Shown piece by piece: positions 1 to 64,000 of a DNA stretch of 64,000 nucleotides (position 1 is its first letter; the number at the start of each line of letters is the position of its first letter). Origin of the DNA: a virus; IMG/VR virus record IMGVR_UViG_3300024299_000001, positions 67,275-131,274 of that record. The stretch is one strand, 5' to 3'. A program made the translations under genes and the position numbers. The notes beneath the pieces are model-generated. The model did not search any database and was not told where the DNA came from. It worked only from the letters and a program-made list of their open reading frames with translations.

Positions 1-2912
1 AATAAAGTTTTTTCAGATGGCTCAGACTCAGAAAATGCCGACGCGTCGTCAGCATTTTCTTCGGGTTTAGAGCCATCTTCTTTCTTTGGTTTCTTTTCAG
101 TTGCATGCTTTGTTCTAAGTACTGCTTCAATTTCTTGTCTTCTGTCAGTATTAGTTTTTTCAGTATTCTGATAAAGAGTTTGTAATTCCGCTTTGGTCAT
201 TTCTTCTAATGTTAAGAATGTTTCAGATTCATCCTGACCAAAAAAAGTATCTTCCTCTTCAACTACAAAATCTTCTTGTACTGGTGTAGTTGTTTCAATA
301 TCTTGGTCTGTTTTATAGGCTTTTAAACCTAATTCTTGTGCTGTTGCAGTAAGAACTTTACCTGTATTTGTTTTTATTTCAATACTATAACCAGTAACAG
401 TTTTTACCCCATTAACTATACTGAAGCTATCTGGAATCACATTACCAGTTACCTGAGCTTTAAAGGTACCAGTGTATTTAGGAAAATCAACAGTAACCCA
501 TTTTCCTTTATTTGTTTTAACTAAAGAAGTTATTTCTTGCTCAGCACTCAAAGGTTGTTCATTACTTCCGACTTCCTCTGAGGAAACATCTTCCGCTGTC
601 GCTGCAGAAATTTCCTCCTCCTCAGTCTCAGACTGAACAACCTTTTCGGCAGTAGGCTGAGCTTGGGGAGGGGTGATCATATCCTGTGCAACTGAAAGAG
701 CTTCAGACAGAGAATCAGCCTCACGCTCCATGGATTGAATTGAAGCTTCAAAGTTTGTATTAAAGTCATAATCGGCATTATAACCAATTGATGCACGTTC
801 AGTGTTCAGTTGTTCTAAGAATTTCTGATCAGCCGCAGAGAATGTTTTAATGACTGCTTCTTGTTCTTCAGTTGTTTTAGCTTTTGCTTTAATTACTGCA
901 TCCTGAAGTCTACGAAATAAATCAGCTTTAATGGCATGTCTTTCAGTGAATGCCTGAAGATCTGATAACTGAGATTTAGCTAATTTGGTGTCCTTATTTT
1001 GTGTTGCAATGGCTATGGATTGCAGGTAGCCCTTGATACCTTTAAATTTATCTTTGATTCTACCATTGATAATATCTTGGTTCACCTGCACAGATGTCTT
1101 GTTTATAGGGCTTTTTTGGCCCTCTAGAGTCGCTTTGGCACTTTTCTGATAGGAGAGTATGCGTTTGAACTTAACCTTCGTTATATCGTCTATTTTGGGG
1201 TTATTCAGGACCTCATTGATATCAGCATCTGTAAAATCACCTTTTGAACCAAAAACAGTAAGAATAGCTTCCTGGATCTTAACAGAATCAGAACCCTTAA
1301 GAATTGTCTTAACTTCTTTGAGTTTCTCAGGTGAAGCAGTCTCTTCTCGGCCCATACTATCGATGACCGGTACTATCTGATCTATGATGGCTTTAGAGGC
1401 CATGGCTTGTTTCATTGCAGAGACGGCTAACTCACCCTCTTCTTTAGTAAGTTCTCTTTCTTCTTTAATTGCCTGGTACTTCTGTACTTCTTTAATTTGT
1501 TCCTGGAATTCAGCATCTACTGCATTATGGATCTCTATTGCTTTATCATGATTGGTTATTTTAACCGATGGATCCAGATCTTTCTTTTGATTAATCTGTT
1601 GTAATGCTTCAGCTGCCAATACAGGATTATCTTTATGCATGGAAATGTCTTCTGTTTCAACAGCAGCTGATAATTTATCTTCATAACCTAATTGTGCTTT
1701 AGGATTCGCTTTAACCCTGAGAGCTTTACGTTCTGCTTTACGTTCAGTAGATTCTTGCTGTTCCTGTTCTGACCGAGTAAATACTCCGCCTACACTGGTA
1801 ACCGGTCCACCAAGTGAACCAAGCATACCAGCATCAAACTGTTCTTTACGAGATTCAGCAGAGAAAGGATTCTTACCAGTACCCCATTGTTCAATGGCTG
1901 TTTGCGCGTACTCTTCAGCAAATTCAACAGGAGCAACTTTACCTGCGGTTACACCAACTCTGGTAGCTTTGCCGGCCACACCACTTACTTTTTTACCTAA
2001 TCCACCAATGGTACTGAGGCCACCTTTTAAAGCTTTTACATTAAACAGTAAATCTAAGTATTCAACTGCTCCGGCCAGTCCAGTAGCAATTCCAGCTTTC
2101 TGGATTTGTTTCCAGGTTACATCTGCTTCCTGGGATAGAGTACCAAATATCTCACCACCCTCTAAACCAAAACCAGCAGAGGCCATACCAATATGGGTAC
2201 CAGCTTTACTGGTTACAGAAGATATTGCTAATTTAGATACTGAATCAGTTGCAGCAACTTTAGCAATGTTTTCAGTAGTTACTTTAGCACCTTGAGTAAT
2301 TAATTGCTGTTTAGCTATCCGATCAGCTTCTTTCTTAACTAAACCACCCATAAGCTTACTAATTGCTTTTTTACCAGTAAGCTCCACACCGGTTTTAATA
2401 ATACCACTACCAACCAACAAGCTAGTTAATTGCCCGGCCACATAACCCGAACCATGGGAGAACCAAGAAACTAATGCTTTCCAATCGCCTTCTTTAGCTT
2501 TTTCATAAGAGTAAGTAAAAGAATCTTCTGGTTGGGCGCCCACACCAATGTCTTGTTCAATTTTATGATACTTACCAGCAGCCGCTTCTTTAATCTTGGT
2601 AGCAATACCACCTTCCCCTACAATCTTTTCAGCCACAAGAGCACCGCCAGCTACTACACCTGAAGCTAACATAGGAATGCCCTTAACTGATTCTACAACA
2701 CCCCGAGCTGCTGCTTCAGGAAGAGTCTCTTTATAAGGGATTAAAGGCTGATTAGGTTCTTGAAAAGTGTTAACACTGCTTCGTAACTGTGCTTCCATAG
2801 TTGCAGTATCAAATTGCTTTTCTGCTGTTTTACTATTCAATATATCTATCTTAGCTTGAAGAGTATTTTGAAGATCAATACCTTTTTGCGGAGCAAGCTC
2901 TGGATCAAACAT
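1..2912 (-). CDS. Large virion protein, N-terminal ~970 codons only (3' end lies beyond window start); occupies the position of N4 gp50 virion RNA polymerase
   Basis: Open minus-strand frame from ATG at 2912 (AGGA upstream) toward the window edge. I hand-translated it and re-checked the segments at 1-120 and ~480-560; no stop seen. Absent from the ORF track because there is no stop in the window. It directly follows the gp51-55-like structural genes, as in N4. The sequence is acidic and coiled-coil rich; no polymerase motifs are visible in this part. Confidence 0.45.
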   Translation of the reverse strand, partial: MFDPELAPQKGIDLQNTLQAKIDILNSKTAEKQFDTATMEAQLRSSVNTFQEPNQPLIPYKETLPEAAARGVVESVKGIPMLASGVVAGGALVAEKIVGEGGIATKIKEAAAGKYHKIEQDIGVGAQPEDSFTYSYEKAKEGDWKALVSWFSHGSGYVAGQLTSLLVGSGIIKTGVELTGKKAISKLMGGLVKKEADRIAKQQLITQGAKVTTENIAKVAATDSVSKLAISSVTSKAGTHIGMASAGFGLEGGEIFGTLSQEADVTWKQIQKAGIATGLAGAVEYLDLLFNVKALKGGLSTIGGLGKKVSGVAGKATRVGVTAGKVAPVEFAEEYAQTAIEQWGTGKNPFSAESRKEQFDAGMLGSLGGPVTSVGGVFTRSEQEQQESTERKAERKALRVKANPKAQLGYEDKLSAAVETEDISMHKDNPVLAAEALQQINQKKDLDPSVKITNHDKAIEIHNAVDAEFQEQIKEVQKYQAIKEERELTKEEGELAVSAMKQAMASKAIIDQIVPVIDSMGREETASPEKLKEVKTILKGSDSVKIQEAILTVFGSKGDFTDADINEVLNNPKIDDITKVKFKRILSYQKSAKATLEGQKSPINKTSVQVNQDIINGRIKDKFKGIKGYLQSIAIATQNKDTKLAKSQLSDLQAFTERHAIKADLFRRLQDAVIKAKAKTTEEQEAVIKTFSAADQKFLEQLNTERASIGYNADYDFNTNFEASIQSMEREADSLSEALSVAQDMITPPQAQPTAEKVVQSETEEEEISAATAEDVSSEEVGSNEQPLSAEQEITSLVKTNKGKWVTVDFPKYTGTFKAQVTGNVIPDSFSIVNGVKTVTGYSIEIKTNTGKVLTATAQELGLKAYKTDQDIETTTPVQEDFVVEEEDTFFGQDESETFLTLEEMTKAELQTLYQNTEKTNTDRRQEIEAVLRTKHATEKKPKKEDGSKPEENADDASAFSESEPSEKTL

Positions 2913-2920
2913 AAGACATC

Positions 2921-4768
2921 CTATTTATTAAGATTAACCGGAAGTGCTCGTAAAAATGAGTCTCTATCTTTTTTTAAACGGCGGGAAGTTCCTTTTGTAA
3001 AGTCCCCACTTTTAAGTTTTTTAATTATTTCAACAGGAGCTCCTGTATGGGTAACACCCCCGAGTTTTTTTATAGTTTTTTCAAATTCTACTGCTGACAT
3101 TTGTTTTATATCTTTGGTTAGTTGATCCCCAACTTGTTTTGAAATAGCAGAATTGTTCTCTAAGGCTCTCTTAAAAGCAGCTTTAGCCTCTATCAAAGAT
3201 TGCTTTTGCAAAGTAGGCGAAGATTCATTAGGAAGTTTTGAAAAAGCTGTACTCATTTGTTCAACAAATGAACCATTATTGACAGTACCAGAAAGGTTTC
3301 CTTTTCGTTGTTCTTGTCTCCAACCTAGTAATGCACCACTCTTTGCAACTGCAGCTTTTTCAAGTTCTCTTTTTAAACTTTTAGAGTCTGTAATTATTTG
3401 TTGTCTAATAGCTTTACCATCATTATATTGCCTCATTCGAGCTCTAATTGTGGCATCTAAAGCTTTTGGGGCTACTCCTTTTGCTCCACCAAAACCATAA
3501 CTATCTCCAACAGAATCCTGATAAGCCAACCAGAGTAAACTATTTGCATCAACATCATTAATACCAGGAAGACTTCTTAATTGCTGTAATTTATTATTTA
3601 AAATAGAACTAACAGTACCTGGGCTAGTTTTTAAAGCGCTCCACCAATCAGAAGGTTCGACTTTTCCTGTTTTTGTGAGACTCTTCATAATCTCGCCTAC
3701 CATACCACCATCCTGCAATACTGTTTTTTCAGCAAATGTTTTTGTATTCTCATCAAGCCCAGTAACATTACTTAATTGTTGCTTTAAAGAATCTATATGC
3801 GCAGTAGCATCTGCTTGTTGTTGTGTAAGCTGTGAATCAGCTTCTAATTTAAGCTGATTATACATTTCTTCTTGAGGACCTTTAAGTTTTTGTTTTTGCT
3901 TTGCATAACCTAGAGCCATGTTAGAAGCAGCTATTTGCTGAGTACCATTAAGGTTTGCTTTTTTAGCACCAACTTGTACTGCTTGTGCAGGATCCATACC
4001 ATTATTAATATTTTTTAAAAAATCAGTGTTGAAAGCGTTAAGAGCTACTCTATCAGCTTCTTGTCTCTGATAAATACTTTCTGTTCTATTTGCTGACATT
4101 TCTTGAGTGAGCTTTTGCTGGACAACATCCCAATTAGCCTTAATCCCTTGTTGTTTACCCGCATCAATGGTTTCTTGAATTTTTGCTGGAGAAGTTATTG
4201 GTCCTGTATTTAATAAGAAAGTGTCTGTAGCATCTTTTCTTTCTTTATTAAATTTATTCTGTAATACCCCAGCTCCTTGTTCCCACTTAGAAGCCTGTTG
4301 CAGTGCCCAGTCATTATCAGCGCCTTTAGCAATCAAATTTTCATATACAGCCTTTGAACCAAGAGTAATATCCTTACCATCGTTGGCTGCTTGAGTACCA
4401 ATTCCAGAGGCAATACTAAGTGCATCAGCCCTTAGATCAGTACGTTGCTTGGCTACATTTTTAGTAAGCTTATCAAAGTTCGCCATCTTACCGTACTGTT
4501 GTTCTATAGTACCAATATCAAACCGACCTGCATCTTCTGCTTGGTTCAACTCACCAAGAGATTTTAACTTTTGTAAGTTAGCTTGGATACCAGTATCAAC
4601 ATTTTCTCCTTGTTGAATAAAATTCTCTTCCTGGAGTTTTTGATGATCGGTAAGTATTTTTTTAAAAGGATCAAACCCACTAATAATATCTTCATTAGCA
4701 TCACCTATTGCTTCCAGTGGGCCTTCAAAGGAGGGTGCATTTACATTCCGCCAAGTAATCTGAGCCAT
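2921..4768 (-). CDS. Virion/ejection-module structural protein, coiled-coil rich
   Basis: 615-aa ORF in the capsid-to-vRNAP block; Q/K/E-rich heptad-like segments; position only. Confidence 0.35.
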   Translation of the reverse strand: MAQITWRNVNAPSFEGPLEAIGDANEDIISGFDPFKKILTDHQKLQEENFIQQGENVDTGIQANLQKLKSLGELNQAEDAGRFDIGTIEQQYGKMANFDKLTKNVAKQRTDLRADALSIASGIGTQAANDGKDITLGSKAVYENLIAKGADNDWALQQASKWEQGAGVLQNKFNKERKDATDTFLLNTGPITSPAKIQETIDAGKQQGIKANWDVVQQKLTQEMSANRTESIYQRQEADRVALNAFNTDFLKNINNGMDPAQAVQVGAKKANLNGTQQIAASNMALGYAKQKQKLKGPQEEMYNQLKLEADSQLTQQQADATAHIDSLKQQLSNVTGLDENTKTFAEKTVLQDGGMVGEIMKSLTKTGKVEPSDWWSALKTSPGTVSSILNNKLQQLRSLPGINDVDANSLLWLAYQDSVGDSYGFGGAKGVAPKALDATIRARMRQYNDGKAIRQQIITDSKSLKRELEKAAVAKSGALLGWRQEQRKGNLSGTVNNGSFVEQMSTAFSKLPNESSPTLQKQSLIEAKAAFKRALENNSAISKQVGDQLTKDIKQMSAVEFEKTIKKLGGVTHTGAPVEIIKKLKSGDFTKGTSRRLKKDRDSFLRALPVNLNK

Positions 4769-4781
4769 TTTGTCCCCCTAC

Positions 4782-5291
4782 TTAGATATTAATAGTTTTT
4801 TTCTGGTAAGAAGCATTGGCTAGTTTTCTTGCATTTTCACGCCAATTAAAATCTGCCTCAACTAATTGTTTCTGAGCAGCATAGTTTTTATTGAATGCTT
4901 GCTTCTGGAAGTTAAAAGAATCTTCAGCCAGTCCTAGTTTCTTCAAACCAAGATAAACTTTAGCTCCCCCTTCAAGAGCATCAAATGCTCCACCAGCCCA
5001 ACTACCATGTTTCATTTTAGTAAGAGGATCTTGGTATCCGCCAAGGTGTTCCATACCAGTAGCTCTATATCTGCCAAACTCATCAACACCTCCTTTACCC
5101 CAAAACTTAAATCCATCGTAGTCAGGAAGATTAAGAGGATTAGTGTTAAGATTTGCTAAATCTCCTAAACCAAAACCTTGATTAACAAAATTCTGATTCT
5201 GAGAAGACCCATATGTTTTGCCCACATCGGTTTTAAATAAATTTTCATCTATATCAAAATCAAAATTAAATTGATCGTTATTGTTTACCAT
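4782..5291 (-). CDS. Hypothetical virion-module protein
   Basis: 169-aa ORF tightly packed in the late operon. Confidence 0.3.
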   Translation of the reverse strand: MVNNNDQFNFDFDIDENLFKTDVGKTYGSSQNQNFVNQGFGLGDLANLNTNPLNLPDYDGFKFWGKGGVDEFGRYRATGMEHLGGYQDPLTKMKHGSWAGGAFDALEGGAKVYLGLKKLGLAEDSFNFQKQAFNKNYAAQKQLVEADFNWRENARKLANASYQKKTINI

Positions 5292-5326
5292 AGTCAGTCC
5301 CCTTATTAAAATTTATTTATTTATTA

Positions 5327-7543
5327 TTAACCTATATTTGCCATATTAGCAAAAGCATAATTATTTGGTTCAGGTAATTTTAAAGACATATCAAAAAAAT
5401 TAGGTACGATATCATGTGCAACAACAGTACCTATATTGCCTGCATGAATTGTGTACTCATAAAACTTTTCTGGATCTGTTATAGGATGCTGTAATAACCT
5501 GGCTGATTGTGCCATTAAAAGATTCTCAGCCAATAAATTAGGTTCAAGTTCTTCTTGAATAAGTGCTAATTCATCCCATTGCTTTTCTGCAGCCAATAAG
5601 AAATTATCATACTCTTGCTTTAGGTTTTCTAACTGACCGGCTATAAACTCATTACTCTTATTTAACAATGCAGGAACCATGGATAATAATATATCAGAAG
5701 TAAGCATGTCTTTACCGAATACAGATATACCAGAACTGGAGGGCCCTTTAAATGCTGTAATAGCAAAAATAAGAATTGCTAAAATTGCAGCACCTTCTGG
5801 CCCAATGGCTTCTACAATAAGCTGTACACCATAATTTAAAGCTACTCCAAAAACAACTTGAGGTAGGATAAAATTAATAACGGCCATATAACCTGCCGAA
5901 GCTGCAGTAGCAAGATCTAACAACCAAGGCTGAGCAGACCATAATGCAAAAGCAAGAGATGCAAATAAAAAGATAAATTTAAACAAACTAGATTCATACC
6001 ATTTAAGCTTAACAACATCTACAGCATTAATAACCAGTATAAGTGCTTCTTGATAAAGTTGATTTTGCATTATCTTATTCATATTGAAAGATACACCGTA
6101 ATGCACTGGTACAATAAAGTTTAAATTATCTGCATCATCGATTACATCATTAAGGTAAGTATTAACTGAATGCCCGGTCCATATGTCATTATTATGTCTG
6201 GGAGCGTATACAGTTACTTCTTTATATAAATTAGCTTCTGTCTGTAATTTGAAGACTACTTTAGAATTATCATCCCAAGAGCTTAAATTATAAACATCAC
6301 CAACAGTATTCCGGGTAAACGTCTTAGTAGCAGTGCCAATAGCCCCAATTGAACCAACAATAAAAACTGTAGTAATATATAAGAATTCAATTTTAAGTTT
6401 AAGGCCATACTCCACAAGAGAGGTATTCATGGTGTAGGTTTGTTTAGTATTAACATTTACTGTTGAATCTCCATTAAGAATATCATCCACATGGGTCCAA
6501 GCAGTAGCAGTTGTTAAGGCACCAATATGTTCAAAGAATTCTCCAAGGTACCAGATGCCTGCATTACTGGTAGTCTGCATATTAACCCCAAACATTACAT
6601 AAGCATGATCAATATCATCTTTATCTGGGTTATCATTTATTTGGGTCGCAATCTCATCAATATCTAATTTTATTTTCTTTAGTAAAGCTTTACCGGTAAT
6701 ATATTGTTGAGTACTCTGATAGGGTGCAGAAGTTAGATCAATATTTACTCTTCTAATAGGAACCACTGGCATAAAATCAGTAGAAGTTTGTATTGTAACG
6801 GTACCACTTAAAGCTGGATGTGTGCCATCGGAAAGTTTATATGCCCACCATTTGAGTGGCAGGGTCGTTGCGCCACCAGCATCCAGCTCGTAATAAGAGG
6901 CCATACAGTATTCAGCACCTAATTCATAGCTGGAACTGATTACCTGGTCTTCATTGTAATAAGTAGCAGGATCTGATTCAACGGTAGCATTAGCCTTTGA
7001 GTGGAGAACAACGTAAGAGGTTAGAATTTTATAAGTAATGGTAACTGTAACATTATCTGCAGCTAAAGACAGTTCATACAAAGTGACTTTATTAATTGCT
7101 AAGGCACCAGTGGAACTAACAGTAGGAATAGTCATTCCTGCAGGAAAGGTAGTTATTTCTTGAGTTAAATAATCATAGGTTCGGTCAGCAGTTAAAAATG
7201 GTAGAACAAGATAGTAGATCGATAAAGGATCTGTGAAGTATGCTTCAACTTGTACTCCAAGGGGTAAGATCATATCAGTAACAATTGCAGCTGCAACATC
7301 AGCTTTAGGGGCGGTAAATAAAGTATCAGTAGTTCCTTGTGGTAAACCAAGAGTATAAAACTGTTCAGCATAGCCCATAAAGCCGGCTACTTTGGTGGCC
7401 ATACCACCTAGTACAATATTAGTTAAACTGTTGCTTATATTGTTGCCAGATAAAACGGCAGAAAGGACAGCATTCTCTACAGGAGAATTATCAGGCTCCA
7501 TAAGCTGCATTGTTGCGGTTGCTACTGTAACTCTAGTTGCCAT
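5327..7543 (-). CDS. Virion-module protein with C-terminal cluster of transmembrane helices
   Basis: 738-aa ORF. Hydrophobic run FKFIFLFASLAFALW...VINFILPQVVFGVAL...AILAILIFAITAF near the C-terminus. Confidence 0.35.
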   Translation of the reverse strand: MATRVTVATATMQLMEPDNSPVENAVLSAVLSGNNISNSLTNIVLGGMATKVAGFMGYAEQFYTLGLPQGTTDTLFTAPKADVAAAIVTDMILPLGVQVEAYFTDPLSIYYLVLPFLTADRTYDYLTQEITTFPAGMTIPTVSSTGALAINKVTLYELSLAADNVTVTITYKILTSYVVLHSKANATVESDPATYYNEDQVISSSYELGAEYCMASYYELDAGGATTLPLKWWAYKLSDGTHPALSGTVTIQTSTDFMPVVPIRRVNIDLTSAPYQSTQQYITGKALLKKIKLDIDEIATQINDNPDKDDIDHAYVMFGVNMQTTSNAGIWYLGEFFEHIGALTTATAWTHVDDILNGDSTVNVNTKQTYTMNTSLVEYGLKLKIEFLYITTVFIVGSIGAIGTATKTFTRNTVGDVYNLSSWDDNSKVVFKLQTEANLYKEVTVYAPRHNNDIWTGHSVNTYLNDVIDDADNLNFIVPVHYGVSFNMNKIMQNQLYQEALILVINAVDVVKLKWYESSLFKFIFLFASLAFALWSAQPWLLDLATAASAGYMAVINFILPQVVFGVALNYGVQLIVEAIGPEGAAILAILIFAITAFKGPSSSGISVFGKDMLTSDILLSMVPALLNKSNEFIAGQLENLKQEYDNFLLAAEKQWDELALIQEELEPNLLAENLLMAQSARLLQHPITDPEKFYEYTIHAGNIGTVVAHDIVPNFFDMSLKLPEPNNYAFANMANIG

Positions 7544-7556
7544 AAGCTCCTACAGT

Positions 7557-7581
7557 AATGGGGGCTAATTAAGCCCCCATT
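7557..7581. other. Perfect 10-bp hairpin (AATGGGGGCT/AGCCCCCATT) between two structural genes, no U-tract
   Basis: Inverted repeat read directly; possible RNA stability or processing element. Confidence 0.3.
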
Positions 7582-7587
7582 AGTTAA

Positions 7588-8622
7588 TTAAGGAATTGGT
7601 GTAACATTTGCCCCAGCCAGAAGAACATCCAACATTGCACCAAGATTAGGATCATCTAAACGATTGGCTGATTTAACTGTACCAACACCCATAGTAGCAG
7701 AAACTGACCAAGCATCAACCATAAGCTTAGCTGCTTTCTGTTCTGCATCCCGAGTAAATCCATCAGTCTGAGCTTGGAATAAAGCTTTCTGTTTACCAAT
7801 AACACCAGCAACAATTGCAGCACTAACAGTAAGATCTTGGATCTGGGCTAATTCAGTTGCTTTTTTCTGATCAAGTAAGTTCTTTTCAGATAGAATTTTC
7901 TCTCTCTGAGGATATGCTAAACCTTCAATAACAGTAACAGAGTTCATCTGTCCTAAAGTAGCTGGTTTAGAGTCACTAGTATTAGATAATTCAGTTACAA
8001 TTTTCTGTTCTGTTAGAGCTACATCCATCTCTTGTTGTTGTTTTTTATATTCAGCAAAACCACCAAGGTTATCATTTCCATTATATCCGTATCCAGCAGC
8101 TTTAGCTGTAACAAGACTGTCGCCAGTTTGGACCAATTCAGTAATAATCTTCTGACCAAGTAAATCCTTCTCAGCAGTAGCAGTAGTAGTCTGAGCAGTT
8201 GCTAAAGCTAATTGCTGGGTAACCAGAGCCTTTTGATCAGCAACTACTCCTTCAACAGCAGTCGTACCATTAAAACCAAGATTAAGTAATATAGTATCAT
8301 CAGTCTGAGCAAGCTCAGTAACAGTCTTCTGTCTTACCAAGCCAATCTCTGCCCTGATCCGTTGGCCATTCTGATGGCTGTCAAGGAAAGCAATTGATTG
8401 CTGCATAACAGCGCTAAGAGCCCCTAAATATACTTTGGAGTACTCATCACCAGTAATACGGTCATTGTTGTATTCATCAAGCAAATGGAGCTTAACAACA
8501 GCCATTAGCTTATCAAATACACCGGTACCAGTAATGCTGCTGGTAGTTAACTGCTCAACATCTGGTTCATCCAGACTAACATTTGGTTCTACTTCAATTG
8601 GATCAAGGGTTAAGTTTGCCAT
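7588..8622 (-). CDS. Virion-module protein with four internal QK-x-(V/I)TEL-x-QT-x-D repeats
   Basis: The protein contains RQKTVTELAQTDD, GQKIITELVQTGD, EQKIVTELSNTSD and DQKKATELAQIQD. Confidence 0.35.
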   Translation of the reverse strand: MANLTLDPIEVEPNVSLDEPDVEQLTTSSITGTGVFDKLMAVVKLHLLDEYNNDRITGDEYSKVYLGALSAVMQQSIAFLDSHQNGQRIRAEIGLVRQKTVTELAQTDDTILLNLGFNGTTAVEGVVADQKALVTQQLALATAQTTTATAEKDLLGQKIITELVQTGDSLVTAKAAGYGYNGNDNLGGFAEYKKQQQEMDVALTEQKIVTELSNTSDSKPATLGQMNSVTVIEGLAYPQREKILSEKNLLDQKKATELAQIQDLTVSAAIVAGVIGKQKALFQAQTDGFTRDAEQKAAKLMVDAWSVSATMGVGTVKSANRLDDPNLGAMLDVLLAGANVTPIP

Positions 8623-8631
8623 TTATGACTC

Positions 8632-9198
8632 CTAATCTTCTATTCTATTACCCATCGCCTGGCGTTGGGCTAGGTCTTTCAGTTCTTGTGGAGTTAAGGG
8701 ATCTAAAATTTCAATTGCAAATTCTTTAACCAAATGGCCTCTTTTCTGTTTCTGGCCATTGGGTAGTTTAATTTCTTTAAAAGCCTGGTATTTTCGTTCC
8801 TGCACCAATCTTAAAATAGCTGCTGGTACATGATATCCGACTTCAGTATTAAAAGGAACAAACTTTTTAATAGTACCAATAACTCGATTACTGATACTAA
8901 GTATTTCTCCAGGCCAATCTTTTTTGTTTGGATTCATGCATGTTAAATTTATACGAACTAACCGGTTTGCTGTTTTTCTCAACCGGGTATTACTTTCCGC
9001 TTTACGGGTTGCTTCTGATTTCTGTTTAAATCGAGGCTTGGGTTTCTGTACAACCATCTCTTCTACTTCTTCTTCCGAGTTGAGTACTGCATTGAGTTTT
9101 TCTTTCAAAGACTTTACTCCAATTGAAGGATGAAATTTAATACCCATTAGTGTTGCTCTATCTTTTAAAAGACTTAATTCTGTTGCTTGCTTTGCCAT
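8632..9198 (-). CDS. Hypothetical basic protein downstream of the capsid gene
   Basis: 188-aa ORF in the late operon. Confidence 0.3.
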   Translation of the reverse strand: MAKQATELSLLKDRATLMGIKFHPSIGVKSLKEKLNAVLNSEEEVEEMVVQKPKPRFKQKSEATRKAESNTRLRKTANRLVRINLTCMNPNKKDWPGEILSISNRVIGTIKKFVPFNTEVGYHVPAAILRLVQERKYQAFKEIKLPNGQKQKRGHLVKEFAIEILDPLTPQELKDLAQRQAMGNRIED

Positions 9199-9228
9199 TT
9201 GTCCACCTTTATTTGTGTCAGGTTACTG

Positions 9229-9263
9229 TTAAAGAAACTCTTCCCCTAATTAAAGGGGAAGAG
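9229..9263 (-). terminator. Rho-independent terminator after the major capsid gene
   Basis: 10-bp stem CTCTTCCCCT/AGGGGAAGAG with a 6-nt loop, followed on the minus strand by TTTCTTT. Confidence 0.6.
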
Positions 9264-9304
9264 AGTAAATTACATTTTACTCAACACTTAGTGTCAAGTT
9301 GATT

Positions 9305-11104
9305 TTACCACTGTGCAACAGTCCACAACACGGCCAACCGTTCTGGGCGCAAAATCATGGAACCGTAGTACCATTTGATACTCATAAGCCCAGATTCACC
9401 GTAAGGATCCTGCGTGGAAACCATCTCTTTACCTGGTTTCTTATGGAAGATGGTAAACTTGGTGCTTTTACCGCTGGTCTGGAAACCAATAGTAGTAAAT
9501 GAAGCATCACCAACAACAAGCATCGGATACGCATCATAATAACCATCAGTTACACGATAACCAGAGTTAACACCCTCAGCGATACCTACGGAACCGGCAG
9601 CACCGTTATGGTGCATCATCTCAGGAACAACAACAATTCTGAAATGTCCAATGGTACCGATTTCACCATTAATCTCAGAACCAGCAGCCGCATAATGTGC
9701 CAGCGGGATAAATGCCTGGTTACTGAAATGATCAGTCATCTTTTCAATGGTAGGAATCAACTCAGAACCAATATATATAATACGGGCGGAGTTAATAACC
9801 TTTGTATCAACCATTCGGGAACCGGTTATAATCTTGGTGTTCTTAGGACATCTGTTGTTATCAAGATCAATGGAAAGCTTACTTAGATCATCATAATCAA
9901 CTTCAGTCAGGGTAGAAGCAACACCAGACATATCCTCTTTACTTAAAGCATCACCGGCATAACGAATAACACCAGCACCGTTAAGCAGATCAATCTGCAG
10001 AGCATCCTCGGTAATTTCATTGGCACCAAAGAGCATTTCACGGTTAATATGCATGGCCATCTCAGCATCAGTATCAAAGTCCAGAGATTCCTGGGTGTAC
10101 TCATCAAAGAAACCAAATTTCTCAATAGATCCTTCCAGAGTAATACGTTTGAAACCAACACGGTTAACTCTTCCACCAACCTCGGTCAGTGCAGGGAGTT
10201 TACCGGAGATATAACCAACATCTTTACTGGAACCATAAAGATTACCAGCACCATTTACAGAAGTGTTCAGGGTTGTTTCATAACCCAGATCGTAAATAGT
10301 ATTAGCACCTTCTACAGTTTCTGCAACAGACTCAGTACCAGTACCAGCTATTGTACAGGCTACACGACTAGCCTGATAGCCAGCACGATCAAAAGTTGCA
10401 GTAAGAGTTCCACCATTAGTACCGGTACCGGTAGCAAGAGCAAGGGTGAAAGGCATAGCTGCGTAGTTTGCAGCATTTGGGGATGCAATCAAACCAGCCA
10501 GAGCAGCATCAATAGTCTGAACACCAGCCATAGTAAATTCAAGATCTACTCCATCCCAAGTGATAGTAATTACATCATCAGTAGTAAGAGTAACCAGGGT
10601 AATAGTATCAACCTGAATTGCTTCACCGGTAGCTGCCTGAATGGCATAATCGGCTGCAACAGAAGCATGGGCCATGGTTGCATACTGATCAGGAAATTGT
10701 GATTGGATCCAGGCAACAAAAGCTGTCTTTGCAGCAGTAATAGCTGTTGCATCAACTGATGCATGGTTACCAACAAAATATTCTTTCATTCCTGCGCCAA
10801 GGGTACCTTCACCGTCCGGACCTGCAACAGTAATGGTAGATTCAAAAGTCGTTGTTGCACCAGCAGCATCCAATCCCTGATCATTGATATTCGCATCATC
10901 AAGTAAAGGCATGTAATGGTACCGTTTAATTGTTTTACCCATGTGTTTGGGCATGGCCGTTACATCAGCCAACTGGGAAAAGTACTGTTCTTTTTTCAGC
11001 TCAATAAGAGCTTTTTTCTGATAATACTCAGTTACTAGCTGAGTACCTATATCAGACGCCGCTCCGCCTGTTACAAAGCCTCGTCCACCGTCAGGTAGTG
11101 CCAT
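9305..11104 (-). CDS. Major capsid protein (N4 gp56-like) with a large Ala/Thr/Gly-rich internal insertion
   Basis: 599 aa. Sits between the portal/scaffold-like genes and a strong terminator. The N-terminal and C-terminal thirds (..FGFFDEYTQESLDFDTDAEMAMHINREMLFGANE..) resemble N4-like capsid proteins as I recall them. Confidence 0.75.
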   Translation of the reverse strand: MALPDGGRGFVTGGAASDIGTQLVTEYYQKKALIELKKEQYFSQLADVTAMPKHMGKTIKRYHYMPLLDDANINDQGLDAAGATTTFESTITVAGPDGEGTLGAGMKEYFVGNHASVDATAITAAKTAFVAWIQSQFPDQYATMAHASVAADYAIQAATGEAIQVDTITLVTLTTDDVITITWDGVDLEFTMAGVQTIDAALAGLIASPNAANYAAMPFTLALATGTGTNGGTLTATFDRAGYQASRVACTIAGTGTESVAETVEGANTIYDLGYETTLNTSVNGAGNLYGSSKDVGYISGKLPALTEVGGRVNRVGFKRITLEGSIEKFGFFDEYTQESLDFDTDAEMAMHINREMLFGANEITEDALQIDLLNGAGVIRYAGDALSKEDMSGVASTLTEVDYDDLSKLSIDLDNNRCPKNTKIITGSRMVDTKVINSARIIYIGSELIPTIEKMTDHFSNQAFIPLAHYAAAGSEINGEIGTIGHFRIVVVPEMMHHNGAAGSVGIAEGVNSGYRVTDGYYDAYPMLVVGDASFTTIGFQTSGKSTKFTIFHKKPGKEMVSTQDPYGESGLMSIKWYYGSMILRPERLAVLWTVAQW

Positions 11105-11127
11105 TTTATATTTCCTTGTTTAATAGA

Positions 11128-12369
11128 TTATTTTACTTTAAAATCATTAGGGTCAATTTTAGCAAAATCATCATCAGACATGGATAAAGGATTATACGAT
11201 ACGACTGCTGGAGTACCTTTACTCTTAGTAGGGCTAGCAGCCTTCTTGCGTTCTTTCCGTTTTTCCTCTGCTTTAGAATCGATTTTAGTTGGAGCAATAA
11301 CTGGTTCAGGTTTAGTTTCTGTTACAGGAGATGTTTCCTCCTTTTTAAACTGCCCTGCTTCGTATAGCTGATCACCCATTTGTTTATACGCATGAATATC
11401 AGATATCCCAGTTAAATTCCCCATGCTGCGTTCATACTCTACGGCTTTCATGACTTTATCATAGGTCCCATCGGCAACGTGCTCATTGATTGTTTTAATA
11501 ATTTGAGGTGAGTTGGCAATGATGTTACGACTGTCTTGATCCCATACATTCGTTATTACATTCAGAGTATCCTGATAGGTGGGCGTACTATGAATATCTT
11601 CAAGTACAGCGTCTAAATCAAGTTCTGATTCATTAACAGTATGTTGGGTCGGAGTATATTTACTGTCATCTTTAACATTTACATCCAAAGGATCCATACC
11701 ACTGTCTTTAACCAGTTTAGTAATTGCCTCTGGATTTTTGTTGTGTAGATCAATTAAAAAGTTAAGATCATTCTCTTCCATCAGGCCATTCTTTTCGAGT
11801 AACTTAAGAATGCGCATTGAAGGTTTAAGACCGGCCATCTTCTTATGATAATTGGCTCCCATCTGCATAAGACGGATAGCATCATCAGTATTCTTTACAG
11901 CCATGTCATAACCATTTGCTTTAAATGGAGCAGTGATCTTTTCATACTCAGCTTTATAATCAATCCCCGCTTTATCAGACTTTACTTCTTTGTCTTCTTT
12001 TTTATCTGTTTTAATTTTTTTATCCGAATCCGCCTCAAGGTCAGTTTCAACCTCCTCTTTTTTCTTTTCTGGTTCTGGCTTCTTCAAATCTTTATCTTCT
12101 TCTGAGAAAACTTTACTGGCTTCTTCAGCTGCAAGCTCTTCAGCCTTTTTATTAGCAGCTGCATCAGCTTCTTCCTGGGCTTTTGCTTCAGCTTCTGCAT
12201 CTTCCTCAGCTTTTTTAACTGCATCAGGATCAACCTCTTCTTCCGGCTCTTCCTCAACAATTTTTTCTGTAAGTTCTGGAGGACCCTCTAATTTAGCAAA
12301 GTCTTCATCAGACAATTCCAGTGCCTCAATCGGTGCTTCTTCCATTTTTGTTTCTTCGGCAACAGCCAT
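11128..12369 (-). CDS. Acidic, Glu/Lys-rich protein in the scaffold position
   Basis: 413 aa with a low-complexity EEE/KKK N-terminal half, located between portal and capsid. Confidence 0.4.
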   Translation of the reverse strand: MAVAEETKMEEAPIEALELSDEDFAKLEGPPELTEKIVEEEPEEEVDPDAVKKAEEDAEAEAKAQEEADAAANKKAEELAAEEASKVFSEEDKDLKKPEPEKKKEEVETDLEADSDKKIKTDKKEDKEVKSDKAGIDYKAEYEKITAPFKANGYDMAVKNTDDAIRLMQMGANYHKKMAGLKPSMRILKLLEKNGLMEENDLNFLIDLHNKNPEAITKLVKDSGMDPLDVNVKDDSKYTPTQHTVNESELDLDAVLEDIHSTPTYQDTLNVITNVWDQDSRNIIANSPQIIKTINEHVADGTYDKVMKAVEYERSMGNLTGISDIHAYKQMGDQLYEAGQFKKEETSPVTETKPEPVIAPTKIDSKAEEKRKERKKAASPTKSKGTPAVVSYNPLSMSDDDFAKIDPNDFKVK

Positions 12370-12372
12370 GGG

Positions 12373-12705
12373 TTACCCCTCTTCGGCTAGGATATTCTCT
12401 AGCTCTTGTTCTGCACTAAATAGTGCTTCTCTTGCAGTAACACCAGTCTGTCTCACATTAGCCAAAAATTGCTGTAAACCAGCAACACCCGTAAGCTGAC
12501 ACTGAGCATGAGCCTGAACCTTTGGTTCCTGGGCCTGCAAACTAGCAGTAAACGTCAGCATACCCAGAGCAAAGTCCCTTAAATAAGTCTCAGTAAATAA
12601 CTTTTTAAAGTGTTTGTTTTTCTCCAGGAAAATCAATGCATCAGCCAGTTCTACTTTGTCCCGTTCTGCTCTAATGTTTAACTCAATCTTTTCTAAATTT
12701 GTCAT
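12373..12705 (-). CDS. Hypothetical head-module protein
   Basis: 110-aa ORF between the portal and the scaffold-like gene. Confidence 0.3.
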   Translation of the reverse strand: MTNLEKIELNIRAERDKVELADALIFLEKNKHFKKLFTETYLRDFALGMLTFTASLQAQEPKVQAHAQCQLTGVAGLQQFLANVRQTGVTAREALFSAEQELENILAEEG

Positions 12706-12784
12706 AGTTTTATTCCTCTTTGTGTCCTCCTGCGATATGCTGCAGTGAGCTATTATAGGTTATACCTGAGTATAAATATACTGG

Positions 12785-14956
12785 TCAGGCAGTAGCTTTT
12801 TCTGGTTTAACGGTATCGGATATTATTTTAGTAGTCAAATCATTTTGTGCTTTTACATCTAACTTTTCCAACTCTCGGGCTTGATTTACTCCGGATTCTT
12901 GTTCTAAGTAACTTAAATCTTTATTATCAGCATCACTGGAGATATCTCTTGTTTTAGCGCCCTCAGTACCTGCTTTTGCCTCATTAAGTCTACCCTGAGT
13001 AATCTCACGGTAGCCCTTCTCACCGTTCAGTTCCGCTTCAGCAGCATGCTTGGTTGCCAATGCTTCTTCTTTAGCAATCTGAGCTTTAAGTAGATATATT
13101 TCTAATTCTCTCTTTGCTTCTTCAATTGGATCAGGTTTGGGCTCATACTCTTCAATCTTTTTAGCCATACCAGGCATCTTTCTTAAAGTAGCAATATCAG
13201 CAAGAATCATATTCCTTAAATCAGGGTCCATATTATTACCGGTAGTCTGAAGCATGAAAGCTAATTCCTCTGCTTTCTTATTATCAGCTTCAGCAGTACT
13301 TATGCTTAACTCAAGATCAAAATGACCAGCAAGATCATCTCTACGGATCGGAATGAATCTTTCATTGGTTACTCTAATAATTTCTTCTTCAGATAAGAAT
13401 TCAGCATTCATACTGATCATCTTACGACCAATCTGGATTATACCTAATGCAAGGCGCCTAAGTATACCAAATTCACGTTTACTAGCTGCATCTAAGGCAT
13501 CCCTACCACCTCCGACACTATCGCCTAATGCGCGGCTATTTATACCCGAATGGAAGGCCTTCACACCGGTAAGACTCTCAGCATCAGCATTCTGCATAGC
13601 AATCATATTGGGGGCTGAAGCAGGTATTTCCGGAAAGGAGTGCATATATACTGCTTGACGGGGATCCATTACCTGATTAAATACATAATCCTCACCCCTA
13701 TCAAATTTACGTTTATTAGTAAAATCAAGGAAACCTTGTTGCATGCCAGTCTGACTATTAGCTGATCGACCCAAAAGATCAATCATACCACGAGTGGTAG
13801 CACCAATAATCTGTTGATTCTCAATCAGTAATTCACCATCAGGTTGACCATAAAGGGATTTACGTACTGGCAAATACACTGCTTTAACAAAGGGATGTTC
13901 TTTATCCGGGAAAGGGTTCTCTTCCATACGGATCTTACGATCATTAACCCAAGCAGCAACAATGGGTACTACTGTACCATCACCATGGATATCCCAGTCA
14001 CCCCAGTACTGTTGCACGGTAAACTGCTTACGGGGTTCATCAGTAAAATTAAAAGAATCATTATCAGGTGTCTCTTCATAATCCGGATCAGTTAAAGGAG
14101 AAGAGGCTTCTTTATTTATATGCTTTAAATTATGATACTTACCGTCTTTCTTTAAACCGGCTACTGAAGCTTTAAAAGTCTCACCAATAAAACCTGCCTT
14201 ACGAATATCACCACCACAGGACGGATCCATAACAAGATTTTTATGCTCCATCACTTCAAGAACTGGTTGATTCTTTGTTTCCTTCATTACTTTCTCAATA
14301 CGAACACCAATTTGATTGGGTGTAACCGCCTGGCCAGTTGTAGCAAATATTTGTAATGTTTGATCCATCCCGGGATTGCTGTATTCTTCGTACACATCCC
14401 GGTTATCTTTCTTAAGTTGCAATAGCTGAATGTATTTAGGAATAGTTTGCTGCAGTACTTCCGGATCAGTAATAGGAATAAATTCGTATTCAGGAATCTC
14501 TTCCTCAACTTCCTCTTCTTCTGAATCCCAGCCTACTTTAACAATGACAGTACCTAGATCAACAGCATCCCGGATATAGGCATCAATAAAATTTACTTTA
14601 TCTATCTTAGTATTAAACTGATTATTCAGTACCAGAGCATTTTGTTTAGCCCGGTCTCGGTCACCAGCAGTAATTGGATTTACATTAAAAATATCTGAAG
14701 TACTTAAGAATGGTTCAGATAAAGAAGAGTACCGCCATTCAGCCTGCTTCCGGATAACCTTGGGCACAACAGAAGATCTACCTTTTGCAGTGGTAATCTT
14801 AGCAGCTCCAGTAATATTTAAATTCTCTAACCAGGTATCAACATTATTGATATGCTTATCATAGTCCGACCGGGCATCATCTAAATTTTGTTTCAAATCA
14901 GCGATAGATGGCTCATTAGCCCAATCAGTAAGTTTTGTTTTAGCTGTATCTTCCAT
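12785..14956 (-). CDS. Portal protein (N4 gp59-like)
   Basis: 723 aa. Size, position relative to terminase and capsid, and a charged helical C-terminus. Confidence 0.65.
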   Translation of the reverse strand: MEDTAKTKLTDWANEPSIADLKQNLDDARSDYDKHINNVDTWLENLNITGAAKITTAKGRSSVVPKVIRKQAEWRYSSLSEPFLSTSDIFNVNPITAGDRDRAKQNALVLNNQFNTKIDKVNFIDAYIRDAVDLGTVIVKVGWDSEEEEVEEEIPEYEFIPITDPEVLQQTIPKYIQLLQLKKDNRDVYEEYSNPGMDQTLQIFATTGQAVTPNQIGVRIEKVMKETKNQPVLEVMEHKNLVMDPSCGGDIRKAGFIGETFKASVAGLKKDGKYHNLKHINKEASSPLTDPDYEETPDNDSFNFTDEPRKQFTVQQYWGDWDIHGDGTVVPIVAAWVNDRKIRMEENPFPDKEHPFVKAVYLPVRKSLYGQPDGELLIENQQIIGATTRGMIDLLGRSANSQTGMQQGFLDFTNKRKFDRGEDYVFNQVMDPRQAVYMHSFPEIPASAPNMIAMQNADAESLTGVKAFHSGINSRALGDSVGGGRDALDAASKREFGILRRLALGIIQIGRKMISMNAEFLSEEEIIRVTNERFIPIRRDDLAGHFDLELSISTAEADNKKAEELAFMLQTTGNNMDPDLRNMILADIATLRKMPGMAKKIEEYEPKPDPIEEAKRELEIYLLKAQIAKEEALATKHAAEAELNGEKGYREITQGRLNEAKAGTEGAKTRDISSDADNKDLSYLEQESGVNQARELEKLDVKAQNDLTTKIISDTVKPEKATA

Positions 14957-14983
14957 GTGATATATCCTATTTAAATATGTTTA

Positions 14984-15454
14984 CTATTCTTTTGGAAATC
15001 TATTTTTAGCTGAACGACAAACAGCATCATATGCTTTAAGTTGCTCTTTACTTTTTTTTCTTTCTTTTGGGTCATCACTACGCAATTTAAACTGTATATC
15101 TAAATAATCATTTGAATCCGGGTATAACCACTTACGGAAAGTTGTATAGTATTTCTTTTTAAAAGCAACAGGTTCTTCACCTAAATTAATAATTGCTTTA
15201 TTAAAATTATCTTCTGAATCTACATATTGTTTTAAACTGAACAAATTAGTAACAGGAAATTCTGGATAAGGTATTGTGGGCTCTGTAACAACTAAAGTTT
15301 CAGGATTAATTATACAAGTTTCTTCATACCTTTGATCACATAAAATTTCTGTGACTGGATCAAAATTAAGTTTAGCTTGATGAAGCGAACAACCTAAGTA
15401 TTTTACAACTTTACCTGTTACTTTATTAAAAACTGTATATTCATTATTTTGCAT
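14984..15454 (-). CDS. Hypothetical protein
   Basis: 156-aa ORF in the late operon. Confidence 0.3.
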   Translation of the reverse strand: MQNNEYTVFNKVTGKVVKYLGCSLHQAKLNFDPVTEILCDQRYEETCIINPETLVVTEPTIPYPEFPVTNLFSLKQYVDSEDNFNKAIINLGEEPVAFKKKYYTTFRKWLYPDSNDYLDIQFKLRSDDPKERKKSKEQLKAYDAVCRSAKNRFPKE

Positions 15455-15459
15455 AATTC

Positions 15460-17628
15460 CTACTTATATGAAATCATTACTATAATACAAGGATAGCCTG
15501 TTGCGCCACCTAAAGTACCCTGTACTTTAAAAGAATATGAACCGGCTGCTACTGTTGACCAAGTTCTGCCACCAGAGTACATTCCTCCCTCACCACCAGC
15601 AGACCATATGAGTGTTGTACCTGCATAAAAATTAACAGTACAAGTAGTATACCCTACCATAGAAAACTGTACGGATATGTTTGCAGTAGAATGTGTAGAA
15701 AAATTATGAGTTAAAGTGTAATCAGTAGAAAGTCCACTATCTCCAGTAATCTCTGTTGCGGCATTAGCGTCAAGTTTACCAGTATTAACAGCTAGATCTT
15801 GGATATTACCAGTAGCAATAATATCACCGGTAACAGTTAAAGTAGAGCCATTCCAAAGAATACTTTTGGAGGAATTACCAAAAGCTAATTTATAGGTCCC
15901 ACCATCATAGCCCATCCAAAAACCAGCAGTTGGATCAGCATGCGAAGTTTTACCCCCTCTAAGGCTTCCAGTGGTTCCAACATTCAGTAAACCAGTATTA
16001 ACAGAAAGAGCGGCTAAATTAGATACATTTATTTGGTTTGCAGTAATAGAATTAGTATAAATCTTTCCGCCATCAATAAAGGTTTGTCCTGGATATTTCC
16101 AGAGTACCGTTGAATTGTAGCCAAGTACCCCATTTGCAGCATCAGCAAGAACTGCAGCACCGCCATTTAATTCCCCAACAGTTATTGCTCCAGTATTTAT
16201 TAAACTTGTTTGAATTTTAGTTCCTGAAATAATAGTGCCATCTAGGTTGCTAAAACCAACAGAAGATAAATAAGCCATAGCAGCTAAACTTAAAGCTGAC
16301 TTAACAGATGCAGGATCTGCACCAATTGAACCAACAATTAAAGTTGTGGGGATATTTACATAAGTAGAATTTAAACTAATAACATCACCAGCTACTGAAA
16401 ATACAGGATCAGCCGAAGTACTGGTTAACACTTTAAAAGTGTCAGCGTTAACAATAAATTCTGATTTAGTATCATCTGGTTGAGCTGTCCAATAAGCCGG
16501 GTCTACACCAGGAGCATTGCCTGCAGCAGACGTATGAGCTAAAATACAAAGATAAACTACATTACCATAAACAACTTTAACGTCTAATGGGTAGTCTTCG
16601 CCACTGAGCCAAATAGGATTAAGTAATAACTGAAAACCGGTTGCATAAGATTTACCATTACCATCTTCAACAATGTTTACTGCAAATTGATTAGCCAATA
16701 AAGTTTGGGTGGCCTCTAAAGAATATTTTGTTGCACCAAGTTTCGTGCTGTTGACTTGGGAAAGAATTTGATTAGCTGAAATTGTAGTTTCTGCAATATT
16801 TACTCGACCTGTAACACTATCAGTTGCAATTACTTGTAGATCAATAAGATCTCCTTGAATAGTAAGAGTAGCTGTATTTACATCTGCTTTTCCATTTACT
16901 AATATTCGCGCTTCAGACTCTAATATCAATCCAGCAGCATTAATACCAATAGAAGAAGTAAGTGTTTCAATATCTCCACCAGGGCCATTAATAGCCAATA
17001 CATCTGTAGCAACTAAATCAATATCATCCGCTGTTTGGTTTATTAATGTAGTATGGGCTGAAAGAGAGCCGTTAACAGATGTTTCCAGGTCAGTAACACT
17101 CTGACTAATCTGAATAGCAGTTAGCTCAATGCTAGCAGCTCTTGCATTTAATTTACCAGCAGTATCTGCTTTAATATCTACCGCTGAAAGGGCTATCTTC
17201 GCATCTGTTGCAATAACTGAAGTCGCAATTAAAGAATTACCGGCACCTAAAGTTAACAGAACATCTGCACCAACACTAACCCATAAATCTGCCAATTTAG
17301 TTAAATCAGAAGCAAGACTAGCTGCCATCTGTGTAGAGGTTAATTGACCGGCCAACATTGCTATAACTGTTGCTGTATCATACTTATTACCAACACCCGT
17401 ATTAATCACAACCACTGGCTTCTCATCACCAAGAACAGTAACCGGTGTTGCGCCGGTAACAGTAATTTGAGGGATTACATTGCCTATAACTGTGACTTGA
17501 GAGGTAGAATTATCTGTAACAGTTATTGCAGCAATAGAACTATCAGTAATAGTTACAGTAGGTTGATTATCAGTTACTGTAACGGTTATCACTGTAGGGA
17601 CTACATTTACAACAGCCATATCGCTCAT
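15460..17628 (-). CDS. Tail fibre / tail appendage protein
   Basis: 722 aa. N-terminus has (V/I)TVTD-type beta-repeats, the middle is Ser/Thr/Ala/Ile-rich, and the C-terminus is a Gly/Thr-rich globular end. Confidence 0.45.
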   Translation of the reverse strand: MSDMAVVNVVPTVITVTVTDNQPTVTITDSSIAAITVTDNSTSQVTVIGNVIPQITVTGATPVTVLGDEKPVVVINTGVGNKYDTATVIAMLAGQLTSTQMAASLASDLTKLADLWVSVGADVLLTLGAGNSLIATSVIATDAKIALSAVDIKADTAGKLNARAASIELTAIQISQSVTDLETSVNGSLSAHTTLINQTADDIDLVATDVLAINGPGGDIETLTSSIGINAAGLILESEARILVNGKADVNTATLTIQGDLIDLQVIATDSVTGRVNIAETTISANQILSQVNSTKLGATKYSLEATQTLLANQFAVNIVEDGNGKSYATGFQLLLNPIWLSGEDYPLDVKVVYGNVVYLCILAHTSAAGNAPGVDPAYWTAQPDDTKSEFIVNADTFKVLTSTSADPVFSVAGDVISLNSTYVNIPTTLIVGSIGADPASVKSALSLAAMAYLSSVGFSNLDGTIISGTKIQTSLINTGAITVGELNGGAAVLADAANGVLGYNSTVLWKYPGQTFIDGGKIYTNSITANQINVSNLAALSVNTGLLNVGTTGSLRGGKTSHADPTAGFWMGYDGGTYKLAFGNSSKSILWNGSTLTVTGDIIATGNIQDLAVNTGKLDANAATEITGDSGLSTDYTLTHNFSTHSTANISVQFSMVGYTTCTVNFYAGTTLIWSAGGEGGMYSGGRTWSTVAAGSYSFKVQGTLGGATGYPCIIVMISYK

Positions 17629-18026
17629 AGTGTTATTTCGCCAGTAACCTTTACTAAGCCAACAAGAATCTTGTCAACCACTTCAGCAACTACCGGAGGT
17701 CCGACAACAGCATCAGTAACTAGTTCCAGGTCATAACGGCCTTCATTAAAAGTTAATGCAGCCGTGTCAGCTGCAGAAATAAACATAGTAAGAGTAGTGG
17801 TTACTACTTCAATACCACCATTATCAGTTGTCAACTCTAATAGTGGTACCATTGGGCTATTACCATGTTTTTTAATCCAAGCAGGTCTGATCTGCATACG
17901 TACCGAATCGTAAGTACTGAAATCAATTGCTACTCCTGCAGCATTCTCAGCATTAATACCTACTGAAAATGTACCACCTCTGTAAATTGTAATATCGTAA
18001 TTACCAGGTACCATAATTAAGTCCAC
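17625..18026 (-). CDS. Hypothetical tail-module protein
   Basis: 133-aa ORF with overlapping start/stop with its neighbours. Confidence 0.3.
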   Translation of the reverse strand: MDLIMVPGNYDITIYRGGTFSVGINAENAAGVAIDFSTYDSVRMQIRPAWIKKHGNSPMVPLLELTTDNGGIEVVTTTLTMFISAADTAALTFNEGRYDLELVTDAVVGPPVVAEVVDKILVGLVKVTGEITL

Positions 18027-18742
18027 CCATTACTTTCAAATTTTTCGGAAGATTCCTCAGTCTTATCAGCCAAACCAAGTAACTCTATTTTTTTACATGA
18101 ATTTTCATATTGGTACATAAAAGTAGTATAAAGACTTCGCTCACCTTCAGCAGCCTTAGAAGCCTTTCCCTGGAACACCCGGGCAGCAACATAAAGCAAT
18201 AGGGGCTCTAGTATCCAACTAGGAAAGAATAATTCTACTTCTTCTGGATTAAAGTCATCTTCTACTACAATTTTGGGATAACTGGCCAAATAGATTAAAG
18301 TCAGAACTCTTAAAGGATCTTGAGGCGTAAGTCTTATAGTATCAAATGCTTGAGTGAACACCCCCAGATCCGGAAAACGTTTATCATTAAGATGGATTGG
18401 ATCATCATCAGCATCAATAACTTCAGTAATCTTAATTATATCATCTTCAAAGGGATCATCGCTATCTTCAATTAAATAACCATTAGAGGACACAGCAGCT
18501 ACAGTGCTGCTAAGGTAATCTGAACGAATTAAATAATGAGTAATACCAGTCTGTTCATAAAGATCAATTCTCTTTTCTTTAAGAGTAAAGCGCTTATAAA
18601 TCTCAATAAGACCTAAATTTACATTACTAACTATCTTGGGATATTTTTCTTCGGTAATAGTGGATAACACTGAATTGCCTAGAGCCAAATTAGAAAATTC
18701 TCCAGAGGCTAAAGTGTCAAAAAACTCTTGTAAGGTAATCAT
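18017..18742 (-). CDS. Hypothetical structural protein adjacent to terminase (N4 gp67 position)
   Basis: 241-aa ORF; position only. Confidence 0.3.
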   Translation of the reverse strand: MITLQEFFDTLASGEFSNLALGNSVLSTITEEKYPKIVSNVNLGLIEIYKRFTLKEKRIDLYEQTGITHYLIRSDYLSSTVAAVSSNGYLIEDSDDPFEDDIIKITEVIDADDDPIHLNDKRFPDLGVFTQAFDTIRLTPQDPLRVLTLIYLASYPKIVVEDDFNPEEVELFFPSWILEPLLLYVAARVFQGKASKAAEGERSLYTTFMYQYENSCKKIELLGLADKTEESSEKFESNGWT

Positions 18743-18769
18743 GAGTACCCTCTACGTTAAATATTTAGT

Positions 18770-20365
18770 TTACACTACATAAGAATCAATTGTTGATACA
18801 TTGTCTTCCTTCTCACTTTCATAAACATTATTTTGGTCTTTATGCATGATCACATTATCACTTGGTCTCCATACTGTCAAACTACTCAACATAGAAATAG
18901 TATCTATAAAGTCATCGTGTTTACTCTTCATACCGCTCGGAGAAACTAATTGCAACTCATTTATGCACTCTTGCATTGGAGGGGTGTCTTTTAATTCTAA
19001 AGGAAGATACATTTTTTTAGCCTTGAACCAAGGAACAACAATATTAAATCTAACCATTTTATGGGAGTTAGGTCTTATGCCCGGCTGGTTACTATTATTG
19101 TCAGTTGCGAGCATAAAATAAATATTACGATCCATCATTTCACTTTGGATCCAGGGTATAAATCCACCTTGCTGGCCACTCACCTCAACACCTACTGTCT
19201 GGGGTTGCCACTTCTGAGCCAACCTAAATAAGTCATCAATGTTATGGTTCATTAACTGCTTTTTACAAATGCCATCGATCCAAAACCAAAAGCCTTTATT
19301 ATTCAGGGCCCACACCGATATAACAGAAAAATCACTAGAACTCTTCTTACTGGTGGCAAAATCAGTAGTAATATAATAATTAAAGGCCCCTAAATTATTT
19401 AAGATCATTTCATGTTTATACCAACAAATATCTGAATCCTGGATTAACCTGTCTTCCTGAGACATAATTCTCAACATTAACTCCTGGTTAAACGCACTGA
19501 TCTCACCATTCTCTGAGAGAGTATCATACTCCTGCTGTACAAAGTCAAAGGTAAACCTGTCCTCCCAAGCGCCTTTAAAGTCCTCTCTGGCACAGGGAAA
19601 CTCTTCACAGATCGGATATACTCTGGTATTCCAACCACTACTGCCTGCAGCTTCATATAATGGGTCTCTTTGATTAAAAGGGGTACCGGTCCATATAACC
19701 ATACGCTTAGCAGGATGCATAGCCTGTCGAGCAGCTTTATATATAATATTCTTTATATCCCGGGTAATAGTAGCTGATTCAGCATTCTTATCACTCATTA
19801 AATCGTCAAAGCCTGCCCAGGATGGCCTGGTCCCATATTCTTTAAATCCTCTCACACCGGTACTGGCCCCGAACCCTCTGACACAAAATCTATGGCCGGC
19901 AGCATTAATAAACTCCCATCGGACATCAGTAAAGTTTGCAGTAGGAATATAAGTTTTTAAGAATTCAGAATTATTATACCTGAACTCTAAATTCTTACGC
20001 ATACTCTTAATACCGTTATCAATGGTGTCACTGATATACATTGCCACTGACACCTCACCAAAATCAAAGAATTCACCATATACTGCAATATATAAAAACA
20101 TGTACTCATGTAGAGCAGTCGTTTTGGCACTGCCACGGAAAGACACAAATAGATTATTATTATTAGCATTTATATTATCGAGCATATCCATATGGAAGAC
20201 AGGTGACTTATTTTCTTCACCTTCAGTACCATTAACTAACTTAATAAAAGTAATATAAGCCAGTGCTTCTTCTGACGGGACATAATGCTCATTGAAAAAA
20301 GAATAATTAACTTCATTAAGTAATTTTTCTAAAGATGGGTTATCTTTTAATTTATCAGTCATCAT
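18770..20365 (-). CDS. terL: Terminase large subunit (N4 gp68-like)
   Basis: 531 aa. Walker-A-like FRGSAKTT, coupling region VIWTGTPFN, and nuclease-domain acidic motifs (TTDFATS..DFSVISVWA, HDDFIDTISM). Confidence 0.8.
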   Translation of the reverse strand: MMTDKLKDNPSLEKLLNEVNYSFFNEHYVPSEEALAYITFIKLVNGTEGEENKSPVFHMDMLDNINANNNNLFVSFRGSAKTTALHEYMFLYIAVYGEFFDFGEVSVAMYISDTIDNGIKSMRKNLEFRYNNSEFLKTYIPTANFTDVRWEFINAAGHRFCVRGFGASTGVRGFKEYGTRPSWAGFDDLMSDKNAESATITRDIKNIIYKAARQAMHPAKRMVIWTGTPFNQRDPLYEAAGSSGWNTRVYPICEEFPCAREDFKGAWEDRFTFDFVQQEYDTLSENGEISAFNQELMLRIMSQEDRLIQDSDICWYKHEMILNNLGAFNYYITTDFATSKKSSSDFSVISVWALNNKGFWFWIDGICKKQLMNHNIDDLFRLAQKWQPQTVGVEVSGQQGGFIPWIQSEMMDRNIYFMLATDNNSNQPGIRPNSHKMVRFNIVVPWFKAKKMYLPLELKDTPPMQECINELQLVSPSGMKSKHDDFIDTISMLSSLTVWRPSDNVIMHKDQNNVYESEKEDNVSTIDSYVV

Positions 20366-21029
20366 TCACCAACGTACTCTCAGCAATGGTCTTAACTGAG
20401 TGTGAACCATTAAGAATAAGCTCTTGCTGTTGCTTAGCTAATTTGAGAGTAGTTTCTCTTAAAGTCCTGATAGAGTCATCCTGTTTTACTGTAATATCTA
20501 ACTCCAGTTTAGAGGATTCTGGGGGTTTCAAATGAACCATTACACTGTTGGCTGCATCAGATCTTACTTTCTCTGACTTGGCATGATGCATCAGGTCAAC
20601 TTGAGTATTCAAAGCATCCTGGTACGCGGGGGCATTCAGTACATGAAAGGGTACTAGTGTCTGTTCAAAAATAAGATTAACTAATTTACTCTTGTTATAG
20701 GCAGTGGTGTAACTCGCAATATCCTTTTGAGCTACACCATCTGCCAGAAAGCCTACATACTTATCCGGAAAGGTTTTGATGTAAGCATCTTTATTTGTAT
20801 GACCCAATAACTTAAAACTAACATATTTCACTGCACTGATATAGCTGGTCATCTTAAACCGGCCTTCAGTCATCACATTGGTATAGCTTAACAGGTTCTC
20901 TCGGAAATGTTCCAAAGCCTCCGGATTCATCAGCATATCATTAATATCATCAATGATCTGAGGATTAACTAATTTCTTAACCGTTACCGGTAGTGCAGCT
21001 TTAAATTGTTCTTCAGTTATTGGGTCCAT
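20355..21029 (-). CDS. Conserved protein upstream of TerL (possible small terminase; N4 gp69 position)
   Basis: 224 aa, overlaps the terL start; position only. Confidence 0.3.
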   Translation of the reverse strand: MDPITEEQFKAALPVTVKKLVNPQIIDDINDMLMNPEALEHFRENLLSYTNVMTEGRFKMTSYISAVKYVSFKLLGHTNKDAYIKTFPDKYVGFLADGVAQKDIASYTTAYNKSKLVNLIFEQTLVPFHVLNAPAYQDALNTQVDLMHHAKSEKVRSDAANSVMVHLKPPESSKLELDITVKQDDSIRTLRETTLKLAKQQQELILNGSHSVKTIAESTLVNDD

Positions 21030-21037
21030 GGTTTATC

Positions 21038-21562
21038 CTATTTTATAATCATCCAATCATCAGCCAGCATATCAGTCTGTGAAGCTAACCAGCCTGGTAA
21101 CCATTTCTTATCAGCAGTCCACATTGCAATATACGGAAGCGTTACAAGGGGTGTGTCTTCACCAATCCATTTTGCGGTTCGATCATTAACCTTTCTATCT
21201 GTCCCTTGTGTTGAGAAAGGAGGTAAAGTCATTCCAGTCATAAGTACCAACCACATATCTTTACCATTCCAACCTGCCCGGGCAACCTTATGCCCAGTTT
21301 TAAGTGCTGCAATAGCTGTTCCAAAGGTCATAGAATCTTCAAGTGATTTATAAGCTGCCTCAAACACATCCATTGGGCTCCATGAGATATAATGACAACC
21401 GCTTTCCAAGGGTCCATCAAATTTACCCTTAGCATTTGAGTAACCAACCATATAGCCATCAGCTAATGGTTCATCCGGAACATCCATTCTCTGTGAATCA
21501 CAGTAATCTCCACGAGTCATAGGTGTTGCTTTAATAATTTTTGTACCAATAAACTTTTCCAT
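21038..21562 (-). CDS. DUF2829-domain protein (family that includes the Thoeris anti-defence protein Tad2)
   Basis: C-terminal half: FGTAIAALKTGHKVARAGWNGKDMWLV...WLASQTDMLADDWMII, which matches the DUF2829 signature as I recall it. Confidence 0.55.
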   Translation of the reverse strand: MEKFIGTKIIKATPMTRGDYCDSQRMDVPDEPLADGYMVGYSNAKGKFDGPLESGCHYISWSPMDVFEAAYKSLEDSMTFGTAIAALKTGHKVARAGWNGKDMWLVLMTGMTLPPFSTQGTDRKVNDRTAKWIGEDTPLVTLPYIAMWTADKKWLPGWLASQTDMLADDWMIIK

Positions 21563-21570
21563 CTTTCCTC

Positions 21571-21774
21571 CTAAGCTGGTTCTAAATTATCTTCAAAATA
21601 CTTACGGGCCACATACCACTGGTCAGCATGATTCTGTGGATTCCGGGCTACCATACCCATATCATTTTCAGGGTCATCTACTTCAGCTACTGAAATATCT
21701 GTTAAATCTTCTCCTTTTACATAAGGACGCATCTCAGATAAACCTTTTCTTTTGTACTGTTTAAATTCTTCCAT
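21571..21774 (-). CDS. Hypothetical small protein
   Basis: 67-aa ORF, same-strand packing. Confidence 0.25.
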   Translation of the reverse strand: MEEFKQYKRKGLSEMRPYVKGEDLTDISVAEVDDPENDMGMVARNPQNHADQWYVARKYFEDNLEPA

Positions 21775-21813
21775 CTTTCCTCCTCCTTGGGTTAGTGTAT
21801 AGGGTAAGTATAG

Positions 21814-22044
21814 TCAAACATTTCTTAAAAGCAAGTTTTTTATTTTTAACTCTTTTAATTCTATCTCTAATTCCTTTAAAGTATTAAAAATAAAACCATC
21901 CTTTCGTTTTGGGAGTTTAACTTTAAAATCAATACGATCCATTGGGTAATTATAGCGTTGATCAACTTTAAAATTGTAATAACCAAATTGCTGTAACAAC
22001 CGTCTAAAAGGCAAAGTATTTTTATATTTAGCATCAGCTATCAT
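21814..22044 (-). CDS. Hypothetical small protein
   Basis: 76-aa ORF. Confidence 0.25.
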   Translation of the reverse strand: MIADAKYKNTLPFRRLLQQFGYYNFKVDQRYNYPMDRIDFKVKLPKRKDGFIFNTLKELEIELKELKIKNLLLRNV

Positions 22045-22346
22045 AAAGAATTCCCCTCTATTTTAAAAGCATCTATAGTAAAATTAGCATATTGGGGCTT
22101 ATTTACCTTATCCAGCAATAGGTCTTTCATCTTTAATTCGTTATTATGTTTTTTAACAGCCTCAATACATTCTTCTTCTGAACCAAAAATATAAACTAAC
22201 AGCATACCTAAAGACTCAACGTATGCATGGCATGCACAGCTGGAGTCTTCTTTGTAAACACTGGCCCCAGAACGCTTATGCTTCACAGCAAACAAGCAGT
22301 TCCTTTCCCACTTCTTATCCTGGAATAATTCACGGTTATCAATCAT
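22041..22346 (-). CDS. Hypothetical small protein
   Basis: 101-aa ORF. Confidence 0.25.
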   Translation of the reverse strand: MIDNRELFQDKKWERNCLFAVKHKRSGASVYKEDSSCACHAYVESLGMLLVYIFGSEEECIEAVKKHNNELKMKDLLLDKVNKPQYANFTIDAFKIEGNSL

Positions 22347-22393
22347 TAAATTCCTTTGGTTTAGTTTATTTAAAATAATATTTTTTATTTATA

Positions 22394-22497
22394 CCCCTTG
22401 GGAATACACTACGCAATTTACGCCGGACTCTCGCTGCGCTACGCTTGCTCGCCCGGTCTCATTGCTCCGTATTCCCTGCGGGTAATGGGGGTTGGTG
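22394..22497. other. GC-rich structured island A (closed by an 8-bp stem GGGAATAC/GTATTCCC plus CCCC/GGGG)
   Basis: Sharp local GC rise in AT-rich DNA. The core at 22411-22468 resembles the reverse complement of 47892-47941 and shares CGCTACGCT with 23150-23158. Confidence 0.5.
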
Positions 22498-22513
22498 TCT
22501 TACTATATAATAT

Positions 22514-22942
22514 TTATTTTTCATTGGTTAATTCTCCTTTATTCTCCCACTGTTCAAGCACATCATCAAAAGTAGAGAAATCTGATAGAACTGCCCGGGG
22601 GTTAATCAAGTAATGCTGCTGTTTAATCCGTCTAACTAATCCCAAACCCTCAAGGGCTTTGTAGGCCACACTTAACCGATTAATAGCAACTTTACCCTCT
22701 GGCCGGTAAACAGCAATATTAGTGTAAGGGTCTCTTGAATCAACCAACTCCCACCATAGCCAGGCTACCTGCTTAGACATAGCCTGAATGGTCTTATACA
22801 AATGTGGGTAATTCTTAACTCTGGTTTGGTAACGCATATTCCCTCCAATACAATCATAAGATGGTGTTACTACTTTATGCTTAACCTTCCGGCTAATATA
22901 AACCTCTTCATCATCTCCGATAACCTCTACAAACTGTGTCAT
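22514..22942 (-). CDS. Winged-helix DNA-binding protein, RepL-like; paralog of 48203..48649
   Basis: The segment SKQVAWLWWELVDSRDPYTNIAV...RLSVAYKALEGLGLVRRIKQQHYLINP aligns with SKPAYSLFNQLKSNRNPTNNISF...SYIINP in the other ORF. Confidence 0.4.
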   Translation of the reverse strand: MTQFVEVIGDDEEVYISRKVKHKVVTPSYDCIGGNMRYQTRVKNYPHLYKTIQAMSKQVAWLWWELVDSRDPYTNIAVYRPEGKVAINRLSVAYKALEGLGLVRRIKQQHYLINPRAVLSDFSTFDDVLEQWENKGELTNEK

Positions 22943-22972
22943 AGTTTATCCCCTTATTTTATGGATAAACAC

Positions 22973-23000
22973 AGCATACCATATAAAACATGTAAGTCAA
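22973..23000 (-). promoter_or_regulatory. Sigma70-like promoter for the leftward operon
   Basis: On the minus strand: TTGACT, then 16 nt ending in TGG, then TATGCT (extended -10), about 30 nt upstream of the ATG at 22942. Confidence 0.35.
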
Positions 23001-23095
23001 GGACTATTTTCCCATAAAAAGTGTGGTAAGAAATTGTTCATAACTATTTGAAATTATTAGTGATTCGCAGATTGGTGACGTCTATATATATATTA

Positions 23096-23160
23096 TTTGC
23101 GCGTACATGCGCGCGCGTATATAAGAGCATGCTGCGCATACCCATGTTTCGCTACGCTCA
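23096..23160. other. GC-rich island C with a ~26-nt perfect purine-pyrimidine alternation (TGCGCGTACATGCGCGCGCGTATATA) and a CGCTACGCT box
   Basis: Read directly; lies in the divergent terminus-like region. Confidence 0.45.
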
Positions 23161-23232
23161 ACTAAGAGCAACTAAAACTGAACCAAAGAGAAAGAACACA
23201 AGATCGGTAGATCTGTAACCGATTATTAAGGG

Positions 23233-23247
23233 TGCGCCAGAGGCGCG
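23233..23247. other. 5-6 bp stem / 3-nt AGA-loop hairpin (GCGCC AGA GGCGC)
   Basis: Inverted repeat read directly. Confidence 0.3.
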
Positions 23248-23384
23248 TAAAAAGAAAAAGGACCGAGTTTACCAAGCCCGATCCTTTTTCAACAACCACT
23301 AACCAAAAGGAGTTTAACATGTCCCATGAGAAGACATTAACTAAAACCTATACTAATTAAATTTAACTTGCAAGTAATAAAACT

Positions 23385-23420
23385 AAAAAAGAGTAAACTA
23401 GTTAAAGTTCACTCTTTTTC
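23385..23420. terminator. Terminator-like hairpin flanked by an A-run and a T-run (bidirectional type)
   Basis: AAAAAAGAGTAAAC..GTTCACTCTTTTT; 8 of 9 bp pair. Confidence 0.3.
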
Positions 23421-23516
23421 AGGGAGGTTAAAAAAAGGCCCGTGAGAAACCTTAATATTACTATTATATTATATAATTACCTTAAGCAAGTAATTTTAAC
23501 TTTTTGCAACTTTTCT

Positions 23517-23700
23517 CAAAAAATAAAATTTGAGTACACCGGTAGTTCTGTTTCAGGTTTTTCAGAAAAAAATAAATTAGACGTAGATGAAGTTCGGTTC
23601 CAGGTTTTTGTCAAAAAAATAAATTACGTACAGATGAAGAGTTTGCGAGTTTTTTAAAAAAATAAAAATTACGTACACCGGTAGTTCTGCTCTGTAAAGA
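23517..23700. repeat. Four imperfect ~43-49-bp direct repeats, each with an A6-7TAAA(A)TT head, in A-B-B-A order
   Basis: Units 1 and 4 share GTACACCGGTAGTTCTG. Units 2 and 3 share GTA(G/C)A..GATGAAG. Confidence 0.6.
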
Positions 23701-23771
23701 GCCTACAACACAAACCCACCCCCGGGTGCTTAAAACTTTAGGGCTACGTTTTCATCACCCACCATCTGCCT

Positions 23772-23797
23772 GGCCTCTGGCTATATCAATGGCACTA
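23772..23797 (+). promoter_or_regulatory. Candidate vRNAP-type hairpin promoter (variant loop TCT)
   Basis: GGCCTCTGGCTATATCAATGGCAC; member of the 7-copy motif family. Confidence 0.4.
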
Positions 23798-23827
23798 ACG
23801 CCACAATCCCTAGCTAGGAGATTTATC

Positions 23828-24085
23828 ATGTTTCAAAATTTAACCCGGGTAATGACCCGTACATCCGATGTCATTGTGGACACAATGGGTGTCCTATCTA
23901 TTAACATGTCCTCACTTAAAGTCATAAGCGAAGGCGGTAACGTCAAAGCTGAGGACTTCAAAGCAGCATGTATCGATGATGCTGCTCTTGCCGCTGACAA
24001 GCGTAAGTATGACATCACAAAACAACGTATTGACCTCGATGCCGATCATCAAGCGCTTCTGGCCACTCCTAAACCTAAGAAATAA
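23828..24085 (+). CDS. Hypothetical early protein
   Basis: Internal ATG of track ORF 23726..24085, preceded by AGGAG. The upstream part of the track ORF overlaps the promoter motif. Confidence 0.4.
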   Translation: MFQNLTRVMTRTSDVIVDTMGVLSINMSSLKVISEGGNVKAEDFKAACIDDAALAADKRKYDITKQRIDLDADHQALLATPKPKK

Positions 24086-24093
24086 CCCTAACC

Positions 24094-24131
24094 AGCCATA
24101 CCCAGTCCATCGGGTATGGCTTTACTCTTTT
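24094..24131 (+). terminator. Rho-independent terminator
   Basis: 10-bp stem AGCCATACCC/GGGTATGGCT with an 8-nt loop, then TTACTCTTTT. Confidence 0.55.
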
Positions 24132-24330
24132 ACTACACAAAGAACACATTAAGATAGTTGCTTTAAGATTGCTGTTTAGCTCCGTGCGTAAGAGGTCGTA
24201 ATTACCTGTAATAACACTGTTATTTAAATGTTTACACTGTTTAGCTTGATTTAACATAGTTCATCACTCCGACCATCGGTCACTATACCTACCCGACATA
24301 CTAACACCTTCAGTCTGTATCAACACCTCT

Positions 24331-24356
24331 ACCTCCGGTTATATAAACGGATAGTT
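24331..24356 (+). promoter_or_regulatory. Candidate vRNAP-type hairpin promoter
   Basis: ACCTCCGGTTATATAAACGGATAG. Confidence 0.45.
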
Positions 24357-24755
24357 GTTATAAAGGCAAGTTCATCCATGTGACATATCTCCGTAACGAG
24401 ATATATGCACGTTGAACTAGCAAAGCATAACAACTGTTCCTTTGCTAGAAAGACATTACCGCCGAACGGCAATGAGCGGTAGTATCATGCATCGAAACTA
24501 TAAATAAAGCCGACAAGCTTAGTGCACTTGGAACTCCCAACGCACTAATTCACACCTTGGACCGTGTGTCTTAAATTACTAACCAGTTGGTTAGTCCATT
24601 ATTTGATTGACCAGAATGGGGAGGTGTTTGAAAAGAATATGCATAGCTCGTTGCTTAATAACTGCAAGCATATCACCTAAATCTACATTGGTCTAATCAT
24701 CTTAAAGCTATAACCTCTGGGCAAGGTTAAAAGAATACTGCCCATTAACTTGCCC
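24346..24755 (+). ncRNA. Candidate structured early non-coding RNA or long leader
   Basis: About 410 nt between two promoter motifs, with no ORF longer than 15 codons on the + strand and at least six 6-9-bp helices read by eye. Confidence 0.35.
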
Positions 24756-24787
24756 AACCTCCGGTTATATCAATGGAAGTATTAATA
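24756..24787 (+). promoter_or_regulatory. Candidate vRNAP-type hairpin promoter
   Basis: AACCTCCGGTTATATCAATGGAAGTATTAAT. Confidence 0.5.
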
Positions 24788-24826
24788 CTTCTTTAAACTA
24801 ATTACTACTAATAGGAGCTACCAACC

Positions 24827-25000
24827 ATGCGTAATACTCAAACTGAAGAACTAACCAACTTACTCAATAATATTAATATTACTAACTTTCAAAAACAAAT
24901 TAAAGCCTTTGATATTACTAAAAATCAATTCTTCTTTATTGATAAAGATACAGTTATTCATGCTTATTGTATTAAAGGTATTTGGTACTGCAAAGCTTAA
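24827..25000 (+). CDS. Hypothetical early protein (57 aa, below track cutoff)
   Basis: ATG preceded by TAGGAG; hand translation MRNTQTEELTNLLNN...GIWYCKA. Confidence 0.4.
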   Translation: MRNTQTEELTNLLNNINITNFQKQIKAFDITKNQFFFIDKDTVIHAYCIKGIWYCKA

Positions 25001-25073
25001 TAATTATACCTTTCTAATTAAATTATAAGTGTGGGCCTAACCGGGCTCACACATTAACCAAAGGAGATAGACC

Positions 25074-25280
25074 ATGCGTAACCAAATCGGAGCACGTTAC
25101 CTACATCACTGCATCAATCGTACTGATAAGTCATTCAATGGCATCATTAACATTGCCAACCGACAATATGTTAGACTATCAGCAACTACCCTTAAACGCA
25201 CTAAAACAGGAGACTTAAATAATGGAAAATCATTCAAGCAGTTCAGAAAATACAAAGAAAATAACCAGGTTTTGGGATGA
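25074..25280 (+). CDS. Hypothetical early protein
   Basis: 68 aa with a strong SD (AAAGGAG). Confidence 0.35.
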   Translation: MRNQIGARYLHHCINRTDKSFNGIINIANRQYVRLSATTLKRTKTGDLNNGKSFKQFRKYKENNQVLG

Positions 25281-25758
25281 CCTTAAATCCGGGCATTTTG
25301 CGTCTATGATCAAGGAATCCAGTAAGGGCAATGCTTTATCAAATGCCCAGGAGGTCTGTAATATCATGAAGCCTTTCTTTGCCAGGCATGACGACATCGA
25401 AAAAATGTACTGTATCTTACTGGATGCCAAAAATCACATCATTGCTATCGAAAAGATGTTTTCTGGCTCAATCACAAGTTCCGCAGTATACCCCAGAGAA
25501 ATTGTAAAAAAGGTGTTGAAAAATAAAGCTGCAGCAATAATTTTGACACATAACCACCCGTCGGGCTCCACAAAGCCATCATCTGAAGATCTTATGATTA
25601 CAGCACGAATTGGAATTGCACTTTCAAGCATTGATGTAACCTTGCATGACCATCTGATTATTGGAGAAAATTATTACAGTTTTTCTGAACAGGGATGGTT
25701 AGAGAAAACAAACCAAAAATATCAGGATTTCATCTTTGCCAGCATCATAGCAGATTAA
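25222..25758 (+). CDS. radC: RadC-like JAB/MPN-domain protein
   Basis: HNHPSGSTKPSSEDLMIT (JAMM H-x-H-P-S-G motif) plus the typical RadC C-terminal fold length. Confidence 0.75.
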   Translation: MENHSSSSENTKKITRFWDDLKSGHFASMIKESSKGNALSNAQEVCNIMKPFFARHDDIEKMYCILLDAKNHIIAIEKMFSGSITSSAVYPREIVKKVLKNKAAAIILTHNHPSGSTKPSSEDLMITARIGIALSSIDVTLHDHLIIGENYYSFSEQGWLEKTNQKYQDFIFASIIAD

Positions 25759-25782
25759 ACCCAGTTCAATAAAAATTAATAG

Positions 25783-25820
25783 AAACCTTTTGGAGTTGTT
25801 CCAAAGGGTTTTTTGTTTTT
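25783..25820 (+). terminator. Rho-independent terminator
   Basis: AAACCTTTTGG/CCAAAGGGTTT stem followed by TTTTTGTTTTT. Confidence 0.65.
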
Positions 25821-25845
25821 GAATTAATAACCAAGGAGAAGACCA

Positions 25846-26121
25846 ATGGCCAAAAAGCCTCATAACATTAAATTACAAGGCATCCTTCCTGACGGTCATA
25901 TTGCTAAAACATCTGATGCTGACCAAGTATCAGCCTTCGTATCAATTGACCGCAAAGTATCTGTGGTAATACGCCCAGACAGAGCATTCCTTAGAACTCC
26001 CAAGGGTCACTATCAGCTTACCAAACATAAGAGTGCCAACCGGTACCAAGGCATTGTAGAGGGAAATAAAACCCACATAACCACCAAATTAATAGTTGGT
26101 AAAGTAATATGGTGGGCATAA
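25846..26121 (+). CDS. Hypothetical early protein
   Basis: 91 aa; SD AAGGAG. Confidence 0.35.
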   Translation: MAKKPHNIKLQGILPDGHIAKTSDADQVSAFVSIDRKVSVVIRPDRAFLRTPKGHYQLTKHKSANRYQGIVEGNKTHITTKLIVGKVIWWA

Positions 26122-26144
26122 CTACAACAGCTGGAGGTCGAACA

Positions 26145-26176
26145 GGCCTCCGGCTATATCTTTGGGTATTAATATT
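26145..26176 (+). promoter_or_regulatory. Candidate vRNAP-type hairpin promoter
   Basis: GGCCTCCGGCTATATCTTTGGGTATTAATAT. Confidence 0.5.
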
Positions 26177-26193
26177 AAATAAAGGAGATAGTT

Positions 26194-26385
26194 ATGAAAC
26201 TCTATGAACCCGTTGAACTCGGTGAAACCATTAAAGCCGGTTATCAATTTAAACGCCGAGGAGAGAATACCTGGGTTAGCTTAGATCAGTCTTCGATCGA
26301 TAGCTTTGTTGCAATAACCAAGAAACCTATTATCTATGATGCCCTTGATCGTCTTTGTCGTAAACCATTAAAGGAGTTTGAATAA
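26194..26385 (+). CDS. Hypothetical early protein
   Basis: 63 aa; SD AAAGGAG. Confidence 0.35.
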   Translation: MKLYEPVELGETIKAGYQFKRRGENTWVSLDQSSIDSFVAITKKPIIYDALDRLCRKPLKEFE

Positions 26386-26471
26386 TGTGCAACAGGTACT
26401 GCTCATCCAAAAGAAATTAAAATATCATTACAAACAACAATAGTTTAATTATAAATAAAGGAGTAATTATT

Positions 26472-26747
26472 ATGGTTCAGTCATTTTGGGACAGGCCTTC
26501 ACCGGTTCTTACTCAACAAGAGTTAAAAAACTGTGAAACAGTACTTGCACAAATAAAAATAGATGGTAAATCTTCTTTATGCCCCATTAATACAAAATGT
26601 GAAAGTATTTGCTGTAAACTCTTTCCAGAATTACCTGACTATACATGTCCTTGTGGGTCTCAGTATAAACCCTTGCATCTTATCCGCGTACTTAATAAGT
26701 TAATCAGAGAGAATACTTACCGATTAAATAAAACAAAAGGAGACTGA
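26472..26747 (+). CDS. Hypothetical Cys-rich early protein
   Basis: 91 aa; contains C-x-n-C clusters (CPINTKCESICC, CPCG). Confidence 0.35.
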   Translation: MVQSFWDRPSPVLTQQELKNCETVLAQIKIDGKSSLCPINTKCESICCKLFPELPDYTCPCGSQYKPLHLIRVLNKLIRENTYRLNKTKGD

Positions 26748-26752
26748 ACCAA

Positions 26753-26944
26753 ATGCCAAAGTATAAAATACATTGGACAGAAATCAGACAAGTCAGTTAT
26801 CATACTGAAATAATTGCTGATAATAAGATTAGTGCCCAAAAGATGCTCTTTCATGATACTGATGAAGTTAGATCATCTGTTGAGAAAGTAGATGAAGACT
26901 GCTTTGATTATATATCTAAAATTAAAATAGAGGAGATCAAATGA
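26753..26944 (+). CDS. Hypothetical early protein
   Basis: 63 aa; SD AAAGGAG. Confidence 0.35.
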   Translation: MPKYKIHWTEIRQVSYHTEIIADNKISAQKMLFHDTDEVRSSVEKVDEDCFDYISKIKIEEIK

Positions 26945-27273
26945 CTATTGAAATTATGAACCTTCGTACTGATCAACCGACTGAAGAGTATGATGTAAAA
27001 ATTGACCGTACATCTGTTCTTGGTAATCCTTACCATATGCTCAATGAAAAACAGAGAGATCTGGTATGTGCTCAGTATGAAGACTATCTGAAGAGTAGAG
27101 CAGCAGCGGGTCATCTCATGGAGAATAGATCATTTATCAAGGAATTGGAAAGGCTGGTTGAGCTGTATAAAGAACATAAGCAACTCAGATTGTTCTGCTG
27201 GTGTGCCCCGAAACGTTGCCACGGTGCCTCTATTAAGCGCTGGGTACTAAACGAATGCCATAGTACCAGTTAA
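26941..27273 (+). CDS. DUF4326-domain protein
   Basis: VKIDRTSVLGNPY...LRLFCWCAPKRCHG matches the DUF4326 pattern as I recall it. Confidence 0.55.
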   Translation: MTIEIMNLRTDQPTEEYDVKIDRTSVLGNPYHMLNEKQRDLVCAQYEDYLKSRAAAGHLMENRSFIKELERLVELYKEHKQLRLFCWCAPKRCHGASIKRWVLNECHSTS

Positions 27274-27325
27274 TCACTTAAGGGTCTTAAATGGCCCTTT
27301 ATACCTCTTTAAAAAGGAAATAGAT

Positions 27326-27766
27326 ATGGAATTACAAGATTTTAAAGGTTGGTACTTATTAACCGGTGTAGAATTCTCTACAATCAAACCTTCACGTAAT
27401 AGTTATTCTTCAGATATTGGGTGTTGCCGATTTGTATTAAATAATATCACTTATCAGATAACTGAAGATGAAAATGATGGTTATCGTAGTGCCCTAGAAG
27501 AGGTTAAAGTTATTGCTGATCATCAAGTAAAAAATACTTTTGAGCCAGCTTGGGTCAAAGCAGTGTATGTATCAGTAAAAACAAAGGGTGATTACCATTA
27601 TAACAGGGATTGTGATATTATCCAATTTATCGATGTAATAACTAATAAAATAGTATTAGAAATTGGTACTGAAAATACTGATGACTATTACCCAACGTAT
27701 ATTGATAGTTTTAACCCAGAGAATATGGCTATAAATGCAAACCTTAAACAGGAAATAGAGATATGA
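27326..27766 (+). CDS. Hypothetical early protein
   Basis: 146-aa ORF. Confidence 0.35.
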   Translation: MELQDFKGWYLLTGVEFSTIKPSRNSYSSDIGCCRFVLNNITYQITEDENDGYRSALEEVKVIADHQVKNTFEPAWVKAVYVSVKTKGDYHYNRDCDIIQFIDVITNKIVLEIGTENTDDYYPTYIDSFNPENMAINANLKQEIEI

Positions 27767-28215
27767 TGAAAGAATTAATCAAAGAAATCATAACTGATCC
27801 AATGAAATTAAAGATACCTTGTCGACCAATTGGTAAGCTGCAGAATAATGCTTTGCTTGATGAGATAGTTATGTATCTCACTGATACTTACAAAGCTAAC
27901 CAGAAGAGATGCTTAGGTCTTGCAGCTAATCAGATAGGCTACCAGAAGAGAGTTATACTGGTTAGGATAACCCAAGGGTTTGTTATTATGATTAACCCGG
28001 TTATTGTACCCAGTCTGATCCATGGTCGGATTACCAAGAAAGAGAACTGCTTAAGCTTCCCGGGACAGGTATTCAGAGTTAAACGATATAAACGTATCAA
28101 AGTTATCTATCATCCGTATACCAAGGAACCAGTATTACAGACTCATAAATATACTGGTCTTGCTGCTCGTATTGGTCAACATGAGGTTGATCATCTTAAT
28201 GGTGTACTCAGATGA
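27763..28215 (+). CDS. def: Peptide deformylase
   Basis: All three PDF motifs are present: GLAANQIG, ENCLSFPG (a variant of EGCLS) and HEVDHLNG. Confidence 0.85.
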   Translation: MMKELIKEIITDPMKLKIPCRPIGKLQNNALLDEIVMYLTDTYKANQKRCLGLAANQIGYQKRVILVRITQGFVIMINPVIVPSLIHGRITKKENCLSFPGQVFRVKRYKRIKVIYHPYTKEPVLQTHKYTGLAARIGQHEVDHLNGVLR

Positions 28216-28454
28216 CTTTTAAGTGGGAACCAACTGATTCGGGTGGTATGCGAAGAGTCCGAGTATACAATATTTATGAGGCTATTGATTACATCTGGAC
28301 AAACCAAGACAATGTAAAAGCTAAAAGTCATTTGCACAGAGATGCTAAAATGTGGAACATACTCTGTCATATTATTGAGAACAGCCCAGATACTGTATTT
28401 ACTGTGGAACAGCTTGATAAGTTTTTACTGGTTTGTGAAGGAGTATACATTTAA
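28212..28454 (+). CDS. Hypothetical early protein
   Basis: 80-aa ORF with an overlapping start. Confidence 0.35.
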   Translation: MTFKWEPTDSGGMRRVRVYNIYEAIDYIWTNQDNVKAKSHLHRDAKMWNILCHIIENSPDTVFTVEQLDKFLLVCEGVYI

Positions 28455-28461
28455 CCAAACA

Positions 28462-28490
28462 GGCCTCCGGCCATATGAACGGGAGTACAT
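28462..28490 (+). promoter_or_regulatory. Candidate vRNAP-type hairpin promoter
   Basis: GGCCTCCGGCCATATGAACGGGAGTACAT. Confidence 0.5.
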
Positions 28491-28528
28491 TACGTGCTCC
28501 TGTTTACATTAAACTAAAGGAGATTACC

Positions 28529-28702
28529 ATGGCTAAGAAATTTGCATTTAACATTATGTCTACCAGACGGTGTGCTCACCCGATGTGTATCAAGCTTATC
28601 AAACAAAGATTAGTTGATAAGGATCCTGCAGGGACAAAGTTCACTTTATGCTACAAACATTGGCACCAACAAGAATATAACAGGAGAGGCAACCATGTGT
28701 AA
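28529..28702 (+). CDS. Hypothetical small Cys/His-rich protein
   Basis: Internal ATG of track ORF 28475..28702 with AAAGGAG. The upstream part of the track ORF overlaps the promoter motif. Confidence 0.35.
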   Translation: MAKKFAFNIMSTRRCAHPMCIKLIKQRLVDKDPAGTKFTLCYKHWHQQEYNRRGNHV

Positions 28703-28895
28703 GATTATCGGATTTACCAAAAGAGTTGATGGTTATCGTACTGCTGCTGGTTTTATGAAAACTGAACTGTTTAAAACTGCCTGTATGAAAGTTGCTGGTA
28801 AAGGTAACTATGTTGACTATGCACAGCTGTACACCAAACGCCAAGCCAGTAAGTTCCTTAAGAGCAGAGGTATTGTATTTAACCACTTAAATTAA
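28695..28895 (+). CDS. Hypothetical small protein
   Basis: Internal ATG of track ORF 28614..28895, preceded by AGGAGAGG. Confidence 0.35.
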   Translation: MCKIIGFTKRVDGYRTAAGFMKTELFKTACMKVAGKGNYVDYAQLYTKRQASKFLKSRGIVFNHLN

Positions 28896-28904
28896 GAGGT
28901 TCTT

Positions 28905-29042
28905 ATGTTTGATAGATTCTTGGTACTTGTAGGTATTGTTGGTTTGGTTCTGGCTTGTAATGAATCAAACTATTGGGAAGTTAATGTATTGGGTGTTATG
29001 CTGTTAGCTACTTCAGTAGCACTCTTTAACTTTAAAAGCTAA
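28905..29042 (+). CDS. Small membrane protein (45 aa, below track cutoff)
   Basis: MFDRFLVLVGIVGLVLAC...VLGVMLLATSVALF; two hydrophobic helices. Confidence 0.35.
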   Translation: MFDRFLVLVGIVGLVLACNESNYWEVNVLGVMLLATSVALFNFKS

Positions 29043-29044
29043 AA

Positions 29045-29073
29045 GGCCTCCGGCCATAAAAAGGGGAGTATTC
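29045..29073 (+). promoter_or_regulatory. Candidate vRNAP-type hairpin promoter
   Basis: GGCCTCCGGCCATAAAAAGGGGAGTATTC. Confidence 0.5.
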
Positions 29074-29112
29074 GCTCTCAAATAATCAACCATTAATCAA
29101 GGAGTATGTACC

Positions 29113-29376
29113 ATGGAAAAGAAAAGTAAAAAGAAAGACAAACAACGTGCTGCAGCATTTGTTAATTGGGAAGTAACTACTAAAACTGGTATTGTTGTTA
29201 AATCTGATAGAGGTTTTCCTATCTTTCAGAACCCTGAATATCCTAATGCCAAAGAAGATCTGTTGGTTGCGGCAGCTGGTCAGACCGAGAATGGTATTCT
29301 TGAGTTGGATATGAAAGTCCGTATCTGCTTGAATGCCCCTGTTGAAGCTATTGTCAAACCCGAAGACTTGTTCTAA
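29113..29376 (+). CDS. Hypothetical basic early protein
   Basis: 87 aa; SD AAGGAG. Confidence 0.35.
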   Translation: MEKKSKKKDKQRAAAFVNWEVTTKTGIVVKSDRGFPIFQNPEYPNAKEDLLVAAAGQTENGILELDMKVRICLNAPVEAIVKPEDLF

Positions 29377-29571
29377 ATCAACTGGCTCACAGTCATCCCA
29401 GGTTACATAAAAAACGGGATTGAGACATCGAGCCGCATAATGGGTTATCCTTAATTGGGTAGCCCATTAAAAATTAATACTCTAATATTTTCAGACATAT
29501 ATTATATACATATGGAATTTGAGATCATTGGTATTAGGGTATTAATTTTAAAAATTTAAAAGGAGACAAGC

Positions 29572-30396
29572 ATGTTAAACCAAAGTGAACAATTTGTACT
29601 TGATTATATTATTGCTGAAGGTGGGCTCAAAGAGATCCCTGAAGCTATTGAACTGATTAGACAATACTGGCGTAAAGACCACTATAAATCTAAAAATATA
29701 AGACTTAAACAATGGGCTCCTCATAATGCTGACTCATTAGAGATAATTATATCAGTATTTACTGTTACTTTAATGGAAGAGACTATTACTTATCAGGCTA
29801 TGGTTGGTAAGTTAAACCATTTGATTAAAGTAAAAGATAGTCTTGATAGATTTAAAATAATAGCTGATGTAATTGCTCTGATCAGTCAGACTGGTTTGAT
29901 AGACATTGTTAGTCCCGGGCAGGGTACCAGTATACTCATTAGTACTGATTATGAGATACTTGATATCCCTAAACCAGATAAGCATGTTATTCTTACCCAT
30001 CGACCACAGCCTATTGAATCTAACTGGGATCCAGAGCTGGGCTCAATGCTGTTGGGGCATAACATGAACCATCATGATGAGGAGATCTGTTTACAGCACT
30101 TGAACCAATTAAATCAAATACCTTTGCAACTGAATAGGGCTTTTGTAAATATGTATACCGAGGCGCCTAGGAATGCCCCTAATAGTGTAAAAGCTGAACA
30201 ACAATGGTATCAATTTATGAATGAATCCTTTGGTAAGTATCAAGAGATTCTGAACCACAATAATTATTTCTATTTGGGTCATAAATATGATACCCGTGGT
30301 AGAACTTATGCTTGTGGTTACCATGTTACTACTCAGGGTAATTCTTATAAGAAAGCCATTATTGAATTGGCTAATGAGGAATTAGTGGAGGGCTAA
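29572..30396 (+). CDS. T7-like single-subunit RNAP family, N-terminal subunit (N4 RNAP II gp15-like)
   Basis: 274 aa. HKYDTRGRTYACGYHVTTQGNSYKKAIIEL aligns with T7 RNAP NMDWRGRVYAV..NPQGNDMTKGLLTL. The size matches the N4 RNAPII small subunit. Confidence 0.8.
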   Translation: MLNQSEQFVLDYIIAEGGLKEIPEAIELIRQYWRKDHYKSKNIRLKQWAPHNADSLEIIISVFTVTLMEETITYQAMVGKLNHLIKVKDSLDRFKIIADVIALISQTGLIDIVSPGQGTSILISTDYEILDIPKPDKHVILTHRPQPIESNWDPELGSMLLGHNMNHHDEEICLQHLNQLNQIPLQLNRAFVNMYTEAPRNAPNSVKAEQQWYQFMNESFGKYQEILNHNNYFYLGHKYDTRGRTYACGYHVTTQGNSYKKAIIELANEELVEG

Positions 30397-30400
30397 TATT

Positions 30401-30589
30401 ATGGAACTACCCTACGAAATCATTGAAAAATTATTAGAGATAGAAATTAAAAAGAGGTTTACACTACATAAACTAAATGTAAATAAGTATGAAAGAAATC
30501 CGCTACATCGAATGCAAATGCTTAATAGTAAAAAGCGTTGGAAAGATGCTGAACACGCTCTTACTTGGTTTATGCGAAATACATATTAA
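30401..30589 (+). CDS. Hypothetical small protein between the RNAP II subunit genes
   Basis: 62-aa ORF with an SD. Confidence 0.3.
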   Translation: MELPYEIIEKLLEIEIKKRFTLHKLNVNKYERNPLHRMQMLNSKKRWKDAEHALTWFMRNTY

Positions 30590-30612
30590 TTAAATTAGTG
30601 AAAGGATAAATT

Positions 30613-30894
30613 ATGGTTTCATTTCCAAGTATGGATCAAATGATTAAAGATGCCGATAAACTTAAAAAGAAAACCTTTAACGAGCGGCAATTTGAAGAGG
30701 CTCGTAGACAATTGATGGAGTTATGCACTAATGCCTTTGAAGAAGGTAAACGTCAACAAATAGGAATAGACAAAAAAGGCTTAGGTTATGGTAGAGTAGG
30801 TTTTGTGTATACCCCGACTTATAAAATTATCATGTCTCTTAAAACTGTTAATGAACAAATAACTGAATTACTATTGAAAGGAAAAGGCTTATGA
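30613..30894 (+). CDS. Hypothetical protein between the RNAP II subunit genes
   Basis: 93-aa ORF with an SD. Confidence 0.3.
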   Translation: MVSFPSMDQMIKDADKLKKKTFNERQFEEARRQLMELCTNAFEEGKRQQIGIDKKGLGYGRVGFVYTPTYKIIMSLKTVNEQITELLLKGKGL

Positions 30895-31130
30895 GATATT
30901 TTGTTTATTTATTTAATAAATTAGTATTTAAAGTCTTTGCACCCAAACCCCGGCCTCCGCTTGATTATGTATTATTAATACAATTATTTAATAGACTGGA
31001 TATTGATTTTACAGTCAATGAACCAGAAAATAATACTGTAATTATTACTATTTATGGAAAAGACAAACATGTTGAAGCAGGCATTAATTTCTGTTTTAAA
31101 CGATCTGGCAAATTAATTGGTACATACTAG
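30891..31130 (+). CDS. Hypothetical protein between the RNAP II subunit genes
   Basis: 79-aa ORF with an overlapping start. Confidence 0.3.
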   Translation: MRYFVYLFNKLVFKVFAPKPRPPLDYVLLIQLFNRLDIDFTVNEPENNTVIITIYGKDKHVEAGINFCFKRSGKLIGTY

Positions 31131-31146
31131 AAAAGGAATTTAAACT

Positions 31147-32361
31147 ATGAGATTGTATACCGGTAAAGAGTACTTACAGATTGATATGGCTAATCATTTT
31201 GGTTTAGATAAATCTCAGTTTGGTGGTCGATTGAAGTGGGTACAAGATAATGAAACTCAACTTGAAACATTAGTAGAACATGCCAAGGAACCCTTTAGAT
31301 TTGCTGCTGCACTAATGGCTTACCGCAAGACTCAGGCTGGGCAACCTACTGGTTATTTGGTTGGTTTTGATGCCTGTGCTTCCGGTCCACAGATCATGAG
31401 TACTTGGATGGGTTGTAAAGTAGGTGCCCGTAATACTGGTCTCACTGGTCAAACCAGAATGGATATTTATAAAGAAACTGTTAAAGCAATGGATAAAATT
31501 CTTGGTAAAAACAGTAACTATAATCGTGATGCAGTGAAAATTAGTTTAATGACTCATTATTATGGTTCAAAGGCTGAACCTAAGAATGCCTTTGGCGAGG
31601 ATACCCCAGAGCTTGAAGCCTTTTATGAGGCACAGAAGATAGTTGCACCCGGGGCAAGTGAATTGATGCATCACATGTTAAATGCCTGGCAACCCTTTGC
31701 ACTACAGCATACATGGATCATGCCAGATGGTTTCTTTGTTAACAAGAAAGTAAAAGATATGGTTGATGATAAAATTGAGGTAGATGAGCTTGAAGGCCAT
31801 CCTTGCTTCATCTATCGGCATACTGAGAATGTAGGCTTAGAAGAAGGTATTTCATTAGCTGCTGATTGTGTCCACAGTGGTGATGGCTTTGTAGTAAGAG
31901 AGATGAATTACCGATGTAACTATGATCGTACAGCATTGAAAAGAGCTGAACGTATGCTACATTACCGGTTATTCCAAGGCATACCTGCTGTAGGTGCTAC
32001 CAGTAAGATAGAACGATTAGCTGATCAGCATCAGTTTATATCTTTGGCTGGTGCACATGACTTGACCCAAGAAAGAGTGAATAGTTATAGTTATGAATAT
32101 GCTTACAATTTATTGAAATTAGTTAAGCAGACATTAGCTAAACCCGCATTTCCAATAGTATTCGTTCATGATGATTTTAAATGCCATGCTAATAATATGA
32201 ATATAGTTAGACAGACTTATAATGACATATTTGTAGAGATGGCTAATAGCAATATAATTAATGCTATTCTTACAATGATTACTGGTAAACCAACAAATAT
32301 TACTAAATTATCTGATGACTTGTCTGTTGAAATTAGAAGTTCTGAATACTTCCTATCTTAG
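31147..32361 (+). CDS. T7-like single-subunit RNAP family, catalytic subunit (N4 RNAP II gp16-like)
   Basis: 404 aa. Motif A is GFDACASGPQIMS (T7 DGSCSGIQH), motif B is LMTHYYGSKAEP, motif C is FVHDDF. Confidence 0.85.
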   Translation: MRLYTGKEYLQIDMANHFGLDKSQFGGRLKWVQDNETQLETLVEHAKEPFRFAAALMAYRKTQAGQPTGYLVGFDACASGPQIMSTWMGCKVGARNTGLTGQTRMDIYKETVKAMDKILGKNSNYNRDAVKISLMTHYYGSKAEPKNAFGEDTPELEAFYEAQKIVAPGASELMHHMLNAWQPFALQHTWIMPDGFFVNKKVKDMVDDKIEVDELEGHPCFIYRHTENVGLEEGISLAADCVHSGDGFVVREMNYRCNYDRTALKRAERMLHYRLFQGIPAVGATSKIERLADQHQFISLAGAHDLTQERVNSYSYEYAYNLLKLVKQTLAKPAFPIVFVHDDFKCHANNMNIVRQTYNDIFVEMANSNIINAILTMITGKPTNITKLSDDLSVEIRSSEYFLS

Positions 32362-32375
32362 TTAATTGAAGTATA

Positions 32376-32428
32376 TCCTATAGGGCTCACCTCCGGTGAG
32401 TTCTGTAGGATTATTTCTTATTTTTTTT
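32376..32428 (+). terminator. Rho-independent terminator (core CTCACC-TCC-GGTGAG)
   Basis: Extended hairpin followed by TTATTTCTTATTTTTTTT. Confidence 0.7.
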
Positions 32429-32587
32429 GAGAGTGAAGAAATACTTCTTTCCGATATACTAATAGTTCTGAATTTAGCATTTTTGACTATATACAGACTA
32501 TAACGTAACTGCTATATTTTAGTTAAAACTATATTTTAAGTAAAATCCATAAAATAACACTTTTAGACTTTAATAGGAGATCCAAAC

Positions 32588-32758
32588 ATGTCAAAAAAAT
32601 CACTAATAGGTTTAATTCCAAGACATATCCACAATGAAAAAAGAATCTGGGAAATTATATTAGCAATAAATCGTTATGCTGCTGTAAGAAAAGTAATTCC
32701 AAATGAATGGATGGAAGAGTTAAAAGAATTATACCCAAAAGAAGCACAGGAGGATTAA
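32588..32758 (+). CDS. Hypothetical small protein (56 aa, below track cutoff)
   Basis: TAGGAG SD; MSKKSLIGLIPRHIHNEKRIWE... Confidence 0.35.
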   Translation: MSKKSLIGLIPRHIHNEKRIWEIILAINRYAAVRKVIPNEWMEELKELYPKEAQED

Positions 32759-32760
32759 TC

Positions 32761-32916
32761 ATGCCAGGTAGACAAGCCAGTTGTCCAGAATGTGGTGCCA
32801 GTATTGATGTATTTAATAATAAAGATGGAGATATTTTTCCTTGTTCTGATTGTGGAGAAAGTTTGGAATTAATAAAGAACACCGGAGAAGAACCAGAATT
32901 AATCTATAATTATTAA
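32761..32916 (+). CDS. LysW-like zinc-ribbon protein with acidic tail
   Basis: Internal ATG of track ORF 32707..32916 after AGGAGG; CPECGA...CSDCGESLELI...EEPE. Confidence 0.45.
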   Translation: MPGRQASCPECGASIDVFNNKDGDIFPCSDCGESLELIKNTGEEPELIYNY

Positions 32917-32931
32917 CAGGAGTAATGAGCC

Positions 32932-33116
32932 ATGGGTATGAAGATAAACAGTAAAGAGGCGGTTAAATTTATAATTGCTGCCATGAAAGCAAATCTTGTT
33001 ACCATGATATCTGGTTCCCCAGGTATTGGTAAAAGCGCTATTGTACAACAAATTGCTGATCAATATAATCTTGAACTAATTGATGTAAGATTAAGTCAGT
33101 GTGATCCAACAGACCT
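32932..33116 (+). CDS. AAA+ (MoxR/AAA_5-type) ATPase, exon 1 (N4 gp24-like)
   Basis: Walker A GSPGIGKS. The frame is broken after ..RLSQCDPTDL and resumes at 34000. Confidence 0.75.
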
Positions 33117-33999
33117 TAAGTTACAAAGGGCTTCATAAGAGCAATCTTATGTCGAAAACTATCTAAACGGTGAAACACCTTGACTAATGGAAACCCTTAA
33201 CATACAGTGGGGTAACTATTAATTTTAAAGCGAGGTCAATACCGTGCTAAATACTAATAACATTACAGAAATTTGGGTACCGATTAAAAATTTTGAAAAA
33301 AGATATGAGGTATCTAATTTAGGAAGAATACGCTCTATTCAAGATAATCATCATAATTATCGTATTAAAATAATAACAGGTTTCATAAGATCAAAAACTT
33401 GTCAATATTTATATGTACAATTATGGCGAAAAGATAAACCAACAACAAAAGCAGTTCATCGATTAGTAGCACAAGCATTTAAACCAAATCCTTATAATAA
33501 ACCAATGGTTAATCATAAAGATGGTATTAAAATAAATAATATTGAAACAAATATTGAGTGGGCTACTAATTCAGAAAATGTTAAACATGCTTTTACAACT
33601 GGGCTACAGGATAGAGAAAAATGTGTAAAGCGAATGATTGGAACTAAATTTAACACCAGATCCAAATACAAAAATGTATCTTGGGATAACTCCAGAAAAA
33701 AATGGATTGGTGGTGTTAAACACAAAGGAAAAGTTATTAAAAATAAACGTTTTAATAGCGAAATAGAGGCAGCTTTACATGTTAACTGGATTATAGATAC
33801 TTATAATTTAGACCGTCCAAAAAATGTTATTAGTTAAATTGCGTAACGACCATCCCGCAAGGGAGTACACTCAAGTGAGTGGAAACGGTAGTCGTCCTGC
33901 TTATAATAGTAGGATGTTGATATGGTCTATTCTGCATGGTAACATGCAGCAGTTCAGAAGAGAACGGGTAAAGATTAACGAACTTTATCGAATATTAAG
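33117..33999 (+). mobile_element. Group I intron carrying an HNH homing endonuclease gene
   Basis: Joining 33116 (U) to 34000 (which follows intron-terminal G 33999) restores DPTDL-L-GFPF and a 344-aa ATPase. The 3' core (AGTACACTCAAGTGAGTGGAAACGGT, TAACGAAC) is homologous to the intron at 52916. Boundaries +/- a few nt. Confidence 0.6.
33244..33837 (+). CDS. HNH homing endonuclease (NUMOD4 + I-HmuI-like HNH_3)
   Basis: EIWVPIKNFEKRYEVSNLGRIRS, AVHRLVAQAF.PNP..KPMVNHKDGIKINN..NIEWATNSEN; GTG start after GAGGT. Confidence 0.8.
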   Translation: MLNTNNITEIWVPIKNFEKRYEVSNLGRIRSIQDNHHNYRIKIITGFIRSKTCQYLYVQLWRKDKPTTKAVHRLVAQAFKPNPYNKPMVNHKDGIKINNIETNIEWATNSENVKHAFTTGLQDREKCVKRMIGTKFNTRSKYKNVSWDNSRKKWIGGVKHKGKVIKNKRFNSEIEAALHVNWIIDTYNLDRPKNVIS

Positions 34000-34849
34000 T
34001 TTGGGCTTTCCTTTCATTAGTGAAGATCGGAAGAAAGCTTCCTATGTGCCCATGGATATATTTCCATTAGAAAATACTCCAATACCTGAAGGCAAAGTAG
34101 GTTTTCTTTTATTCCTGGATGAGATCAATGCATCCTCATTAGCAGTGCAGGCAGCGAGTTACAAGCTGATACTGGATGAGAAGGTAGGACAGCATCACTT
34201 ACATCCAATGACCAAGATGGTGGCTGCTGGTAACCTTGCTACGGATAAGGCCATTGTGAACCGACAAAGCACTGCAATGCAGTCCAGACTGGTTCATCTT
34301 GAACTGGTAACAGATCCGGAACTATGGCAGGAGTGGGCAGCTAAAGAAGGTATTGATCATCGTATCATTGCTTATATCAACAGTAAGCCAGATGATCTTT
34401 ATAATTTTAACCCAGAGCATAATGACCATACATTTGCTTGTCCTCGTACCTGGGATTTCCTTTCAAAGATTATTGGTAGCATTGAAACTAAACAATTGCA
34501 TACATATTTACCTTTGATTGCTGGTACTGTTAGTGAAGCCATTGCTCGATCATTTGTAATGTTTACTAAAATCTACACCAATATGCCTGATTTCCAAGAA
34601 ATAATGGCCAGACCAGGATTAGCTCGTTTGGACAATGATCCCTCTTTTAGATTTGGTGTATCCCATATGATTGCTGCTTACACTAAAACAAATAATATTT
34701 CTACTTTAATGACATACATTGAACGCTTACCACTTGAGTTTCAAACAATTACCCTTCAGAATATTATGCGTAGAGATCCAGAAATGATCAAAGAAGATTG
34801 TGTTAAGAGGTGGATCTCAGTTAAAGGTCAACAATTGTTTAAGGAGTGA
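34000..34849 (+). CDS. AAA+ ATPase, exon 2
   Basis: Walker B LLFLDEINA and sensor AAGN. The track ORF 33824..34849 includes an intron-derived N-terminus. Confidence 0.75.
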
Positions 34850-34853
34850 TCCA

Positions 34854-36008
34854 ATGAGTAAGAAACCAGAAGACCTAGCCTTAGAAAAAGCTAAGATCCA
34901 ATTAATGATGATGCCAAATACTGTATTTATTACTACTATTTTATTCTCATTAGTCCAGGAATGGAAAGATGATATTGAGACCGCTCAAACCAATGGTACC
35001 TTCTTGTATATCAACCCTAAATGGTTTTTAAGTTTAGATGAGAAAGAAAGAGTAGGATTGCTGGCTCATGAAGTAAATCATGTTGCTTTCAGTCATATGA
35101 CTCGTAGGGGCCCTAGAGACCCTGGAATATGGAATGGAGCCGGTGACCAGGTTATTAACCTTGAATTGACAGGTGCTGGTTATACAATACCTAAAGGTGG
35201 TTTATGTGACAGGCAATATCAAAACATGAATACTGAACTGGTATATGATAAATTATTTGAAGAGGCGGAGCAGAATCCTGGTGGTATGTTTGGAGCCAAT
35301 GGTTCTGGTATACCTGGAGGACAAGACATATCTTACCCAGAAGACTCTAAAACACTTGAGGCTACTGAGAAAGCTATTGCTGATACAGTCTTAAGAGCAG
35401 CAGTACAATCCCGAGCTGCAAATGAAGATCCAGGAACCATAGCTGGTGAAATAAATATTCAATTACAAAGTGTTATTAATCCAAAATTACCCTGGAATGT
35501 TATTTTACAGAACCATATGCAAAGTATTCTGAAAGATGATTTCTCCTGGTGGAGACCTAATAAACGGTTCATGCCAGATTATTATTTACCTACTGCTTTC
35601 AGTGAGGCTATTTGTAATATTGCCGTAGCAGTTGATAGTAGTGGTTCAGTTATGCCAGATGAGTTTAGTTTCTTTATTGTTGAAATTGCTACTATTCAAG
35701 AATTAATGAAACCAGAGTTAATTACCTTAATTGACTTTGATACTAAAATACGAAGTATCCAGGAAATTACTGAGGGTACTGATTGCTTCCGCGATCTCAA
35801 GTTTACTGGTGGTGGTGGGACTGATGTACTGGATATGCTTAAATGGGCTAAAAAGAATAAACCTGATGTATTGTTAGTATTTACTGATGGTGAGTTTCAT
35901 ATGCCTAACAAAAAACATTATCCGTCCTGCCCAACTATCTGGTTAATTCATGATGATCCCAGATGGAAGAGTGACTTTGGAGAAGTAGTGCACTACGATA
36001 TATTTTAA
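34854..36008 (+). CDS. VWA-domain protein with N-terminal putative metallopeptidase domain (N4 gp25-like)
   Basis: Start is an internal ATG after AAGGAG. Contains HEVNHV and the MIDAS motif VAVDSSGS. Confidence 0.75.
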   Translation: MSKKPEDLALEKAKIQLMMMPNTVFITTILFSLVQEWKDDIETAQTNGTFLYINPKWFLSLDEKERVGLLAHEVNHVAFSHMTRRGPRDPGIWNGAGDQVINLELTGAGYTIPKGGLCDRQYQNMNTELVYDKLFEEAEQNPGGMFGANGSGIPGGQDISYPEDSKTLEATEKAIADTVLRAAVQSRAANEDPGTIAGEINIQLQSVINPKLPWNVILQNHMQSILKDDFSWWRPNKRFMPDYYLPTAFSEAICNIAVAVDSSGSVMPDEFSFFIVEIATIQELMKPELITLIDFDTKIRSIQEITEGTDCFRDLKFTGGGGTDVLDMLKWAKKNKPDVLLVFTDGEFHMPNKKHYPSCPTIWLIHDDPRWKSDFGEVVHYDIF

Positions 36009-36030
36009 TAAACTAATAAGGAGACATAGA

Positions 36031-36900
36031 ATGTCAGAATTAAACGTAAACACAGCCAATATAGCATACATGAATTATTTAATTAGAACCTATCAGGCAG
36101 TTACAAAAGTGATTGCATCCACTAAGAACAGGCTCCAAAGTCTTCCTGGTGACCATCCAGTAAAATTTGATAATATTCTACATGGAGAAGACAATGGGAA
36201 AAATAAAGAAGTTGGTCTTATAACTATCAAAGGGCGTATTGCCCGAATGGTAGGTAATGAACTAATTCATTGGGATATATGGAATTTATGGTTAAAAGAT
36301 ATCCCAGGTATTGGTCCTGTTACTGCGGCTGAACTAATTATGCTGTACTACTATAGGTTCATACCTGTCTGCTCTAAATGTAAGACCGACATTGAAAAGA
36401 TAAACGATACTTACTGGTGCAGTAAATGTGAGAAATCTCTTAAAGGTGATGGCCTTTTAAATTACCGAACTGAAGAAAAAGATTTTGCAAATATCTCTAA
36501 ATGGTGGGCTTACATGGGTCGTGATATTAGAGATGGTGCCATGAGAAAAAAGAAAAAGGGTGAGCAAATGAACTGGTCAGCAGCAGGTAGGAAGTTAGGC
36601 TTCCTCATCGGTGAATGCTTCAACAAACAACAACCAGATCATTTGTATAAAAAAGTATGGTTGGAAGAGAGAGCCAAATACCATAAGGTACCAGAAAAGA
36701 CTCGCTGGACAACAGGCCATATTTATAATGCATCAAAAAATAATACTGTTAAATTGTTTCTGGCTCACTTCTGGACAGTAGCCAGGACTCTTAGTGGTAA
36801 AGATGTAACACTGCCATATGCCATGACAATCATGGGACATACAGGATATGTAGCACCATTTTACTTTGATCCCAAGGTTGCTAAAGAAATAGCAGCATAA
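36031..36900 (+). CDS. HhH + Zn-ribbon DNA-binding protein resembling the C-terminal (Transposase_20-like) domain of IS110-family proteins; no DEDD nuclease domain
   Basis: IPGIGPVTAAELI (HhH), inserted CSKC..x15..CSKC, then WWAYMGRDIRDGAMRKKKKGEQMNWSAAGRKLGFLIGECF. Confidence 0.4.
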   Translation: MSELNVNTANIAYMNYLIRTYQAVTKVIASTKNRLQSLPGDHPVKFDNILHGEDNGKNKEVGLITIKGRIARMVGNELIHWDIWNLWLKDIPGIGPVTAAELIMLYYYRFIPVCSKCKTDIEKINDTYWCSKCEKSLKGDGLLNYRTEEKDFANISKWWAYMGRDIRDGAMRKKKKGEQMNWSAAGRKLGFLIGECFNKQQPDHLYKKVWLEERAKYHKVPEKTRWTTGHIYNASKNNTVKLFLAHFWTVARTLSGKDVTLPYAMTIMGHTGYVAPFYFDPKVAKEIAA

Positions 36901-36922
36901 AATATTAAAGCTACTAACACAT

Positions 36923-37282
36923 TGAAATCTAGGCAAATTATGCGAGTCATAATTGGTTTGAAACCTGTTGTTAAAATACAAACTACTCCGGCTATGAAAC
37001 CTATACTGAGATTGTGAGTTAGAAATATGCTGAAATCTATCTGTGCTGTGCGAGTTACAGGATGATTGAAACCTATTATGTTCATGCGAGTTACGATTGA
37101 CTTGAAATCTACTACCAATATACGAGTTAAAGGAAAAATAAAATCTAAGGATTAAATACGAGTTACCATGCAATTGAAGTCTATGAACAAACTACGAGCC
37201 AAAAATATTCTGAAGTCTAAAATGCGGGTGCGAGCTACTATATGCATGAAATACATAAAGAGTTTGCGTAACATTAATTTTA
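36923..37282. repeat. Ten tandem 36-bp units, each TGAAAYCTA-N10-T-RCGAGTTAC-N8
   Basis: Unit starts at 36923, 36959, 36995, 37031, 37067, 37103, 37139, 37175, 37211 and 37247, exactly 36 bp apart. Confidence 0.9.
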
Positions 37283-37298
37283 AAGGAGAATTCATAAA

Positions 37299-37904
37299 AT
37301 GAAAAAGAAAAATCTAAAACAGAAATATGAAAAAAAGACTATTGCACAGATTGAGAAATCAATTAAACTGAACTTTGAAAAGTCCATGGGTCTTAAATTA
37401 GAAGCAATGTTAGGCTTATATTTCCTAAAAACATCCAAAAGGTATAAAGAAAATCCTCTATATAAAAAGAGCAGCTTTAAGGTTTACCTTGAGAGCGTTT
37501 ACAATATGAGAGAAGGTACATTTGATGATAGTATAAGAGCAGCCTTAAGATTTCCTGATGAAGCCACTAAATATGGAATCGGTCTTGTAGCCAAAGTTTT
37601 TAGAGATTGTGGTTTTAAAAAAGAAAAAATAGTTTTTAAAGAGATTGCTATTAAAGCCAAACAGCTTAAGACTCCAATCAAACGAGGGCAGATTGACACC
37701 ATTATTAAAAAATATGCCAAACCATTACCACCGGCCAAACCTGCATATAAAGAATTATATGTCACTGAAAAAGCTGCTCATGATAATCTGATTGCCCAAT
37801 ACAACGATCTCATGACAGCTTACAAGTCTGCCCAGGAACAAATTAAGTTTTTAAAAAAATCAATAGCTAAGTGCCATAATCTATTAGGCGAGGATGCAGC
37901 ATAG
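37299..37904 (+). CDS. Basic, Lys-rich protein with C-terminal coiled coil (possible DNA-binding)
   Basis: 201-aa ORF immediately after the repeat array. Confidence 0.3.
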   Translation: MKKKNLKQKYEKKTIAQIEKSIKLNFEKSMGLKLEAMLGLYFLKTSKRYKENPLYKKSSFKVYLESVYNMREGTFDDSIRAALRFPDEATKYGIGLVAKVFRDCGFKKEKIVFKEIAIKAKQLKTPIKRGQIDTIIKKYAKPLPPAKPAYKELYVTEKAAHDNLIAQYNDLMTAYKSAQEQIKFLKKSIAKCHNLLGEDAA

Positions 37905-37917
37905 TAAATACAGCAGT

Positions 37918-38009
37918 TTAGCAGGGCACTCCATCGGGGAGAGAGTATATTTTTTAAACGAATGAAATTAACATATCTTTAGTTTTTACTCATGCCCTGC
38001 TAATTTTTT
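37918..38009 (+). terminator. Terminator-like 11-bp stem (TTAGCAGGGCA/TGCCCTGCTAA) enclosing a 64-nt loop, followed by T6
   Basis: Read directly. Confidence 0.4.
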
Positions 38010-38129
38010 AAATAAACAGTTTAGTTAACATATTAACAGAATGGTCTGTTAACTCACAGGTGGAGTCGAGAAGTTAACCGGTATACGGGAGCCGTTCCAC
38101 TACCCGTCTGATAAAATAAGGAGTAACCA

Positions 38130-38240
38130 ATGCCCAATATAACATTGACCCAAGACCAAGATAATGCTCTTAACTCTTTTCTTGATTTTCTTAATCAACC
38201 AAAAGAGAAATACATGATAATCCAAGGAGCTGCTGGATGT
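38130..38240 (+). CDS. Dda/RecD-like SF1 helicase, exon 1 (37 codons; below track cutoff)
   Basis: MPNITLTQDQDNALNSFLDFLNQPKEKYMIIQGAAGC. It ends inside the Walker A motif; SD AAGGAG. Confidence 0.75.
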
Positions 38241-39220
38241 TAACTTATAGCATCCTTTGAGGAGCAATCCTCTCAAAATAAATTCCGTGAATTGCTGGAA
38301 ACTCTTAGCACGTAATGGTGAAGACAATCAGCAGCCAAGCTTAGGAAGGAATTCCTTTGAAGGTTCAACGATCAGGATATACTGCCCAGAACGGGGAATG
38401 AAATCCATAGAGATCAAGTGATCTCGAAGTGCGGAACTCTATATAACAAATAATTCATTGATTTTCCTAAAATTAAAGAGTAAACCTTATGTAAGGTTTA
38501 AACGTATAAATAAAGGAAAATATCATGCAAGAACAGATTCGAGACATTAAAGGCTATGAAGGTAGATATCAAGTTACTAACACAGGTAAAATTTTTTCTT
38601 TACCTAATGGTAGCAGAAAAGGAATAAGAGAATTAAAACAAGAAATAAGCAAACGAAAATGTACTTCTTACAGAAGAATTACATTAAGTGTAAACGCCAA
38701 ACCAAAACGTTATCAAGTACATCAGTTAATGGCTATTGCTTTTATTCCCAATCCTGATAATAAACCTTTTATTAATCATATTGATAATAATGGTGAAAAT
38801 AATTTTATAGATCCCAATGACTTATATGGCCCTAATACAAATATCGAATGGTGTACTCATAAAGAAAATATGAAACATTCGTTTAATCAAGGCCGACAAG
38901 ACTTGGTAAAAAAATTAGGCGGTAAAGCTACTGCTACAATTAAAAAAATTAAAACTATAAAAAAATTAAAATCTTTATTAAATAATAGATTAATCACTAC
39001 CAGTATTTATAGTACACATTCAGGTACTCGTAGAAAAGTCACATATCAATGTAAATATTGTAATAATGTTTTTAGTAGAAGATCTGATTCACCCGCCGTA
39101 TTACGTGGTGGTGTATGTACAGATTGTTATAGAGATGATGATATGATCTAGACTGCATAGAAATATGTAGAAGTTCATTGACGAACTGATGTAAATTAAC
39201 GCCTTACATTGAATGTTTCG
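38241..39220 (+). mobile_element. Group I intron carrying an HNH homing endonuclease gene, inserted inside the helicase Walker A motif
   Basis: The exon end GGATGU pairs with intron GCAUCC 9 nt downstream, giving a 6-bp P1 with terminal U.G. The intron ends in G. Splicing gives GAAGC-GKSTL. The motifs AATTGCTGGAAAC and CAATCAGCAGC are shared with the intron at 52916. Confidence 0.75.
38525..39151 (+). CDS. HNH homing endonuclease (I-HmuI-like)
   Basis: IKGYEGRYQVTNTGKIFS, VHQLMAIAFIPNP.NKPFINHIDNNGENN...NIEWCTHKEN, and a C-terminal CxxC..CxxC. Confidence 0.8.
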   Translation: MQEQIRDIKGYEGRYQVTNTGKIFSLPNGSRKGIRELKQEISKRKCTSYRRITLSVNAKPKRYQVHQLMAIAFIPNPDNKPFINHIDNNGENNFIDPNDLYGPNTNIEWCTHKENMKHSFNQGRQDLVKKLGGKATATIKKIKTIKKLKSLLNNRLITTSIYSTHSGTRRKVTYQCKYCNNVFSRRSDSPAVLRGGVCTDCYRDDDMI

Positions 39221-40381
39221 GGTAAGAGTACCCTTATTAAATATCTGATGAGAGCACTGGAAGCTCAATATAAAATGTATGCACTCCTGCTGCAGACCAA
39301 TAAAAAACAAAGTAAATTTGAAGTAAGGGTTTCAGCAACAACCAACCAGGCAGTCTCAGTACTTGAAGAATTAACGAACTGTGATGCAACTACTATCCAT
39401 TCTCTTCTTGGTTTAAAAGTTGTTAATAATATTAAAACTGGTAAAACTGAACTTGAACGTAAAAAAGATTATGCCCCTCTTTATAATAAATTATTTATAA
39501 TTGATGAAGCCAGCATGATTGATGATAACTTATTAAAAGAAATTGATGCTACAGCTAAAAACTCTAAAATAGTTTTAATTGGAGATGAATGGCAACTTGC
39601 TCCAGTAGGACAAAAGATTGCAACCATGTCCACTCTTAATTTCAGAAAAGTTAAAATGAATAAGATTTTAAGAAATAGTGGTGCCATCATGCAGACGGGT
39701 GCACAATTCCGAGAGACAGCTGAAACAGGCATCTTTAAACCAATTAAACAAGATCCCACTGTTGCCCATGTTACTGGATCCAAGTTTCAAAGATTAGTAG
39801 ATGCCGCTTTCATGGATCCAAATTATGTAACCAATTCAATTAAAGTACTGGCTTGGACCAATGCCAGAGTACAGGCCTACAATGCTCATATCCGTCAAAT
39901 CAACGGGTACGCCAAATTACTACAAGCTGGAGAATATGCAATTACTAATAATGCCCTTAATGAAAGAGGTTATTTTTATAAAACAGATAGTTTTGTTAAA
40001 ATTACTGATGCAAGCAGTGAACGAGAAAGATTAGGAGTACGCGGACGCAATATTGAAATCAATGGCAAATTAATTGGTTTCATGGCAAATGATCCTCATG
40101 ATGTTAAATTACTTTTAAAATCATTAGCTGCACAGAAAGAATGGACTGATTATTTCAGTGTTAAAGAGACTTGGTTTGACCTCCGACCAGCATATGCCAG
40201 TACAGTGCATAAAGCCCAAGGTAGGTCCTACAATACTGTATTTATTGACCTGGCAGATATAAGTAAATGCAGGGTTGCATCAGACGTTGCGAGAATGCTA
40301 TATGTTGCCATCAGTCGCAGTAAACATCAGGTCTATTTATACGGCCAATTACCCCCTAAATATGGAGGTTACAAACCATAA
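39221..40381 (+). CDS. Dda/RecD-like SF1 helicase, exon 2
   Basis: GKSTLIKYL, Walker B LFIIDEASMI, motif VI STVHKAQGRSYNTVFIDL. Confidence 0.8.
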   Translation, partial: GKSTLIKYLMRALEAQYKMYALLLQTNKKQSKFEVRVSATTNQAVSVLEELTNCDATTIHSLLGLKVVNNIKTGKTELERKKDYAPLYNKLFIIDEASMIDDNLLKEIDATAKNSKIVLIGDEWQLAPVGQKIATMSTLNFRKVKMNKILRNSGAIMQTGAQFRETAETGIFKPIKQDPTVAHVTGSKFQRLVDAAFMDPNYVTNSIKVLAWTNARVQAYNAHIRQINGYAKLLQAGEYAITNNALNERGYFYKTDSFVKITDASSERERLGVRGRNIEINGKLIGFMANDPHDVKLLLKSLAAQKEWTDYFSVKETWFDLRPAYASTVHKAQGRSYNTVFIDLADISKCRVASDVARMLYVAISRSKHQVYLYGQLPPKYGGYKP

Positions 40382-40392
40382 GGAGTTGAACC

Positions 40393-40926
40393 ATGGATAT
40401 GAATCCAATCCAAGCTAGGATGTTAATGATTAGACAGTTACAAAATAACATGCTTGCTTACTTATATTCCGCTCAGGAAAAGTCAGAAGTTAAACAACTC
40501 TGTAAAATAGCAATTGAAAACCAACTGTTATTAAAGTGTGATACAGCTTCTTTTACTTTTAATGGTCGAATGCATGGATCAATTGATTCTGCAGTACCAA
40601 CCAATAAAATAAACAAAGAACTACACCCTTCTTTATTAAAACAAGTATCTGACATATTAAGTAAACATACTTTTGATGCTACTGCTATTAAAACCCACAT
40701 CAGTCATATGTTTTCCACTGTTTTAATGAAAGCCAAGCATGTTAATGATTTAAAGCGCCTATTACCTAATGCTTTTTTAACTCAAATTCGAGCAGTAGAT
40801 CCAGATATATTTAATACTGGTGATCCACTTTCGGATCAAGAGATTGCTAGTATTCAAAAACACTCAGCAAAAAGTATCGCTTATATTAATGAGTTATGTT
40901 TAACTCGTTTACTATTAACCAAATAA
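40393..40926 (+). CDS. Hypothetical replication-module protein
   Basis: 177-aa ORF. Confidence 0.3.
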   Translation: MDMNPIQARMLMIRQLQNNMLAYLYSAQEKSEVKQLCKIAIENQLLLKCDTASFTFNGRMHGSIDSAVPTNKINKELHPSLLKQVSDILSKHTFDATAIKTHISHMFSTVLMKAKHVNDLKRLLPNAFLTQIRAVDPDIFNTGDPLSDQEIASIQKHSAKSIAYINELCLTRLLLTK

Positions 40927-40938
40927 CTGGAGTCAATC

Positions 40939-41370
40939 ATGAGAAAATTTGAAATTGAACATTTAACCAATAGAATTACACAAGTTATACAGTGCACTAA
41001 AGGAACCATAAGTACTTTTATTAATGCAAAAAGTAAACCAATAGCTTACACACAGCAAGAACGATTAGAGCTGATCCGAGCAGGTAAAGGTATTTTAAAA
41101 TCAAACACAGAATTAAAAGATGGTAACGGTTCTTACGCATCGGACTCAATGGCAGTACTTATTCGTTGTTACGAGTTTCCGGAAACTGCTACACAAAAAG
41201 CAAATAAAGCTTTTAATAAAAGACTAGTAGCAAAAAAAGATGATATATGGGCTGCTATTGATACAGCTAGTAAACGTCTTTTGGATAATGCGGTATTAGG
41301 ATTAATCCCTATTGAATCTCTTCCTCATGAATTGGAAAAACTCAACGAAATGAGTGAATTAATTAAATAA
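40939..41370 (+). CDS. Hypothetical replication-module protein
   Basis: 143-aa ORF. Confidence 0.3.
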   Translation: MRKFEIEHLTNRITQVIQCTKGTISTFINAKSKPIAYTQQERLELIRAGKGILKSNTELKDGNGSYASDSMAVLIRCYEFPETATQKANKAFNKRLVAKKDDIWAAIDTASKRLLDNAVLGLIPIESLPHELEKLNEMSELIK

Positions 41371-41378
41371 TTAATCAC

Positions 41379-41469
41379 GCCTGTCTCAAGTATATATAAT
41401 CCATAAGGAGTCAATGCAGTGAGGGCCTATACCATTGGATATACTTAAGGCTTTACCACCGAGACAGGC
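41379..41469 (+). other. Two-tier long-range hairpin (GCCTGTCTC/GAGACAGGC outer stem; AAGTATAT/ATATACTT inner stem)
   Basis: Read directly. The apical loop contains AAGGAG plus a 2-codon ATG-CAG-TGA. Confidence 0.35.
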
Positions 41470-41492
41470 CACAACTTTAAACAGGAGTAGCT

Positions 41493-41690
41493 ATGAAAGA
41501 TCCTATAGAAATAACTGTAGAAATTTTAACAGAAACAGATGCCGCTTACAGGGTAACTGATACTGATGATCTTGACAGCAATATTTGGGTACCTAAATCT
41601 CAAATTGAACTATTACACCCAGCTGGTGTAGGGGATATAGTTACAATTGAAATGCCAGAATGGTTAGCTTTAGATAAAGGTTTTATTTAA
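41493..41690 (+). CDS. Hypothetical small acidic protein
   Basis: 65-aa ORF. Confidence 0.3.
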   Translation: MKDPIEITVEILTETDAAYRVTDTDDLDSNIWVPKSQIELLHPAGVGDIVTIEMPEWLALDKGFI

Positions 41691-41691
41691 T

Positions 41692-41865
41692 ATGAATGGT
41701 TATATGTGTTTTTATAAAAAGAAACAAACTGAAATATACGCAAATACGACTTTAGAGGCTCAGGAAAAAGCTGCTAAGTTTTTTAAAGCTAAAAAATCCT
41801 GGGAAGTGACAGTTGTTCTTGCAGAGAAAAATGGAAAACAAATAACCCATACTGCAGATTTTTAA
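41692..41865 (+). CDS. Hypothetical small protein (57 aa, below track cutoff)
   Basis: MNGYMCFYKKKQTEIYANTTLEAQEKAAKFFKAKKSWEVTVVLAEKNGKQITH.. Confidence 0.35.
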   Translation: MNGYMCFYKKKQTEIYANTTLEAQEKAAKFFKAKKSWEVTVVLAEKNGKQITHTADF

Positions 41866-41877
41866 ACAGGAGTAACT

Positions 41878-42834
41878 ATGCAACATATTCTTTTTGGTTC
41901 AGATTCTTCTTTAGTTTCTATTGCTATTTTAATTAAAACTACGGCTTTTGCTAAAAGTACAATCCAAAGGGCTTATGTAACCCCATCAACTATTCCTTCT
42001 GAAAAATTTATAGCTTTTGATTTAGCATATACTTTAAATAATAAATGTCCTGCTAAACTGGCTAAAGAATATCTTGAAGACTTACTGCCTGAAATAAGTA
42101 TTTTAAATGTAACTACTCTTTTGGTTTGTGATCCAATTTACTTTAAAATATTAACCAAATTAAAAAAGGTTAATGACTGTTATGGGCATATTTATGAATG
42201 TGCCATTAAAGATTATGAATACTTAGATATTATTTTAGCACCCAACTACCAATCAGTACTTTATAATCCTGCAATACAAAGTAAGATCGATACAGCCAAT
42301 GAAACCCTCATTGATCATGTGGGCAACACTTATGTAGTTCCAGGAACTAATGTTATTCATTCTGCCTATTATCCAGAAACTATATCCGCTATTAAAGCAG
42401 CTTTACATGATCTGCAGCAATATCCAGCATTAACATGTGATATTGAAGCAACTAGTTTAAAATTCTATAAAGCAAAGATAGAAACAATAGCTTTTGCTTG
42501 GGATAAACATAATTTTATTGCTTTTTGTGTAGGAAGAGACAACACCACAAATACACAAATTCAAATACAAACCATGTTACGAAAGTTTTTTACGTTGTAC
42601 AAAGGTACAACAATATGGCATAATGCAAATTATGATCATAAAGTTTTAATTTATAATCTATGGATGCAACATTTAGCTGATTATAAAAATATGATTAAAG
42701 GAATTAAAATTATGACTAAAAACTTTGAAGACACGAAACTAATAGCTTATCTTGCAACTAATAATGCTATTCAAAACAAGTTAAGTTTAAAAGAACTGTC
42801 TTCCCCTTTTATGGGTAATTATGGAGTACTTTAA
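41878..42834 (+). CDS. Family A DNA polymerase, N-terminal piece (3'-5' exonuclease Exo I and Exo II)
   Basis: TCDIEATSL (Exo I) and WHNANYDHKVL (Exo II). Ends ..MGNYGVL* just before Exo III. Confidence 0.8.
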   Translation: MQHILFGSDSSLVSIAILIKTTAFAKSTIQRAYVTPSTIPSEKFIAFDLAYTLNNKCPAKLAKEYLEDLLPEISILNVTTLLVCDPIYFKILTKLKKVNDCYGHIYECAIKDYEYLDIILAPNYQSVLYNPAIQSKIDTANETLIDHVGNTYVVPGTNVIHSAYYPETISAIKAALHDLQQYPALTCDIEATSLKFYKAKIETIAFAWDKHNFIAFCVGRDNTTNTQIQIQTMLRKFFTLYKGTTIWHNANYDHKVLIYNLWMQHLADYKNMIKGIKIMTKNFEDTKLIAYLATNNAIQNKLSLKELSSPFMGNYGVL

Positions 42835-42835
42835 A

Positions 42836-43486
42836 ATGAAACAAAAATTAGTAGGTAAACGTTTTGGTAAATTATTAGTCATTAATGAAGAACCAGAAAG
42901 AGCAAACAATTCAAGGTATTTTAAAGTACTTTGTGATTGTGGTAATACCCCTGTAATGCATATGTCTAGTATAAAACGTAAAATAGCAGGTATTAAAAGT
43001 TGTGGTTGTGCTAATAAACATAATGGTACTGGGACCCGTTTACACAGTATTTGGCAAAATATGAAACAACGCTGTTTAAATCCAAAAAATACTAATTATA
43101 GAAATTATGGAAAAAAAGGTATCACAATCTGTACTCTTTGGTTAGAAGATTTTACTTTGTTTCGTACTTGGGCTTTAAATAGTGGATACCACGCTAATTT
43201 AACTATAGACAGAAAAAACGGAAAATTAGGATATACACCATTAAATTGTAGATGGGTAGACCAAATAACACAAACTCGTAATTCTTATAAACGAAGGAAA
43301 ACCAATTCAAAATATATTGGAGTATGTTTTTACCAACGTACTAAATTATGGGCAGCATATATTAATGTTGACAAAAAACGTATCCATTTAGGTTTTCACT
43401 CTTCCGAATATAAAGCGGCTATAGCTAGAGATTCTTATATTGTAGCACATAATTTACAAAATTTTATTATGAATGAGGTGTTATAG
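42836..43486 (+). CDS. Free-standing homing endonuclease (HNH-like IDR..N..N plus AP2 DNA-binding domain)
   Basis: GKRFGKLLVI, LHSIWQNMKQRC.NP, LTIDRKNGKLGYTPLNCRWVDQITQTRN, YIGVCFYQRTKLWAAYI...HLGFH. Fills the whole gap between the two polymerase pieces. Confidence 0.75.
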   Translation: MKQKLVGKRFGKLLVINEEPERANNSRYFKVLCDCGNTPVMHMSSIKRKIAGIKSCGCANKHNGTGTRLHSIWQNMKQRCLNPKNTNYRNYGKKGITICTLWLEDFTLFRTWALNSGYHANLTIDRKNGKLGYTPLNCRWVDQITQTRNSYKRRKTNSKYIGVCFYQRTKLWAAYINVDKKRIHLGFHSSEYKAAIARDSYIVAHNLQNFIMNEVL

Positions 43487-45120
43487 TGGGTGTTACTGCA
43501 AAAATAGCAACTCCAGATTTATTAAAGTATAATGGTCAAGATTGCTTGGCTACCTGGTACGTTAATGAGACCCATAAACCAACAATGATAGCTGATCAAC
43601 AAGAGCAACTATATGAAGAATTATTTAAACCAACAGTAATTACTCTCTTGCAGACTGAGCTGTGTGGCATGCCAATTAATCCAAAAAAAGTACAATTTGC
43701 TAAACTTCATTTAGTTTCTATTGAACATACCTGTTTAGATTATTTTAATAATTCTAAATTAATCCAAGATTTTCATTTTACTCAATTAATAGCATTAGCA
43801 GAAAAGATGACTGCTAAAGCTAAAAAGAAAATTTACGATATCACTGATCCAATCATTGCCCGGGAAGTATTTAATCCTGGCAGTGATACCCAACTCAGGG
43901 CTTTAATCTTTGATTATATGGGTTACGATATAATCAATCTTACAAAAGGTAAACAAGCCTCTACCAGCAAGGGTACCATTGAGAAGTTAATTAATCATGC
44001 CAAGACTCCTGAACATAAAGAAATATTTGAACATCTTATTAAATTAGCTGATGTCAGTATCTTACTTTCAACTTTTATTCCTTCAATGGAGAAAGCACAA
44101 AGATTACCTGATGGTAGTTACCGGTTATATGGTAACTTTAATCTTGGCGGGACCCAAAGCTTAAGGCTATCCAGTTCAGATCCTAATCTGCAAAATATTC
44201 CATCACATTCAATATTTGCTCAAATCATTAAAGAATGCTTCGAACCGATTATTGGTTGGTTATTCTTTGGTTCAGACTTTGATGCACTGGAAGATAAAAC
44301 AAATGCTCTAATAACTAAAGATCCAAATAAATTAAAAATCTATACTGATGGTTTTTGTGGCCACTGTCTTCGGGCATTCTCTTACTTTGGCGATAAAATG
44401 AATGGTATTATTGAAACAGTTACTTCTATTAATTCCATTAAAAAACTCTATCCTGATCTAAGACAAGATTCTAAAGCCCCTACCTTTGCACTTACCTACG
44501 GGGGAAGTTTTCATACTTTAATGAAGAATTGTGGATTTACTAAACCTCAAGCCAAACAAATTGAAAAGATGTACCACCAGCTTTACACCGTAGCAGATAA
44601 ATGGGTTGATAATCTTGTAGAGCAAGCCAAAAAAATAGGATACATTCCCTTAGCATTTGGTGGCCGGATACGTACCCCATTGCTCGCTAAAACCGTAGGG
44701 AAGGTCAAAGTACCCTTTGCAGCTCAAAAGGAGGCTAGGAGTGCAGGAAATGCTGCTACACAGTCATATTGTTTCCTGACCCAACGTGCAATGAATGAAT
44801 TCAGAGAAAGAGTATGGGCTTCACCATATATTTACACTATATTACCTGCTGCTACAATTCATGATGCAGCTTATTACATGGGACAAGATAATGCTGATCT
44901 GATCAAATGGGCCAATGATAATCTCATTGATTGTATGGCTTGGCAGCAATTACCTGAACTAATGCATCCTACGATTAAAATAAGCTCTGGATTAGAGATT
45001 TACTGGCCTTCCTGGGGTAATAAGGTCAAGATACCCAATAACGCTTCTAAACAGCAAATTAAAGCCCTTTGTTTGAAAGCTGAACAAGAAGAAAAGGCTA
45101 AACAATTAATTACACCATAA
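43486..45120 (+). CDS. Family A DNA polymerase, C-terminal piece (Exo III + polymerase domain)
   Basis: GTG start after GAGGTG. Contains YNGQDCLATW (Exo III), SSSDPNLQNIP, RQDSKAPTFALTYG (motif B) and IHDAAYY (motif C). Confidence 0.85.
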   Translation: MGVTAKIATPDLLKYNGQDCLATWYVNETHKPTMIADQQEQLYEELFKPTVITLLQTELCGMPINPKKVQFAKLHLVSIEHTCLDYFNNSKLIQDFHFTQLIALAEKMTAKAKKKIYDITDPIIAREVFNPGSDTQLRALIFDYMGYDIINLTKGKQASTSKGTIEKLINHAKTPEHKEIFEHLIKLADVSILLSTFIPSMEKAQRLPDGSYRLYGNFNLGGTQSLRLSSSDPNLQNIPSHSIFAQIIKECFEPIIGWLFFGSDFDALEDKTNALITKDPNKLKIYTDGFCGHCLRAFSYFGDKMNGIIETVTSINSIKKLYPDLRQDSKAPTFALTYGGSFHTLMKNCGFTKPQAKQIEKMYHQLYTVADKWVDNLVEQAKKIGYIPLAFGGRIRTPLLAKTVGKVKVPFAAQKEARSAGNAATQSYCFLTQRAMNEFRERVWASPYIYTILPAATIHDAAYYMGQDNADLIKWANDNLIDCMAWQQLPELMHPTIKISSGLEIYWPSWGNKVKIPNNASKQQIKALCLKAEQEEKAKQLITP

Positions 45121-45130
45121 GGAGTAAATT

Positions 45131-45487
45131 ATGTCAGATCTAAGTCATTACCCAAAAACAGATAAATTTGAAATTATAGATACCATTGGTACCCCTCACC
45201 CATTTTGTATTACACCCCGTCATGTAGTATTTGCCTCTGATCATCATGGAGGTATGCTGGGAAAAGAGGCAATAGAAGCCTATGAAAAATCAAAAGGATC
45301 CTGTCATTGTGGGGTAAAAGGATGCCAATTATCTTTTGCAGAACATGAGACTGCTTTGCTTATTGCAGTAGATGACTCCCGGGAATTAGGGGCGATACCA
45401 GAATTACCTACTTATTTATTAAAATGTAAACCTATCTGTGAAAAAGATGGTTATGCTGGTTTTGCTTTTATGAAAAAGAAATCATGA
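45131..45487 (+). CDS. Hypothetical Cys/His-rich protein
   Basis: 118-aa ORF. Confidence 0.3.
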   Translation: MSDLSHYPKTDKFEIIDTIGTPHPFCITPRHVVFASDHHGGMLGKEAIEAYEKSKGSCHCGVKGCQLSFAEHETALLIAVDDSRELGAIPELPTYLLKCKPICEKDGYAGFAFMKKKS

Positions 45488-45687
45488 CACCTGAAGACAT
45501 AGACTTACATAAACTTGCTATTGGTCAATTAGACCATACTGACATGGCAATCATACATCGATTTGCTCCTTCGGAACACCCATTCTTTACAGTGGATACC
45601 GGTCTATCTAAATATTTCAATGATAGATTTAAAAAACTTGGAGGGATGACTCCAGAAATATCTAAATTAATAGGATGGCAAATGTGA
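45484..45687 (+). CDS. Hypothetical small protein
   Basis: 67-aa ORF. Confidence 0.3.
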   Translation: MTPEDIDLHKLAIGQLDHTDMAIIHRFAPSEHPFFTVDTGLSKYFNDRFKKLGGMTPEISKLIGWQM

Positions 45688-45893
45688 CTCTTATCTGTCC
45701 ATTCTGTAAAAGCAAAGCAGTAAGATATTATGCAAAACGCACACGCGGAGGACTGAGACCTCTTTCGCATATTGTCTTTTGTATAAGTTGTGAGGCTAAA
45801 GGACCTAAAGCTCTAACCAAAAAAGAAGCTATTAAATTATGGAGCATAACACTATCTACTGGCGAAAGGAAAATATATGATCTTATCAGTTGA
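45675..45893 (+). CDS. Lar-family-like zinc-ribbon protein (restriction alleviation family)
   Basis: CPFCKSKAV...FCISCEAKGPKALTKKEAIKLW matches the Lar pattern CPFCG...C..C.A.GP....EAI..WN. Confidence 0.5.
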   Translation: MANVTLICPFCKSKAVRYYAKRTRGGLRPLSHIVFCISCEAKGPKALTKKEAIKLWSITLSTGERKIYDLIS

Positions 45894-46134
45894 AATACCA
45901 AAAAGATGTTATTGTGATAATACTCATCAAAACAATCAAACTGTTTGTATAGAATGTTGGGTATTGGGTTATAGGTATAATTCACCATTTTATCCACGAG
46001 TTTGGTGGAACCCTATTTTAACTAATATACACGCAGTAAAAATAAAAACTGAATATGCTAAAGGAAATATTTCACAAAGAACTTTAGCTAAAAAATATAA
46101 TATAAGTCAAAGTAACATGCATAATCAATCTTAA
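45877..46134 (+). CDS. Small protein with C-terminal HTH
   Basis: GNISQRTLAKKYNISQSNM. Confidence 0.35.
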   Translation: MILSVEIPKRCYCDNTHQNNQTVCIECWVLGYRYNSPFYPRVWWNPILTNIHAVKIKTEYAKGNISQRTLAKKYNISQSNMHNQS

Positions 46135-46154
46135 AGCTTATAAGGAGGCTTAAT

Positions 46155-46751
46155 ATGGTACTTTCAGTTGATCCAGGATTATCTAATTATGGTTATGCCG
46201 TTTGGAATGAGTATGGAGAGATCTGTGATACTGGTCTTCTTCAAACCAAAAAAACTAAAAGAAAGAATATATTGGTAGCTGATGACATGGTGCACAGGAT
46301 GGCTAGGCTTACCGTTGATCTTGAATGGGTTATCAGAGCATTTAAGATCAAAGCAGTCATTGGAGAACGCCCAGGATTTGCCAGTCAGAATTCAGCAGCA
46401 ATGAGAGATATGTCAGCCAGTATGGCTGTATCAGTGGCTGTATTTACAATGCTTAATTTATCAATGGAATGGGCAACCCCAGAAGAAGTTAAAGTAGCTT
46501 TTACTGGTAAAAAAACAGCTTCTAAAAAAGAAATGATGATAAAGGTTTGTAAACGGCATTCTTGGAATATTACTACTAAAAGGGTTAATTTTAAAAATTC
46601 TAAACAACTTAAACGTTTAGATAATATTTACCATCCAATGGGTGTACCAATGGGAGCCAATAAATTTGAACATATTGCTGATGCAGTTGCTGCAGCTCAT
46701 GCCTTAAAGAACGGTAACATTATTAAAATGTATTTAAATAAAAGAAGATAA
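46155..46751 (+). CDS. ruvC: RuvC-like Holliday junction resolvase
   Basis: LSVDPGLSNYGYAV, VIGERPGF, HIADAVAAAHAL. Confidence 0.75.
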   Translation: MVLSVDPGLSNYGYAVWNEYGEICDTGLLQTKKTKRKNILVADDMVHRMARLTVDLEWVIRAFKIKAVIGERPGFASQNSAAMRDMSASMAVSVAVFTMLNLSMEWATPEEVKVAFTGKKTASKKEMMIKVCKRHSWNITTKRVNFKNSKQLKRLDNIYHPMGVPMGANKFEHIADAVAAAHALKNGNIIKMYLNKRR

Positions 46752-46757
46752 CCAATT

Positions 46758-46840
46758 TAAGGGCAACACTACACTGGGTGGGGGATTAAAATTAAAGTTT
46801 CCTCATATAGTTTCTTTGATTCCCAGTTGCCCTTACTTTT
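46758..46840 (+). other. Long-range hairpin (TAAGGGCAA/TTGCCCTTA plus CTGGG/CCCAG) with a 43-nt loop, then T4
   Basis: Read directly. Confidence 0.35.
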
Positions 46841-46860
46841 AAACCAAAAAGGAAAATATT

Positions 46861-47148
46861 ATGCATATTATAATAGGAGATCTTGTATTACGCAGTGGAC
46901 CTAATGATTTTGTAATTTCTGATAAAGAACCCTTCATAAGTAAAAAAGGAATAAAAACATATTACAATGCTACTTATTACCCTACAATAGAATCAGCCTT
47001 AAATAACGTGTTAAAGAGACGTTTACTCAAAAGTGATGCTACTACCCTCACAGAACTCAGAAACGAATTGTTGGCACATAGACAGGAGCTGAGTGAGATA
47101 TTTAAAGAGATTATTACAACCAACCCTGAACCAAAGGAAAAAGAATGA
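46861..47148 (+). CDS. Hypothetical protein
   Basis: 95-aa ORF. Confidence 0.3.
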   Translation: MHIIIGDLVLRSGPNDFVISDKEPFISKKGIKTYYNATYYPTIESALNNVLKRRLLKSDATTLTELRNELLAHRQELSEIFKEIITTNPEPKEKE

Positions 47149-47465
47149 AAAAATTAACTTACTATTTGCCCTTAGTGGGCCCTAAGACCACTGCAGTATT
47201 TTTGATGTATAATGAAGATACTTTTAAGGCTGTTGCTAGAGGAGTTGCCTTCTGTAGTGACAAAGATCAATTCAATAAAAAAAGAGGAAGATCTATTGCT
47301 GCCGGTAGAGCATGTAAAGCTTTCATGAATGCTGAGACCTGTCCCAATAATAAAATTCGAAGAAAGACTGTACCTGCTATAGATTTCACTAATAAATGCA
47401 CTTACCTCCCTACTCTTACTGAATTTGAAAAGACCCTCATAGCCAAAATAAATAATTTAGATTAA
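47145..47465 (+). CDS. Hypothetical protein
   Basis: 106-aa ORF. Confidence 0.3.
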   Translation: MKKLTYYLPLVGPKTTAVFLMYNEDTFKAVARGVAFCSDKDQFNKKRGRSIAAGRACKAFMNAETCPNNKIRRKTVPAIDFTNKCTYLPTLTEFEKTLIAKINNLD

Positions 47466-47469
47466 TAAT

Positions 47470-47778
47470 ATGAGTGTATTTGAAGTAGGAAGATTTATAA
47501 ACCGAAAATATGAAAAACATCCACACATGCATCGATGGCCTGCTGAAAAGACATTACCAATTGCTTTTGGGTTAAAAGAACTTGAACTCCAACAAGAACC
47601 CGATAATATCACTGAAAATGTTTCAGATGAGCGTGGAAGATACGAAGAAATTAATAATAGAGGTATTTATGGTTTCTACAGAGAATCTGTTTGTCTTACT
47701 GAATACAGACAAGGTAAAGTAATTCAGCCAGCCCATACTTTATCTGAAATAGGTCAAGTGATACTCCGATGTGATTAA
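47470..47778 (+). CDS. Hypothetical protein
   Basis: 102-aa ORF. Confidence 0.3.
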   Translation: MSVFEVGRFINRKYEKHPHMHRWPAEKTLPIAFGLKELELQQEPDNITENVSDERGRYEEINNRGIYGFYRESVCLTEYRQGKVIQPAHTLSEIGQVILRCD

Positions 47779-47810
47779 TAATATATTTAAATAATATTTA
47801 ATTTAAATTC

Positions 47811-47960
47811 CACGCAGTCTTGTCGTACAGGGTACTATCGTCGACCCGAGCTAAAGCTCTCTCTCCTCTGCACCCTTCCCGACCGACTGCTGGAGTGAGC
47901 ACAGAGGGCGCGAGCGAAGCGAAGGCGACCGGTAAGTGCGTCTACGACAGCAGGAAGGTC
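47811..47960. other. GC-rich island B; the core at 47892-47941 is related to island A
   Basis: GGAGTGAGCACAGAGGGCGCGAGCGAAGCGAAGGCGACCGGTAAGTGCGT compared with the reverse complement of 22411-22468. Confidence 0.5.
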
Positions 47961-48052
47961 ATATAAATTATATATAAAACCTCTTTATATACTATATGTG
48001 TACATGACAGAATGTTTATTGGCAATAAATTCAGATAGTTACAAAAGACAAA

Positions 48053-48102
48053 ATCAAGTATATATTTTTGTTTTTAAAGTAAAATTCAAATATATACTTG
48101 AT
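48053..48102. promoter_or_regulatory. Perfect 15-bp inverted repeat ATCAAGTATATATTT / AAATATATACTTGAT with a 20-bp spacer
   Basis: Read directly; lies 100 bp upstream of the wHTH gene 48203. Confidence 0.5.
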
Positions 48103-48202
48103 CTTTTAACAGGTACCAGATAAGATGGCATAAACGAAATAAGACACAGTATCCCCATACTTTAATAGTCTTATTTTCTAAATAATGAGGTCACTATAAC
48201 AG

Positions 48203-48649
48203 ATGCCACAAATACAAAGCAACATTAATATTATTGAGATTAAAGGTAAGCGTCTCATTGTCAGTGAAACGCATAAAGAAAAACTCGGTAAATTCCAAGC
48301 AATAGGGAGAATTAATAGTATGTACAGTAAAAAGGAAACAAACTTGGATATTTTTAATTTATTGGATCAAGTGTCTAAACCAGCTTATTCTTTATTTAAT
48401 CAATTAAAAAGTAACCGCAATCCTACTAATAATATTTCTTTTATAAAAACATCACAGATGAATAAAAGCCAAAAGACTATGTTCAGCTCCAGGATCTTAG
48501 AATTAAAAAAACAAAATATTATTAAAAAAGCATTCACCATTGACCGCACTAAACCAATTCAAAAAGGCTCTTACATAATTAACCCAAATCTGATACTTTG
48601 TCCGGGACATCAAGAAGAAGCCCTTAGAATATGGGACTATTTAAAATAA
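48203..48649 (+). CDS. Winged-helix DNA-binding protein, RepL-like; paralog of 22514..22942
   Basis: See the alignment under 22514..22942. Confidence 0.4.
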   Translation: MPQIQSNINIIEIKGKRLIVSETHKEKLGKFQAIGRINSMYSKKETNLDIFNLLDQVSKPAYSLFNQLKSNRNPTNNISFIKTSQMNKSQKTMFSSRILELKKQNIIKKAFTIDRTKPIQKGSYIINPNLILCPGHQEEALRIWDYLK

Positions 48650-48662
48650 AAAGGAGTAACAC

Positions 48663-48923
48663 ATGACTGACATGAACATCTTACCGCTCTATTCAAATCT
48701 TATTAAAGATCCAGATAGTAAATCAGTTTTACCTGAAGATAATTTTTATATAGCTAAAAGATTTGGGGATCAATGGCATATTATTGAAAGTGCTATTGAT
48801 GTCTCCCGGGCAGCTGCTGCTCGAATGATCATTATGAAGCAAGACCACAAAGCCCATCCTGAAACCCGGCCCACCGATTATCGTATATTTAAAAAAGGCT
48901 TAAATAAAATTATAACTAAATGA
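48663..48923 (+). CDS. Hypothetical protein
   Basis: 86-aa ORF. Confidence 0.3.
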   Translation: MTDMNILPLYSNLIKDPDSKSVLPEDNFYIAKRFGDQWHIIESAIDVSRAAAARMIIMKQDHKAHPETRPTDYRIFKKGLNKIITK

Positions 48924-48990
48924 TATATTTAGATGACTGTCTCAAATGAGACACATTAACAGTATAACTACTTATTGAGAGGACAAAAAC

Positions 48991-49173
48991 ATGCATAAAA
49001 AGATTTTCTGTGACCAACATAAATGTCTATTACGAGAGTGCGGATGCGATATCAAAGAAGCCTCTCAATCAGTAAATGCAGCGGTTGCTTATTATACTTG
49101 CAAAAGTTGTGGCAACTATAACCTTTGGCAATATCACCGGGATTTTTGCCCAAAATGCAAAACGCACCGATGA
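48991..49173 (+). CDS. Small zinc-ribbon protein
   Basis: CDQHKC..CGC...CKSCG...CPKC. Confidence 0.35.
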   Translation: MHKKIFCDQHKCLLRECGCDIKEASQSVNAAVAYYTCKSCGNYNLWQYHRDFCPKCKTHR

Positions 49174-49219
49174 TTAAAATATTACACTAAATAATATATC
49201 AAGATTAATTTAATAATAG

Positions 49220-49248
49220 CCAACCTCCGGTTGGTTTAAAAGGATTAC
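49220..49248 (+). promoter_or_regulatory. Hairpin-promoter-like element (CCAACC-TCC-GGTTGG) outside the early region
   Basis: 6-bp stem with the same TCC loop and a downstream AAAAGGATTACT similar to the element at 29045. Confidence 0.35.
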
Positions 49249-49249
49249 T

Positions 49250-49432
49250 ATGAAAAAGCCAAAATCTTTTACATTAGTTAATGCTATTGGTTCAAATGAT
49301 AAATCAAAGATGTATCAAATATGTTGGGAACCATACCGTAAAGAATTTATTGAACCAATAACAAATAAAGAGGCTGAATCTGTACTTGGAAAAATAATCT
49401 ATTGGGAGTATATGAAATGTCTAATCCGGTAA
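49250..49432 (+). CDS. Hypothetical small protein
   Basis: 60-aa ORF. Confidence 0.3.
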   Translation: MKKPKSFTLVNAIGSNDKSKMYQICWEPYRKEFIEPITNKEAESVLGKIIYWEYMKCLIR

Positions 49433-49602
49433 TTCAATTAGAATGTTCTTGTTGTGGTAAATGTACAAAAGGCAGACAATGGTGGAATCGAGATAATGGT
49501 TATGGTTTATGCCCTGATTGTGCTAAATGGCTCAGAGATAAAGGTAATTTAATGATATATGAAAACTATGGAACAAGAGGAGTGCACTATGAAATATACT
49601 AA
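49417..49602 (+). CDS. Small zinc-finger protein
   Basis: Internal ATG of track ORF 49402..49602; CSCCGKC...CPDC. Confidence 0.35.
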   Translation: MSNPVIQLECSCCGKCTKGRQWWNRDNGYGLCPDCAKWLRDKGNLMIYENYGTRGVHYEIY

Positions 49603-50611
49603 TACAGAAAACCAATCACTTTCAATAGCCGTATGGCTTGTAACCGATTCTTATGATAAAGATCCCTTTCCCGGGCAATTGCATATAAGTGTCACTGGAC
49701 TGCTTAAACCAGCCAGAATGATTGTTTTAAGTGGTAGACTTACTGATGCCCAGGCTGTAGACCCAGAAGAAACAGAATATGATATTTCAATGAATATACC
49801 CAATAGAATGGGTACTGCTATTCATAGTGGTATCGAGAATGCTTGGATCAAAAACTATAAACAAGCATTAAAAGATCTGGGTTACCCACAAGCAATAATT
49901 GATAGAATTGTTATTAACCCATCATACAATGACCGACAAGCAGTTCCTAACTGTATTCCAGTTTATATGGAACAGCGTATACATAAAACCATTGAAGGCT
50001 ATATTGTCAGTGGTAAATATGATTTTGTTGGTGAAGGAATCATAGAAGACTTCAAATCAACTGGTGTATATGGTTACATGAAGAAAGATCCACATGATGA
50101 TGAACTTAAAATATTACAGGGTAGTATTTATCGTTGGCTCAATCCTGATATTGTTACTGCAGATCATATGCTTATCCAATATGTATTTACTGATTGGTCC
50201 AAGCTTGATTCAAAGATCAGGGCTAAACGAGGTTACCCAGCATCTCGCATTGTACCCAAAAAATTAATGCTCAAATCTATTCCGGAAACTGAATCCTGGA
50301 TCCGTCAGAAGATCCAATTAGTTAAATCTTTAGAATTGGTTCCAGAACATGAATTACCCCTTTGCACTGATGAAGAACTATGGCAGAGCAAACCAGTGTA
50401 TAAATACTTCAAAAACCCTACTAAAACGAAGAGGAGTACCGCAAATTTTGATGATTACCACTTAGCCCATGCCAGACTACTCAAAGACGGTAATTGTGGC
50501 TTAATCAAAGAATTTAAGGGCACAGTACGCCGATGTGGTTATTGTACCGCATATGAACTGTGTACTCAGAAAAATGCATATTTAAACAATGGAACACTAC
50601 AGTTACCTTAA
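49589..50611 (+). CDS. PD-(D/E)XK (Cas4/RecB-like) nuclease with C-terminal Cys cluster (N4 gp43 position)
   Basis: Start is the internal ATG after AGGAG. Contains GKYDFVGEGIIEDFKSTG and RRCGYCTAYELC. Confidence 0.6.
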   Translation: MKYTNTENQSLSIAVWLVTDSYDKDPFPGQLHISVTGLLKPARMIVLSGRLTDAQAVDPEETEYDISMNIPNRMGTAIHSGIENAWIKNYKQALKDLGYPQAIIDRIVINPSYNDRQAVPNCIPVYMEQRIHKTIEGYIVSGKYDFVGEGIIEDFKSTGVYGYMKKDPHDDELKILQGSIYRWLNPDIVTADHMLIQYVFTDWSKLDSKIRAKRGYPASRIVPKKLMLKSIPETESWIRQKIQLVKSLELVPEHELPLCTDEELWQSKPVYKYFKNPTKTKRSTANFDDYHLAHARLLKDGNCGLIKEFKGTVRRCGYCTAYELCTQKNAYLNNGTLQLP

Positions 50612-50622
50612 AGGAGGAATAA

Positions 50623-52779
50623 GTGAGAGATTTACAGACGTTAACTTTTCATCCAACTGCTGAAAAGATTGTAGACATACTCTGTAAGAAAACCCAGAAT
50701 ACCAATCCAATGTTCTTCAGAGTATTAATCAGTTATTATCTTGCAAAGATTACAGCTATGATGCGGGTTAAGATTGCTACTCAGGATAGAGGTGAAATAC
50801 CTGTAAATCTGTATGCAATTAATTTAGCGCCCAGTGGACAGGGTAAAGGCCATTCAACTAATATAATTGAAGAGCAGTTAATTGATAAGTTCAGATCAAC
50901 ATTCTTTGATGTAACTGAACCAATTGTATCAGCTGAAAACTTAGCCAAACTGGCAGTAGAACGGGCCTTTGTACATAATGAGGATCCAGATACTGTTGAA
51001 GTGAGAGTTAAATCAGAATTTGCTGCTTTAGGCGCCTTAGCCTTCTCATTTGATTCAGGCACTACTGCTGCTATCAAACAGATGCGGTATAAACTATTAA
51101 TGGGTGGTATTGGTTCAATGAATCTGGAGATAGATGAGATTGGCAGCAATCTATTAGGTAATGCTGATGTACTCTCTTCTTTCCTGGAACTATTTGATGT
51201 TGGTAAAATCAAACAGAAGCTAACCAAAAATACAAAAGAAAACCTTAGAGCAGAAGAGATTGATGGTAGGACGCCTACTAATCTTTTACTATTTGGTACA
51301 CCCAGTAAATTATTAGATGGTGGCCGAACTGAAGCTGAATATGATTCTTTTCTGGAAACCGGTTATGCTCGTAGATGTATCTTTGGTTACACTAAAACAA
51401 CCAAAAAAGACAAAACCTTAACACCTGAACAACGGTATAACTCTTTAACGGATGCTACAATAAGTGATTTTATATCAGATACCTCAATTGCTTTTGGGGA
51501 ACTGGCTAACATAGCCAATTATAATAAAACATTATTGGTATCCAAAAAAGTAAGTATCCTAATTATTGAGTATACCATGTATTGTGAAGATTTAGCTGAA
51601 AAGATGGGTGAGCATGAAGAGACGGCTAAAGCAGAGATGGCTCATCGATACTTTAAAGCCCTTAAGTTAGCTGGCTGTTATGCATTCATTGGTAATGAAG
51701 TAGAAATCACTGAAGATAATTTTTATCATGCAGTTCATATGATCGAAGAATCAGGTAAAGCTTTTAATCGTATGTTAACCCGGGACAGGGCTTATGTAAA
51801 ATTAGCTAAGTATATTGCCAGTATCGGCCGAGAGGTTACTCATGGCGATCTGTTTGAAGACTTGCCATTCTATCGTGGTTCTAATCAAGTAAAACAAGAG
51901 ATGATGCAATATGCTATTGATTGGGGTTATCGTAACCATATCGTAATTAAACATGTTACGAATAATGGTATTGAGTTCATTACAGGCGAGACCCTTAAAA
52001 GAGTTGATTTAGGAGCTTTACGAATTGCTCATAGTGCAGACATCTCAGATAATTATGCAAATGATCCAGCACCATGGGACAAGATGCACATCTTAACTCA
52101 ATTGCCTCATCATAATTGGATCAACCATTTTACCATGAATGGCCATCGAAGTAATGATACCCTTAAGCCAGGCTTTGATTTAATTGTTTTGGATATAGAT
52201 GATAAAGGCGTTACTATTGAAGCAGCTTCAAAATTATTAGAAGACTACAAATTCTTCTTATATACTACAAAACGTCATACACCAGTTCATCATCGATTCA
52301 GAATAATCTTACCAATGAATTACCGGTTAACACTGGACACAGATGATTACAGTGAGTTCATGTGTAATATATTTGAATGGTTACCATTTGATGTGGACAT
52401 CCAGGCAAAAGACAGATGCCGTAAATGGCTAACCCATAAACACTTCTTTACTTACAATACTGGTATTAAATTAATTGATGCCAGATTATTCATTCCTCGA
52501 ACCAGTAAGAATGATGAAAGAAAGAAAACAATTCAAACATACCAGTCTTTAAGTAATATACAGCGTTGGTTTGTACAGAATTCTACTATGGGTGGCCGTA
52601 ACAACCAATTAGTCCGTTATGCTTTAGTTTTAGTGGATATGGGCTATCCAGTAGATATAGTTGAAACCCAGGTTAAGAAACTTAATGCCGGGTTACCTGA
52701 CAGTCTGCCGGATAAAGAAATTGATGATACTATTATGAGAACAGTATCTAAAGCAATTATTAAAAGAGAAAAACCATAA
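50623..52779 (+). CDS. DNA primase-like replication protein (N4 gp42 position)
   Basis: 718 aa with a GTG start after AGGAGG. Has a P-loop-like PSGQGKGHS and a C-terminal LIVLDIDDKG ... HHRFRIILP (DxD primase-polymerase-like). Confidence 0.5.
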   Translation: MRDLQTLTFHPTAEKIVDILCKKTQNTNPMFFRVLISYYLAKITAMMRVKIATQDRGEIPVNLYAINLAPSGQGKGHSTNIIEEQLIDKFRSTFFDVTEPIVSAENLAKLAVERAFVHNEDPDTVEVRVKSEFAALGALAFSFDSGTTAAIKQMRYKLLMGGIGSMNLEIDEIGSNLLGNADVLSSFLELFDVGKIKQKLTKNTKENLRAEEIDGRTPTNLLLFGTPSKLLDGGRTEAEYDSFLETGYARRCIFGYTKTTKKDKTLTPEQRYNSLTDATISDFISDTSIAFGELANIANYNKTLLVSKKVSILIIEYTMYCEDLAEKMGEHEETAKAEMAHRYFKALKLAGCYAFIGNEVEITEDNFYHAVHMIEESGKAFNRMLTRDRAYVKLAKYIASIGREVTHGDLFEDLPFYRGSNQVKQEMMQYAIDWGYRNHIVIKHVTNNGIEFITGETLKRVDLGALRIAHSADISDNYANDPAPWDKMHILTQLPHHNWINHFTMNGHRSNDTLKPGFDLIVLDIDDKGVTIEAASKLLEDYKFFLYTTKRHTPVHHRFRIILPMNYRLTLDTDDYSEFMCNIFEWLPFDVDIQAKDRCRKWLTHKHFFTYNTGIKLIDARLFIPRTSKNDERKKTIQTYQSLSNIQRWFVQNSTMGGRNNQLVRYALVLVDMGYPVDIVETQVKKLNAGLPDSLPDKEIDDTIMRTVSKAIIKREKP

Positions 52780-52798
52780 ACTATAAAGGAGGTTAAGT

Positions 52799-52915
52799 GT
52801 GGTCGATCAAAATGATAATCTTGTATTAATTGTTGGTTCAAGTGGTGGTGGTAAATCAGCATCATTACGGGATATTAAAGATCCCCAAAATGTATATTAC
52901 TTCAATTGTGAAGCT
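52799..52915 (+). CDS. AAA_24/RecA-like ATPase, exon 1 (39 codons; below track cutoff; N4 gp44 position)
   Basis: GTG start 5 nt after AAGGAGG; VVDQNDNLVLIVGSSGGGKSASLRDIKDPQNVYYFNCEA (Walker A). Confidence 0.7.
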
Positions 52916-53843
52916 AAATAATTGGCTTCGTTAAACCCATTGAATTGCTGGAAACCCCAAACAAATAATGTTGTGGGCAATCAGCAGCGAAGACTTAACG
53001 TGTCTTGACAGAGCAGTTTAAATATGGTACTTTGAACAACTTCTCAATTAAATAAAGGAGAAATTGTATGAAAGAATACATAGAAGAAACTGAAACTGGA
53101 ATTTACAGAATAACCGAAAGAGGTAAGATCTTTTCCCAAAGTAAGCTTAAAATACCTATTGTGGGAAAAGGTATGCAACATACAGGAAAATTCCACATGA
53201 TAACAAAACCTGAAAGGGAACTAACATATACTCTCAATAATAGAGGGTATTTATCAGTAGGAATTATGAAAAAAACTTTTATGGTGCATAGATTAATCGC
53301 TAAAGTATTTGTAATTAATCCGTGTAATAAGCCTCAAGTGAACCATATTGATGGTAACAAACTAAATAATTGCGCTTTAAACTTGGAATGGTGTACAGCC
53401 CAAGAAAATATCCAACATGCTTATAGAATTGGTATAAATAAAGGATGTCTTGGGCTAAAACGCATATATAGTAGTGCCCAAATTAAAGCTAAATGTCTTG
53501 CAAATTTAAAGAATAAATCTAAACTGACTCCTGATGAAGTCAAATATGTTAGAAAAGTATATATTGCAAGAGATAAAAATTTTAGTTGTACTGCATTAGC
53601 TACACAATTTAATGTTAGTATCGCCGCCATGAGTAAAATTGTAAAAAGACAGTCCTATCAACACATTAAGTAACGTTCAACGACTATCGAAAGCATCTTA
53701 TATAAGATAAGCAAGTAGAGTACACCCAAGTGGGTGGAAGCGGTGGGACGTAGAAATACGTATGATATAGTCTACTCTCATATGAAAGTATGAGCAGAGT
53801 TAAAAGCTCGATATTAGCGTAACGAACTAATATGAATATAAGG
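52916..53843 (+). mobile_element. Group I intron carrying an HNH homing endonuclease gene
   Basis: The exon end GAAGCU pairs with intron GGCUUC 8 nt downstream, giving a 6-bp P1 with terminal U.G. The intron ends in G. Splicing gives NCEA-NKKLPF. Shares 5' core motifs with the intron at 38241 and 3' core motifs with the intron at 33117. Confidence 0.75.
53068..53673 (+). CDS. HNH homing endonuclease (I-HmuI-like) with C-terminal HTH
   Basis: GIYRITERGKIFS, VHRLIAKVFVINP.NKPQVNHIDGNKLNN..NLEWCTAQEN. Confidence 0.8.
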   Translation: MKEYIEETETGIYRITERGKIFSQSKLKIPIVGKGMQHTGKFHMITKPERELTYTLNNRGYLSVGIMKKTFMVHRLIAKVFVINPCNKPQVNHIDGNKLNNCALNLEWCTAQENIQHAYRIGINKGCLGLKRIYSSAQIKAKCLANLKNKSKLTPDEVKYVRKVYIARDKNFSCTALATQFNVSIAAMSKIVKRQSYQHIK

Positions 53844-54458
53844 AATAAAAAATTACCATTTCCAGCTAAATTTCAACAGTTTAATATTACCAATCCTTAC
53901 CAGGTTCATGAGGGATTAGTACATGCTGAATCCAAACCTGATATTCATACTATTGTAATTGATAGTTTAACCTTTTTAATGGATATGTGTGAGTTACAGT
54001 TTATTCTGGATGACCGGATAACTGATACAATGAAAGGATGGGCCGAATACCAAAAATTCTTTAAAAAACTTATGCAGGAACATGTTGCAAAGTCTACAAA
54101 GAATATCATATTCACAGCCCATGTTCAGTCAATCCTTAATGAGACAGATATGGTTCTTGAGAAAAAGGTACCTATTAAGGGTGCTTTAAAAGCAAATGGT
54201 GTTGAGGCTTATTTCAGTACTATTGTGAGCGCACGAACCATAACGGTAAATAAACTGACAAACTTTAAGAATCCACTACTTACTGTTACACCTGAAGAAG
54301 AAACTTTAGGATTTAAGTATGTATACCAAACCCAATTAACCAAAGAAACGGTCAATGAAAGGATCCGTGCCAGTATGGGTATGTGGACCCAACAAGAAAC
54401 TTTCATTGATAACAATGCACAATTTTTAATGGATCGATTACATAAATACTATGTGTAA
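53844..54458 (+). CDS. AAA_24/RecA-like ATPase, exon 2
   Basis: Walker B IVIDSLTFLMD. The track ORF 53832..54458 starts 12 nt inside the intron. Confidence 0.7.
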   Translation, partial: NKKLPFPAKFQQFNITNPYQVHEGLVHAESKPDIHTIVIDSLTFLMDMCELQFILDDRITDTMKGWAEYQKFFKKLMQEHVAKSTKNIIFTAHVQSILNETDMVLEKKVPIKGALKANGVEAYFSTIVSARTITVNKLTNFKNPLLTVTPEEETLGFKYVYQTQLTKETVNERIRASMGMWTQQETFIDNNAQFLMDRLHKYYV

Positions 54459-54490
54459 TTGATTTTAATTTTTAACAAGGAGAATACCGT

Positions 54491-55243
54491 ATGAGTTTAC
54501 TTGATCAACTAACAACTGATGACAAAGACATCCAGCAAGAAACTGATTCCGTTGGAACCAGTTTTTCACCCTTAGAGAGTGGTCTATATCTGCTGAAGGT
54601 TATATTTGCTTATATCACCATCTCAGCAGGTGAAGCCATGGCCCTAAACATTCTGTTTGAGACCCCAACTAAACAGAGAATCAGACAGCAGTTCTGGATG
54701 ACTTCCGGCAAGGACAAAGGTAAGAAGAATTTCTATATCAACAAGAAGACTAAAGAAAAACACTACTTACCTGGTTTTAACCAAGCTAATGGTATTGCCC
54801 TGCTGACTTGCAACAAAGGCATTAACCAGATGGTAACTGAAACCAAAACCATTAATCTCTATGATTATGATCAGAAAAAAGAAGTACCAAAAGACGTTGA
54901 CATGATTGTAGAGCTGATTGACAAAGAAATTACTGCCGGTGTCATTAAACAGATTGTTGATAAAAATGTTCAAAATGATACTGGAGCATATGTACCTTCC
55001 GGTGAGACCCGAGTTGAAAATGAAGTAGATAAGCTTTTCCATACTGATGGCCGTACCATTACTGAAATCCGGGCTAAAAAACCAGCTACTTTTAAAGATA
55101 CCTGGCTTGAACGTTGGGAAGGAAAAGTTAAAGACAAATCTGCAGCTAAAGCAGGAGTAGTTAGTGGGGCCCCTAAAGCCAATAAAGTCCAGACTGCTAC
55201 TGGTGGAACCACTGCTAAAGCAGATTCACTCTTCCAGGATTAG
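54491..55243 (+). CDS. Single-stranded DNA-binding protein (N4 gp45 position)
   Basis: 250 aa. Called on synteny after the ATPase, the flexible Gly/Ala/Thr C-terminal region and the tail ..KADSLFQD. Confidence 0.5.
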   Translation: MSLLDQLTTDDKDIQQETDSVGTSFSPLESGLYLLKVIFAYITISAGEAMALNILFETPTKQRIRQQFWMTSGKDKGKKNFYINKKTKEKHYLPGFNQANGIALLTCNKGINQMVTETKTINLYDYDQKKEVPKDVDMIVELIDKEITAGVIKQIVDKNVQNDTGAYVPSGETRVENEVDKLFHTDGRTITEIRAKKPATFKDTWLERWEGKVKDKSAAKAGVVSGAPKANKVQTATGGTTAKADSLFQD

Positions 55244-55316
55244 TTTTTAAATTACCAAAGGTCCTATTAAACAGTAGGGCCTTTATCATTAATTCATATT
55301 ATAAGGAGATTAAAAT

Positions 55317-55691
55317 ATGGAAATCAGTATTAACGAGGACAAGATCCTTAAAACCATTAAAAAGCATGGTGGTGCTATCATTGAAGCTGGGATTATTCAG
55401 GCCATTAAAGACTATGCTGGCAATGTAGTCAGTGACAGTCTTATTGAAGGACCGACTACTGTTGGTGGTGCAATTGCTGAACATGTAGGACCTGAAGTTA
55501 AACCAATGCCAGCCAAGCCTAAACGTAAAAGACGTTCTCAGGCTGAAATGAAAGCAGATGCTGCAGCTAAACAAAAAGCTGAAGAAGAAGATAACGCTGA
55601 AGAACCAAACAGTGATCCAGTGGTTGAAGAAACCCCAGTGCCTCAGACACCTACTGTTGGTACAGGTGTTGATTCATTGTTTAATACTTAA
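55317..55691 (+). CDS. Hypothetical acidic/Lys-rich protein with an SSB-like C-terminal tail
   Basis: Ends ..GTGVDSLFNT. Confidence 0.3.
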   Translation: MEISINEDKILKTIKKHGGAIIEAGIIQAIKDYAGNVVSDSLIEGPTTVGGAIAEHVGPEVKPMPAKPKRKRRSQAEMKADAAAKQKAEEEDNAEEPNSDPVVEETPVPQTPTVGTGVDSLFNT

Positions 55692-55693
55692 TT

Positions 55694-55858
55694 ATGTGGA
55701 AACTCTGGGATGATGTTAAAATCATTGGGAGTTTGATATTAGTTGCTTTTTTTGGTTTCCTATTCTTATTAAGTGTTCCACTTATAATTATATTTGGTAT
55801 TAGTCTTGCTTTAGGTTTTATTGGCTGGATCCTATTTACTGATAAACCACTCCCATAA
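55694..55858 (+). CDS. Small membrane protein (54 aa, below track cutoff)
   Basis: MWKLWDDVKIIGSLILVAFFGFLFLLSVPLIIIFGISLALGFIGWILF.. Confidence 0.35.
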   Translation: MWKLWDDVKIIGSLILVAFFGFLFLLSVPLIIIFGISLALGFIGWILFTDKPLP

Positions 55859-55879
55859 CAATTAATTAACTAATCAAAT

Positions 55880-55908
55880 GATCCCCTTGAAATATAGGGG
55901 ATCTATTT
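55880..55908 (+). terminator. Terminator-like hairpin GATCCCC/GGGGATC
   Basis: 7-bp stem, then TATTT. Confidence 0.35.
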
Positions 55909-55923
55909 AAAAAAGGAGTACCA

Positions 55924-56112
55924 ATGGCTAAAATTCAAAGAGAACCTATCCCATTTATTCCATATATTTTAACTATTGAGTCACAAAAAGAACATGATTT
56001 CTTAGAAGGTTTATTTTATGCCAGTGAAGGAGAAGCAAAAGAAAGATGTCGAAATTTTGATTCTACTCTTGATAAAGAATTCCATGCACTTATTAAATCA
56101 ATGGAGAAATAA
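55924..56112 (+). CDS. Hypothetical small protein
   Basis: 62-aa ORF. Confidence 0.3.
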   Translation: MAKIQREPIPFIPYILTIESQKEHDFLEGLFYASEGEAKERCRNFDSTLDKEFHALIKSMEK

Positions 56113-57410
56113 TGGAAACTGTTACTTATTTAATTCAAAAGAATACCAATGGTAAAATTAAATTTATCCAATTTGCTCTTAATGGTGCAACGTTAACCCG
56201 GGAATGGGGTTTAATTGGTGGTGTAGCTCAAGGTACTGTTAACACCTATGAAGCAATTAATGTTGGCAAAGCTAATGAGCAATCACCTGAAGAAGCTGCA
56301 GAGGCTAAATACAAATATATCTGGGATAAAAAAATTAAAGAAGGTTATGTACCCACCCCATCTTTAGATGCTATCCCAGCACTACCTGATTTCTTATCTG
56401 AACTTGACCTGGATAATATTCCTAAATCTTTCTGTCTTTCCAAACCAACTGCAAAGATATCTGATGCAGCAATGGGTACCCTATTGGCTTCAGGCCATGC
56501 CAGAATATTTATAAAGTATAACGGCGGATGCCATTATGTTGTTATTGGTTCAAAAGGCAATGTCGAAATATACACCAGGCGCTGGGATAACCATACAGCT
56601 AAGTATCCTAAAATAGTACAAACAATTTTAGATGAAAAATATCCTCCTAACTCTTTATTTGCAGTTGAATTATGTATTGATCCATTATTGAATCTACCTC
56701 ACATGACATGTCTTAAGAATGCAAGTAAGGTAGCCAAAACGAATAATAGCGGGGGAACTCTTAAAGCAGACTTGACCAAGAGCCATGCACTGCAAGAGAA
56801 CCCGCTATATTCTATTAAAGCTGCAGTGTTTGGAATCCTTTATTATAATGGTGCTCAACTTTGGAACCAACCATATGAAATTATGTTAAAATTAATTGAA
56901 AAGATTGTTCCACTACTCAGTACTCAGCAATTAATATTTCAACCACAAAATATTGGTCTGAATACAGTTAAAGCTGTTATTGATGCAGCTACTGCTAATC
57001 AAAAATTAATTGAAGGTTTTGTTATCTGGGATACTACTAAAGCCATGGAAGTTACCATGAATGGTAAACCGGTCAGAAGAGCTGCATACAAAATCAAAAT
57101 TAAAAATGAAAAGGATGTGATAGCTTATGGTTGGGAAAACGCTAATAACAAACCTGCTGGTATTATTGGGGCCCTTAAAATTTGTCAATATGACGCCAAA
57201 GGTAATATGGTTGATCTTGGTACTGTTGGAGGTCTCAAACCAAAAGAAGGAGAGACCGACCCAGCTAACTGGAGCTTCCCCTGTGTCATCGAAGTTGGCT
57301 ATGATAATCGGTTCCCTGAAACGGGCAGATTCCAATTTGGGCATTTTAACAAAGTACATGAAGACAAAGTTCCGGAAGAAGTAGAAATCTTTGACTTAAA
57401 AGAACTGTAA
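56112..57410 (+). CDS. ATP-dependent DNA-ligase-like nucleotidyltransferase with N-terminal WGR domain
   Basis: WGR region: LTREWGLIGG...KIKEGYV. Ligase motifs: I is IKYNGG, III is FAVELCI, IIIa is VFGILYYNG, IV is EGFVIWD, V is AAYKIKIK. Confidence 0.6.
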   Translation: METVTYLIQKNTNGKIKFIQFALNGATLTREWGLIGGVAQGTVNTYEAINVGKANEQSPEEAAEAKYKYIWDKKIKEGYVPTPSLDAIPALPDFLSELDLDNIPKSFCLSKPTAKISDAAMGTLLASGHARIFIKYNGGCHYVVIGSKGNVEIYTRRWDNHTAKYPKIVQTILDEKYPPNSLFAVELCIDPLLNLPHMTCLKNASKVAKTNNSGGTLKADLTKSHALQENPLYSIKAAVFGILYYNGAQLWNQPYEIMLKLIEKIVPLLSTQQLIFQPQNIGLNTVKAVIDAATANQKLIEGFVIWDTTKAMEVTMNGKPVRRAAYKIKIKNEKDVIAYGWENANNKPAGIIGALKICQYDAKGNMVDLGTVGGLKPKEGETDPANWSFPCVIEVGYDNRFPETGRFQFGHFNKVHEDKVPEEVEIFDLKEL

Positions 57411-57634
57411 TGAATAAAAATGGTCCTATAAGTGCAACTGCTTTGAATGCTGGAGTAACTTCAAGAAATGCTATTACAATAGCTACAGCTGTAGCAAGTA
57501 GTGATGCAGTTCTTGACTTACAGGAACGGGTAGCTAAACTTGAACAGGCACTCACTGCTAAAATTAGTGAATTGGTTCAAAATGATCCAGACTTTAAAAT
57601 GATTAAATTACTGTTTCAAAAAGGAGAGCTATGA
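57410..57634 (+). CDS. Hypothetical protein; paralog of 57859..58107
   Basis: Shared C-terminal motif NDP(D/E)FKM(I/V)KLL. Confidence 0.3.
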   Translation: MNKNGPISATALNAGVTSRNAITIATAVASSDAVLDLQERVAKLEQALTAKISELVQNDPDFKMIKLLFQKGEL

Positions 57635-57849
57635 AATCAGAAGATTTTATAAAAATAGTTAATACACACAGAAGAAAGAATAAGAACACTTGGTATTCTT
57701 TTAATGAAATTGTGGAAAATAAAAAGGTTAAATTATCAGGTTATAATACTTGGTTGCGTACTTATTTAGTTGATGGTACGGTCTATTCAGGTCTTCATGG
57801 TTTGTCAGTGAAAGAATTTAAAGAAGAATTATCCCAACCTTTTAGGTAA
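57631..57849 (+). CDS. Hypothetical protein
   Basis: 72-aa ORF. Confidence 0.3.
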   Translation: MKSEDFIKIVNTHRRKNKNTWYSFNEIVENKKVKLSGYNTWLRTYLVDGTVYSGLHGLSVKEFKEELSQPFR

Positions 57850-57858
57850 GGAATTGTA

Positions 57859-58107
57859 ATGACTGATCTTAATGAAATCTGTACTTATATACATATGTCT
57901 TTAACAGAATTAGGTGCACACGTACAAGCATTAGTGGTGGCATTAGAGGAGCAACAAAATAAAAATAAAGCTGAAATGAATGTCTTACGTGCAGATCTTA
58001 AACTTCAGATCCAAGAAACTATAAGAAATGACCCAGAATTTAAAATGGTTAAATTATTACTAAATAAGGAGACCTATAAAAATGAACCAAAAAGAAAAAG
58101 ATCCTAA
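57859..58107 (+). CDS. Hypothetical protein; paralog of 57410..57634
   Basis: Shared C-terminal motif. Confidence 0.3.
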   Translation: MTDLNEICTYIHMSLTELGAHVQALVVALEEQQNKNKAEMNVLRADLKLQIQETIRNDPEFKMVKLLLNKETYKNEPKRKRS

Positions 58108-58558
58108 TAACATTGATCAACATGATCCAGGTGCTAAACTAGACCAAGGTAAATTATTGGCTGGAATACTTCAACAATTTTCATTAGCCCTTACTGCAGT
58201 TCTGGAGGTAGCCACCTTTGGTGCAAATAAGTACAGCAGAGGGGGCTGGAAACACGTCAAGAATGGCCAAGAAAGATATTCTGATGCTATGATACGCCAT
58301 TACCTCAAAGAGGCCTTAGAACCGCTTGATCTGGATTCAGGGTTACTGCATGAAGCCCACCTTGCATGGAATGCTTTGGCTCGACTTGAACTTAAGTTAC
58401 AAGAGATAGGCCAAAAGGCTACTTTATTTGATTCTTCTTGTACCTTCAGTCATAAATGTGCTCTTATAGGTATGGGCTGCTATTCTGGTGGTAAACATTA
58501 TTTTACAACTAAAGCTGAAGCTGATATTAGAGCAGAGCAGGTAACTAATGAAAAGTAG
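58082..58558 (+). CDS. DUF5664-like (dATP/dGTP diphosphohydrolase N-terminal-like) domain protein
   Basis: LDQGKLLAG..ALTAVLEVATFGANKYSRGGWKHV...RYSDAMIRHYL...DSGLLHEAHLAWNALARLE. Confidence 0.5.
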   Translation: MNQKEKDPNNIDQHDPGAKLDQGKLLAGILQQFSLALTAVLEVATFGANKYSRGGWKHVKNGQERYSDAMIRHYLKEALEPLDLDSGLLHEAHLAWNALARLELKLQEIGQKATLFDSSCTFSHKCALIGMGCYSGGKHYFTTKAEADIRAEQVTNEK

Positions 58559-58736
58559 CAAAGAGTGGGAACGCGTTCAACGGATGCGAAGAGAGCATGA
58601 TCCATTAGTTAAAGGTGGTCATTACCATGAAGTACCAGACTTTGGTGCTTACGATGGTACTGGTAAAGGGATGCCAAATCATAATAAAAAGAAAGCCCTT
58701 AAACCAAAGAAATCATATTACAAGAAAAAGAAATGA
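58548..58736 (+). CDS. Hypothetical basic small protein
   Basis: 62-aa ORF. Confidence 0.3.
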   Translation: MKSSKEWERVQRMRREHDPLVKGGHYHEVPDFGAYDGTGKGMPNHNKKKALKPKKSYYKKKK

Positions 58737-58912
58737 ATAAATTATTTATTATATTTTTGGTTCTATTACTTTCAGCCTGTAATCAGGTTAAAACAACTGA
58801 ACCAGAAGAAAAGAAATACTGGCATGAGTTGAGGAAGAAATATGTTCCTTTAAGATCTTCAGCAATCATAAAACATATTAAACGACATCCAGGATTAAAG
58901 GAGAAAATATGA
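58733..58912 (+). CDS. Small lipoprotein (59 aa, below track cutoff); possible outer-membrane spanin component
   Basis: MNKLFIIFLVLLLSAC with lipobox LSAC; start overlaps the upstream stop. Confidence 0.45.
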   Translation: MNKLFIIFLVLLLSACNQVKTTEPEEKKYWHELRKKYVPLRSSAIIKHIKRHPGLKEKI

Positions 58913-59304
58913 GATCACCAACTGGTTCAAATGAAATAAGAATGGATTTAATGGGTAGTGGTGTATATGGTGCTCCCAGAGGCCACAGAAAGCATTTAGG
59001 GACTGATTATACTGTTATTCCGGGCGCAGCAATAGTAGCGCCTATCTCAGGTGAAATAACCCGTGTAGCAGTACCTTACGTGGGACAGGAGTATAGTGGC
59101 CTGGTTATTGCCAGTAAAGCCATGACAGTTAAGTTATTTTACTTTAAACCACTATCAGAAATTGTTGGGAATAATGTACGAGAGGGAATGGTTATTGGGT
59201 TTGCTCAAGATATTTCAAAGATGCATGGGGAAGACATGCTCCCCCATATACACCTTCAAATAGATAGAATCAGTCAGAATCCGGCAGATTGGATAAATCT
59301 TTAG
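58909..59304 (+). CDS. M23-family (LytM-like) metallopeptidase
   Basis: HRKHLGTDY (HxxxD), APISGEIT, LPHIHLQI (HxH). Confidence 0.75.
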   Translation: MRSPTGSNEIRMDLMGSGVYGAPRGHRKHLGTDYTVIPGAAIVAPISGEITRVAVPYVGQEYSGLVIASKAMTVKLFYFKPLSEIVGNNVREGMVIGFAQDISKMHGEDMLPHIHLQIDRISQNPADWINL

Positions 59305-59698
59305 AATGCTTGTGTTGCCCAGCCAAAGCATTTATTGCTTTGGCATTCTTTTCAATATGTTCTGCGTTGTTTGCTATTAGTACAGCATTACTAGTGGTAG
59401 AAACTCTATTAATTCCCATTGCACCAAACAGAATAACAAATAAACCAACGGCAATACCAATAATTTTAAATGAACTTTGTTTACTGGTTTTGTCGTCAAT
59501 CTTGGTATACACACCACCGATTCTTTTGTCACATTTGTCTTCACTTCTTTTCATAAAATCTTTTAAATCTTTTTGAGTTACTGTATGGGCTAAACATACC
59601 GCAGTCATTTTAGTAGATAGTTCAATGAGAATATCATGATCTGATGCTTTTGTCAGATGATCAGTATAACGTCTTTTAAGTAATTGAGGGGTACTCAT
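59270..59698 (-). CDS. Single-pass membrane protein (holin/spanin-like)
   Basis: TM segment FKIIGIAVGLFVILFGAMGI; converges on the M23 gene and overlaps it by 35 nt. Confidence 0.35.
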   Translation of the reverse strand: MSTPQLLKRRYTDHLTKASDHDILIELSTKMTAVCLAHTVTQKDLKDFMKRSEDKCDKRIGGVYTKIDDKTSKQSSFKIIGIAVGLFVILFGAMGINRVSTTSNAVLIANNAEHIEKNAKAINALAGQHKHSKDLSNLPDSD

Positions 59699-59721
59699 AA
59701 TCAGCTCCGGTGCGCGTTAAA

Positions 59722-59925
59722 TTATTCTACCCAACCTTCAAAACTATAAGCGATACCTGCACCAGTTGCAGTACCAATTGCTCTTACATCAATATCAGCT
59801 GCAGCAACAATAGGTACATGCCTGGAAGTGTTAAGTGTTGTTTTTACTGTAGTAGTAATCGTCCCCCAAACAAGTGAGGGTACCAGACCAAGTAATAAGA
59901 TAAAAATTAAAAGTGCACGTTTCAT
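59722..59925 (-). CDS. Small secreted/membrane protein
   Basis: N-terminal signal-like MKRALLIFILLLGLVPSLVWG. Confidence 0.35.
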   Translation of the reverse strand: MKRALLIFILLLGLVPSLVWGTITTTVKTTLNTSRHVPIVAAADIDVRAIGTATGAGIAYSFEGWVE

Positions 59926-59937
59926 ATTGTTTTCCTT

Positions 59938-60282
59938 TTATGCTGCTAAAACTGCATCATCTTTTACGATAAGAATAAACTGAGACCATAACATTCCATT
60001 AACATGATCATTCCCATCATAGACAATGAATTCAACTAATTCACCTTTTTTTCTTGAAGCAGCTAGACCAAGGGAATAAGGTTTAATTTCTACTTGACCA
60101 TTAGGGTTATCCTCAACAAAAGCAAGAGGATAGGTATCAGAATCATAATAAGTATTCTGATACTTAATTTCAAATTTAAGGAATTGGTTCATTTCAGACT
60201 CAGTTAATGTAACCCCATTTTTCACTAAAGTAATCAAAATAGGGTTACTACGATCTTCATATATTATTGCTTTAGCAACCAT
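59938..60282 (-). CDS. Hypothetical protein
   Basis: 114-aa ORF. Confidence 0.3.
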   Translation of the reverse strand: MVAKAIIYEDRSNPILITLVKNGVTLTESEMNQFLKFEIKYQNTYYDSDTYPLAFVEDNPNGQVEIKPYSLGLAASRKKGELVEFIVYDGNDHVNGMLWSQFILIVKDDAVLAA

Positions 60283-60292
60283 AATTTACTCC

Positions 60293-61117
60293 TTAATCAA
60301 GATCTACATCAAAGGCGCCGGCTACCAATTGAACTGTATCACCAGTAGTTGGGGTCTGATCAATTATGTTGGTATTATCAAATGCCAGCAGATCTCCACC
60401 AACACCTGACAAATCATCAACAATAAAGAGAGAGGTTACCAGGCCCCAGGTTCCGGAAGGAATATCAAACACTATTCCAGTATTATTGGTTGTTACCCCT
60501 GCAGCTGCAGCATCGATACTTGAAGCAGGTACAGGTTCCCGGGCATAATTATTACCAGAGCATTCAGTAACATCCCCAATACCATCTGAATCAGAAATAG
60601 TAGCAGTAGCCAAACCAAAATGAATAGTTGCATTAGGAGAAGCCCAGGCAACATTTCTAAACATTAGGTTAAGCATCAAGTGTACCGCAACATCAGTAAA
60701 GCCATTGGTAGAGGCACCAATTGATATCTCTATTTCAGCTGCAGGAATCTTTGGGGTGTTACCATTCACAACATTCCAAGAGCTGTTAAATGCACCAAAA
60801 GCAAGCATATTTCCAGCAGAAGCGGCATCACAGATAGCATAATGAGTAATAACACTACCAGAAGCTCCACCAGCTTGAGCAAATTCAATATCCAATGCCT
60901 GAACAATCTTTCTTAAAGCAGCTGCATTGAAAGAAGTTACGGTAAAAGATTTTCTTACATAATTAGTGTAATCAGTTTCCACAATAGTTGAACCGGTACT
61001 CGCAGCAGTTGGTGCTGCAGTGCACAATGCAAGATATAAAGTTGCAGCTGGAGTGTATGCTGCCTTAAAAATGTGGTCTACAAGCTCAGTTGTAGCAAAA
61101 TCGGATAAAGTTCCCAT
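60293..61117 (-). CDS. Hypothetical virion-associated protein
   Basis: 274 aa, Ala/Thr/Gly-rich, immediately downstream of the fibre gene. Confidence 0.3.
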   Translation of the reverse strand: MGTLSDFATTELVDHIFKAAYTPAATLYLALCTAAPTAASTGSTIVETDYTNYVRKSFTVTSFNAAALRKIVQALDIEFAQAGGASGSVITHYAICDAASAGNMLAFGAFNSSWNVVNGNTPKIPAAEIEISIGASTNGFTDVAVHLMLNLMFRNVAWASPNATIHFGLATATISDSDGIGDVTECSGNNYAREPVPASSIDAAAAGVTTNNTGIVFDIPSGTWGLVTSLFIVDDLSGVGGDLLAFDNTNIIDQTPTTGDTVQLVAGAFDVDLD

Positions 61118-61129
61118 AATCTCTCCTGT

Positions 61130-62956
61130 TTAATTAATATTTACAATCATATTATCTTGCGTAACACTTAAGGCTAAAGCATCAGTGGCATTTATTATAG
61201 TCAAAAGGTCTTGACTGGTTATAAAACTTAAAACATCTGTTGGCAATAAAATTAATATATGTGTAATAATTGCCAGGTCATCAGTAGTTAAACTTTGATT
61301 AGCTAAAGCAGCAACCAAGTTTAATAAGAATTCCATTGTGATGTCAGTTGTTAAAGAATCATTTTCTAAAGCCATAAGTAAATTTAAAACTAAAGCATCA
61401 TCAATTGTACTGGTACTACTGGTGTTTAAAATCTCTGTAATCAATGGACGGATAACATTAGCATCCATACCAGTGGTACTTGATGTATTAACTAAATTAG
61501 TAATCAATCGGTAGATAAAAATTTTATCAACATCAGTAACACTGGAAGCATTGGCAATATCAGCAATTAACTGTAAATATATTTTATGATCAATTGCAGT
61601 TGTAGCCGAAGCATTAGCCAGGCTTGTAACAAGAGATCTTATAAATCCATGGATTATTCCGGTAGTAGCAGATAAATTATTTATAACTGCTAACAGCAGT
61701 CTATTAACTATTGGATCAATGCCAGGAGTAATAGAAAGATTATTTATATTAGTTAATAAGTCCCTGGTAAATTGTAAATCAATAGCAGTAACAGTTGAGG
61801 TATTAGCTAAATTAACAATAATGTTAGCAAGTCTTTCCCAATCTATATCAGTAACTGCTGAAGTATTAGTTAAAGCACATAAAATATCTCTAGTAGTTAT
61901 TGGGTCAGTAGTAGTTACAGCTGAAGCATTAACCAGATCAACCAATAAATTAATGTTAGCAACAAGACCAGCATCGGTAGTAAAAGAGCTATTAGCAAGA
62001 TTAACAAGAAGGAAACGTTCCCTTGTTTCCATTATTAAATCATACCCATCTTCTAATAAGAGAAAACCAGAATCATCTTCAAGTATGATTCGATCATACT
62101 GAGCATCAAATAAATTATCAATATCAGCAGTTAAAGAAGCATTAAGTAATGCTGCAACAAAAACTCTAGGTACCGTCTTATCTATACCAGCTACAGCAGA
62201 AAGATTGGTTAGAGTAGCAGTTATTGTTTTTTCAACTGTCGGATCAATTCCAGATGTAACTGAAGTATTAGCCAAAGCTGAAACCAAATAAAAAACATAC
62301 AGATGATCAATATCTGAAGTAAGTGTATCATCTAATAAAACAGTTGTAATATTCCGAGTTATTGTTGGTACTACAATATCTGTGGTAGATGAAGCGTTAG
62401 CTAAATTTATTGTTTGGTTCAAAGTCTTTTTCAGATCTATGGCTGTAGTAGCTGAAGCATTAGCAAGACTGGTGGTAAGCAGTCTAACTGTAGTTGGATC
62501 TACTGTAGTTAGAGCAGAGGTATTCTGTAAATCAGCAACTACTGGTCTTGTGATAATTATATCAGTAGCAGTAATTACAGAAATATTATTTAAATCAACA
62601 ATATACTTTATAGTAATTTGTTGGTCTATTCCTGTTTCTAATATAAGCTTAAACCCATCTTCTAATAATAAATTATTATCATTTTCTAATGCTAAAGCAT
62701 CTCCTCCTGGTAGAGCTGAAGCATTTAATGCCATTACAGAGAGGTTCCGGGTTACCGTAGGGGATACGTCCAGTAAAGCAGAAACATTGCTTAAATCGAC
62801 TATTATGGCCCTTGTGTGGGTTATTTCAATAGCAGTAGTAACTGAAGTGTTTTCAATAGATGTAGTAAGGTCAATAAATGTCTTTTCTAATTCAAGACTA
62901 AAACCGTCTTCAAGGAGTAGATTGGAACCATCTTCTAATAATAATATATCTGCCAT
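61130..62956 (-). CDS. Repeat-rich tail fibre-like protein (~21-aa L-x-N-x-S-x-x-T-x-(I/V)-D solenoid repeats; three LLLEDG boxes)
   Basis: 608 aa; about 20 repeats read in the translation. Confidence 0.5.
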   Translation of the reverse strand: MADILLLEDGSNLLLEDGFSLELEKTFIDLTTSIENTSVTTAIEITHTRAIIVDLSNVSALLDVSPTVTRNLSVMALNASALPGGDALALENDNNLLLEDGFKLILETGIDQQITIKYIVDLNNISVITATDIIITRPVVADLQNTSALTTVDPTTVRLLTTSLANASATTAIDLKKTLNQTINLANASSTTDIVVPTITRNITTVLLDDTLTSDIDHLYVFYLVSALANTSVTSGIDPTVEKTITATLTNLSAVAGIDKTVPRVFVAALLNASLTADIDNLFDAQYDRIILEDDSGFLLLEDGYDLIMETRERFLLVNLANSSFTTDAGLVANINLLVDLVNASAVTTTDPITTRDILCALTNTSAVTDIDWERLANIIVNLANTSTVTAIDLQFTRDLLTNINNLSITPGIDPIVNRLLLAVINNLSATTGIIHGFIRSLVTSLANASATTAIDHKIYLQLIADIANASSVTDVDKIFIYRLITNLVNTSSTTGMDANVIRPLITEILNTSSTSTIDDALVLNLLMALENDSLTTDITMEFLLNLVAALANQSLTTDDLAIITHILILLPTDVLSFITSQDLLTIINATDALALSVTQDNMIVNIN

Positions 62957-62970
62957 TTGTCAGCTCCGTA

Positions 62971-63549
62971 TTACATTAATTCTTTTGGTTCACCGGTTAA
63001 TTGTTTTGTTTCATCAAATATTGGAAGTAGGCAACCATTTATTGGAGTCATCTCACTTGCATTAATTGGTCCAATAACACCTGCTCGTTCCATACCCTCA
63101 GCGTAAAGCTCTGAACAGAAAAGCTTATCAAAGTCTTCTTTCTGATCAGGCAGGAAATCAATGGCACTACCCAGTGCTTGAACCAAATCATAAGGCTTAC
63201 CCTCTTGGGCCCTCATCCAGGTAAAGAATTTATCCTCATCAAATAGAGCTCTGGCTGACTTGGATAATGGTAGCCACCACATCCCACCTTTATAGGCTTT
63301 AACCCGGGTACTCATCTGATTAATCTGTACACCAGCAAAACCATCACCAATACTGGTAGACTCAATAATAAGATTAATTCGTTTAATAGTTGTATTGGAT
63401 ATCTTGACTTGAAGGATAGTACCAATGTGAGAGACATTAGATTTAGTATAACCTTTAATTATTGAAGAAGCTAAACCTGTCCCATTAAACGCAATTGCAT
63501 CTCCGGGAAGCATTAAGTCTCTGGCCATACCATAAGGCATCTGTTTCAT
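62971..63549 (-). CDS. Permuted papain-like (YiiX/NlpC-P60-like) hydrolase, possible cell-wall amidase/peptidase
   Basis: LPGDAIAF...SNVSHIGTIL and ..LFCSELYAEG. Confidence 0.45.
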   Translation of the reverse strand: MKQMPYGMARDLMLPGDAIAFNGTGLASSIIKGYTKSNVSHIGTILQVKISNTTIKRINLIIESTSIGDGFAGVQINQMSTRVKAYKGGMWWLPLSKSARALFDEDKFFTWMRAQEGKPYDLVQALGSAIDFLPDQKEDFDKLFCSELYAEGMERAGVIGPINASEMTPINGCLLPIFDETKQLTGEPKELM

Positions 63550-63698
63550 TTCTTAGCCTCCACTTTATCAAATAAACTAATTAATAAATCTAAGTCACCT
63601 GAGTATGCTGCAGCAATAATAAGAGCAAGAGCAATAGTAGTAATGCAGCCCATTGCAAACATTTTAGTTTTTGGTTTCATTTCTTTTAACCATTGCAT
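63546..63698 (-). CDS. Small membrane protein (50 aa, below track cutoff)
   Basis: AAGGAG SD; MQWLKEMKPKTKMFAMGCITTIALALIIAAAYSG..; the stop overlaps the next start. Confidence 0.35.
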   Translation of the reverse strand: MQWLKEMKPKTKMFAMGCITTIALALIIAAAYSGDLDLLISLFDKVEAKK

Positions 63699-63711
63699 AA
63701 TATCTCCTTAT

Positions 63712-64000
63712 TTACACCGTCATCCTTAAAATTCTTATTTCATCATATTTGGAATAAGGTGGTTTTTCACCATATTTCCAAACAAAAGTTTCCACTTGTG
63801 GATCGTACATCCATAGATCCATATTATCATCAAGGATATGTGTGATTGCGTGTTTAATTATATCTTGACCTTGATACCTTAATATTACATCAGACCTTTT
63901 GCCAAAGACCAGATTGCCGTAGTTCCACCTTGACAACCATCCAGTTGTTTCATTAACAAAGTCATCGCAGTCGTGGGATTCTTCAATATATAATCGTCTG
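63712..64000 (-). CDS. Hypothetical protein, 5'-truncated by the window end
   Basis: The frame stays open upstream of the track's TTG start through position 64000 (..RRLYIEESHDCDDFVNETTGWLSRWNYG..). Confidence 0.35.
   Translation of the reverse strand, partial: RRLYIEESHDCDDFVNETTGWLSRWNYGNLVFGKRSDVILRYQGQDIIKHAITHILDDNMDLWMYDPQVETFVWKYGEKPPYSKYDEIRILRMTV

What the first reader, a model, noticed from the sequence alone, without database searches (positions are those of the whole stretch)
41878..45120. Family A DNA polymerase cut into two separately translated pieces by an intron-less HNH/AP2 endonuclease, within the exonuclease domain
Piece 1 is 318 aa and carries Exo I (DIEATSL) and Exo II (NANYDHKVL). 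It ends MGNYGVL*. Piece 2 is 544 aa and starts (M)GVTAKIATPDLLKYNGQDCLATW, so Exo III and the whole polymerase domain are on a different polypeptide.

The 651-nt gap is filled completely by the endonuclease ORF. It starts 1 nt after the stop of piece 1, and its stop overlaps the GTG of piece 2, which has its own GAGGTG Shine-Dalgarno. That leaves no room for a ribozyme core. I found no P1 partner for the exon end, and there are no intein blocks.

The codons GGA GTA CT / GGT GTT ACT on the two sides look like a short duplicated junction (G-V). This resembles the genes-in-pieces arrangement known for a few T4-like phage genes split by free-standing endonucleases. Here, though, the split would require the 3'-5' exonuclease active site to be assembled from two chains.
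Basis: partly seen in the sequence, partly recalled or inferred. Interest (0 to 1): 0.6.

Follow-up and report, generated by a model that had tools for sequence, protein, structure and literature searches.

The report
Phage DNA polymerase split by endonuclease
An N4-like marine phage carries its replicative DNA polymerase as two separately translated genes, cut inside the proofreading domain by a mobile endonuclease gene with no intron; this is a real new example of the known 'genes in pieces' arrangement, not a new kind of system.

Summary
Piece 1 (41878-42834, 318 aa) matches phage N4 DNA polymerase residues 1-324. Piece 2 (43486-45120, 544 aa) matches residues 333-857. Nothing is lost or added. 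Exo I and Exo II lie on piece 1; Exo III and the whole polymerase domain lie on piece 2.

The 651-nt gap is one ORF (42836-43486). No group I intron is detectable there. The same scan does find a group I intron in this phage's own helicase gene. There are no intein halves, and the polymerase frame has 28 stop codons across the gap.

The same split recurs in at least 20 diverged metagenomic relatives. Piece 1 always ends G(N/D)YG(V/I/L)(L/F/M)*. Where I fetched the context, stop/start overlaps or short spacers recur and the exonuclease catalytic residues are kept. dN/dS is 0.14-0.20.

The split is patchy on the tree, and a mosaic tract of about 200 codons surrounds it, so the cassette is mobile.

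Two details fail. The 'G-V duplication' is chance. 'HNH' is unproven: the AP2 fold is supported, but the catalytic histidine is missing.

HNH-split N4-like polymerases were already reported in 2013, at other sites. Verdict: a new member of a known kind, of moderate interest.

The parts
41868..41872 (+). Shine-Dalgarno sequence (AGGAG) of polymerase piece 1
   Evidence: Read from the sequence
41878..42834 (+). DNA polymerase piece 1, 318 aa: N4-type N-terminal domain plus the first part of the 3'-5' exonuclease domain. It ends MGNYGVL*
   Evidence: BLASTP aligns it to N4 gp39 residues 1-324 at E 2e-55
42439..42459 (+). Exo I motif DIEATSL (catalytic Asp and Glu)
42622..42648 (+). Exo II motif NANYDHKVL (catalytic Asp)
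42823..42826 (+). GGAG, 9 nt upstream of the insert ORF start, lying inside the last codons of piece 1
42836..43486 (+). Free-standing endonuclease-like ORF, 216 aa. It has an N-terminal CxC...CGC zinc ribbon, a predicted beta-beta-alpha module and a C-terminal AP2 domain. It starts 1 nt after the stop of piece 1
   Evidence: phrog_374 'HNH endonuclease' at 1e-59; AF2 model with pLDDT 90.9; homologs
43199..43282 (+). Predicted beta-beta-alpha module LTIDRKNGKLGYTPLNCRWVDQITQTRN (insert residues 122-149). It is HNH-like in topology, but Arg126 (or Asp125) sits where the catalytic His should be
43313..43453 (+). AP2 DNA-binding domain of the insert ORF (residues 160-206)
   Evidence: Pfam PF00847 at E 0.004, below its cutoff. 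Foldseek matches TEM1 and ERF1 AP2 domains with probability 0.99-1.00 and rmsd 1.7-2.2 A
43475..43480 (+). GAGGTG Shine-Dalgarno sequence for piece 2, encoded inside the last codons (N-E-V-L) of the insert ORF. It is visibly conserved in relatives L012, L009 and L022
43486..45120 (+). DNA polymerase piece 2, 544 aa, with a GTG start that overlaps the insert TAG by 1 nt. It carries the Exo III helix plus the thumb, palm and fingers
   Evidence: BLASTP aligns it to N4 gp39 residues 333-857 at E 2e-161
43528..43542 (+). Exo III motif YNGQD (catalytic Tyr and Asp), residues 15-19 of piece 2
44275..44877 (+). Polymerase motifs A (DFDALE), B (RQDSKAPTFALTYG) and C (HDAAYY)

Best explanation
The window is most of the genome of an uncultured N4-like (Schitoviridae) phage.

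Its replicative family A DNA polymerase gene has been invaded by a free-standing, intron-less mobile endonuclease gene. The invader belongs to a family with a zinc ribbon, a beta-beta-alpha module and an AP2 domain. The insertion point codes for a flexible surface loop between Exo II and the Exo III helix.

The cassette supplies a stop codon for the upstream part. It also supplies a Shine-Dalgarno sequence and a start codon for the downstream part. One mRNA is therefore read as three consecutive, translationally coupled ORFs: piece 1, the endonuclease, then piece 2.

Piece 1 holds the N-terminal domain, Exo I and Exo II. Piece 2 holds the Exo III helix and the polymerase. I infer that the two re-associate non-covalently, with the Exo III helix docking back into the exonuclease fold. 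That would rebuild a proofreading polymerase whose DEDDy active site comes from two chains.

The endonuclease gene spreads between co-infecting N4-like phages by recombination. It drags about 200 codons of flanking exonuclease-domain sequence with it.

Shown here: the gene anatomy, the absence of a detectable intron or intein, conservation and purifying selection on both pieces, loop placement in a model of an unsplit homolog, patchy phylogenetic distribution, and the mosaic tract.

Inferred: separate translation, physical assembly, retained exonuclease activity, and nuclease activity of the insert protein.
For: Anatomy and clean split.

No ribozyme: a permissive Rfam scan (E<=10) of 42300-44000 gives no intron hit.
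- The same method finds RF00028 at 43.3 bits, E 2.2e-9, in the helicase gene of this window.
- It finds weak RF00028 hits flanking the HNH_3 ORF in the ATPase gene.
- It finds RF00028 at 50.3 bits elsewhere in L012, but nothing in the polymerase insertions of seven relatives.

No read-through or intein: 28 in-frame stops. No extra residues against N4.

Conservation of the split:
- 21 of the 120 listed protein clusters end G(N/D)YG(V/I/L)(L/F/M)* at 40-61% identity to piece 1.
- 5 of the 150 best representatives of 50%-identity clusters do the same.
- Eight fetched contexts show piece 1, then ORF(s), then piece 2. In seven of them the ORF at this site is a homolog of the window's insert. L008 instead has two unrelated ORFs there, and a homolog at a second site.
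- The insert stop or ORF end overlaps the piece 2 start in eight of nine loci. The piece 1 stop overlaps, or lies 1 nt before, the insert start in four of them; the others have spacers of 17-58 nt. GAGG/GGAG is visible in the insert's last codons in the window, L012, L009 and L022.

Function retained:
- The DxE, (H/Q)NxxYD and YNxxD motifs are intact in the window and seven of the eight relatives; for L009 the Exo I pattern search did not return the aligned motif, so Exo I is unconfirmed there.
- dN/dS for L009 against L022 is 0.14 for piece 1 and 0.20 for piece 2.
- The phage was recovered on at least 19 contigs from several samples.

Loop placement: an AF2 model of the unsplit homolog P0007 has pLDDT 93.8. 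The equivalent position lies in a 10-residue coil (310-319, block pLDDT 77) just before helix 325-352, which carries Exo III. The fold matches Klenow, Bst and G20c PolA.

Mobility:
- Fitch parsimony needs 7-9 gains or losses on 30 bootstrap NJ trees.
- The inserts of L028 and L026 are 64% identical, although their piece 1 sequences are only 45% identical.
- Split L021 against unsplit L030 shows 83-100% identity over residues 1-150. It shows 31-63% over about 181-375, apart from 80% in the conserved block 287-316. It returns to 87-90% over 376-465 and is 67% over 466-525.

Precedent that such splits work: Aeh1 NrdA and phage 25 gp43A/B (PMC2988022), and PhiKZ DNAP N+C. Cultured coliphages U1G and PGN829.1 carry a homolog of the same endonuclease inside their N4-like polymerase gene.
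Against: - There are no RNA or protein data. Separate translation, assembly and exonuclease activity are all inferred.
- Rfam models can miss very degenerate introns.
- The insert protein lacks the canonical HNH catalytic histidine. It is not recognised by Pfam HNH models or by a profile comparison with a true HNH_3 ORF (probability 0.07%). Its nuclease activity, and so the homing mechanism, is uncertain.
- The mosaic tract and patchy distribution could also come from ordinary recombination between phages, or from precise losses.
- The NJ trees rest on long branches.
- dS is near saturation (0.8-1.1) in the only pair suitable for dN/dS.
- Piece 2 uses a GTG start here, where relatives use ATG.
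Confidence: 0.8

Rival explanations
1. The insertion is a group I (or other self-splicing) intron whose ORF fills almost all of it. The mRNA is spliced and a single polymerase of about 860 aa is made.
For: - HNH ORFs in phage genes often sit in group I introns, and Fouts et al. suggested this for the JA-1 polymerase.
- This same genome has at least one such intron, in its helicase gene.
- The exon ends would allow a U before a 5' splice site (..CTT) and a G at the intron end (GTG).
Against: - No RF00028 or any other intron hit at E<=10 in 42300-44000. The positive controls in the same genome score 43.3 bits.
- Only 1 nt and -1 nt of non-coding sequence flank the ORF. The two probable introns of this genome have about 70-280 nt on each side.
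- Relatives have inserts as short as 443 nt, fully coding, with no intron hit.
- The stop of piece 1 is conserved at one codon position in more than 20 lineages. Piece 2 starts in overlap with the insert ORF in eight of nine fetched loci. Neither would be expected for a spliced intron.
Confidence: 0.04
2. Piece 1 is a decaying remnant. Piece 2 alone is the working polymerase, without proofreading, or proofreading is supplied elsewhere.
For: - Some phage PolA enzymes lack an integral exonuclease and use a separate one. Thermus phage G20c PolI and ExnV1 appear among the PDB matches.
- Piece 2 contains the complete polymerase domain.
Against: - Piece 1 stays an intact ORF of 315-339 aa across lineages only 35-77% identical.
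- Its dN/dS is 0.14.
- The Exo I and Exo II catalytic residues are kept in the window and seven of the eight relatives; Exo I was not confirmed in L009.
- Piece 2 keeps the Exo III Tyr and Asp, which would be useless without piece 1.
- Piece 1 also carries the N4-specific N-terminal domain.
Confidence: 0.08
3. The two pieces are joined after translation by a split intein, as in the 'fractured gene' arrangement with a free-standing endonuclease between the intein halves.
For: This arrangement exists in marine metagenomes, including in replication genes (Dassa et al. 2009, PMC2677866, listed). Relative L026 has a weak Intein_splicing hit in another part of its polymerase.
Against: Piece 1 ends, and piece 2 begins, within a few residues of the positions that are contiguous in N4 DNAP. 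There is no room for an N-intein of about 100 aa or a C-intein of about 35 aa. Pfam finds no intein or Hint domain.
Confidence: 0.01
4. The two chains assemble, but the insert ORF is no longer a nuclease. It persists as a domesticated or merely tolerated DNA-binding protein, and it spreads only by general recombination.
For: - The catalytic His is absent in the whole family. D125 and R126 are near-invariant.
- No Pfam HNH hit in 102 homologs.
- In L009 and L022 the ORF is cut down to 141 aa, with the beta-beta-alpha residues changed, yet dN/dS is 0.25.
Against: - The ORF family occupies different conserved genes in different N4-like phages: the RNAPII gp15/gp16 junction, and polymerase sites at about 325 and about 581.
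- It is more similar between L028 and L026 than its host gene is.
- It sits at the centre of a mosaic tract.
All of this is typical of an active homing element.
Confidence: 0.15

Closest known systems
Aeromonas phage Aeh1 nrdA-a / mobE / nrdA-b (Friedrich et al. 2007; reviewed in PMC2988022)
   Same: An HNH-type free-standing endonuclease gene sits inside a conserved, functionally critical region of an essential enzyme gene. There is no splicing. Two polypeptides reassemble into an active enzyme.
   Different: The host gene is ribonucleotide reductase, not a polymerase. The endonuclease is of the MobE family. Function was shown by experiment there and is only inferred here.
Split gp43A/gp43B family B DNA polymerase of T4-related Aeromonas phages 25 and 44RR (Petrov et al. 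2010; cited in PMC2988022)
   Same: A replicative phage DNA polymerase is encoded as two genes, with a homing endonuclease gene (seg43) or a spacer between them. The halves co-purify and are active.
   Different: It is a family B enzyme. One search does not say where in gp43 the cut lies; from my own recollection, not checked here, it is outside the exonuclease active site. Here the DEDDy exonuclease site itself is divided (Exo I and II on one chain, Exo III on the other).
HNH-split DNA polymerases of cultured N4-like phages: Vibrio JA-1 and VCO139 (Fouts et al. 2013, PMC3670811), and GenBank annotations of Pollock, Pylas, Shigella B2, U1G, PGN829.1 and phi 1
   Same: The same polymerase family (N4 gp39 type) is interrupted by an endonuclease ORF. 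In U1G and PGN829.1 that ORF is a homolog (33% identity) of the one here. In U1G it overlaps both polymerase pieces, as it does here.
   Different: All of those cuts map to N4 residues about 557-610, in the polymerase domain. This one maps to about 324-332, in the exonuclease domain. JA-1 has spacers of 118-144 nt and its authors suspected an intron. An even sample of 60 of the 468 N4-like records in the phage collection showed no interruption at this site.
Group I intron with an HNH ORF, as in the helicase gene of this same phage (38241-39220)
   Same: A mobile endonuclease ORF interrupts a conserved motif of a replication gene.
   Different: The helicase insertion has a recognisable ribozyme (RF00028, E 2e-9), a P1 helix with a U.G pair, a terminal G, and 284 and 69 nt of non-coding RNA around the ORF. 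The polymerase insertion has none of these.
Fractured genes with split inteins and a free-standing endonuclease (Dassa et al. 2009, PMC2677866)
   Same: In marine metagenomic loci, an endonuclease gene lies between two halves of a replication enzyme gene.
   Different: There are no intein halves here, so no protein ligation is expected.
PhiKZ two-subunit family B DNA polymerase DNAP-N/DNAP-C (2026 preprint, PMC13648687)
   Same: A phage polymerase forms a stable complex from two gene products, with a catalytic site built from both chains.
   Different: There it is the polymerase site that is shared, and the exonuclease site lies wholly on one chain. The genes are not adjacent and no endonuclease is involved.

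Membership tests
Genes in pieces made by a free-standing homing endonuclease | The host gene is contiguous in relatives and is split here into two ORFs with no loss or gain of coding sequence | tested here: met
   Piece 1 aligns to N4 1-324 and piece 2 to N4 333-857. Unsplit relatives have the same length across the junction.
Genes in pieces made by a free-standing homing endonuclease | The intervening ORF is not inside a self-splicing intron or an intein | tested here: met
   No intron model at E<=10, with positive controls in the same genome and negative results in seven relatives. There are 28 in-frame stops and no intein residues. Splicing itself was not assayed.
Genes in pieces made by a free-standing homing endonuclease | The element is mobile: sporadic distribution and exchange of flanking sequence | tested here: met
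   7-9 gains or losses on bootstrap trees. Mosaic tract between L021 and L030. Insert more similar than flanks between L028 and L026.
Genes in pieces made by a free-standing homing endonuclease | The two polypeptides are made separately and assemble into an active enzyme | not testable with these tools
   Only indirect support: start/stop architecture shared by the fetched loci, catalytic residues kept in the window and seven of eight relatives, dN/dS 0.14-0.20, and placement in a loop.
HNH (beta-beta-alpha-metal) endonucleases | Match to a curated HNH model | tested here: not met
   No Pfam HNH family for this ORF at E<=10. None precomputed for 102 homologs. hhalign against a true HNH_3 ORF gives probability 0.07%. 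Only the PHROG label 'HNH endonuclease' applies.
HNH (beta-beta-alpha-metal) endonucleases | A beta-beta-alpha fold with a catalytic His and the Asn/His metal ligands | tested here: inconclusive
   AF2 predicts strand 123-126, strand 138-141 and helix 143-149. N137 and N149 are conserved, but the His position holds R126 or D125. The best nuclease match in Foldseek is PacI at E 0.64.
AP2 DNA-binding domain | A three-stranded sheet packed on one helix, and a match to PF00847 | tested here: met
   Pfam gives 17.7 bits, below the cutoff of 33.3, and E 2e-6 to 4e-5 in relatives. Foldseek matches TEM1 AP2 (probability 1.00, rmsd 1.7 A, 28-30% identity) and AtERF1 (probability 0.99).
Group I intron with an internal homing endonuclease ORF | A conserved ribozyme core (P3-P8) and a P1 helix with a U.G pair at the 5' splice site | tested here: not met
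   Contrast with the helicase intron.
Split-intein 'fractured gene' | N-intein and C-intein halves at the broken ends | tested here: not met
   No unaccounted sequence at either end. No Hint or intein Pfam hit.
Family A DNA polymerase with a DEDDy 3'-5' exonuclease | Exo I, II and III motifs and polymerase motifs A, B and C | tested here: met
   PF01612 and PF00476 both above cutoff. Motifs located. The model of a homolog matches Klenow, Bst and G20c PolI.
N4-like phages (Schitoviridae) | N4-type replication and structural genes in N4 order | tested here: met
   The best tblastn hits for both pieces are Schitoviridae. The genome also has an N4-type primase, exonuclease, portal and major head protein, and helicase, gp38-like ORF and DNAP in N4 order. 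The virion RNA polymerase was not identified. A 974-codon open frame runs off the window start.

The most novel reading that the evidence does not exclude
The split is more than a tolerated scar. The exonuclease core and the inserted ORF travel together as one co-adapted mobile cassette. The inserted protein may also have been partly domesticated. In L009 and L022 it is truncated to a 141-aa AP2 protein that has lost its zinc ribbon and its beta-beta-alpha residues, yet it has stayed under purifying selection (dN/dS 0.25) and stays translationally coupled between the two polymerase halves. It might act as a DNA-binding accessory or assembly factor of the two-chain polymerase. Alternatively, the stoichiometry of piece 1 might tune proofreading.
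Probability: 0.1. Interest if true: 0.7.

Novelty: new member of a known kind. Interest (0 to 1): 0.42.

Why it matters
This adds a family A polymerase, cut through its proofreading active site, to the short list of essential phage enzymes that seem to work as 'genes in pieces'.

The same cut is kept in many diverged environmental N4-like phages. Related phages carry further cuts: just after Exo II with no endonuclease left, or polymerases in three to five pieces. The N4-type polymerase therefore looks unusually tolerant of fragmentation, and it is a hot spot for selfish elements.

That gives natural, evolution-tested split points for engineering split PolA enzymes. It also gives a clear test case for how a DEDDy exonuclease site reassembles from two chains.

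It matters for annotation too. Automated pipelines call piece 1 a stand-alone protein and may miss that the polymerase is intact.

Tried and rejected
- Megablast of the region against 50,697 phage records found no near relative.
- phmmer of the insert ORF against PDB sequences gave nothing meaningful. phmmer of piece 1 against PDB gave only a marginal hit to exonuclease ExnV1.
- The promoter and terminator scan gave fewer promoter-like sites than shuffled sequence and no terminator inside the three-ORF unit. It is uninformative.
- Population-level dN/dS within this phage failed: contigs L013-L020 differ from the window by only 2-6 nt over 3.2 kb.
- The GC profile across the locus showed only a weak dip (0.26-0.33 against 0.31-0.36), too weak to delimit a transferred tract.
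- The profile comparison of the insert family with a true HNH_3 ORF was not significant.
- The 'duplicated G-V junction' was rejected after comparison with split and unsplit relatives.
- A single ancient insertion inherited vertically was considered, because piece 1 and the insert diverge to similar degrees in some pairs. It was rejected as the only explanation because of the patchy tree, the L028/L026 discordance and the L021/L030 mosaic.
- No empty-site allele of this particular phage was found. All of the at least 19 contigs carry the insert.
- I did not check all 468 N4-like phage records for this split, only an even sample of 60 plus the top hits.

Full report
**What is there.**
- Piece 1 runs from ATG 41878 to TAA 42834 (318 aa).
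- An inserted ORF runs from ATG 42836 to TAG 43486 (216 aa).
- Piece 2 runs from GTG 43486 to 45120 (544 aa).

Pfam places the 3'-5' exonuclease family PF01612 on piece 1 and DNA_pol_A (PF00476) on piece 2. PHROG 17 (DNA polymerase) matches the two pieces at consecutive profile positions.

tblastn shows that the closest cultured relatives are all N4-like phages (Schitoviridae) at about 45-48% identity. No near-identical genome is in the phage collection.

Against N4 gp39 (859 aa), piece 1 covers residues 1-324 and piece 2 covers 333-857. The gene is therefore simply cut, with nothing missing. Exo I and Exo II are on piece 1. Exo III (YNGQD) and polymerase motifs A-C are on piece 2.

The arrangement occurs on at least 19 independent contigs from several samples, so it is not an assembly artefact.

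**Is it an intron or an intein?** The gap between the pieces is 651 nt, and the ORF fills all of it except 1 nt. A permissive Rfam scan (E<=10) of 42300-44000 gives no intron family.

This negative result has an internal positive control. The helicase gene of the same window is interrupted inside its Walker A motif (GAAGC|GKST) by a 980-nt insertion (38241-39220).
- The insertion scores 43.3 bits (E 2.2e-9) for RF00028.
- It has a P1 helix with a U.G pair and a terminal G.
- It carries a NUMOD4-type ORF.
- An intron-less allele exists in the same phage population.

A second interrupted gene, an AAA_24 ATPase with an HNH_3 ORF at 53068-53673, has weak RF00028 hits on both sides of its ORF. In seven relatives that share the polymerase split, the scan finds a group I intron elsewhere (L012) but never in the polymerase insertion.

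The polymerase frame has 28 stops across the gap. No residues are left over that could form intein halves. The 'intron-less, intein-less' reading is therefore well supported computationally.

**Is the split conserved?** A search of 5.8 billion proteins with piece 1 listed its 120 best hits. Of these, 21 clusters of 274-339 aa, 40-61% identical to piece 1, all end at the same codon with G(N/D)YG(V/I/L)(L/F/M)*. An exhaustive search of 1.84 billion cluster representatives found five such endings among the best 150.

I fetched eight such contexts: L008, L009, L012, L021, L022, L026, L027 and L028. In all of them piece 1 is followed by one or two ORFs and then by a piece 2 that starts at the homologous position.
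- In seven loci the ORF at this site is a homolog of the one here (30-64% identity).
- In L009 and L022 it is truncated to 141 aa.
- In L008 two unrelated ORFs replace it, and a homolog sits at a second split site.

The piece 1 stop overlaps the insert start, or lies 1 nt before it, in the window, L012, L021 and L008. The other loci have spacers of 17-58 nt. The insert stop or ORF end overlaps the piece 2 start in eight of the nine loci. A GAGG/GGAG Shine-Dalgarno sequence is visible inside the last codons of the insert in the window, L012, L009 and L022. This points to three translationally coupled ORFs on one mRNA.

The summed length of the pieces equals that of unsplit relatives such as GNYGVDVTDINKVP, so the duplication is coincidence.

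**Are both pieces functional?** The catalytic residues of Exo I and II (piece 1) and Exo III (piece 2) are intact in the window and seven of the eight relatives; for L009 the Exo I pattern search did not return the aligned motif, so Exo I is unconfirmed there. Between L009 and L022, dN/dS is 0.14 for piece 1 and 0.20 for piece 2.

An AlphaFold2 model of the unsplit homolog P0007 has pLDDT 93.8. It puts the cut in a 10-residue coil with the lowest confidence in the exonuclease domain, immediately before the long helix that carries Exo III. The model matches Klenow, Bst and phage G20c PolA structures.

I infer that piece 2 donates the Exo III helix to the fold formed by piece 1. The DEDDy site would then be built from two chains. 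This assembly is not shown.

**Is the element mobile?** On NJ trees of the piece 1 region, the split lineages are scattered among unsplit ones. Parsimony needs 7-9 gains or losses on 30 bootstrap trees.

The inserts of L028 and L026 are 64% identical, although their polymerase pieces are only 41-45% identical.

Split L021 and unsplit L030 form a clear mosaic.
- They are 83-100% identical over residues 1-150.
- They are 31-63% identical over about 181-375, which is the exonuclease core on both sides of the insertion, apart from 80% in the conserved block 287-316.
- They are 87-90% identical again over 376-465, and 67% over 466-525.

This is the signature of an endonuclease gene moving together with a flanking tract.

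**What is the inserted protein?** PHROGs label it an HNH endonuclease (E 1e-59). Pfam sees only a sub-threshold AP2 domain. None of 102 homologs has a Pfam HNH domain.

An AlphaFold2 model (pLDDT 90.9) shows N-terminal beta hairpins with a CxC...CGC motif, a beta-beta-alpha unit at residues 123-149, and a C-terminal three-strand-plus-helix domain. Foldseek confirms the AP2 fold (probability 0.99-1.00, rmsd 1.7-2.2 A). It gives no significant nuclease match.

In the family alignment the position of the HNH catalytic histidine holds a near-invariant Asp-Arg pair. 'AP2' is therefore supported and 'HNH' remains unproven.

Homologs sit between the RNAPII subunit genes of Pectobacterium N4-like phages. 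They also sit inside the polymerase domain of coliphages U1G and PGN829.1.

**Comparison with what is known.** Genes in pieces created by free-standing endonucleases are established for Aeh1 nrdA/mobE, T4 gene 39/60/mobA and gene 43 of phage 25 (PMC2988022).

HNH ORFs splitting the N4-like DNA polymerase were reported in 2013 for Vibrio phages JA-1 and VCO139 (PMC3670811). They are also annotated in Pollock, Pylas, Shigella B2, U1G, PGN829.1 and phi 1. All of those cuts map to N4 residues about 557-610.

Split family A polymerases are also noted in marine cyanophage and OM43-phage genomes. A two-chain family B polymerase of PhiKZ has been reconstituted.

What is new here is the site, between Exo II and Exo III, and the evidence that this cut is widespread and maintained. 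An even sample of 60 of the 468 N4-like records in the phage collection showed no interruption at this site.

I therefore rate it a new member of a known kind, of moderate interest.

**Limits.**
- No expression data exist.
- The trees are distance-based with long branches.
- dS is near saturation.
- The survey of deposited phages was a sample.
- The nuclease activity of the insert protein is unknown.

Noticed in passing
window 38131-40381 (intron 38241-39220; ORF 38525-39151): The Dda/PIF1-type helicase gene is interrupted inside its Walker A motif (GAAGC|GKST) by a 980-nt group I intron. Rfam RF00028 scores 43.3 bits, E 2e-9. P1 is GGAUGU|UAACUUAUAGCAUCC and the intron ends in G. It carries a 208-aa NUMOD4-type endonuclease ORF. 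Intron-less alleles with a 423-aa helicase exist in the same phage population (L013, L014, L016-L018), and L015 has the intron. This is a natural presence/absence polymorphism.
   Followed up: yes
window 52799-54458: An AAA_24-type ATPase gene appears to be split. Exon 1 (GTG 52799, MVDQNDNLVLIVGSSGGGKS..) and exon 2 (53832-54458, matching only profile positions 58-172) are separated by an HNH_3 ORF (53068-53673). Weak group I intron hits lie on both sides of that ORF (E 0.027 and 0.0068). It is probably a second group I intron.
   Followed up: partly
L029 4501-7233: In another N4-like contig the polymerase is cut just after Exo II (piece 1 of 282 aa ending ..ELWMREV; piece 2 of 604 aa). The spacer is only 69 nt and holds a 27-codon remnant (..SKGFKWRYHGIK) that looks like the tail of a lost endonuclease. 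At least eight diverged protein clusters end at this site (P0025, P0041, P0057, P0061, P0071, P0078, P0090, P0116). A split inside the exonuclease domain can therefore persist without any endonuclease.
   Followed up: partly
L008 5001-9199; L009 5001-8279; L026 1918-6883: Some relatives carry the polymerase in three or more pieces. L008 has 319+278+334 aa with two different insertions. L009 has 319+386+200 aa. L026 has at least four polymerase fragments interleaved with an AP2-type ORF, an intein-like ORF and two HNH_3 ORFs.
   Followed up: partly
L009 5979-6404; L022 5981-6406: The insert ORF is truncated to 141 aa. The zinc ribbon is lost and IDR is changed to LCR or LNR. It still overlaps the start of piece 2, and it evolves under purifying selection (70% identity, dN/dS 0.25). 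This suggests a retained non-nuclease role.
   Followed up: partly
L006 3492-4154; L007 3480-4142: The closest cultured homologs of the insert ORF (about 39% identity) sit between the two RNA polymerase II subunit genes (N4 gp15/gp16 homologs) of Pectobacterium N4-like phages phiA41 and Possum.
   Followed up: no
window 9305-11104 (- strand): The major head protein ORF is 598 aa, although the matching PHROG profile is 356 positions long (match 15-598 to 25-348). It has about 250 extra residues with no Pfam hit. This could be an inserted domain.
   Followed up: no
proteins P0025 and P0230 (one 90% cluster): A 273-aa polymerase fragment that ends just after Exo II shares a 90%-identity cluster with an 873-aa full-length protein. 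This suggests a recent split/unsplit allele pair at that second site.
   Followed up: no
L012 5644-5947: A group I intron (RF00028, 50.3 bits) lies next to a NUMOD4/HNH_3 ORF downstream of the polymerase in a relative.
   Followed up: no
window 1-2950 (- strand): A 974-codon open frame runs off the start of the window. It may be part of the giant virion RNA polymerase gene expected in N4-like phages. Contigs of 66,617, 97,263 and 131,274 nt carry the same proteins, which suggests concatemeric assemblies.
   Followed up: no
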